In this document: piece after piece, positions 1-6,574 of the stretch | How the letters are laid out: the number at the start of each line of letters is the position of its first letter | How positions within the stretch are numbered: position 1 is the stretch's first letter | Virus record (IMG/VR): IMGVR_UViG_2703718769_000010 | Coordinates: 1 to 6,574 of that record | Length of the DNA: 6,574 bases | Strand: one strand, 5' to 3' | Source of the DNA: a virus | Lineage: Duplodnaviria > Heunggongvirae > Uroviricota > Caudoviricetes | Translations under genes and position numbers: made by a program | Notes under the pieces: generated by a model | What the model was told of the DNA's origin: nothing | Databases searched by the model: none | Seen by the model: only the letters and a program-made list of their open reading frames with translations

Positions 1-675
1 CCGGTCAGTAACCGAACCCTGATGAGTCTGCTGGCGTCAGGCGAAGACCTGGCATCACAGGGCTGGCGCTATTATCACAAACCGGCGAGCGGAGACAGTA
101 TTGATAAAAACATCGCTGAGGCTGTGGTCAGTGATGAGGGTGCCACCGGTGGTAAGGCCCTGCAACTGAACAAACAGGAAAGCCACATCTGGTTTCTGGA
201 GCATGATGCAGCCGGGCAGGGGGCAGAGTTGCTGAAGAAAGGCGGACGTGTGAGTGTGCGGTTTAAGGTGCCGGGCTCACTGGTACAGAATCGGTTTGCC
301 CTGGGTATTTACTGGCAGTTGTCGTCCCTGCCGGAGGGGGTGTCGCTGGCAGAGGAAGGCAACGACATGCTGATGTCCTTCTTCCTGCAGACGGATGCGA
401 CGAACCTGAACGCGATGTACCACAAGACGCAGAATGTGAAGCTGGATACGTTCGGGGCATTTGATAACGAATGGCACACACTGTCTTTTGAGTTTGCCGG
501 AAACAACAGCATTCAGGTGACGCCGGTACTTGATGAGAAGCGGGGCACGCCATTCACGCTGGTGAAATCTCAGGCAACAGGGGTGGCGGATAAACTTCTG
601 CTGACTGATATCACGAAGGTGGCAACGTATACGCTGCTGATTGACAGCGTGAAGGTGGAAGTGAATAACCCGTAA
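1..675 (+). CDS. 3' end of a large late-region protein, truncated by the window edge; C-terminal beta-rich lectin/jelly-roll-like domain, possibly the C-terminal domain of a prophage NanS-p-type esterase
   Basis: Frame 1 is open from nt 1 (codons ccg gtc agt aac cga acc ctg precede the first ATG at 22); stop TAA 673-675. Sits immediately upstream of the lysis cassette, the slot for large cargo ORFs in lambdoid prophages. Family guess is from remembered synteny, not a search. Confidence 0.6.
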   Translation, partial: PVSNRTLMSLLASGEDLASQGWRYYHKPASGDSIDKNIAEAVVSDEGATGGKALQLNKQESHIWFLEHDAAGQGAELLKKGGRVSVRFKVPGSLVQNRFALGIYWQLSSLPEGVSLAEEGNDMLMSFFLQTDATNLNAMYHKTQNVKLDTFGAFDNEWHTLSFEFAGNNSIQVTPVLDEKRGTPFTLVKSQATGVADKLLLTDITKVATYTLLIDSVKVEVNNP

Positions 676-814
676 GCAGGAAAAAAAAGACCGCCGGTGC
701 AGGGAAAACAAGGAGCCAGAACCGGCGGCAGAGGTCGCTACATCCTTAGCAAACAAAAAATGCAGGACTGTTTTAACTAACGGGCATTAACCATGTCAAT
801 AATGGAGATGAATA

Positions 815-994
815 ATGACATTTTTACAGCTGATTATGTTGTATTTCTGCACGGTGGTGTGCACGTTATATCTGGTCAGTGGCGGGTATAAGGTTATCCG
901 GAACTATATACGCAAAAAGACTGATGCCGCGGCGGCGGAAAAAATCAGCACCGGTCAGTCAGCCGGAACCAGACCCGAAGAGCCGCTCATTTAG
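815..994 (+). CDS. Small hydrophobic protein, 59 aa (MTFLQLIMLYFCTVVCTLYLVSGGYKVIRNYIRKKTDAAAAEKISTGQSAGTRPEEPLI); one predicted TM helix then a basic patch
   Basis: Not in the ORF track (under 60 aa). ATG 815 is preceded by GGAGA at 804-808 with 6-nt spacing; stop TAG 992-994. It overlaps, in another frame, the GTG-initiated 5' extension of track ORF 879..1319, which I consider non-coding. Confidence 0.35.
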   Translation: MTFLQLIMLYFCTVVCTLYLVSGGYKVIRNYIRKKTDAAAAEKISTGQSAGTRPEEPLI

Positions 995-1034
995 TTGCAA
1001 TCTTCTTTACAACACCTTTCAACGAGAAAATTCC

Positions 1035-1319
1035 ATGTCAGAAATAAACCCCCTGGTCACTGCTGAGGCAGTGAAAGACGCGCTGCGCTCAGAAGATGTG
1101 CGTGGAGCACTGAAACAGAAAGTCCGCCAGACATTTGAAGCGCAGATAGAAGCGGAGGTGGATGCGATTCTGGATACGCTACTGGGCGAGCAGCCAGGCG
1201 AACAGCCAGAGCCGGAACCGCAACCGGAAGATATCACCTCAGAAAACGGCGATATTCAGCCGGAATCACCGGTGGTTGATGCGACTGAAGCACAACCCGA
1301 ACCGGGCACAATGCTGTAA
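1035..1319 (+). CDS. Small acidic hypothetical protein, 94 aa, with Pro/Glu/Gln-rich low-complexity C-terminal half
   Basis: First ATG of track ORF 879..1319 (the track start is a GTG); E. coli-like codons; weak SD (GAG at 1024-1026). Function unknown. Confidence 0.5.
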
Positions 1320-1330
1320 AGGTGAGTCAG

Positions 1331-1360
1331 GGCCATCAGTAAAGTACTGCTGGCCTTTTT
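1331..1360 (+). terminator. Intrinsic terminator-like hairpin upstream of the holin gene
   Basis: GGCCATCAG (1331-1339) pairs with CTGCTGGCC (1347-1355), one mismatch, 7-nt loop, followed by TTTTT (1356-1360). Confidence 0.5.
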
Positions 1361-1395
1361 CATGTTGTGAGCTTCCGGATTGCGGGAGACGGGGT

Positions 1396-1611
1396 ATGTA
1401 CCAGATGGAAAAAATCACAACAGGTGTGTCATACACCACGTCAGCGGTGGGGACGGGCTACTGGTTCCTGCAGCTGCTGGACAGGGTTTCCCCGTCTCAG
1501 TGGGCGGCAATAGGCGTGCTGGGGAGTCTGCTGTTTGGTCTGCTGACGTACCTGACGAACCTGTATTTCAAAATCAGAGAGGACCGTCGTAAGGCGGCAC
1601 GGGGAGAGTAG
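1396..1611 (+). CDS. S: Class II holin (pinholin, phage 21 S21-like), 71 aa, dual-start motif M1-Y-Q-M4
   Basis: [71 protein letters not shown] closely matches the S21 pinholin as I remember it (shared C-terminus [20 protein letters not shown]); two TM segments; GGGAG at 1384-1388, 7 nt before ATG 1396; second in-frame ATG at 1405. The track ORF start at 1162 is an artefactual upstream extension. Confidence 0.9.
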
Positions 1612-1614
1612 GTG

Positions 1615-2256
1615 ATGAACCATGAAGAAATGAATCAGCGCTTCAGTCGTCTGGAAAATGAAATTGCTGAACTGAATAAAAAACTGTCGGCGCTGATGCC
1701 TTCTGAAGATGCAAAAAAACGCCGCGATGAGCAGTTTGCGGCGTTTTACGATGATTGCATCAAAATTGCTCGCAGGACCTTTGCGAATATTTTGCAGGAA
1801 AAGTTTTTAGCGACCGCATTGTCAGAAAAGTACTCCATTACGGTTAAAAGTGCCGGAGAGGAAGGCAATAAACGTTATTTTATTGCGTCTGCACCGGATA
1901 AAGACCAGGAATGGGAGTGTAATCGGCCATCTTTTATTGTGAGCAGCGATGACTGGAATATCACGATCCGTGAAGATGGGAAAGTAACACCGGCATCGCA
2001 CCAGCACAGTGAGGCGCTCACTGAATTTGCCATTGATTACCTGAAGAACAATAAAAAGCAGGGGCTGATGCAGCGCATTGGTCGTTGCATGGGATATCTG
2101 CAGGTAGCTGCTGAGATTGAAGCGCTGGCCAGTGGTGCTGATAAGGATGCAGTTGTGCGGGAGACCGTTCTTCGTGATTTCAATACGCCACCCTTTAAGA
2201 AAGAGCCTGATGGCTGGATCCAGCCGGGGCTGACTTATCTCAAATGGTGCATATAG
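1615..2256 (+). CDS. Hypothetical protein X, 213 aa, N-terminal coiled-coil-like segment, no TM segment or signal peptide; unknown function
   Basis: ATG 1615 lies 3 nt after the holin stop (TAG 1609-1611), with GGGGAGAG at 1601-1608 as its RBS, suggesting translational coupling to S. Stop TAG 2254-2256. No family recognised. Confidence 0.75.
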   Translation: MNHEEMNQRFSRLENEIAELNKKLSALMPSEDAKKRRDEQFAAFYDDCIKIARRTFANILQEKFLATALSEKYSITVKSAGEEGNKRYFIASAPDKDQEWECNRPSFIVSSDDWNITIREDGKVTPASHQHSEALTEFAIDYLKNNKKQGLMQRIGRCMGYLQVAAEIEALASGADKDAVVRETVLRDFNTPPFKKEPDGWIQPGLTYLKWCI

Positions 2257-2283
2257 TAAAAGAGAAAACAATTGAGGTGAAAA

Positions 2284-2511
2284 ATGAAAAAATACGATAT
2301 GACAGTTAAATCATTCCACATGGGGGATAAAAATGTTGTCGTTGTCCTTGGTATATATAATTATCAGATTCCATCAATGCTGTTGTTCAATATTGAAATA
2401 GATATTGAACGACGGGAAGATGCTACCATTCCGTTTTATGAGGCGCTGGCTTTAAAAAAAGCAGTCTCGCTAATCCATGAAATTTCTGATGATTTAGCAG
2501 TGGCTGCTTAG
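2284..2511 (+). CDS. Hypothetical small protein Y, 75 aa; unknown function
   Basis: Strong SD GAGGT (2274-2278) 5 nt before ATG 2284; 27 nt downstream of X on the same strand, so probably co-transcribed; AT-rich relative to the flanking phage genes. Confidence 0.7.
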   Translation: MKKYDMTVKSFHMGDKNVVVVLGIYNYQIPSMLLFNIEIDIERREDATIPFYEALALKKAVSLIHEISDDLAVAA

Positions 2512-2515
2512 ATTT

Positions 2516-2803
2516 TTATTTCAAAAATGGCTCAGGACTGGTATTGCCAAACATGGGTCTTACCGGTGGTTGCATGAGGGTATTGATGGCGACTTTAATC
2601 TCTGGTTTACCTGAGGTTGTGATTTTGCTCAGTTCGCTATGTAACCTGGTTTTAAGCTCATCACTGAATTTCTTGTCTCCACTTTGCTGATCCAGAATGT
2701 CAACGATGTTGTAGAACAGGAAATTGGCTGCGGTATTTATAGCTATGTTTTCGCGCTGAAGCCCCTGAATTAGTTGAAAAAGTTCATGGTTTGATATTTC
2801 CAT
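2516..2803 (-). CDS. Hypothetical protein Z, 95 aa from the ATG at 2803 (MEISNHELFQLIQGLQ...); convergent with X-Y; unknown function
   Basis: Track ORF 2516..2866 starts at a GTG with no RBS. The internal ATG (+ 2801-2803) has AAGGAG 6 nt upstream on the minus strand; the ATG at 2833 has its SD abutting the start codon. Stop TAA (+ 2516-2518) is 4 nt from the Y stop. Confidence 0.6.
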   Translation of the reverse strand: MEISNHELFQLIQGLQRENIAINTAANFLFYNIVDILDQQSGDKKFSDELKTRLHSELSKITTSGKPEIKVAINTLMQPPVRPMFGNTSPEPFLK

Positions 2804-2927
2804 TAAGTTCTCCTTATTGAGGTTATCAGCCATCCCTCTTTTGTTACATGTGCCAGTGCCCACCACTGGCAGGCTGAAGACTTAACATATCCAGGGATTC
2901 GGAACCGATAAATCCTGATAAATATCC

Positions 2928-3461
2928 ATGAACACCAAAATCAAATACGGCCTGTCGGCTGCCGTTCTGGCGCTGATTGCCGCAGGTGCGCCTGCGCCTG
3001 AAATCCTCGACCAGTTTCTGGATGAAAAAGAAGGCAACCACACCACGGCATACCGTGATGGTGCGGGTATCTGGACCATCTGTCGCGGTGCCATTCTGGT
3101 GGATAGTAAACCTGTCGTCCCGGGCATGAAGTTGTCGAAGGAGAAATGCGACCAGGTTAACGCCATTGAACGTGATAAGGCGCTGGCATGGGTGGAGAAA
3201 AACATCAAAGTGCCACTGACGGAACCCCAGAAAGCGGGGATCGCGTCATTCTGTCCGTATAACATTGGTCCCGGTAAGTGCTTCCCGTCGACGTTTTACA
3301 GACGAATTAATGCTGGTGATCGCAGGGGAGCATGTGAGGCGATTCGCTGGTGGATTAAGGACGGTGGCAGGGACTGCCGTATTCGCTCAAATAACTGTTA
3401 CGGTCAGGTATCCCGGAGAGACCAGGAGAGCGCGCTGGCGTGCTGGGGAATCGACAGATAA
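2928..3461 (+). CDS. R: SAR-type endolysin (phage lysozyme, GH24/T4-lysozyme fold), 177 aa
   Basis: Gly/Ala-rich N-terminal signal-anchor-release segment (YGLSAAVLALIAAGAPAP) followed by the canonical catalytic spacing E-x8-D-x5-T in EGNHTTAYRDGAGIWT. SAR endolysins pair with pinholins, consistent with the S gene upstream. Confidence 0.92.
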   Translation: MNTKIKYGLSAAVLALIAAGAPAPEILDQFLDEKEGNHTTAYRDGAGIWTICRGAILVDSKPVVPGMKLSKEKCDQVNAIERDKALAWVEKNIKVPLTEPQKAGIASFCPYNIGPGKCFPSTFYRRINAGDRRGACEAIRWWIKDGGRDCRIRSNNCYGQVSRRDQESALACWGIDR

Positions 3462-3550
3462 GCAGAATATTTTGCTGATAAATGGCGTTGGCCAACGCGG
3501 GCGGATAACACGAAATCCTGCGAACTGGCAAAATGTAAGTGAGTAAAAGT

Positions 3551-3593
3551 AAAAACCCCGTTTGTTGGCAGCAAGCGGGGTTTTGTGTTTTCT
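3551..3593. terminator. Bidirectional intrinsic terminator between R and Rz
   Basis: A5 (3551-3555), 9-bp stem CCCCGTTTG (3556-3564) with CAAGCGGGG (3572-3580) including one G-U pair, 7-nt loop, then TTTTGTGTTTT (3581-3591). Confidence 0.6.
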
Positions 3594-3682
3594 GACCTTG
3601 AGTAAGGCAAGGGAGAAATTATGGGTAGGGAGGTGCTTTCCCTGTGAGGAAGTATAAAAGATTCTTTCTGAGGTTGTCCATT

Positions 3683-3796
3683 ATGAAAGGCATTGAAGTG
3701 GAGACGCCAGCCAGTCTGGATTTAACAAGAGCGGCAGCTTTTGCCATTCGTATTGTGGCCATTGCTGTTCTGGTCTGGGCAATCCGTTGGTGGTGA
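3683..3796 (+). CDS. Small membrane protein candidate, 37 aa ([37 protein letters not shown])
   Basis: Not in the ORF track. ATG 3683 with GAGG at 3670-3673; stop TGA 3794-3796 sits 1 nt before the Rz ATG at 3798; single C-terminal hydrophobic helix. Confidence 0.35.
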
Positions 3797-3797
3797 T

Positions 3798-4265
3798 ATG
3801 AACCGTGTTCTGTGTGTGGTGATTATTGTCCTGCTGGTAGCCTGTGGTGTGCTTAGTCTGGGGCTGAATCATTACCGCGATAACGCCATCACCTACAAAG
3901 CGCAGCGCGATAAAAAAGTCAGTGAGCTGAAACTGGCGAATGCCACTATTACTGATATGCAGCAGCGCCAGGGTGATGTTGCTGCGCTTGATGCCAGATA
4001 CTCGAGGGAATTAGCCGATGCGAGAGCTGAAAATGAAACTCTGCGTGCTGATGTTGCCGCTGGTCGTAAGCGCCTGCGGATCAACGCCACCTGCTCCGGT
4101 ACCGTGCGTGAAGCCCCCACCACCTCCGGCGTGGATAATGCAACCGGCCCCCGACTGGCAGACACCGCTGAATGGGATTATTTCATCCTCAGAGAACGGT
4201 TGATGACAATGCAGAAGCAGCTGGAAGGGGCGCAGGAATATATCCGCACTCAGTGCCTGAAATAA
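3798..4265 (+). CDS. Rz: Rz i-spanin (inner-membrane spanin subunit), 155 aa
   Basis: [40 protein letters not shown]...[18 protein letters not shown] aligns along its whole length with lambda Rz as I recall it; N-terminal TM segment then coiled-coil periplasmic domain. The track ORF start at 3741 is an upstream extension. Confidence 0.9.
4018..4203 (+). CDS. Rz1: Rz1 o-spanin (outer-membrane lipoprotein), 61 aa, embedded in the +1 frame of Rz
   Basis: [61 protein letters not shown]: lipobox VVSAC, proline-rich mature region, close match to lambda Rz1; lies entirely inside Rz in another frame; GAGGG at 4004-4008 upstream. Confidence 0.85.
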
Positions 4266-4465
4266 GTTTTGCTGATGCGCCGTATCGTCGCCGTATTCCC
4301 GCATTAACAGAGACCGCAGCCCGACAGGGAGACTCCTCTGCGAGAGTGTGTGGGGATAATCAAAAACGATACACACCGGGGTTTACCGCGTTAACGGAGC
4401 GCGGCGTTGTCCCCTCATAGTCGCCAGTCCGGTGCGATGGTGGAAGAAACTGGAGTTTAGACAAT

Positions 4466-4499
4466 AAAAAAAACCTGCCGGGTTGTAGCAACGGCAGGT
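4466..4499 (-). terminator. Intrinsic terminator for leftward (minus-strand) transcription
   Basis: On the minus strand: stem CCTGCCG / CGGCAGG (+ 4474-4480 / 4492-4498), 11-nt loop, followed by T8 (+ strand A8 at 4466-4473). No T-run on the + strand side, so it is unidirectional. Confidence 0.6.
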
Positions 4500-4535
4500 G
4501 ATGGCACATGCAGAAGAGAATAGTATTGTTGTTAT
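4466..4535 (-). ncRNA. Candidate ~70-nt small RNA (minus strand) ending at the 4466-4499 terminator
   Basis: Putative sigma70 promoter on the minus strand: -35 TTGAAA (+ 4564-4569), 16-nt spacer, -10 GATAAT (+ 4542-4547). No credible ORF between promoter and terminator. Purely a sequence-based prediction. Confidence 0.3.
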
Positions 4536-4541
4536 TTTTTT

Positions 4542-4569
4542 ATTATCATTTTTTCAGAGTTGTTTTCAA
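4542..4569 (-). promoter_or_regulatory. Putative sigma70 promoter (TTGAAA-16-GATAAT) for the candidate small RNA
   Basis: Hexamer matches read directly from the sequence; the -35 lies inside a 16-bp motif repeated at 5201-5216. Confidence 0.3.
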
Positions 4570-5104
4570 CTCGAAATAATCGAGCCTGAATTATAATACT
4601 TACTATGCGTTATTTACTTATATTATGCTCCATGTTGCGGGACTGGGCGGTTTCCATCAGACAGTTGAGATGAATGACGAAAAGAATATTTCTTATTGTT
4701 AAGCTTTTCTGAATAATGTTTGGAGCGTATAAAATTGCCTTTGTGGCTCCTTGTGTGTGGGGGCAGGTTTTTATAGGGTGTTGTTTACTCTTATATAACA
4801 CACTGCTTTAAGTATGTTCAGCCTTCATAGGATTATTTATGCAAGTCTGGCGTTTTAATTTTATAATGTTTGCCGCCTGAACATGATTGTGAATTTCTCC
4901 TTATTTTACTGAGTGAATCTTTAAGCGAAAAATGGGTGCAACTGCTCTCGAGAGCTTTTGTCAGTGTAGCGGCCGTATTTTTTGCTGATAACGATGCAGA
5001 AGCCACCGGATGAGATTCAGATATACCTGGAAAAAGCCTGAATTGAAAAGAAACAGGTGTAATGTGCAGCACGGCTGGGGAATAAAAAATATGTGAGCAT
5101 AATC

Positions 5105-5134
5105 AAAAAAAACTGCTGTGTTGGCGCACAGCAG
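5105..5134 (-). terminator. Intrinsic terminator for leftward transcription
   Basis: On the minus strand: perfect 8-bp stem CTGCTGTG / CACAGCAG (+ 5113-5120 / 5127-5134), 6-nt loop, followed by T8 (+ strand A8 at 5105-5112). Confidence 0.65.
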
Positions 5135-5177
5135 TAAAGATTGGATAAGGGTAGAAGATTATTATTATTATTCTTTT

Positions 5178-5216
5178 GTTTTATTTTATGTGACGGATTA
5201 TTTCAATTCGGAATAA
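5178..5216 (-). promoter_or_regulatory. Second copy of the conserved motif with a weaker promoter-like arrangement (TTGAAA-17-TAAAAC), paralogous to 4542-4579
   Basis: TTTCAATTCGGAATAA (5201-5216) versus TTTCAACTCGAAATAA (4564-4579), 14/16 identical, same orientation, each about 65-70 bp from a minus-strand terminator. The -10 here lacks the conserved final T. Confidence 0.2.
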
Positions 5217-5343
5217 CTGTAGGTAATAACTTTAAGTTATCGTAAAGCCTGCAATGTTAAGGATTAGTTATATAAAGGGGCAGAGAAACGGTCCGACCCT
5301 CTGGCCTCATTCTTTAAACTTGTTATGCGATTAGCATGTTTTC

Positions 5344-5378
5344 TTGTCAGTTGTCAGTTGTCAGTTGTCAGTTGTCAG
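5344..5378. repeat. Perfect tandem heptanucleotide repeat (TTGTCAG)x5
   Basis: Five uninterrupted copies at 5344-5350, 5351-5357, 5358-5364, 5365-5371 and 5372-5378; overlaps the 3' end and stop codon of the minus-strand RHH ORF. Confidence 0.95.
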
Positions 5379-5522
5379 TCTCCGGCGACAGGCTTCAATA
5401 ACCCACGCTGAAAAGTTACCGGACCCTTTATGCTCAAGGGCGCTGTTGATCTGTTCAATCATGTGATTGGGGAAACGGATATTGCGGGTTGTTGTTCTGC
5501 GGGTTCTGTTCTTTGATGACAT
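5361..5522 (-). CDS. Small ribbon-helix-helix (CopG/Arc/omega-like) DNA-binding protein, 53 aa (MSSKNRTRRTTTRNIRFPNHMIEQINSALEHKGSGNFSAWVIEACRRRLTTDN)
   Basis: Not in the ORF track. Hand translation of the minus strand: ATG at + 5520-5522, stop TGA at + 5361-5363. Pattern of beta strand (RNIRFP), helix A (NHMIEQINSALEH), G-x-S/N loop and helix B (FSAWVIEACRRRL) is typical of RHH proteins. Weak SD (GGGG). Confidence 0.55.
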   Translation of the reverse strand: MSSKNRTRRTTTRNIRFPNHMIEQINSALEHKGSGNFSAWVIEACRRRLTTDN

Positions 5523-5710
5523 AATGTTGCCCCATATTCAGTGTTGCTGATTTGTATTATCTGAAGTTGCTTTTACGTTAATTTGATGCAGATCAATTAA
5601 TACGATACCTGCGTCATAATTGATTATTTGACGTGGTTTGATGGCGTACACGCACGTTGTGACATGTAGATGATAATTATTATTTTGTGGGTCCTTTCCG
5701 GCGATCCGAC

Positions 5711-5740
5711 AGGTTACGGGGCGGCGACCTCGCGCGTTTT
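5711..5740 (+). other. cos: Lambda-type cos site; cosN 12-nt cohesive-end sequence GGGCGGCGACCT at 5719-5730
   Basis: GCGATCCGACAGGTTACG-GGGCGGCGACCT-CGCGCGTTTTCGCTATTTATGA matches the lambda genome-end junction as I remember it (lambda begins GGGCGGCGACCTCGCGGGTTTTCGCTATTTATGAAAATTTT). The match fades about 35 nt into the cosB side. Confidence 0.85.
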
Positions 5741-5946
5741 CGCTATTTATGAGATTTTTTGAGGGGGTGGTTGTTGTTTAATTGTTTGGTATATCTAATT
5801 GATAAGTAAGGTGAAAATAAAATAAATACAACAACCTCACGATGTATTTTGATGTCATTAATGTGAAAAAATTCAATGATATCAAATGGTTTTGTAAAAA
5901 CACATGGTTGTTGTATCGCTTTTTATCGATGACTTATGGAGAGGAG

Positions 5947-6453
5947 ATGGCCTTTTTATTGAATAAAAGTGATATGGCCTCCTCCATCGGTATCTCTGTT
6001 CAGGCATTTGATAAATGGGGCGTTCCTCCTGTTGAGCGTCGGGGGAGGGAAGTTTTTTATGACGTTAAAACTGTACTGGAGATAGATCGCGAGCGGCGAC
6101 AACACAATCAGAGAACACCTGATGACGGGGGCGATCTGGAGGAAAGGCTGCTTCGGGCCAGAGCTGAACTGACAGAAGAACAGGTCGTAGCTCAAAAACT
6201 TAAAAATCAGGTAACCGAAGGTAAGCTCATCGATTCAGACTTCTGCGTTTTCGCCCTCAGCAAGCTGGCGATGGCATTGTCCAGTACGCTTGATTCTATT
6301 CCGTTATCCATGCAGCGACAGTTCCCGGATTTAACGCCACGTCATATTGACCATCTGAAAACCCTTATTGCGAAGGGCGCAAATCAGTGTGCGCGGGCAG
6401 AGGATAAATTACCGGATTTGCTGGATGAATATATCAGAGCAACAACTGAATAA
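5947..6453 (+). CDS. nu1: Terminase small subunit (lambda Nu1-like), 168 aa from the ATG at 5947
   Basis: C-terminal two-thirds aligns with lambda Nu1 (FCVFALSKLAMALSSTLDSIPLSMQRQFPDLTPRHIDHLK vs FCTFVLSRIAGEIASILDGLPLSVQRRFPELENRHVDFLK); GGAGAGGAG directly upstream of ATG 5947. Track start 5842 and the ATG at 5929 lack an RBS and would fall in cosB. Confidence 0.88.
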   Translation: MAFLLNKSDMASSIGISVQAFDKWGVPPVERRGREVFYDVKTVLEIDRERRQHNQRTPDDGGDLEERLLRARAELTEEQVVAQKLKNQVTEGKLIDSDFCVFALSKLAMALSSTLDSIPLSMQRQFPDLTPRHIDHLKTLIAKGANQCARAEDKLPDLLDEYIRATTE

Positions 6454-6574
6454 TCTGATGGTTGCCGTTTCGGTTGCGCTGCAGCCTCTGGTCAGGGGTG
6501 TACCGATGACGGCAGTTGAATGGGCTGACCAGTATTATTATCTGCCGAAAGAATCCTCATACGGGGACGGAGAA
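6425..6574 (+). CDS. A: Terminase large subunit (lambda gpA-like), N-terminal 50 codons, truncated by the window end
   Basis: MNISEQQLNNLMVAVSVALQPLVRGVPMTAVEWADQYYYLPKESSYGDGE aligns with the lambda gpA N-terminus (MNISNSQVNRLRHF...PQTAVEWADRYYYLPKESAYQ); overlaps the end of nu1 by 29 nt, as in lambda. Not in the ORF track. Confidence 0.85.
   Translation, partial: MNISEQQLNNLMVAVSVALQPLVRGVPMTAVEWADQYYYLPKESSYGDGE

Follow-up and report, generated by a model that had tools for sequence, protein, structure and literature searches.

A probable mosaic of a YdfR-family gene and a moron/reverse-moron cassette between the holin and lysozyme genes of a tailed phage

What fills the space between the holin gene S and the lysozyme gene R of this phage, and does it have one history or several? 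The window (the whole stretch of 6,574 nucleotides analysed, positions 1 to 6,574 of IMG/VR record IMGVR_UViG_2703718769_000010) has an S-R distance of 1316 nt, and the initial annotation had read the DNA in between as a single module of three unrecognised cargo ORFs, here called X, Y and Z. The presence of extra cargo and the coordinates of all three ORFs hold, and the coordinates also agree with the described arrangement, in which X is coupled to the holin stop, Y follows 27 nt downstream and Z is convergent (Table 1). The term 'three-gene module', in turn, is probably only partly right because the insert appears to have two histories: we regard it, with a probability of about 70%, as a mosaic of X and an independent Y-Z moron/reverse-moron cassette. 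The first unit, X, would derive from a YdfR-family gene of the kind usually present directly 3' of S21-type holins in Stx-type and Qin prophages. The second, spanning approximately 2270-2925, would comprise Y, Z and the promoter and structured leader of Z, and would be of the HK97 gp22/gp23 or ES18 gp24/gp25 type.

Layout of the S-R insert and relatives of the Y-Z pair

Table 1. Genes and regulatory features at the S-R junction of the window.
Feature	Position	Strand	Description
S	1396-1611	+	Phage-21-type class II holin; PF04971, E 9e-33; left boundary
X	1615-2256	+	213 aa; ATG 1615, alternative GTG 1612
Y	2284-2511	+	75 aa; starts 27 nt 3' of X
Z	2516-2803	-	95 aa from ATG 2803; convergent with Y
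Predicted 5' leader of Z mRNA, structured	2804-2878	-	Folding and covariation
Promoter-like block for Z, conserved	2879-2925	-	Adjoins the R start codon
R	2928-3461	+	SAR-type phage lysozyme; PF00959, E 2.5e-24; PGAP 'lysozyme'; right boundary

In a 99.9% identical genome of E. coli ST866, PGAP calls S a 'class II holin family protein' and also annotates X, Y and Z. Pairwise dN/dS lay in the ranges 0.16-0.42 (X), 0.17-0.59 (Y) and 0.05-0.19 (Z), saturation of synonymous sites being frequent, and all three are real genes under purifying selection. The start of X comes directly after the holin stop codon (TAG 1609-1611), Y is preceded by the Shine-Dalgarno sequence GAGGTG at 2274-2279, and the stop codons of Y and Z are 4 nt apart. 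The late-sense orientation of X and Y and the start-coupling of X to the S stop agree with the earlier suggestion of joint synthesis with the lysis genes, and both would be translated from the Q-dependent late transcript. In the S holin, M1 and M4 may both serve as starts.

Moron/reverse-moron pairs were reportedly first seen in HK97 and HK022, by Juhala et al. in 2000. Morons are characterised by a promoter and a terminator of their own, a deviant GC content and expression from the repressed prophage (PMC3594210). The base composition of Y-Z is deviant: GC is 0.34-0.42 over 2251-2850 vs 0.52-0.57 in the flanks, in agreement with the AT-richness ascribed earlier to Y and Z, and the corresponding values for the HK97 cassette are 0.45 vs 0.51-0.56. 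The extra DNA is also absent from the same junction in relatives, 12E129, phage 86, PhiR12_1 and BP-4795 having no Y-Z between S and R. No conserved terminator was found between Y and Z or after Z, and a terminator-like hairpin at 2496-2508 was discarded, as it is not kept in homologues.

The cassette type is already known from HK97 and HK022, and the S-R insert is a further instance of it. The HK97 'moron product' gp22 and 'reverse moron product' gp23, and gp22 and gp23 ('srb') of HK022, have the same convergent geometry as Y-Z (NC_002167, NC_002166). Both phages share the module upstream of Z—a promoter-like region, a UCAGCC...GCCAGUGGUGGG(A)CACUGGC hairpin, GGCUGAU and a Shine-Dalgarno sequence—which is 68-74% identical to window 2801-2925, with GC below that of the flanks in both. 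Their gp23 cargo proteins, however, are unrelated to Z, and the late-sense partner is no member of Pfam DUF1327, the profile match of the HK97 gp22 family being weak (hhalign probability 41%). Whereas the HK97 and HK022 cassettes stand at the I-J tail junction, that of the window stands at the S-R lysis junction; the late-strand terminator hairpin which tail-operon copies carry upstream of the promoter is missing from the window because R starts there.

Salmonella phage ES18 encodes homologues of both Y (gp24, a DUF1327 protein, 49%) and Z (gp25, 'possible moron; function unknown', 55%), and shares with the window the convergent geometry, the 4-nt gap and the upstream module. ES18 has no X; its pair lies at the M-L tail junction, and the annotated gp24 has an 11-residue N-terminal extension. 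The presence of the same pair there and in other contexts bears out the earlier idea that Y and Z were acquired horizontally. Overall, Y-Z without X recurs at no fewer than five other late-operon positions. ES18-like phages have the pair between gpM and gpL; other copies follow the tape measure gene or Rz, or adjoin a GT2 gene and HNH/terminase genes. The 4-nt stop-to-stop spacing is fixed across six contexts, and in all contexts found Y runs in the sense of the flanking genes and Z against them.

Promoter-like block and leader upstream of Z

ES18, E. albertii, HK97 and HK022 keep the 125 nt upstream of Z at 68-74% identity, and window 2852-2927 is common to other S-R gap variants and is present in 347 E. 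coli genomes. The promoter-like block contains a -10-like TATGTT (2889-2884), a -35-like TTTATC (2912-2907) and an imperfect inverted repeat with arms ATCAGG (2919-2914) and CCCTGG (2896-2891). In line with the claim that Z needs its own promoter, this regulatory region of Z is conserved; the candidate hexamers match at only 7 of 12 positions, and a consensus promoter scan did not call them. Sigma-54, sigma-28 and ops/JUMPstart readings of the block were inspected by eye, and none fits. Z would be transcribed leftward from this putative promoter, with a predicted start near 2877, so it could be expressed from the repressed prophage and would face converging late transcription once the prophage is induced. 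The expectation of prophage expression is based on characterised morons known to be expressed from prophages, namely HK97 gp15, Bor and Lom of lambda, and the Cor proteins of HK022, N15 and phi80 (PMC3594210), whose small accessory genes likewise sit in late operons and carry expression signals of their own. These are membrane or surface proteins with demonstrated exclusion or virulence roles, unlike Z, which is predicted to be cytoplasmic and helical (see below).

The predicted leader consists of P1 (UCAGCC 2877-2872 with GGCUGA 2831-2826), P2 (a hairpin of 2871-2864 with 2858-2851) and P3 (GAGG 2838-2835 with CCUC 2822-2819), the last being weak with only 4 bp in the window. Its minimum free energy is -26.3 kcal/mol (z -2.2). 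According to RNAalifold and pair counts, 97.8% of cells are paired when the Z-sense strand is read and 91.2% for its complement, and 3 pairs are compensatory. Among 43 distinct leaders, P3 was 83.7% paired and 6 pairs were changed on both sides; P1 was 98.4% and P2 98.5% paired, values that are partly circular because the search pattern fixed the 5' arms of these two helices. In all copies the leader is followed by a conserved Shine-Dalgarno sequence and start codon. The leader matches no Rfam family, and its sequence was not found printed in the literature searched. At a related locus an isrK match reached only 22 bits, far short of the gathering score of 50; it covers the promoter and terminator on the opposite strand and was treated as a terminator-plus-hairpin resemblance. 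With its first helix beginning at the predicted 5' end, the leader may control the stability or the translation of the mRNA.

The Z frame itself can be opened at GTG 2866 (116 aa), ATG 2833 (105 aa) or ATG 2803 (95 aa). ATG 2803 is the start common to all Z homologues and has a Shine-Dalgarno sequence AAGGAG at 2815-2810. The extension from ATG 2833 (MADNLNKENL...) was rejected as a conserved ORF: it spans 3 codons in ES18 and 9 in E. albertii, the L017 copy is out of frame, and the conservation around ATG 2833 is at the nucleotide level, in the 3' arm of P1.

A search of IMG/VR with an exact 20-nt leader pattern gave 121 instances, behind which the cargo ORFs fell into 19 BLAST clusters, that is, at least 19 unrelated small-ORF families. 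Both neighbours were on the strand opposite to the cargo in 73 of the 79 instances in which both neighbouring ORFs were callable, and a convergent late-sense partner ORF was present in 84 of 104. The regulatory module is thus conserved before many unrelated cargo ORFs that lie antisense to their neighbours. This unannotated promoter and leader provides a handle for finding reverse-moron cargos and the timing of their expression; should these cargos turn out to act in exclusion, defence or host modulation, the leader would also serve as a genomic marker for a pool of uncharacterised accessory genes carried by prophages of pathogenic E. coli and Salmonella.

The same pattern raises the question of whether the functional product is the RNA, with an antisense transcript silencing leaky expression of the holin, X, Y or other late genes in lysogens and the ORFs being passengers. 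No cargo is as conserved as the promoter and the 5' half of the leader which precede it, the cassette is nearly always antisense to late genes, and BP-4795 keeps promoter and leader without a convergent ORF, so that its transcript would run antisense into ydfR and S. We nevertheless consider this unlikely, since Z is under strong protein-level constraint (dN/dS 0.05-0.19, synonymous sites saturated), and the Shine-Dalgarno sequence and start codon persist behind the leader in every copy. An RNA role and a role of the Z protein are not mutually exclusive.

The Y and Z proteins and their possible roles

Contrary to the description of all three ORFs as unrecognised, X matches phrog_1085 (see below) and Y is a stand-alone DUF1327 domain: it matches PF07041 with E 2.1e-8 and 34.7 bits (cut-off 25), residues 2-71 aligning to profile positions 3-72, and phrog_2735 with E 4e-24. 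Identity of Y is 49-60% with its homologues in ES18 (gp24) and E. albertii, 24-33% with the DUF1327 domain of long YdfR-family proteins and approximately 23% with K-12 YdfR; judged from these identities, it belongs to a DUF1327 subfamily other than that of the long proteins. The holin-endolysin gene half-remembered in the initial annotation is ydfR of the Qin prophage, and Y is in the same Pfam family. In the literature searched, the name DUF1327 came up in a single paper, on a subject other than function. Residues 1-72 of YdfR, however, bind residues 1-597 of RNase E in a two-hybrid assay, YdfR co-purifies with RNase E 1-598, and it also co-purifies RNA (PMC13232886), which gives a concrete hypothesis for the DUF1327 half of the pair. 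Speculatively, Y might, late in infection, contact RNA or the catalytic half of RNase E in the manner of K-12 YdfR, an extrapolation from the one protein for which such binding has been shown and to which Y has low identity. Dip of phiKZ (PMC4980113), Srd of T4 and gp0.7 of T7 are phage modulators of RNase E and offer a 'works like' lead for Y only; they have no sequence or fold relation to it, and Dip binds the C-terminal scaffold of RNase E (PMC4980113). The sole Rfam match in the window at E <= 1 was a weak SNORD47 over the Y start (2267-2337).

Z matches phrog_10490 (E 1e-49) and comes from a small family: sets of 5.8 billion and 1.84 billion sequences yielded 6 clusters and 7 representatives, respectively. 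Its AF2 model (pLDDT 74) is all-helical, with helices at 5-40, 46-64 and 67-76, and the protein is predicted to be cytoplasmic. A Foldseek search with the model gave nothing in the PDB or BFVD, and PDB profile searches with X, Y and Z gave nothing below E 0.07. The C-terminus of the family is conserved as ...INxLMQPPV+xxF...PF(L/I)K, whose final residues resemble the FtsZ C-terminal peptide; mimicry of the FtsZ tail was set aside, as the spacing does not match. The convergent ORFs of the window, of PhiR12_1 and of phage 86/12E129 fall into three different PHROGs: Z has no detectable relation to that of PhiR12_1 (hhalign probability 0.3%) and is only 15-20% identical to that of phage 86/12E129 as compared by alignment alone.

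A toxin-antitoxin or known defence function, which had been left among the options, found no backing in these searches. X, Y and Z contain no toxin or antitoxin domain in Pfam or NCBIfam and match no toxin or antitoxin family in PADLOC; PADLOC-DB 2.0 gave nothing for X or Y and no family-wide match for Z. The lone match, of Z to the candidate defence model PDC-S51 (E 1.6e-5, 21.9 bits), was rejected because it occurs in 1 of 16 Z-family members, the Z of the window only, and it is probably due to coiled-coil or compositional similarity.

Despite this, Y and Z might be a cognate antagonist pair, either a defence or abortive-infection effector with its self-immunity or a toxin-antitoxin-like system, in which Z is present in the lysogen and neutralises, or is neutralised by, Y when the late operon fires. 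A Z homologue adjoins a DUF1327 gene in 18 of the 19 loci found with the Z profile, all 5 Z-type cassettes of the leader-pattern set have a DUF1327 neighbour, and the two genes keep both their opposite orientations and their constant spacing; the hypervariability of the cargo families is of the kind seen in arms-race genes. Still, classical toxin-antitoxin organisation is a poor match for two convergent genes whose expression probably falls in different states, the domain searches point to neither toxin nor defence, and one Serratia prophage has Z without Y, between gpI and gpJ. Partner and cargo families, moreover, assort semi-independently across leader-bearing cassettes, so that a specific functional tie between Y and Z rests only on their constant co-occurrence. 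Altogether, an antagonist pair seems improbable. For a Z carried in a moron/reverse-moron cassette, we would rather suggest, as speculation, that it is an accessory factor of the prophage state which works by protein-protein contacts, perhaps in exclusion or host modulation.

These elements can be joined into a broader and doubtful reading. The ~190-nt module would be an undescribed cis-regulatory element, with an inverted-repeat promoter and with P1 pairing into the P3 loop as a pseudoknot or two-state switch, common to a large reverse-moron family of enterobacterial temperate phages whose hypervariable cargos are swapped by recombination at the conserved ends; Z in the prophage and Y in the late phase might then have opposed effects on RNase E-dependent RNA decay or on incoming phages.

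X and the S-R gap as a recombination slot

X corresponds to the C-terminal two-thirds of long YdfR-family proteins and does not contain the N-terminal DUF1327. Its match to phrog_1085 (E 7e-99) covers profile positions 117-295 of 296, the N-terminus of that profile being DUF1327, and over 69-97% of its length X is 58-81% identical to PF07041-bearing 'YdfR family proteins' of 259-333 aa. X keeps the coiled-coil and the conserved C-terminal domain of the family; it has no match to PF07041 nor any in Pfam, NCBIfam, PADLOC or the PDB, and its AF2 model (pLDDT 46.6) was too poor for use. K-12 Qin YdfR (P76160), BP-4795 ORF47 and phage 86 gp05 occupy the same site as X, immediately after an S21-type holin, where PhiR12_1 likewise has a YdfR-family gene. 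YdfR proteins share PF07041 with Y and, in their long forms, the C-terminal region with X. Unlike those long proteins, the window thus carries the two YdfR-type parts in separate genes of different subfamilies. Y was considered as the missing N-terminal domain of X and rejected: it is of a different subfamily and accompanies Z, and there are prophages with X but no Y.

X is also found without Y-Z in 12E129-type and O157 prophages, where S and X are followed by a different convergent ORF; homology of the window to these prophages breaks sharply at 2255, the end of X, and at 2852, in the middle of the leader hairpin. Together with the tail-operon, post-Rz and terminase-proximal copies of Y-Z that have no X, this makes it very unlikely that X, Y and Z are one functional cargo module inserted as a unit, for instance to regulate lysis or as toxin-like cargo that lysis sets free. 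It is true that 16 E. coli genomes have the trio in this order, as do E. albertii prophages at 76% nucleotide identity, and that the YdfR family is the source of both X and Y. But in these E. albertii prophages X is truncated to 166 aa whereas Y and Z are intact, which bears on the decay in relatives that the initial annotation had named as counter-evidence. Nor do the proteins contain a known lysis or toxin domain or, as stated earlier, a TM segment (maximum 19-residue Kyte-Doolittle means 0.76-1.38), and Y-Z occurs in tail operons as well. The further objection anticipated there, that the genes might be widespread and of known function, applies in its first half, since the X and DUF1327 families are widespread but without known function.

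The complementary domain content of X and Y and the shortened X of E. albertii could also suggest decaying, rearranged fragments of one former long YdfR gene with no present function, which is hardly probable given that Y is of the other subfamily and travels with Z, that DUF1327-less forms of X are diverse (60-99% identity among them) and intact on hundreds of contigs, and that dN/dS is below 0.6 for both genes.

The S-R gap of Stx-type prophages is a recombination slot with a resident YdfR-family gene and an exchangeable HK97-type cassette. Interrupted S-R adjacency had been taken as unusual, but an occupied gap is ordinary in these prophages. Of 5426 complete E. coli genomes, BP-4795-type ydfR DNA is present in 2923—so that YdfR-family DNA occurs in over half—and X-like DNA in 1037, while the whole S-X-Y-Z-R order, and with it the Y-Z cassette, was found in 16.

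Composition of the holin–endolysin gap

The window belongs to an E. coli prophage of lambdoid, Stx-phage-like type and covers its late region; across the S–R region it is 99.9% identical to E. coli ST866/ST865. The PGAP annotation of ST866 gives the order SASA/NanS-type esterase, DUF1378, DUF826 and class II holin on the left, a hypothetical protein, a DUF1327 (PF07041) protein and a convergent hypothetical protein in the S–R gap, and lysozyme, Rz, a YlcI/YnfO-like protein and terminase on the right. Besides the holin (S) and the lysozyme (R), Pfam confirmed Rz and Nu1 in the window. The insert of about 1.3 kb with three ORFs described in the initial annotation was borne out: a gap of 1316 nt lies between S and R and contains X, Y and Z. 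The AT-richness of Y and Z was likewise verified (GC 0.34–0.42 vs 0.52–0.57 in the flanks), and hydropathy analysis agreed that X, Y and Z have no TM-grade hydrophobic stretch. Y and Z are convergent, with stop codons four bases apart. Longer readings of Z (105 or 116 aa) were rejected, being without conservation among homologues. All three genes are subject to purifying selection, with dN/dS of 0.16–0.42 for X, 0.17–0.59 for Y and 0.05–0.19 for Z.

Features of the S–R region and of the predicted Z leader
Feature	Position	Strand	Details
S, S21-type holin	1396-1611	+	Pfam
X	1615-2256	+	213 aa; start three bases past holin stop
Y	2284-2511	+	75 aa; 27 nt 3' of X; own GAGGTG Shine-Dalgarno
Z	start ATG 2803	-	95 aa; AAGGAG at 2815-2810; start fixed by homologues
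Leader block GAGGGAUGGCUGAU		-	after P2, before Shine-Dalgarno
P2 hairpin (predicted)	2871-2851	-	
P1 outer helix (predicted)	2877-2872 with 2831-2826	-	UCAGCC with GGCUGA
Promoter-like block of Z		-	in order: ATCAGG; -35-like TTTATC 2912-2907; CCCTGG; -10-like TATGTT 2889-2884
R, lysozyme	2928-3461	+	Pfam

The initial annotation contrasted the separation of S and R with lambda and phage 21, where the endolysin gene directly follows the holin gene. The usual tenants of this gap are YdfR-family genes, as in the Qin prophage (essQ-ydfR-rrrQ) and, in the same place, BP-4795 ORF47, phage 86 gp05 and PhiR12_1, so an occupied gap is ordinary in this phage group; BP-4795-type ydfR DNA is present in 2923 of 5426 complete E. 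coli genomes. Y matches DUF1327 in Pfam above the threshold. On the phrog_1085 profile, X covers positions 117–295 and Y positions 3–72, which is explained by the layout of the long "YdfR family proteins" (259–333 aa), in whose alignments DUF1327 is followed by a coiled coil and a conserved C-terminal domain. Judged by these alignments, X is a long YdfR-family protein minus its DUF1327 domain. Such DUF1327-less forms occur on hundreds of contigs with 60–99% identity among themselves, and X-like DNA was found in 1037 of the 5426 genomes. E. albertii has intact Y and Z but a shortened X of 166 aa.

The Y-Z DNA, in comparison, occurs in just 16 of the 5426 genomes, and the Z family is small: 5.8 billion sequences yielded 6 clusters, and a full HMMER scan of 1.84 billion gave 7 representatives. 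Among phages, the family is represented by ES18 gp25 and relatives. In ES18-like phages the Z homologue converges on gp24, which contains DUF1327 and shares 49% identity with Y, with the same 4-nt gap; this pair, annotated as "possible moron", is placed between the tail genes M and L, unlike the S–R site of the window. The cassette is mobile: it was found between S-X and R in E. coli as well as E. albertii (76% nucleotide identity), at M|L in ES18-like phages, 3' of a lambda-type tape measure gene, between Rz and the small terminase gene, and adjoining GT2 and HNH/terminase genes, whereas a Serratia prophage has Z without Y at gpI|gpJ. A DUF1327 neighbour is present at 18 of 19 Z loci, Y always lying along the neighbouring genes and Z always opposed to them. 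Synteny comparison showed the S–R gap to be variously occupied: 12E129-type prophages carry S-X plus a convergent ORF different from Z, and their homology to the window ends at 2255 and restarts at 2852; Y-Z therefore replaced another cargo behind shared sequence. Thus, of the proposed three-gene module, the extra S–R cargo stands, but X and Y-Z differ in history and distribution, and the interpretation is supported only in part. The insert is mosaic: X represents a common gene family resident at this junction, Y-Z a rare member of a cassette type already known.

A conserved leader ahead of unrelated cargos

The 125 nt 5' of Z are more conserved than the coding sequence. The hexamers of the promoter-like block are weak (7/12 matching), and the promoter scan made no call there; the predicted leader begins near the expected transcription start. 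Of the pair cells in nine cassette copies, 97.8% were standard on the Z-sense strand vs 91.2% on the opposite strand, lower because of U·G pairs, and three compensatory pairs were present in the helices. Rfam has no family for the leader, the sole related match being a 22-bit isrK on the opposite strand; it is annotated in none of the matching RefSeq E. coli genomes, and its sequence was not found printed in the literature searched, which excluded Juhala et al. (2000).

Searching IMG/VR for an exact 20-nt leader pattern returned at least 121 instances. Among the matches listed, a small ORF followed the GGCUGAU...CCUC...AAGGA leader in 114 of 121; these cargos comprise at least 55 distinct proteins in at least 19 BLAST clusters, only 5 instances being Z-like, and the cluster representatives recognised by Pfam were limited to a DUF1883 protein and a retropepsin-like protease. 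Also among the matches listed, the cassette was antisense to both neighbours in 73 of the 79 cases where both were callable, the next late gene started a median of 89 nt 5' of the leader, and a late-sense convergent partner ORF was present in 84 of 104 cassettes. Across 43 distinct leaders, pairing reached 98.4% in P1 and 98.5% in P2, the 5' arms of both being fixed by the search pattern, and 83.7% in a third predicted helix, P3 (CAGAGG/CCUCUG), with covarying pairs. The P1 3' arm lies inside the P3 loop, so that either a pseudoknot or alternative folding is implied. Families of partner and cargo are reassorted between cassettes, although Z always comes with DUF1327; one common partner family matches the DUF1327 profile weakly (hhalign probability 41%). 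What merits follow-up here is the unannotated leader and its changing set of cargos.

HK97 and HK022 also carry the module, between tail genes I and J, at 68–74% identity to the 125-nt region of the window. GenBank labels gp22 "moron product", HK97 gp23 "reverse moron product" and HK022 gp23 "srb". As the module is common to these pairs, Y-Z belongs to the moron/reverse-moron kind as defined by Juhala et al. (2000), in the summary of PMC3594210, here at the S–R junction.

Several further features of the module were observed. In many cassettes, among them those at L035 4290-4550 and L006 4293-4553, the partner ORF opens with a shared segment of ~11 residues (MTLEQRVEALE...) and varies thereafter; tail-operon Y homologues are extended N-terminally by this segment. 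Recombination may have its other conserved cassette end there. One contig (L112, IMG/VR) has leader copies at 2305-2324 and 4357-4376, 2 kb apart, and therefore two cassettes in one late region. In tail-operon copies (L037-L156, IMG/VR), AAAAAAGCC(G/A)C...G(C/T)GGCT lies ~40–110 nt 5' of the leader; on the late strand it reads as a GC hairpin then a U-run, terminator-like, just ahead of the next late gene. This element, annotated as a putative terminator in ES18 and HK97, is absent from the S–R copy of the window. Moreover, the 3' arm of P1 includes AUGGCUGAU (2833-2825, minus strand). In the window, L033 and P0132 this sequence shares the reading frame of Z (MAD(N/Y)L...), but other loci have it out of frame or as an upstream ORF of 3 or 9 codons. 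It may be either a coupled uORF or an RNA element alone.

Expression and function of the products

By moron precedent and geometry, Z would be transcribed in the prophage state from its own putative promoter and opposed by late transcription, with X and Y produced late. Profile and structure searches, proposed earlier for X, Y and Z, assigned no function: X had no match in Pfam, NCBIfam, PADLOC or PDB and its structure model was unusable, and Z, predicted to be all-helical, had no fold match. A PADLOC hit of Z was discounted, the rest of its family being without a match. The sole experimental lead comes from K-12 YdfR, whose residues 1–72 (DUF1327) bind the RNase E catalytic half in two-hybrid and co-purification assays and with which RNA co-purifies (PMC13232886). 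Y is a bare DUF1327 domain, yet ~23% identical to YdfR; a contact of Y with RNase E is speculative, as is a role of Z in exclusion or host modulation. The most conserved parts of the Z family are an INxLMQPP motif and the C-terminus PF(L/I)(K/E)-COOH (2516-2560, minus strand; Phe invariant), which looks like a docking peptide.

Other late-region features

The Nu1-type small terminase ORF (5842-6453, 203 aa, PF07471) is intact in the window; in the annotation of the near-identical ST866 record its place is taken by a hypothetical protein and an incomplete pseudogene. The stretch 4490-5360, flanked by Rz/Rz1 and the YlcI/YnfO-like gene, is AT-rich (GC 0.34–0.40). ST866, 99.9% identical, has no gene annotated there, and beyond 4301-4485 there were no close matches among 50,697 phage records; the stretch has the look of a further rare and unexplained insertion. 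The gap from R to Rz holds a small ORF (3644-3796, plus strand; 37 aa in the PGAP annotation, 50 aa if read from GTG 3644), whose product has a hydrophobic stretch at its end. In BP-4795 this gap is occupied by ant and ORF50, and it is apparently another variable slot.

Follow-up and report, generated by a model that had tools for sequence, protein, structure and literature searches.

A terminator-like hairpin and a small gene under purifying selection, predicted to encode a membrane protein, between R and Rz in phage-21/Stx-type lysis cassettes

The gap between the endolysin gene R and the spanin gene Rz in the 6,574-nucleotide E. coli prophage sequence analysed here (the window) contains a hairpin resembling an intrinsic terminator, followed by a small ORF that is a genuine protein-coding gene under purifying selection. 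A hairpin and small membrane ORFs in this gap are the usual arrangement of phage-21/Stx-type lysis cassettes, not a one-off insertion. We favour, with moderate confidence, a reading in which the hairpin would be an intrinsic terminator that Q-modified polymerase can read through, and the small gene would encode a late, Rz-coupled inner-membrane microprotein with a predicted accessory function in lysis. The features named in the original prediction, a 336-bp spacer, a hairpin, a 37-aa ORF and a stop codon 1 nt from Rz, were all located in the window:

2928-3461, plus strand: R, phage-21-type endolysin (PF00959, E 2.5e-24; "lysozyme" in homologous RefSeq loci)
3462-3546, plus strand: R-distal non-coding block common to nearly all gap types (30 distinct segment versions aligned; nucleotide diversity 0.108)
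3547-3594, plus strand: intrinsic-terminator-like element (A-tract 3547-3551, stem-loop 3552-3584, T-tract 3585-3594)
3621-3647, plus strand: mini-ORF of 8 codons (MGREVLSL), read from the sequence; Shine-Dalgarno (SD) duplex -8.4 kcal/mol
3644-3796, plus strand: putative long form of the small ORF, 50 aa, from an in-frame GTG at 3644; basic N-terminal extension RKYKRFFLRLSI ahead of the 37-aa form
3651-3680, minus strand: sigma-70 promoter-like match of doubtful significance (TGGACA, 18 nt, TATACT; 10/12)
3683-3796, plus strand: short form of the small ORF, 37 aa (ATG 3683, TGA 3794-3796; RefSeq WP_000675931.1, "hypothetical protein")
3786-3800, plus strand: junction TTGGTGGTGAtATG, comprising the final codons of the small ORF with its stop, an SD-like GGTGGTGAT and the ATG of Rz (duplex -6.2 kcal/mol)
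3798-4265, plus strand: Rz, inner-membrane spanin subunit (PF03245, E 1.3e-47)
4018-4203, plus strand: Rz1, outer-membrane lipoprotein spanin subunit, an ORF with lipobox LVVSAC embedded in Rz in the +1 frame

The R product begins with a hydrophobic segment like those of signal-anchor-release (SAR) endolysins, and a canonical S21 pinholin (PF04971) is also present in the window. R and Rz are separated by 336 bp (3462-3797). The counterpart of Rz1 in the homologous locus L002 is annotated as an Rz1 family lipoprotein. An Rfam scan of the whole window (E <= 1) yielded a single chance snoRNA match and nothing in the gap, neither AgvB nor AsxR.

The hairpin and small ORF had been described as inserted between R and Rz, a description that the relatives of this phage contradict. 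Among the 86 related phage-21/Stx-type loci in which both R and Rz could be placed, the gap ranges from 293 to 1426 bp and is never zero. Its first ~130 nt, hairpin included, are common to nearly all of these loci. The gap types diverge directly 3' of the hairpin, where one to four small single-helix ORFs drawn from a few related families are found. A hydrophobic ORF of 20-90 aa ends within 12 nt of the Rz start in 48 of 49 distinct Rz-upstream contexts, a figure biased by the gathering of loci through similarity to the window's Rz and small ORF. Phage 933W carries an unannotated small hydrophobic ORF before Rz. Only in lambda-type cassettes, such as those of the K-12 prophages DLP12 and Qin, do R and Rz abut or overlap, and no small ORF is present in these two.

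The hairpin is in itself ordinary. Its stem-loop has 15 pairs, including 6 G-C and two G.U, closed by a 3-nt loop and flanked by AAAAA on the 5' side and TTTTGTGTTTTC on the 3' side (the T-rich stretch being placed at 3581-3594). The minimum free energy is -26.4 kcal/mol, against -12.1 +/- 2.7 for shuffled sequences (z -5.3), none of 200 shuffles was as good, and the hairpin ranked first among terminator-like sites in a scan of the window. The original prediction called it a strong bidirectional terminator. This is formally right on both strands, but the two are not equal: the plus strand is favoured, since the G.U pairs turn into A.C on the minus strand and leave a weaker hairpin of 9+3 pairs, followed there by TTTTT (tract TTTTTAC). 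The hairpin has every sequence feature of an intrinsic terminator and is itself conserved in relatives, and we regard it as a candidate terminator on those features.

Nucleotide diversity in the stem-loop is 0.052, compared with 0.108 in the flank and 0.18 at third codon positions of R; the hairpin thus shows roughly half the variability of the adjacent spacer, and synonymous sites in R vary 3.5 times as much as it does. In the alignment, 93% of cells are paired. Covariation within the close set was not significant, with 71-122 of 500 shuffles reaching the observed values. The variant upper stems of L140, L167, L169 and L174 still pair, giving three alternative paired upper stems. Two such settings, an unrelated cassette (L167, phiSTEC1575) and the divergent phage L174, have a homologous hairpin with a different but paired upper stem ahead of the same small ORF. 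The wobble pairs, together with GC-to-GU and UA-to-UG variation, are compatible only with a plus-strand RNA. Termination cannot be essential, because the hairpin at L174 has no U-tract and phages of the 933W type have no hairpin at all.

The small ORF has the substitution pattern of a protein-coding gene. Comparison of two alleles gives 23 differences in 111 nt, of which 4, 0 and 19 fall at codon positions one, two and three; pN/pS is 0.08 in the frame of the ORF and 1.9 and 5.7 in the other two. The length of 37 aa is kept across dozens of variants, with conservative substitutions. Conservation of the reading frame among related prophages had been proposed as a check on this gene, and the frame proved to be strongly conserved.

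The 37-aa product has an acidic 16-aa N-terminus followed by a C-terminal transmembrane helix ending in RWW (...WAIRWW). The single hydrophobic helix of the original prediction is borne out by a Kyte-Doolittle maximum of 2.6 over residues 17-31 and by a confident C-terminal helix in the AlphaFold model (pLDDT ~95), which suggests that the peptide inserts in the inner membrane as a single-pass protein. A GAGG (3671-3674) lies 8 nt upstream of ATG 3683 (SD duplex -6.3 kcal/mol). The prediction of a 37-aa ORF stands, but its start may be incomplete: a plausible 50-aa form from GTG 3644, which had been missed, is preceded at 8 nt by TAGGGAGGTG, whose duplex (-13.1 kcal/mol) is far stronger than that of ATG 3683. 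The amino-acid sequence of the extension is conserved among distant homologues, alongside synonymous codon changes (AGA/CGA, CTG/TTG). The longer form may thus be made besides the shorter one. The TGA of the mini-ORF overlaps GTG 3644 (GTGA), and its start and Shine-Dalgarno site are those that open the long form in a paralogous family, family B; it too may be translated. Predicted mRNA folding at the small-ORF start was no better than in shuffles (z +0.7).

The 37-aa form matches phrog_4493 at E 5.5e-16 and the 50-aa form at 1.4e-24 (profile positions 1-54 of 56), and together with its paralogues it matches PHROG families 4493, 1115, 3246, 4906 and 6632 (E 1e-24 to 1e-41). None of these families has a functional annotation, and belonging to them gives the ORF a name but no explanation. 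Pfam and NCBIfam gave nothing meaningful for any of the small-ORF families and no match at E <= 1 for the window ORF, and an exhaustive profile search reached only 27 clusters, all of 20-77 aa, with no link to a larger or annotated protein. Searches of the phage collection by tblastn were impeded by low-complexity masking, which affects the helix, and yielded no more than 2 and 14 records. The EHEC Ribo-seq, EDL933 TSS and Tree 2014 supplements gave no match to the peptide or to the hairpin and promoter sequences.

All distant homologues end in (R/K)WW. The neighbour on their 3' side is Rz, immediately, in L174, a lipoprotein gene in L167 and L169, and a signal-anchored lysozyme in L172 and L173; the spacing to a following Rz, lipoprotein or endolysin gene is 1-3 nt, or the two overlap. 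RWW is retained even where no gene follows, so it belongs to the protein itself and does not serve solely as part of the ribosome-binding site of Rz. Family members also occur at non-terminal positions in tandem arrays.

At the junction with Rz, a single T (3797) separates the TGA of the small ORF from ATG 3798, as had been predicted; this 1-nt spacing is kept in almost all alleles (44 of 49 Rz-upstream contexts). The spacing suggests that translation of the small ORF is coupled to that of Rz. Predicted folding around the Rz start was no better than in shuffled sequence (z +0.5) and was dropped as evidence for coupling.

In Q-antiterminated late operons, Q-modified polymerase reads through lambda tR' and downstream Rho-independent terminators. 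The candidate terminator resembles those elements, and the terminators of morons, in its G+C-rich stem and U-tract, its place inside a late unit and its position at a module boundary that gathers accessory DNA; it differs from the situation in lambda, which has no terminator between R and Rz inside the lysis cassette. Under the reading we favour, the plus-strand hairpin with its U-tract would halt polymerase lacking Q modification, such as that leaking through from pR' or initiated at moron promoters in the lysogen, and might in this way insulate Rz, as originally proposed; late Q-modified transcription would pass through. The hairpin would also mark a recombination boundary between the R module and downstream DNA. 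The promoter scan found no plus-strand promoter-like site between the hairpin and the ORF (3585-3683), and the small gene, having no promoter of its own, would be expressed from the late transcript only. With its UGA 1 nt from the Rz AUG and inside an SD-like GGUGGUGAU, the small ORF would leave ribosomes that finish the peptide in place to start Rz. The peptide itself could tune pinholin triggering, release of the SAR endolysin or spanin function. Its most likely role is that of a membrane accessory to the lysis programme; we give less weight to a leader peptide or a remnant.

Known lysis proteins offer partial parallels. Lambdoid phages have dual-start holin/antiholin genes, such as lambda S107/S105 and phage 21 S71/S68. 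Like these, the window gene is predicted to encode a small inner-membrane protein in a lysis cassette, and it has two candidate in-frame starts, both with an SD, of which the upstream one would add N-terminal positive charge to the product (+5 over 13 residues). Its homologues directly before a signal-anchored lysozyme in two distant phages (L172, L173) occupy the position of a holin. Unlike holins, the window peptide has one transmembrane helix, no charged hydrophilic C-terminal tail and an RWW end; its extension spans 13 residues rather than 2-3, and no similarity to a Phage_holin family or another characterised lysis family was found in Pfam/NCBIfam at E <= 1. In phage P2, the gene for the membrane protein LysA, which affects lysis timing, lies between endolysin K and the spanin genes lysB/lysC. 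The window peptide is by analogy a candidate for a non-essential accessory of lysis timing, a predicted membrane protein in the same endolysin-spanin slot, but LysA has ~140 aa and several transmembrane segments, compared with 37-50 aa and one helix here, and the two have no sequence relationship. The "releasin" gp25 of phage Mu (DUF2730) helps SAR endolysins leave the membrane (PMC9239132). The window peptide is likewise small, membrane-tethered by prediction and equipped with an acidic soluble part, and is encoded near a SAR endolysin with a basic N-terminus; it is much shorter than the Mu protein (N-terminal TMD and ~70-aa cytoplasmic domain) and reversed, its TMD being C-terminal. A releasin of the Mu type was rejected, there being no DUF2730 or other Pfam match, as was a spanin subunit: only 16 residues lie outside the helix, there is no lipobox, and genuine Rz and Rz1 genes begin downstream, at 3798 and 4018.

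The holin parallel can be pressed further, to a proposal that we consider possible but doubtful, in which the (R/K)WW microproteins form an uncharacterised class of lysis regulators, minimal in size, with one helix and two starts, that act like holins and antiholins or else modulate SAR release. The acidic N-tail would allow N-out insertion of the short form, as seen for Pf3 coat protein, and the basic extension would hold the N-terminus of the long form in the cytoplasm. Given these opposite N-terminal charges, the two forms could be an effector-inhibitor pair that tunes the timing of pinholin/SAR-endolysin lysis.

Other explanations place the gene outside lysis or deny the peptide a function. 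A moron, expressed in the lysogen from a weak promoter 3' of the terminator and encoding a membrane protein that serves host or prophage (exclusion, envelope modification), would fit a gap where accessory DNA often settles (ant and a 311-aa ORF resembling a DNA methyltransferase are found there) and a terminator directly upstream, typical of the moron architecture that Tree et al. 2014 (PMC4104026) noted. The ORF is also intact and identical in L002, a decayed O157:H7 prophage in which an IS element interrupts the holin, and 674 of 5426 complete E. coli genomes contain the full gap type, compared with very few deposited phage genomes. We nevertheless judge a moron unlikely: the interval 3585-3683 offers it no plus-strand promoter-like site, the ORF is followed not by a terminator but closely by Rz, a lipoprotein gene or an endolysin gene, and every context found is a lysis cassette. 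It is less likely still that the ORF is purely a leader, whose translation alone matters in bringing ribosomes to Rz across a long untranslated gap. The 1-nt spacing and the SD-like sequence formed by the last codons speak for such a leader, and unrelated upstream ORFs share the (R/K)WW-stop-1 nt-ATG junction (the H-19B type and, in a frame-shifted reading, the methyltransferase type). A functionless peptide is difficult to reconcile with purifying selection on amino acids over the whole ORF, with retention of the transmembrane architecture and RWW in a 63%-GC phage and where no gene directly follows, or with the non-terminal family members of tandem arrays.

The sigma-70-like match on the minus strand raises the prospect of a type I toxin-antitoxin-like pair, in which an antisense RNA of ~95 nt, running from 3680-3651 to the reversed hairpin, would control a hydrophobic toxin. 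The product, at 37-50 aa with one TM helix, has the size and character of such toxins; the 10/12 promoter match lies in a block (3650-3682) where 33 nt show a single allelic difference, compared with 21% of positions in the ORFs of those alleles; the A-tract 5' of the hairpin is a U-tract on the minus strand; and the predicted RNA would overlie the start region of the long form, both SD and GTG. Against this, promoter-like sites occur in the window at chance frequency (10 found, 9.6 expected), A.C mismatches weaken the minus-strand hairpin and natural variation favours the plus strand, there is no Rfam match and nothing in the EHEC sRNA supplements, and the conserved block is also explained by the coding extension with its internal SD or by recent recombination. 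We consider such a pair very improbable. Almost no credence can be given to a functionless remnant of a longer gene or deleted tandem array, which the original prediction had listed as an option. The window ORF does resemble a family-B-like N-terminus fused to a family-A C-terminus, and the ancestral long-form start is now a separate 8-codon mini-ORF, but a pN/pS of 0.08 and the length conserved in dozens of variants speak against decay, and the same fused form recurs in E. coli, in entries bearing the names Citrobacter and Yersinia, and within another lysis cassette.

The phage-21 pinholin/SAR-endolysin cassette and the late region of Stx phages are among the best-studied lysis systems, and lysis timing governs the release of Shiga toxin by Stx phages. 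Nearly every cassette sampled has one to four conserved, selected genes for small predicted membrane proteins beside Rz; a literature search found no published study of this ORF or of any ORF between R and Rz. If the two forms do act as a dual-start pair, the timing of toxin release in Shiga-toxin phages would be affected, and the peptides of L172 and L173 may be the sole holin-like function beside a SAR endolysin. If the peptides modulate lysis in any way, the accepted three-component picture of holin, endolysin and spanin would lack a part in this lineage; otherwise they would still be a clean case of strong selection on a family of microproteins, perhaps of dual-start design.

The window comes from a lambdoid prophage of E. 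coli, of the phage-21/Stx type, and is its late region.

Gene order in the window
22-675, sialate O-acetylesterase gene, 3' end
815-994, DUF1378 gene
1035-1319, DUF826 gene
1396-1611, S21-type pinholin (PF04971)
1612-2927, 1.3-kb insert with three ORFs, between pinholin and R
2928-3461, endolysin R (PF00959)
R-Rz gap, exactly 336 bp
3798-4265, spanin subunit Rz (PF03245)
4018-4203, spanin subunit Rz1, embedded in Rz
between Rz and the small terminase, an AT-rich non-coding stretch, then a DUF3950 gene
5842-6453, Nu1-type small terminase

The insert lies where pinholin and endolysin are normally 4 nt apart, as in the related locus L001. It carries a 214-aa ORF without a Pfam match, a DUF1327 (YdfR-like) ORF and a convergent 116-aa ORF on the minus strand, and the R start codon, so placed, lacks a Shine-Dalgarno (SD) match (duplex +0.6 kcal/mol). 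The 1.5-kb AT-rich region between Rz and the terminase gene has no long ORFs; it contains two terminator-like minus-strand hairpins (about 4467-4500 and 5105-5135), each followed by T7-T8, and may encode additional small RNAs or morons. At 5344-5379 TTGTCAG forms a perfect tandem repeat (x 5.1), which overlaps the DUF3950 gene (minus strand, 5361-5522) at its 3' end. On the minus strand at 672-770, in the interval from the end of the esterase gene to the DUF1378 gene, there are two hairpins, the second of which (GCCGCCGGU...ACCGGCGGU) is followed by U8 (z -3.56). The prophage sRNAs PasA/PasC have been reported at the equivalent position (bioRxiv 10.64898/2026.05.13.724894). Rfam gave no match to AgvB or AsxR in the window, and the minus strand of 672-770 is a candidate sRNA gene.

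The original prediction described a terminator and a 37-aa membrane ORF inserted between R and Rz. Every feature it named is present, but its interpretation is only partly supported, since a gap is the rule in this lineage. Among 86 loci in which both R and Rz could be placed, gathered by similarity to Rz and from annotated E. coli and phage records, the gap spans 293-1426 bp and is never zero, with common lengths of about 298 bp (H-19B type), 336 bp (the window type) and 642 bp. DLP12 and Qin of K-12, whose cassettes are lambda-type, have overlapping R and Rz genes. Nearly all types share the opening 129-156 nt of the gap, which run from the R stop to the end of the T-tract and include the hairpin, and they part ways directly after the T-tract; in 933W-type phages the sequence that starts just upstream of the hairpin is replaced by an ant gene. 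Of 5426 complete E. coli genomes, 1778 have part of the gap and 674 the full 336-bp type.

The hairpin (3552-3584) has 15 pairs and a 3-nt loop, preceded by AAAAA and followed by TTTTGTGTTTTC. It is the top terminator-like site of the window, with a fold of -26.4 kcal/mol versus -12.1 +/- 2.7 for dinucleotide shuffles (z -5.3). On the minus strand two G.U pairs become A.C mismatches, which reduces the stem to 9+3 pairs, and a T-run still follows. In 47 distinct sequences nucleotide diversity is 0.052 in the stem-loop, 0.108 in the adjacent spacer and 0.18 at R third codon positions, and 93% of pair cells hold standard pairs. Covariation was not above shuffles, because these close relatives vary little; the changes that occur, read on the + strand, are GC to GU and UA to UG, as expected if the structured RNA is the + strand. 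Divergent contexts (L140, L174 and the cassette of L167 and phiSTEC1575-Stx2k) keep the stem base (AAAACCCCG...CGGGGTTTT), and their upper stems differ yet still pair. The L174 hairpin has no U-tract, so termination is not universal. We conclude that the hairpin is a predicted terminator of the intrinsic type acting on the + strand, and an ordinary member of that class. In lambdoid phages, Q-modified polymerase would read through such a terminator.

Judged by its sequence, the small ORF (ATG 3683-TGA 3796) is a real gene. It encodes 37 aa with one hydrophobic helix, and its stop lies 1 nt from the Rz ATG. Sixteen distinct nucleotide versions occur among 83 loci. Between the two main alleles there are 23 differences in 111 positions (19 at codon position 3, four at position 1, none at position 2), which result in only four amino-acid changes, all conservative (I/L, I/V), and pN/pS is 0.08 in this frame versus 1.9 and 5.7 in the other two. 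Dozens of 37-aa variants are on record in protein databases, with substitutions that are conservative; the sources are E. coli and entries labelled Citrobacter, Yersinia and Salmonella. We therefore reject the suggestion that the ORF is a remnant. PGAP annotates it as a hypothetical protein (WP_000675931.1); it matches phrog_4493, of unknown function, and no Pfam or NCBIfam model. In a minority allele (L142; proteins P0013, P0016, P0022 and P0026) the TGA is mutated to TGT, so that read-through yields a 73-aa product, which overlaps Rz in a different frame. In L002 (O157:H7 strain 2149) the cassette lies between IS3-family elements, the holin is truncated and RefSeq lists Rz1 but no Rz CDS; the 37-aa ORF is intact, with an identical protein sequence.

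A second possible start lies upstream. GTG 3644, in frame, has an SD (TAGGGAGGTG) at 8-nt spacing (-13.1 kcal/mol), and the SD of ATG 3683 (GAGG, -6.3 kcal/mol) is much poorer. The 13-residue extension (RKYKRFFLRLSI), giving a 50-aa form, is included in phrog_4493 and has counterparts in distant homologues (YRKTFRLRIS, NYKRFFVRLN, KQYKRIFLRLSI and FYHKIFRLRLS); compared with family B (below), it shows both first-position synonymous changes that the code permits, AGA/CGA and CTG/TTG. The internal Met that starts the short form is invariant; the LRL codons contain its SD. The ATG that began the ancestral long form is, in the window allele, the start of a mini-ORF of 8 codons, and the TGA of this mini-ORF overlaps the GTG (GTGA). 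Alleles that diverge at 21% of ORF positions have a single difference in the 33 nt ahead of ATG 3683; this block is more conserved than coding alone predicts, and either recent recombination or overlapping signals could be the cause. It is plausible that the gene has a dual-start design, the short form carrying an acidic tail and the long form a basic one.

In other gap types the hairpin is followed by one to four small ORFs with a single helix each. These fall into family A, which shares its C-terminal type with the window ORF, family B (MEKYKRILLRLTMKNGLELKAP...ALAFAIKWVAVGIAV...LKS), family C (MSDKLITLAKILCVIVGISF...), and family D with the H-19B type (MAEKLSTWKFILIW...GQIRWW). Families A-D all match PHROGs of unknown function, and the window ORF combines a B-like N-terminus with an A-type C-terminus. 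In a sample of 49 distinct Rz-upstream contexts, which is biased by collection, 48 have a hydrophobic ORF of 20-90 aa whose end is no more than 12 nt from the Rz start; in the remaining one a methyltransferase-like gene is inserted. Between ant and Rz, the reference Stx2 phage 933W carries an unannotated family C ORF of 44 aa and one helix (MISDKLITLVKSLCVLVGISF...; L171 3074-3208; NC_000924.1 about 27435-27569), which ends 7 nt before the Rz start.

An exhaustive profile search yielded only 27 clusters at 50% identity, all of 20-77 aa. All clusters read whose sequence extends to the family C-terminus finish with (R/K)WW; a few clusters continue beyond this point or stop short of it. The contexts of the distant relatives connect the family with lysis genes, not with Rz alone. 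L174 has the order phage-21-type endolysin, hairpin, small ORF, TGAcATG, Rz. L167 and phiSTEC1575-Stx2k carry the same allele of the small ORF, here in a cassette that also encodes two holin-like proteins and an M15 peptidase, with a homologous hairpin before the ORF and a 60-aa lipoprotein after it via TGAtATG. In L173 a 53-aa form and the start of a signal-anchored lysozyme overlap (TAATG). L172, a metagenomic phage of 63% GC, has five small membrane ORFs in a row (3001-3903), two ending in VRWW, between a capsid gene and a signal-anchor-release-type lysozyme, the last 3 nt before the lysozyme. One ORF of this array has a holin-like charged C-terminus (RWRRERKRPPD). The lipoprotein of L167 and L169 (2649-2831 in both) has an LVGC lipobox and three Cys in its mature part; these M15-peptidase cassettes have no recognisable Rz/Rz1, and the lipoprotein may be an unusual outer-membrane lysis component.

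The best-supported reading has two elements, a terminator in the late operon and, after it, a membrane microprotein gene expressed late; the termination codon of this gene would be positioned to hand ribosomes to Rz. Folding of the mRNA gave no support for a sequestered Rz start, so it is the geometry that points to coupling. One rival is a moron expressed in the lysogen; a scan of the window found no + strand promoter-like site between the hairpin and the small ORF. Another is a pure leader ORF; RWW is retained even where no gene follows, and is therefore a protein feature, not merely part of the Rz ribosome-binding site. A type I toxin-antitoxin-like pair could use a minus-strand promoter-like site at 3680-3651, but such sites occur at chance frequency and its weight is doubtful. 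For the microprotein we infer that an accessory role in the membrane steps of lysis is most likely, at roughly even probability, because the protein has a membrane helix and is found exclusively with lysis genes.

The peptide is neither a Mu-type releasin nor a spanin. P2 LysA fills the same slot but is an unrelated protein. Dual-start holin/antiholin genes are similar to the small gene in design and location; holins, however, have a charged C-terminal tail, which the peptide lacks, and it matches no holin family. A literature search found no publications on ORFs in the R-Rz gap, which is no proof that none exist. The gene is annotated but uncharacterised and belongs to a widespread family under selection, and the finding would gain interest if the reading of it as a dual-start lysis regulator is true.

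Follow-up and report, generated by a model that had tools for sequence, protein, structure and literature searches.

A predicted small RNA gene of the HnrS family, diverged in its seed and in tandem with an hnrS-like gene, follows Rz in a lambdoid Escherichia coli prophage

The small RNA (sRNA) HnrS is encoded by EcOnc10, EcOnc11 and EcOnc12 in the Sp12, Sp10 and Sp9 prophages, respectively, of E. coli O157:H7 Sakai (Poudyal et al., PLoS Pathog 2026, PMC13502914; earlier as a 2025 preprint). All three had first been listed as strong Hfq CRAC peaks in Table S2 of Tree and colleagues (Tree et al. 2014, PMC4104026). Poudyal and colleagues reported, on dRNA-seq, Term-seq, Northern and Hfq-crosslinking evidence in O157 Sakai, that HnrS is a 66-nt Hfq-bound primary transcript, that it accumulates in early stationary phase, and that it blocks the ribosome-binding site of hha, whose product Hha is a bacterial gene silencer (PMC13502914). 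Single point mutations in the HnrS seed abolish this repression, and a perfect 15-nt match between HnrS and the 3′ end of the mazF coding sequence had no functional consequence that was detected (PMC13502914). Lambdoid prophages also encode AgvB, AsxR and EcOnc03, a family of short (51-60 nt), Hfq-bound anti-sRNAs, and in Sp10 the anti-sRNA gene AgvB1 is followed, about 5 kb downstream, by EcOnc11, as EcOnc03 is by EcOnc12 in Sp9 (PMC4104026).

We analysed a 6,574-nt stretch of viral DNA (the window; IMG/VR record IMGVR_UViG_2703718769_000010, positions 1 to 6,574), which is the late region of a lambdoid E. coli prophage. Its positions 4300-4700 match the chromosomes of strains ST866, ST865, OkiPb01678 and OkiPb01712 at 99.8% identity, and the PGAP gene order in ST866 is holin, endolysin, Rz-type lysis protein, 1.1 kb without a CDS, a YlcI/YnfO (DUF3950) gene on the opposite strand, and terminase. 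Within the 1.1-kb interval, the initial annotation had predicted a free-standing gene for a leftward regulatory sRNA of ~70 nt (unit 1). We find that this unit is homologous to hnrS from promoter to terminator and sits at the same junction as its counterpart in Sp10, and that a second, canonical-type hnrS-like gene (unit 2) lies to its right (Table 1). The sRNA reading was sound as far as it went; what it had missed was the HnrS family identity, the paralogue at 5105-5216, and the different scaffold and genomic site of the AgvB/AsxR anti-sRNAs. We refer to the flagged form as type A and to the HnrS-like form as type B, both names being coined in the present analysis. Neither unit is annotated in any record examined.

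Table 1 Features of the window around the two sRNA units (positions of the window; strand as given).
Feature	Position	Strand	Evidence and remarks
Rz spanin gene	3741-4265	+	Pfam Phage_lysis, E=2e-47; PGAP 'lysis protein'; late-operon orientation
Unit 1: family promoter motif TTATTTCGAGTTGAA, includes -35 TTGAAA (4569-4564)	4565-4579	-	Promoter scan; family alignment; identity peak
Unit 1: -10 GATAAT, 16-nt spacer from -35	4542-4547	-	Promoter scan; GATAAW kept in 3/3 type A subtypes
Unit 1: predicted ~70-nt type A HnrS-family sRNA, 5′ end A4535 ± 2 nt, 3′ end within U run	4466-4535	-	5′ end by alignment with 66-nt Sakai HnrS
Unit 1: AAN repeats AACAACAAU, RNA nt 3-11; putative Hfq distal-face motif, complementary to GcvB R1 region	4525-4533	-	
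Unit 1: predicted type A seed UUCUCUUCUGCAUGUGCCAU, RNA nt 16-35, contains CUUCU anti-Shine-Dalgarno core	4501-4520	-	
Unit 1: intrinsic terminator, hairpin 4499-4473 + U8 (4473-4466)	4466-4499	-	Fold; 7 conserved pairs, 2 with compensatory changes between types A and B
Segment absent from Sakai Sp10, carrying unit 1 promoter, most of its RNA body, and spacer	4497-5106	.	Alignment
Unit 2: canonical-type (type B) hnrS-like gene; promoter motif 5216-5202, predicted RNA ~5172-5105, terminator stem 5135-5112 + U8	5105-5216	-	End-to-end profile match, E=9e-28
DUF3950 (YlcI/YnfO-like) gene	5361-5522 (Pfam 5364-5522)	-	Pfam
Terminase small subunit gene	5842-6453	+	

The absence of a credible ORF inside unit 1, as originally claimed, was borne out. 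In ST866, an identical strain, the PGAP annotation passes from Rz to the YlcI/YnfO-like gene without an intervening CDS, and the ORFs in the interval between Rz and DUF3950 gave no Pfam match. An AUG-initiated 49-aa ORF that crosses the unit 1 terminator shrinks to 6-8 codons in the other type A subtypes. We rejected a small-protein reading, given ORFs that lack a Pfam match and are not kept between subtypes. The GC-rich flank at 4290-4460 was likewise rejected as a structured RNA, folding no better than its shuffles (z=-0.34).

For comparison with the characterized sRNA, EcOnc11 was located in Sakai Sp10 after a +128-bp coordinate shift between genome versions, verified on AgvB1. It falls on the minus-strand unit directly after Rz, with a downstream flank 93% identical to window positions 4200-4497. 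Its identity as HnrS was checked in three ways (the +128 shift, mazF complementarity and hha pairing), and the extracted sequence reproduces the published pairings, CUUCUACC:GGUAGAAG at hha and CUACCCAAUCAGUAC with the terminal 15 nt of mazF. Sakai HnrS is exactly 66 nt long if its start is the A of AUAACAAU and its end the last U; this start aligns with A4535, in agreement with the 5′ end near 4535 predicted for unit 1 in the initial annotation.

We built an HMM from Sakai hnrS and one unrelated type B copy from IMG/VR, using nothing from the window, and searched the window with nhmmer. The model matches unit 1 end to end on the minus strand (4579-4468, model positions 2-114, E=6e-9) and unit 2 end to end on the same strand, and there was no further significant match in the window. 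The features common to types A and B are a -35-containing motif (TTATTYCGARTTGAA), an AAN-triplet 5′ end, a CUUCU core and the terminator. In the alignment, the family consensus structure consists of 38 unpaired columns at the 5′ end and a 7-bp terminator stem, in which the compensatory changes between types run from C-G to A-U and from C-G to U-A with a U-G intermediate. The unit 2 RNA is 81% identical to Sakai HnrS and its seed, CUUCUACCC, is identical to the HnrS seed. The unit 1 RNA is 58.6% identical to HnrS and is neither identical nor near-identical to EcOnc10, EcOnc11 or EcOnc12, making it a paralogue and not HnrS sensu stricto. On sequence homology, we classify unit 1 as a diverged paralogue (type A) of hnrS and a member of the known HnrS family, and it is very probably a genuine sRNA gene of that family, which would be expressed.

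Other known RNAs did not account for the unit. Rfam 15 gave no match at E<=1 in the whole window, and between positions 4400 and 5280 its best matches were far below threshold (e.g., CyaR, 19.8 vs. 47 bits). Esr41 (EcOnc14, SpLE1) was rejected, its region having no similarity, as was EcOnc33 (Sp6, ~71 nt), which lies upstream of the lysis genes in a different slot.

The near-consensus minus-strand sigma70 promoter noted in the initial annotation (TTGAAA, 16-nt spacer, GATAAT) is present at 4569-4542 with 10 of 12 matches and is the joint best promoter-like site that the promoter scan found in the window. The minus-strand RNA from 4535 to 4466 is AUAACAACAAUACUAUUCUCUUCUGCAUGUGCCAUCACCUGCCGUUGCUACAACCCGGCAGG-U8, and its predicted fold (MFE -13.6 kcal/mol) leaves the 5′ 36 nt unpaired, followed by a GC-rich terminal hairpin at nt 37-63 and then the U run. 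A simple terminator scan omitted this hairpin, whose loop exceeds 8 nt. On the plus strand, A8 precedes the hairpin and no T run comes after it, and for that reason the terminator is unidirectional, as had been proposed along with its distance of ~70 nt from the promoter. Unit 1 also carries the sequence features expected of an Hfq-bound RNA, namely an (AAN)3 run (nt 3-11) and, behind a GC hairpin, a tail of U8.

Promoter-like sites occur in this AT-rich region at the chance rate (10 found in the window, 9.6 expected), and therefore the case for function rests on homology and conservation. That rate speaks for a reading in which unit 1 is a chance promoter-like site beside a hairpin, or in which the hairpin ends a longer minus-strand mRNA coming from the right. 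We disfavour this reading as extremely improbable. Unit 1 is homologous from end to end with an experimentally mapped sRNA gene, its -35 motif is kept across the family, and the next minus-strand gene on the right, the DUF3950 gene, is cut off from unit 1 by the unit 2 terminator.

Type A units were found in 135 of 5,426 complete E. coli genomes and type B units in 568 of them. Among 50,697 sequenced phage records, type B is present in 71, nearly all of them Stx-converting phages, and type A in none; type A copies may therefore lie mostly in cryptic prophages. None of 40 sampled type A carrier strains is labelled O157:H7, a label that many type B carriers bear. Three type A subtypes can be told apart: the window form (4 genomes), the GB089 form (~40) and the 2015C/RM10466 form (~90), the last of which is found at another locus, where it stands amid IS remnants and precedes an AraC-family regulator gene by ~380 nt. 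A seed scan of metagenomes revealed no new type A subtypes, seven of its eight matches being the 2015C subtype and one a chance match. Among GTDB species representatives, the full-unit pattern, which demanded exact motifs and which diverged relatives would escape, returned no true copy and a single spurious match in a SAR324 MAG; outside E. coli, this strict set of motifs was therefore not found. Promoter-motif scans of IMG/VR returned mostly random AT-rich matches and were informative only after the full-unit filter.

In the prophage contigs examined, type A is usually in tandem with a type B gene. The tandem, with the two units 635-654 bp apart, occurs in 12 of the sequences examined, counting the window itself, where unit 2 lies 637 bp to the right of unit 1 on the same strand. 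Window positions 4200-4497 align to 1881-2176 of the Sp10 region L005, and positions 5106-5522 to 2147-2536 of the same region, leaving between them the extra segment listed in Table 1. Both junctions of this segment fall in the two terminator hairpins, which suggests that it arose by duplication or module insertion via recombination at the terminators.

In a rival reading, unit 1 is a decaying, functionless hnrS duplicate with residual promoter- and terminator-like sequence. Its low identity to HnrS would fit this, as would the loss of mazF complementarity: the duplex with mazF reaches -27.1 kcal/mol for HnrS (z=-8.0) and -12.2 kcal/mol for unit 1 (z=-0.5). The scarcity of type A relative to type B, and its absence from sequenced phage genomes, point the same way. 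However, only one of the 20 nt of the type A seed varies (C or G) among the three subtypes, which elsewhere share 78-81% identity and occupy different genomic contexts. Moreover, two diverged tandem lineages, ~75% identical overall, are most alike across the type A RNA body (83-87%), the -35 region (90% at 4563-4592) and the whole of unit 2 (83-97%), with identity troughs of 47-67% between them; around unit 1, only the RNA body and the -35 region stand out as peaks. The -35/-10 pair keeps its score of 10/12, and nearly all copies have an intact hairpin with U6-U8. Because the seed is near-invariant and identity peaks on the RNA body and -35 region, we consider decay very unlikely. As for mazF, its complementarity may not be a defining feature of the HnrS family, since published work saw no functional consequence of the pairing.

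Both sRNA genes are antisense to late transcription and are placed between Rz and the terminase small subunit gene. When we scanned 12.4 kb of the prophage for targets of unit 1, only the trivial antisense site stood out, the late transcript being the only perfect complement, and other matches were within chance. These observations are compatible with a role mainly in cis, in which a convergent promoter and an antisense RNA within the Q-antiterminated late transcript would tune read-through from lysis to packaging genes, via interference or RNase III cleavage. We regard this as highly improbable, given that HnrS acts in trans on a chromosomal mRNA from the same position, that the 2015C subtype keeps its seed beside the AraC-family regulator gene, where a cis role is inapplicable, and that the stretch opposite the unit 1 RNA contains neither a coding sequence nor a ribosome-binding site.

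The explanation that we prefer, and consider likely as a whole, is that unit 1 is a self-contained HnrS-family sRNA gene acting like HnrS, for which we infer transcription, Hfq binding and target. Transcription from the sigma-70 promoter would start at about A4535, and the intrinsic terminator would release an RNA of ~70 nt. Its unstructured 5′ AAN-repeat region may contact the distal face of Hfq, and its GC hairpin and U8 tail the proximal face. The CU-rich, single-stranded seed would then pair in trans, with the help of Hfq, with a purine-rich ribosome-binding site of its target and so block translation, as HnrS does. Among single candidate targets, the hha Shine-Dalgarno sequence (AGAAG) ranks first; with Hha repressed, horizontally acquired genes would be relieved of Hha/H-NS silencing. 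The tandem arrangement gives the prophage two family members with different seeds.

We evaluated pairing with hha by cofolding against positions -80 to +60 of the gene, which gave net energies of -6.8 kcal/mol for the window form of type A, -7.0 for GB089 and -11.4 for 2015C, compared to -7.2 for the validated HnrS. The predicted duplexes of HnrS and of all three type A subtypes cover one and the same Shine-Dalgarno site of hha, with flanking pairs that vary by subtype, and the duplex predicted for unit 1 joins CUUCUGC-A-UGUG to CAUA-G-GUAGAAG. Measured against shuffled seeds, the duplex energy of unit 1 was no better (z=-0.9), in a low-power test in which the validated HnrS itself reached only z=-1.9. 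Furthermore, the type A seed differs from that of HnrS at two of the eight validated seed positions (CUUCUGCA vs. CUUCUACC). Because the test is weak, two of eight seed positions differ and single mutations abolish HnrS repression, we hold hha to be a possible, but somewhat short of likely, target of type A RNA. For cnu (ydgT), the hha paralogue considered as an alternative target, no pairing was found.

The CA-rich 5′ end of unit 1 had suggested identity with AgvB. Compared with the AgvB, AsxR and EcOnc03 sequences and with the Sakai AgvB1 locus, scaffold, promoter and site all differ, and we rejected this identity; unit 1 has no 3′ similarity to the ~42-nt AgvB/AsxR 3′ scaffold with its GCCCGAACCCAYUCGGGC terminator. 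The unit 1 RNA could still function as an AgvB-like sponge, in a sole or second role, if its 5′ AUAACAACAAUAC mimicked a GcvB target, paired with the R1 seed and so relieved repression of amino-acid and peptide transporters. The RNA begins with the 9 nt AUAACAACA, which are also found at nt 2-10 of Sakai AgvB1 (GAUAACAACACAACAAUAUC), and AACAACAAUAC is predicted to form a 10-bp helix with GcvB R1 (consensus CACAACA) at -12.7 kcal/mol (-12.6 in the GB089 subtype). The whole-seed duplex with the GcvB R1 region is better than 98% of shuffles, and the unit 1 RNA resembles AgvB in its short length, its ARN repeats and its prophage gene, which runs antisense to the late operon.

However, the helix is shorter and weaker than that of AgvB (14 bp, -19.2 kcal/mol), and the commonest type A subtype (2015C/RM10466) has AAUAAAAUA or AAUAAUAUA instead, with GcvB pairing lost (-6.8 kcal/mol). 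Selection appears on the seed, which varies at one position, and not on the CA motif. The AAN repeats are present in every family member, HnrS included, and are explained by Hfq distal-face binding, while promoter, 3′ scaffold and genomic site are unlike those of AgvB/AsxR. We consider the sponge reading unlikely; because the predicted GcvB helix is weaker than AgvB's and is lost in the commonest subtype, a sponge role is possible as a secondary one. It is distinctly unlikely that type A is a dual-module regulator, in which an AgvB-like 5′ decoy would titrate GcvB, the CU-rich seed would repress hha or act on other ribosome-binding sites, and, together with type B, a two-gene sRNA cassette with diversified seeds would rewire host silencing as well as amino-acid uptake.

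HnrS has so far been described only as identical copies in O157-type prophages, and the family is broader than that. At least two seed types now belong to it, and type A splits into three subtypes. Tandems of the two types are recurrent, and the promoter-seed-terminator module has also reached a second locus, beside an AraC-family regulator gene. If type A represses hha, RNA-based counter-silencing would operate in more E. coli lineages than reported, and gene dosage estimates that count exact hnrS matches would be too low. If its target differs, types A and B would instead represent natural seed swapping on a fixed sRNA scaffold in phages, which bears on how prophages evolve regulatory links to their hosts. 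The novelty is modest: there is a second type of seed, the two types stand in tandem, and the module is mobile.

In phage lambda, the Rz-to-cos interval is taken up by bor, which encodes a lipoprotein. Unit 1 shares with the bor moron its slot and its layout as a leftward, self-contained promoter-terminator unit, expressible from the prophage independently of the late operon; unlike lambda, the window has in this place a 1.1-kb interval without a CDS and with two sRNA genes. The anatomy of unit 1 (AAN repeats, single-stranded CU-rich seed, hairpin with a long U tail) matches an Hfq-dependent sRNA that acts in trans, and in this it is similar to class II sRNAs, a similarity likewise noted for AgvB. 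Members of the AgvB family, too, are short prophage RNAs that run counter to late transcription and carry ARN repeats close to the 5′ end; the AgvB 5′ AUAACAACA is nearly the same as the 5′ end of unit 1, and both can pair with GcvB R1. In contrast, the AgvB-family promoter and conserved 3′ scaffold (GUAUCUCAUGCUAUUGCCCGAACCCAUUCGGGC) are unrelated to those of unit 1, and its members occupy the PR′ moron site between Q and the lysis genes in convergent pairs, whereas unit 1 comes after Rz with a same-strand tandem partner. The 5′ end is the variable functional part in the AgvB family, whereas the central seed is what varies least among type A RNAs.

The closest relative remains HnrS. Both lie at the same junction after Rz, antisense to late genes and with the same downstream flank, and both have a homologous promoter (TTATTYCGARTTGAA with a TTGAAA -35), an AAN-repeat 5′ end, a single-stranded CUUCU core, a homologous terminator with a long U tail, and a similar size (66 nt as mapped for HnrS, 70 nt as predicted for unit 1). 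Both are predicted to pair with the same hha Shine-Dalgarno site at similar energy. They differ in the seed (CUUCUACCCAAUCAGUAC in HnrS, CUUCUGCAUGUGCCAU in unit 1) and in the -10 element, which in unit 1 (GATAAT) is nearer consensus, and whereas HnrS stands alone, unit 1 is in tandem with a type B gene.

Besides the predicted type A HnrS-family sRNA gene that follows Rz (unit 1, a diverged hnrS paralogue), the window carries a second family member, an hnrS-like gene of the canonical type B. Its promoter motif is the same as that of the type A unit, and its seed, CUUCUACCC, is identical to the seed of HnrS, the Hfq-bound sRNA of Sakai prophages. The type B RNA shares 81% identity with HnrS, with the complementarity to mazF mostly gone (-12.0 vs. 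-27.1 kcal/mol for HnrS). Annotation of the gene was absent in all records examined.

Features in the window and at related loci, with their positions
Feature	Position	Strand	Context or basis
Type B hnrS-like gene, second family member	window 5105-5216	-	637 bp from unit 1
TTATTYCGAR, 10 nt directly upstream of -35	window 4570-4579 and 5207-5216	-	shared by every member of the family
Commonest type A subtype	L003 2505-2618; L004 2505-2617	-	outside Rz-terminase slot
Promoter-like sites, back to back with sRNA promoter	window 4551-4580 and 4746-4764	+	
15-bp hairpin, then T-rich tract	window 3552-3584	+	lysis cassette, between endolysin gene and Rz
Perfect heptamer tandem repeat (TTGTCAG) x 5.1	window 5344-5379		sequence
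GC-rich block directly 3′ of Rz	window 4293-4442		conservation between diverged lineages
AgvB1 stretch matching type A RNA 5′ end	L007 (Sakai AgvB1 locus) ~364-372	-	sequence identity

The TTATTYCGAR element is kept in both types, and divergence begins farther upstream. It could be a common regulator-binding site or an UP-like element, perhaps tied to the build-up of HnrS that has been reported for early stationary phase. At L003 and L004, the type A subtype found most often (2015C/RM10466) sits away from the Rz-terminase slot, so promoter, seed and terminator have moved as one unit. At these two loci its surroundings comprise IS3 and IS66 remnants, a nearby porin gene and, about 380 nt downstream on the same strand, an AraC-family regulator gene.

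The plus-strand promoter-like sites could drive a divergent transcript in the spacer separating both sRNA genes. Some 170 nt downstream, GCTCCTTGTGTGTGGGGGC can form a terminator-like hairpin with a T run behind it. The hairpin in the lysis cassette looks like an intrinsic terminator, which a Q-modified polymerase would need to read through.

Conservation between the two diverged prophage lineages that carry type A and type B genes in tandem is lowest (17-30% identity) at the heptamer repeat, which overlaps the 3′ end of a DUF3950/YlcI-YnfO ORF (5361-5522, minus strand) and, as the least conserved spot, probably varies in copy number. The GC-rich block is 87-100% conserved across diverged lineages (30-nt windows), and a 401-nt query spanning it had hits in 1,863 of 5,426 E. 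coli genomes, the median number of places hit in each being 2. PGAP calls no CDS in this block, Pfam gives no match, and its folding is not better than that of shuffles (z = -0.34).

At its 5′ end, the predicted RNA of unit 1 opens with 9 nt, AUAACAACA (window 4527-4535, minus strand), that are identical to nt 2-10 of Sakai AgvB1, a prophage anti-sRNA against GcvB, although the AgvB1 gene is otherwise unrelated to the type A gene. This match could mean that the two RNAs converged on a motif that binds Hfq/GcvB, or that 5′ modules were exchanged.

Follow-up and report, generated by a model that had tools for sequence, protein, structure and literature searches.

Two probable small RNA genes, a variant hnrS allele and a diverged paralogue, between the Rz and terminase genes of a lambdoid Escherichia coli prophage

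The stretch of DNA analysed here, referred to throughout as the window (6,574 nucleotides), is the late region of a lambdoid Escherichia coli prophage, as judged from its gene content by Pfam. A lysozyme gene (2928-3461, Pfam) is followed by the Rz spanin gene (3798-4265, plus strand; Pfam Phage_lysis, 1.3e-47), which is the last gene of the lysis cassette and has Rz1 nested inside it (4018-4203, plus strand; Pfam Rz1, 3.7e-21). Further right on the minus strand lies a gene of the DUF3950 or YlcI-YnfO family (5361-5522; Pfam DUF3950, 4.5e-19), which an earlier note on this DNA had called an RHH gene and which carries the DUF3950 label in the RefSeq annotation of a near-identical locus as well, and beyond it a gene for a Nu1-type small terminase (5842-6453, Pfam). 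With the right end of lambda, cosQ included, the segment 5374-5700 shares 89% identity. Near-identical loci are present in E. coli OkiPb01678, OkiPb01712, ST865 and ST866. The gap between Rz and the DUF3950 gene is 1.1 kb long and is unannotated in near-identical RefSeq genomes, and it is within this gap that both of the modules described below are found, module A at 4466-4579 and module B at 5105-5216, both on the minus strand. The 500-bp spacer between them contains two minus-strand open reading frames (4610-4801 and 4833-5072), which were rejected as genes, neither having a match in Pfam and both differing by non-triplet indels between the window and a related locus, L003.

The earlier note had drawn attention to a 16-bp motif that occurs twice in the gap, and had proposed that it belongs to paralogous modules, both facing leftward, that recur about 640 bp apart. 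The two copies are TTTCAACTCGAAATAA at 4564-4579 in module A and TTTCAATTCGGAATAA at 5201-5216 in module B, they share one orientation and are identical at 14 of 16 positions, with all of the coordinates correct on recheck. The resemblance is above chance, the window having exactly two such sites when two or fewer mismatches are allowed, with none in 200 dinucleotide-preserving shuffles. It is apparent that the similarity spans the entire unit of about 117 bp from the 16-mer to the terminator, with 4462-4579 aligning collinearly to 5100-5216 at a local alignment score of 33, where 2000 dinucleotide shuffles give 10.3 +/- 1.7 (z = 13, none of them reaching 33), and with the units spaced by 636-638 bp. 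Beyond the units no similarity above chance was found in the flanks on the left (z = 1.1) or on the right (z = 0.4), which rules out a larger duplicated block. As the flanks are unrelated and the whole unit aligns, the duplicated piece is exactly one unit, from 16-mer to terminator. A covariance model of the family finds two copies only in the window, module A at 116 bits and module B at 111 bits, the next best match scoring 11.6. A candidate third copy near cos (repeats at 5663-5688) was discarded as low-complexity similarity within a lambda-like cos region, where the covariance model gives no match. The duplication is real and non-random.

Module B (5105-5216) reads, by homology and by the covariance model, as a complete small RNA (sRNA) gene from promoter to terminator, and would be a variant allele of hnrS. 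On the sense strand its 16-mer is TTATTCCGAATTGAAA (5201-5216), made up of a -35 hexamer, TTGAAA (5201-5206), and ten conserved bases upstream of it. In both copies the TTGAAA pointed out by the earlier note is a -35 hexamer, and the promoter to which it belongs is directed at the terminator. The putative -10, TAAAAC (5178-5183), is placed 17 bp downstream of the -35 from the sequence, and its position, 7 nt ahead of the inferred start, is that of TAAAAA in the promoter of Sakai hnrS. It is without the usually invariant last T; the earlier note had called it degenerate, but the Sakai TAAAAA has a like place and form.

Transcription from this promoter is predicted to yield a 67-nt RNA, AUAAUAAUAAUAAUCUUCUACCCUUAUCCAAUCUUUACUGCUGUGCGCCAACACAGCAGUUUUUUUU (5105-5171, minus strand), its start being placed by homology. 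The RNA folds with a single-stranded 5' part and a terminator hairpin (-14.0 kcal/mol, z = -5.7). The intrinsic terminator (5105-5135, minus strand) was identified by a consensus terminator scan and by the fold, and has a stem of 9 bp with 5 G-C pairs (ACUGCUGUG/CACAGCAGU), a loop of 6 (CGCCAA) and U8; the stem lies at 5112-5135 and A8 on the plus strand at 5105-5112, in agreement with the leftward terminator of the earlier note. The 5' end carries (AAU)4, a sequence feature that fits the A-R-N motif reported for Hfq binding by Tree et al. (PMC4104026). The predicted transcripts of modules A and B are alike in being 67-70 nt long, in starting with AUAA(U/C)AA and in ending with an intrinsic terminator with U8, and in both the 5' half is made up of A-A-N triplets that are predicted to be unpaired. 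A single-stranded A-A-N 5' half followed by a 3' hairpin and U8 would be the usual layout of an Hfq-dependent sRNA.

In BLAST comparisons with Stx phages and the Sakai prophages Sp9, Sp10 and Sp12, module B is 79.9-81.3% identical over 122-133 nt to the regions between Rz and the DUF3950 gene (E about 1e-22). The resemblance extends to the surroundings, for the 190 nt that come after Rz in the window recur in phage BP-4795, in many Stx phages and in Sakai Sp9, Sp10 and Sp12, where they lead directly into a single B-type unit. The order of Rz, DUF3950 gene and terminase is also annotated in Sp9, Sp10, Sp12 and BP-4795, the DUF3950 neighbour of hnrS in Sakai being ECs_1967.

The Sakai units are known to be expressed. 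Three Hfq-CRAC orphan peaks of equal height, EcOnc10, EcOnc11 and EcOnc12, were located in Sp12, Sp10 and Sp9 respectively (Tree et al. 2014, Table S2, PMC4104026). Their coordinates refer to an older version of the Sakai genome, and with an offset of about +140 bp, inferred from one probe (the AgvB1 northern), EcOnc11 falls at 1946959-1947007 as the minus-strand RNA CAAUAAUAAUCUUCUACCCAAUCAGUACAUUACUGCUGUGACUCCAACA, in which the Sakai B-type unit is represented by its body and 5' terminator arm; the same offset gives a consistent position to within 5 nt in the inverted prophage Sp12. EcOnc10-12 have been renamed HnrS by Poudyal et al. (PLoS Pathog 2026, PMC13502914; bioRxiv 2025). In that study HnrS is a 66-nt, Hfq-associated RNA with a primary start in dRNA-seq of TEX-treated libraries, a 3' end in Term-seq and a 66-nt band in northern analysis, and its accumulation is seen in early stationary phase (PMC13502914). 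A genome can have as many as nine copies, with one per prophage (PMC13502914). Compensatory mutations showed that HnrS pairs with hha at the AGAAG ribosome-binding site and thereby represses this gene; on account of this repression it has been reported to be the first phage-encoded sRNA to counteract xenogeneic silencing (PMC13502914). Over 15 nt HnrS is also perfectly complementary to the final five codons of mazF, for which no functional consequence was found (PMC13502914).

Reconstructed with the homologous base as its start and the last U of the U-run as its end, the Sakai RNA is exactly 66 nt long, as published. It forms 15 consecutive pairs with mazF (GUACUGAUUGGGUAG, -27.1 kcal/mol), and with hha it reproduces the pairing at the AGAAG site, as CUUCUACC / GGUAGAAG at -10 to +4. 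As the length and both of the pairings are reproduced, the identification of the Sakai unit as HnrS is confirmed independently of the coordinates. From promoter to terminator module B has 83% global identity to Sakai hnrS. The suggestion of the earlier note that the second module might be a decayed paralogue is thus not borne out, module B being the copy nearest to the experimentally expressed Sakai gene.

Nucleotides 6-23 of the module B RNA, the hha seed included, are identical to those of Sakai HnrS, and the segment at 5149-5163 (minus strand) would form the same predicted CUUCUACC / GGUAGAAG duplex at -10 to +4 of hha, with the same energy of -12.1 kcal/mol. Even for the validated HnrS this energy is only marginally better than chance, being matched by 5-9% of shuffled sRNA bodies, and because it barely beats the shuffles the argument for pairing of module B with hha rests on identity to a validated seed. 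Module B differs from Sakai HnrS in nucleotides 24-35 and in the terminator loop. Its best duplex with mazF has -15.2 kcal/mol and no continuous helix, the 15-nt complementarity of the Sakai type being lost through the change in nucleotides 24-35. The loss is not counted against membership of the HnrS family, because the paper does not treat mazF as a functional target. Natural hnrS alleles vary in precisely the stretch that pairs with mazF and keep the hha seed, which fits the published view that hha and not mazF is the target.

It is therefore considered probable, at about 85%, that module B is a variant hnrS allele and module A a diverged paralogue of it, both being sRNA genes of the minus strand. 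With Sakai hnrS module B has in common the strand and the genomic slot (Rz, the 190-nt stretch, the sRNA, the DUF3950 gene and terminase), as well as the -35 motif, the spacing, the 5' end, the hha-pairing stretch and the design of the terminator; the Sakai RNA has 66 nt whereas 67 nt are predicted for that of module B. What the sequences show is the duplication, the homology to hnrS, the build of promoter and terminator, the distribution of conservation and the keeping of the hha-pairing stretch; expression of the two window alleles, their Hfq binding and their targets are inferred. Module B, which lies antisense to late transcription between Rz and the DUF3950/ylcI gene, would be transcribed from its weak -10 from near 5171 to the intrinsic terminator, giving an RNA of about 67 nt that, by homology, would use CUUCUACC to base-pair with the hha Shine-Dalgarno region. 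Translation of hha would then be blocked, and the silencing of horizontally acquired genes by Hha/H-NS would be weakened.

A different explanation, which builds on one of several readings offered by the earlier note, is that module B is only the 3' untranslated region and terminator of the DUF3950 (RHH) gene, with the 16-mer an unrelated conserved site and no independent transcript. The terminator of module B is indeed the first convincing one on the minus strand past the DUF3950 stop codon, so that read-through would end there, and in Sakai and BP-4795 the DUF3950 gene likewise lies directly upstream in the same orientation. This explanation is nevertheless improbable as the main one, as the Sakai homologue is an independent transcription unit by virtue of its primary start, its Term-seq 3' end and its 66-nt northern band (PMC13502914). 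The conserved geometry of -35, spacer and -10 also speaks against it, as do those A-type units that have no DUF3950 gene upstream of them, in L149, L150 and L152 and at the island loci L015 and L016. Part of the proposal may still apply, in that the terminator of module B, as that of an sRNA gene, may additionally stop read-through from the DUF3950 gene.

Module A (4466-4579, minus strand) is identified as a probable paralogous sRNA gene by its alignment to module B and to Sakai hnrS and by its covariance model score. Its -35 is again TTGAAA (4564-4569), followed after a 16-bp spacer by a -10 of GATAAT (4542-4547; 10 of 12 in the promoter scan), and a 70-nt transcript is predicted from 4535 to 4466. 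The terminator has its stem at 4474-4480/4492-4498 and A8 on the plus strand, that is U8 of the RNA, at 4466-4473; it was missed by the scan only because its loop exceeds 8 nt, and it folds as expected. Against the Sakai hnrS unit module A has a local alignment score of 28, where shuffles give 9.8 +/- 1.8 (z = 10.3), and a global identity of 68%. The units fall into two clades, with identities of 73-77% within the A clade, 83-89% within the B clade and 65-72% between A and B.

Module A shares with Sakai HnrS the promoter motif, the 5' AUAACAA, the CUUCU core and the terminator, its 5' end AUAACAAC being homologous to AUAACAAU of HnrS; it departs from HnrS, at the 65-72% identity that separates the clades, in a different and independently conserved central region. 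Here the CUUCU core is kept and GCAUG stands in place of the ACCC of the hha seed. The best duplex of the module A RNA with hha has -11.6 kcal/mol, which is equalled by 43% of shuffled bodies and is hence at background level, so that for the window allele the energy, indistinguishable from that of the shuffles, lends no support to hha as a target. Other A lineages give -13.5 kcal/mol (equalled by 11% of shuffles) and -17.7 kcal/mol (5%). Module A has the promoter motif, 5' end and terminator design of module B, and as its central region is both different and separately conserved, it is most likely that it has other or additional targets than module B. The candidate seed is the central block UUCUCUUCUGCAUGUGCCAU (4501-4520, minus strand; RNA nucleotides 16-35). 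A full-text literature search found no published description of an A-type unit and no paper text with the RNA sequences, that of the A type included.

How the family is conserved bears on whether these units are still functional. Over all A- and B-type units the columns of the 16-mer are 88-96% conserved, with 12 of the 16 invariant in 10 distinct sequences, and those of the adjacent spacer 40-78%. Within the A clade, which comprises three lineages, conservation is 88% in the -35 motif, 42% in the spacer, 89% in the -10, 44% in the discriminator, 52% in the 5' region, 94% in the central body and 74% in the terminator. In the B clade the 5' region with the seed is 95% conserved, and when A is compared with B the -35 motif is 88% conserved and the body 33%. 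Such a pattern is that expected of a transcribed gene in which the promoter and the pairing region are under selection, with a pairing region specific to each clade. The -35 hexamer alone leaves the 12 invariant columns of the 16-mer unexplained, and the ten bases upstream of it (TTATTCCGAA, sense strand) are a possible regulator site or UP-like element. In the 10 distinct sequences 100% of the cells of the terminator stem are paired, compared with 17-53% when the 3' partner is slid by 1-3 columns, and two pairs of the stem have changed on both sides (A-U to C-G, and C-G to U-A via U-G), a result that is supportive and not decisive as covariation statistics have low power with six sequence lineages.

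These data can be set against the possibility that one or both units are decayed, "empty" morons, in which a promoter and a terminator are left over after loss of the gene between them. A parallel is the bor moron of lambda, which lies at the corresponding place, next to Rz on its right, and is transcribed leftward, opposite to the late operon, with a promoter and terminator of its own, and the weak -10 of module B would also be in keeping with decay. bor encodes a lipoprotein, whereas the A and B units have no conserved open reading frame and are predicted to give RNAs of about 70 nt. Decay would not be expected to leave the promoter hexamers and central body of the A clade 88-94% conserved beside a spacer and discriminator at 42-44%, nor terminator stems that stay paired through two-sided changes, nor a module B seed identical to that of a functional sRNA. 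It is also at odds with the retention of the tandem pair in two lineages despite an inter-unit spacer that is down to 40-80% identity. That either unit is a decayed remnant is thus very improbable, and two sRNA genes remain the preferred reading. It is hardly credible that the units encode small hydrophobic peptides on the plus strand and that the minus-strand RNA serves as the antitoxin by an antisense mechanism, as in type I toxin-antitoxin systems, for although each unit has a 32-codon plus-strand frame from terminator to 16-mer (4498-4596 and 5118-5216), that of module A with a hydrophobic core (IVVIFLLSFF), the shared 16-mer is read in different frames by the two, indels of 1 and 2 nt among the units lie inside them, both start at GTG, and the B-type RNA has been reported to act in trans (PMC13502914).

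Other sRNAs of E. coli prophages offer partial parallels. AgvB and AsxR of EHEC are short (51-60 nt) Hfq-bound sRNAs that lie in lambdoid late regions antisense to late transcription (Tree et al. 2014), and like the A and B units they group into families in which the 3' part is conserved and the pairing region varies. Their locus is a different one, downstream of the Q-dependent PR' and upstream of the lysis genes, they have no sequence similarity to the A and B units and their Rfam models match nothing in the window, and they sponge core sRNAs whereas HnrS acts at the ribosome-binding site of a mRNA. The Pas sRNAs (PasA-D) of EPEC are prophage-borne, multicopy Hfq sRNAs with allelic variants that have spread by prophage acquisition, and include the paralogue pairs PasA/PasC and PasD1/PasD2 (Pearl Mizrahi et al. 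2021; Zhu, Shabalina and Storz 2026 preprint). Their positions differ from the slot described here, being between holin and either an esterase gene or Q, or else between tail genes, and identity of the units with Pas was rejected, since the four Pas loci of E2348/69 sit elsewhere in the prophage and the family model R1 finds no match there. EcOnc33 of Sakai (about 71 nt, Sp6) was likewise dismissed as a counterpart of the A-type unit on account of its probe sequence and its post-esterase position. A search of the window against Rfam at E ≤ 1 returned nothing relevant, with SNORD47 at 2267-2337 a chance match, and at E ≤ 0.1 there was no match in three related loci, which comprised the Sakai Sp10 locus and the island loci; Sakai hnrS matches no model of Rfam 15.

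The paper on HnrS describes a single copy per prophage, whereas the prophage of the window has two members of the family. If the preferred reading holds, module B is a further, new allele of hnrS, which was published in 2025-2026, and module A represents a paralogous clade with a different seed, so that the HnrS family would have at least two clades with different pairing regions, which can occur in tandem in one prophage, an arrangement that departs from the published one copy per prophage. In terms of annotation, a gap of about 1.1 kb that passes for non-coding, and is blank in RefSeq genomes, would hold two likely genes.

The tandem arrangement is not peculiar to the window but recurrent: the A-type word is found in 17 IMG/VR contigs, and in at least 11 of these a B-type unit with the same orientation lies at a distance of 644-665 bp. 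The A-type units fall into three lineages. The first is the type found in the window and is shared by two further loci (L002 and L137), the second is about 79% identical to it and occurs both in IMG/VR contigs and in strains, GB089 among them (L003, L008 and L139-L153), and the third (L015 and L016) lies in a non-prophage island beside an AraC-family regulator, a DUF1187 gene and IS66 remnants. The tandem pair has been kept in two lineages, with the spacer between the units down to 40-80% identity. L149, L150 and L152 have an A-type unit behind their lysis genes, and their resemblance to the window breaks off just to the right of that unit, at 4627-4633; L149 then continues with a different terminase module and has no B-type unit. 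The occurrence of A without B beside a different flank means that the two units assort independently in the phage mosaic.

The odds are roughly even for a further proposal, that the A-type unit is an undescribed Hfq-dependent sRNA which controls, through UUCUCUUCUGCAUGUGCCAU, a regulon distinct from that of HnrS, and that the unit of about 117 bp is mobile and swaps its seed. If this were true, some prophages would carry a two-gene sRNA cassette at the junction of lysis and packaging genes, and the A-type gene would have moved alone, into the non-prophage island beside the AraC-family regulator and into phages with a different terminase module. The sRNA gene would then be a minimal mobile unit, consisting of promoter, seed and terminator in about 117 bp, that diversifies by exchange of the seed. 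The A clade is a candidate for a new virulence-linked regulator in Shiga-toxin-producing and other E. coli.

Among 5426 complete E. coli genomes, A-type units are present in 135, with a full-length unit of the prophage type in 43 of these, and none was found in 50,697 deposited phage genomes. A search of genome contigs with the 15-mer TTCAATTCGGAATWA, a pattern that is too short, returned chance matches only, from unrelated phyla. B-type units occur in 568 of the 5426 genomes, at a median of 2 places and up to 5, and are mostly of the Sakai-like form, which is found in about 485 genomes compared with 4 for the exact module B allele (at least 95% identity).

Natural alleles of hnrS, the gene for the Hfq-bound sRNA that represses hha and is known in the O157 Sakai prophages as EcOnc10-12, vary mainly in one stretch, which in the window lies at 5136-5148 and corresponds to nt 24-36 of the RNA of module B (5105-5216, minus strand), the variant hnrS allele carried here. 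The hha seed is invariant across the Sakai, L003-type and window alleles, and the match to the 3' end of mazF is a perfect 15 nt in Sakai HnrS, partial in the allele of the L003 type and absent from the window allele. The published EcOnc coordinates for Sakai (Tree et al. 2014, Table S2, PMC4104026) lie ~140 bp below those of NC_002695.2 near 1.94 Mb, a shift between Sakai versions that we infer from one probe, the AgvB1 northern; if used unshifted, the Table S2 coordinates would misplace EcOnc10-12 within the intergenic region.

Units resembling module A (4466-4579, minus strand), the predicted sRNA gene and diverged paralogue of hnrS, are found elsewhere. A third lineage lies outside any prophage, on the minus strand of two loci (L015, 2506-2618; L016, 2506-2617), where it sits in a genomic island ~380 bp upstream of a gene for an AraC-family regulator, in the same orientation, and is adjoined by a DUF1187 gene and IS66 remnants. 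Partial A-type matches occur in about 90 E. coli genomes and are mostly of this form. Three further loci (L149, 4101-4210; L150, 58-167; L152, 686-795) carry an A-type unit that is not followed on the right by a B-type one, and their similarity to the window stops just beyond the A-type unit, at window positions 4627-4633. The terminase module that comes next in L149 is a different one, with ORFs of 363 and 442 aa, and the terminator of the A-type unit there has a mutated 3' arm (CGGTAG).

Directly 3' of the spanin gene Rz is a GC-rich stretch of 190 nt (4266-4455) that is 95-100% identical among otherwise mosaic prophages (Sakai Sp9/10/12, BP-4795, L003/L008), with identity falling to only 40-80% to its right. 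It has no match in Rfam and its predicted fold is unremarkable on both strands (z = -0.27 and +0.67).

At the end of the DUF3950 gene (5361-5522, minus strand) a heptanucleotide is repeated perfectly in tandem (TTGTCAG x 5.1, 5344-5379; AACTGAC on the coding strand), and the array takes in the gene's final codons and its stop codon. As the repeat contains TGA in every frame, slippage would alter only a few C-terminal residues. Between this stop codon and the hnrS-like promoter are ~80 nt (5279-5360) missing from L003/L008 and Sakai-type loci (aligned identity 0-5%), within which there is a GC-rich inverted repeat, GGCAGAG...CTCTGGCC.

The 500-bp spacer between the two modules is poorly conserved, with 4805-4844 and 4962-5079 keeping 78-80% identity to L003 and their neighbours 40-68%; neither a conserved ORF nor a known RNA accounts for the conservation of these two segments. 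Within the spacer, AUGCAGAAG (5004-5012, plus strand) shows complementarity to 9 nt in the conserved central block of A-type units (4501-4520, minus strand), a candidate seed.

Follow-up and report, generated by a model that had tools for sequence, protein, structure and literature searches.

The locus described here raises the question whether a short array of heptad repeats at the end of a small prophage gene is the binding site of the protein encoded by that gene, or a repeat with no functional relation to it. A preliminary description of the DNA had proposed a ribbon-helix-helix (RHH) protein paired with a heptad operator or a partition-like unit, with a slipped-strand tract as the alternative. 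ORF and Pfam reading identifies the analyzed stretch of 6,574 nt, here called the window, as the late region of a lambdoid prophage. Its features are as follows.

Left edge of the window: tail end of a SASA/DUF6645 esterase gene
Right of the esterase gene and left of the lysozyme gene: DUF826, then holin
2928-3461: lysozyme
3741-4265: Rz/Rz1
4266-5343: gene-poor stretch of 1.1 kb, from Rz to ylcI, unannotated in a near-identical RefSeq prophage
5344..5378, no strand assigned: (TTGTCAG)5, equal to (CTGACAA)5 on the coding strand; a variable-number tandem repeat (VNTR) coding for L-T-T-D-N-stop and the first 17 nt of the 3' UTR
5361..5522, minus strand: ylcI/ynfO-family gene, 53 aa, DUF3950 (ORF reading and family HMMs)
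5538..5651, minus strand: small ORF, 37 aa from a GTG, matching phrog_9395 (E 9e-26, profile positions 15-51 of 51)
5689..5730, plus strand: lambda-type cos site, with cosQ GGGTCCT at 5689-5695 and the cosN 12-mer GGGCGGCGACCT at 5719-5730
5947..6453, plus strand: terminase small subunit, a Nu1 homologue (Pfam Phage_Nu1 3.4e-20; phrog_57)

The array does lie next to cos, as first described, with the Nu1 homologue following, and the distance from the ylcI ORF to the cos site is about 200 nt. By alignment the cosQ of the window is at the position homologous to the annotated cosQ of phage 434. The start of the Nu1 homologue was taken from RefSeq protein WP_033800925.1 in E. coli OkiPb01678 (L001), the closest complete-genome relative. 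Between lysozyme and Rz this relative has an additional antirepressor gene and a small ORF (L001 3973-4691), both missing from the window, and the two prophages are therefore mosaic variants. The first 190-230 nt or so of the gene-poor stretch recur in 1882 genomes, unannotated every time, and the remainder is rare. Two minus-strand ORFs, at 4610-4801 and 4833-5072, lie within it; for the latter no match was found in Pfam, NCBIfam or PHROG.

The DNA between ylcI and cos holds the small ORF at 5538-5651, which may be a gene co-transcribed with ylcI or mere conserved cos-flanking DNA. In some database entries (P0121, P0125) the PHROG 9395 ORF is fused to ylcI. A 13-nt inverted repeat (ATCAATTAATACG/CGTCATAATTGAT) at 5592-5624, 70-100 nt upstream of ylcI, is the same in phage 434, and it is a candidate operator or cos-flank site. 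A simple consensus scan between ylcI and cos found no promoter-like site. Within the codons for the basic N-terminal arm of ylcI, at 5483-5505, there are two direct copies of TGCGGGTT with 15-nt spacing.

The five perfect 7-bp repeats, with the last codons and the stop of the gene inside them, are seen by direct reading at 5344-5378 and were recovered by Tandem Repeats Finder at 5344-5379 (period 7, 5.1 copies, 100% matches, score 72). TTGTCAG occurs seven times in the window, against 0.9 expected, and none of 200 shuffles reached this count. On the coding strand the gene ends with ...CGC CGG AGA CTG ACA ACT GAC AAC TGA, in which the last five codons, starting at CTG, and the TGA stop are repeat sequence. 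The stop codon (5361-5363) falls in the third, middle unit (5358-5364) and not in the second, where it had been placed. Therefore, at least three units are needed for this stop.

The 53-aa product of the minus-strand ORF, which starts at an ATG and reads MSSKNRTRRTTTRNIRFPNHMIEQINSALEHKGSGNFSAWVIEACRRRLTTDN, is a genuine and already catalogued member of the YlcI/YnfO (DUF3950) family; the window carries a new allele of a known family. It matches Pfam PF13132 (DUF3950) with an E value of 4.5e-19 and 68.5 bits against a cutoff of 25, the NCBIfam model NF041551 'YlcI/YnfO family protein' with 37.5 bits against a cutoff of 30, and phrog_949 with an E value of 6e-32. The identical protein is present in RefSeq as WP_021499251.1, from near-identical E. 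coli prophages, and nearly all of the 660 homologues carry the name YlcI/YnfO. Homologous DNA was found in 4363 of 5426 complete E. coli genomes (about 80%), at up to 10 sites per genome, as well as in lambda, 434, HK629/630 and further lambdoid phages. Among 1.8 billion proteins this narrow family has 105 representatives at 50% identity. Its conserved core in ylcI comprises codons 1-49, up to ...EACRRRL. Compared with the lambda, 434, K-12 and O157 copies this core has 14-17 synonymous and 4-5 nonsynonymous codon differences, and because the synonymous changes far outnumber the others, the core is under purifying selection. With family HMM scores above the cutoffs and this selection pattern, the claim that the 53-aa ORF is a real gene holds.

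The same results bear on the possibility that sequencing or assembly error produced the array, or that the ORF is a chance frame. Some sequencing chemistries are error-prone on short tandem repeats. However, the same array and flanks occur in many independent assemblies, closed chromosomes included, and a chance ORF is not compatible with highly significant family matches and purifying selection. The probability of such an origin is negligible, and it is ruled out by the independent assemblies and the pattern of codon differences.

The gene has a constant setting. In the window, L001, lambda, 434, DLP12, Qin and an O157 prophage it points leftward and is flanked by the lysis/moron region on one side and by cos or the small terminase gene on the other; a variant context has HNH and Terminase_2 instead of Nu1/cos. 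In lambda the homologue is complement(48109..48303) of NC_001416 (L093), a 64-aa protein with 88% identity, encoded 170 nt left of cosQ. The lambda reference record has no annotation for this ORF. The record's lambdap79 (47738..47944, plus strand) is a separate ORF. The copies in lambda and 434 (CPT_434_77) resemble the window gene in their orthologous position, 170-190 nt left of cosQ, in a core that is 88% identical and in an identical N-terminal arm and strand, but they are 64 aa long, end in ...TSEKRAYTSIKSDEE and have no heptad array. The homologue is followed downstream by the lambdap78/bor moron region in these phages and the window has a non-coding module instead. The K-12 proteins YlcI (DLP12) and YnfO (Qin) also share a 49-residue core that is 88-92% identical to that of the window protein and are encoded leftward, between the lysis/moron region and cos-nohD/nohA. 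They differ in length (64 aa for YlcI, 77 aa for YnfO), and have unrelated tails and no tandem repeat, whereas in the window protein the tail is replaced by the repeat-encoded T-T-D-N. In K-12, ybcW-ylcI is listed as a convergent 'excludon' from RNA-seq coverage (PMC12288877). A functional study of YlcI/YnfO was not found in the literature.

What these comparisons also show is that the family tails after RRRL are hypervariable, with total protein lengths of 48-91 aa. Past ...EACRRRL a motif x-[ST]-[ED] is loosely conserved across the family, and beyond it the tails are unrelated. As judged from the alignments, the C-terminal tail of the family is unconstrained.

The next issue is the fold. RHH proteins are obligate dimers in which an intermolecular two-stranded antiparallel sheet enters the major groove and gives sequence-specific DNA binding; a beta-strand, helix A, a short turn and helix B are contained in about 45 residues. 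The AF2 monomer model of YlcI, based on a 36-sequence alignment, has an extended coil at residues 1-18 and helices at 19-32 and 39-51, with a moderate pLDDT of 67.7. A coil followed by two helices is the expected look of an RHH monomer that misses its partner strand. Alignment of the YlcI family to the Arc family by hhalign gave P 4.4e-4 and a probability of 33% over 26 columns (YlcI 8-33 on Arc 5-30). The two are in register, with the YlcI N-I-R-F-P strand on N-L-R-W-P of Arc and helix A aligned too. The score of 20.6 compares with 9.0 +/- 2.4 for column-shuffled Arc profiles and was reached by one of 200 controls. A weak in-register match to the RHH protein CdbA (6sbw) had an E value of 1.1, and a single member of the family, out of 36, weakly matched RHH_6 (E 0.09) when Pfam was searched at E up to 10. 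Searches of the PDB by phmmer and hmmsearch gave nothing better than E ~1 for YlcI, and fold searches with the monomer model gave no informative match; of the sequence comparisons, the profile alignment with Arc alone yielded a signal of some use, and a modest one.

The closest known counterparts are Arc and Mnt of phage P22 (PF03869, MetJ/Arc superfamily). Their size equals that of YlcI (53 aa), their basic N-terminal arm, N-[IL]-R-[FW]-P strand motif and subsequent helix A align in register with YlcI, and their two helices are separated by a short turn rich in G, S and N, as in the YlcI model. In contrast, ordinary HMM searches give no significant match between them and YlcI. Arc and Mnt are encoded in the immI region and their operators are palindromes at promoters, which differs from a tandem array at the 3' end of a gene. 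In view of the above, an RHH fold for YlcI is plausible and, on profile alignment and modelling, likely; an Arc-like dimer that binds DNA would be the most likely form. Of the 'textbook RHH pattern' claimed at first, the Arc-register strand and the two predicted helices stand, but the fold is suggestive and not proven.

If YlcI is an RHH protein, the array could be its cognate site. As in the omega and MetJ systems, dimers would bind cooperatively to the heptads, resulting in autoregulation, a roadblock for late transcription or a centromere-like complex, with the number of units tuning occupancy. The omega repressor of pSM19035 binds arrays of 7-bp heptads (WATCACW) and MetJ binds tandem 8-bp met-boxes. 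By analogy, a small and putatively RHH protein near a 7-bp direct repeat array resembles these systems, and tandem 7-bp and 8-bp sites offer a precedent. The Arc-like fold that is plausible for YlcI, the perfection of the array, its direct abutment on the gene and the majority of expanded alleles would all be consistent with an operator. However, residues 8-19, which include the putative DNA-reading strand, are kept in lambda, 434, DLP12, Qin, O157 and P0058/P0011, where there is no array; the sole change in these residues among the copies examined is K9 in L076. A tandem repeat is absent at or near the gene in phage 434, DLP12 ylcI, Qin ynfO and the P0058/P0011 lineages. No tandem heptad exists anywhere in the lambda genome, which has five scattered heptamers on both strands (about six are expected) and no tandem heptamer pair even with one mismatch per unit allowed. 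The position is also against an operator: the array overlaps the stop and the 3' UTR, at the gene's 3' end and not at a promoter, and the upstream region 5523-5720 has no heptad-like motif. We know of no autoregulatory RHH operators at the 3' end of genes. Furthermore, the copy number drifts between two and eight among near-identical alleles.

Database searches point in the same direction. Among INPHARED phages the array was never found beside ylcI, and a YlcI homologue is missing from all 60 IMG/VR contigs that have three or more TTGTCAG units. The flank plus two units had no match in JGI metagenomes or GTDB species representatives. The array is present in 4 of 5426 complete E. coli genomes and the gene in 4363 of the same 5426, which means that protein and array are not co-inherited. 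One of the outcomes named beforehand as speaking against an operator, homologues without adjacent repeats and a repeat confined to a single isolate, was found in its first part; the repeat is present in one prophage sub-lineage and not in one isolate. TTGTCAG arrays of three to five units also occur with their own conserved flanks on unrelated IMG/VR contigs (L003-L062, e.g. L022, L053, L058 and L059, or L004, L011 and L016), often beside the variants TTGCCAG or TTATCAG, and about 14 IMG/VR contigs have in common the sequence ...aatagttag, (TTGTCAG)3, ttatcagcaac.

In the omega system the heptads are located in regulated promoters, in both direct and inverted orientation, and have been conserved together with the protein. 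The array studied here lies at the 3' end of its gene, is missing from every other family lineage examined and ranges from two to eight units. An omega-type heptad-operator system fails on co-inheritance and on the position of the array. The pairing of the protein with a cognate heptad operator, as first proposed, is not supported, given the missing array in other lineages despite the kept residues 8-19, the 3' location and the absence of an upstream motif, and we regard it as quite unlikely. A narrower version is that YlcI of this sub-lineage acquired an omega-like array of half-sites, which would act as a tunable roadblock or in autoregulation on the converging late transcript toward cos and terminase, with a strength set by the two to eight units; it is very doubtful. 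The proposal of a partition or segregation-like unit did not survive either. The window lacks a partition ATPase, with no ParA/ParF/ParM-type gene among its ORFs or Pfam hits, and the element is an integrated lambdoid prophage. A ParG/ParR-type cassette was rejected on both grounds, the missing NTPase gene and the integrated state.

Variation in copy number gives a different view of the array. Loci were compared that were collected via the exact protein and the closest variant (12 loci) and via DNA similarity (two more; L063 is the same strain pair as L066). With the same flanks as in the window, there are two units in L064 and L065, four in L071 and L072, six in L063 and L066, and eight in L067; five units are found in the window, L001, L068-L070 and L073-L075. 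The alleles with four, five, six and eight units have no mismatches in the 160-nt gene core. Unit number therefore evolves faster than point substitution, which is a signature of slipped-strand mispairing. The slipped-strand tract that the preliminary description offered as an alternative thus agrees with the comparison, in which relatives sharing these flanks have 2, 4, 5, 6 or 8 copies. Its suggested comparison with homologous ORFs reveals relatives that differ both in length (48-91 aa) and in the number of units (2-8). A second microsatellite, (ATT)5 at 5158-5172, lies in the same 3' module and has six units in L067 and L071.

Direct reading shows TGA in all three frames of the CTGACAA repeats. 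Any allele with at least three units therefore encodes the identical 53-aa protein (...RRRLTTDN). In the 2-unit allele (P0002), translation reads through to a TAA and gives 56 aa, ending in ...RRRLTTDKKTC. The exact 53-aa protein, requiring three or more units, was found in 515 indexed collection blocks, versus two contigs for the 2-unit allele. The predominance of expanded, all-perfect alleles could reflect selection for expansion instead of mutation pressure or shared ancestry. The locus resembles the bacterial VNTR or SSR loci used in MLVA typing, with perfect head-to-tail units and a copy number that differs among otherwise identical alleles. It differs from these in that the array overlaps the stop codon and that length changes above three units are silent. 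The two-unit string was absent from the searchable literature, and a description of the locus was not found there. The repeat is apparently an ordinary and undescribed VNTR.

Such a hypervariable tract could also be a phase-variation (contingency) locus, in which slippage would switch the C-terminus or affect mRNA stability or termination. The demonstrated variability in copy number, the difference between the tails KKTC (two units) and N (at least three units), and the variation of the second microsatellite in the same 3' region would fit such a role. In known phase switches the tract is in the 5' coding region or between promoter elements. The array is outside both, and its slippage can cause no on/off frame change. 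It follows the conserved domain, in the tail that is unconstrained family-wide, and with TGA in three frames all alleles of three or more units give the same protein. Phase variation is therefore unlikely here.

If the array is a neutral slippage repeat, its origin and its position still call for an explanation. Sister lineage P0011/P0058 encodes a 62-aa protein ending in ...LTTDRKMLSSTNMK, and its CTGACTACGGACAGAAAAATGCT can be aligned to CTGACAACTGACAAGAAAACATGCT of the 2-unit allele. From this alignment it follows that the two-unit state is homologous to ordinary coding sequence, the L-T-T-D codons. The read-through to 62 aa in the sister lineage agrees with the earlier suggestion that the repeat sets or shortens the C-terminus. 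The homology that the window shares with lambda, 434 and K-12 sets in at 5374-5389, in the array or just to its right. The sequence on the other side belongs to a separate module.

5136..5343, minus strand: lineage-specific non-coding 3' region of the ylcI transcript, travelling with the repeat-bearing allele (alignment)
5112..5135, minus strand: intrinsic-terminator-like hairpin with a 9-bp stem, 5 GC pairs and a run of 7-8 T, kept in relatives

The 3' region contains no minus-strand ORF of at least 30 aa, and the private 3' module (5100-5343) is present in only 4 of 5426 complete E. coli genomes. The hairpin at 5135-5112 is likely the end of the leftward ylcI transcript. The ylcI allele and its 3' module occur beside two packaging systems, Nu1/cos in the window and HNH with Terminase_2 in L064, and homology between L064 and the window stops at the ylcI ATG. 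Likewise, L064 and L076-L083 share the ylcI core with the window but have HNH, Terminase_2 and TerL as packaging module versus Nu1/cos. Since homology ends at the ATG and at RRRL, the core of about 150 bp appears to act as a conserved linker or cassette for the exchange of lambdoid modules.

A role of the repeat at the RNA level can be considered as well, in the 3' UTR of ylcI or in an antisense late transcript, where a C/A-rich sequence could be a sponge or a platform for an sRNA or RNA chaperone. The ylcI transcript is predicted to include the array within a non-coding 3' region of about 240 nt, with the intrinsic terminator at its end. However, this region has no Rfam match, its folding is not better than that of shuffles (z -0.94), the module is present in only four of the 5426 complete E. 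coli genomes and the number of units is not conserved. The chance that the array works in this way is slim.

Taken together, these results favour a reading in which the protein is a YlcI member, and probably an Arc-like RHH protein, and the array is a neutral slippage VNTR at a mosaic junction and not the binding partner of the protein; we consider this probable. The proposed course of events would be as follows. The codons after the core, Leu-Thr-Thr-Asp (CTG ACA ACT GAC A), already formed two 7-bp units. Slipped-strand mispairing during replication could then have expanded this proto-repeat to four to eight units in one sub-lineage. The array is placed right at the recombination junction at which the conserved ylcI cassette of about 150 bp meets a lineage-specific 3' module, consisting of non-coding DNA and a terminator. 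Repeat length leaves the conserved domain untouched, and changes in the number of units would be neutral.

The function of the protein is less palpable than the origin of the repeat. The placement of ylcI is constant, antisense to the late operon and just before the packaging genes, and this placement together with natural fusions of DUF3950 to a TerS HTH raises the suspicion of a link to packaging. P0201 (similarly P0177) is a 120-aa natural fusion of DUF3950 with the N-terminal HTH of a Terminase_2-type small terminase (L088/L089 5001-5363), and these loci carry a second DUF3950 gene at 4590-4772. The neighbours of the fusion gene include int and an AlpA-like gene, and the satellite to which it belongs is embedded in a prophage late region. 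The HTH of the fusion shares 64% identity with residues 2-54 of the helper TerS and 53% with the satellite TerS. The fusion may be a packaging-site decoy or redirector. DUF3950 is not mentioned in the Rpp paper, nor is it named in the accessible part of the TerI preprint.

A general tie of the family to DNA packaging is weakened by distant members in unrelated chromosomal or island contexts. These contexts are a fimbrial/restriction island, the neighbourhood of an integrase, and a location flanked by a TonB receptor and CopC. The diversity of contexts leads us to read YlcI as a generic small DNA-binding regulator of mobile elements. It is probably of this type and expressed leftward in the lysogen.

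As it stands the array itself matters little, with a neutral-looking repeat and a gene family that is already catalogued. It does evolve fast and could serve as a marker for telling closely related E. coli prophages apart, and it illustrates cleanly how a direct repeat in coding sequence, the LTTD codons, seeds a microsatellite at a mosaic junction. The locus also draws attention to YlcI/YnfO, a probable Arc-like DNA binder that is under purifying selection and is carried by about 80% of complete E. coli genomes, and by lambda too, where it is unannotated. Its DNA target, once found, would fill a gap in the lambda gene map.
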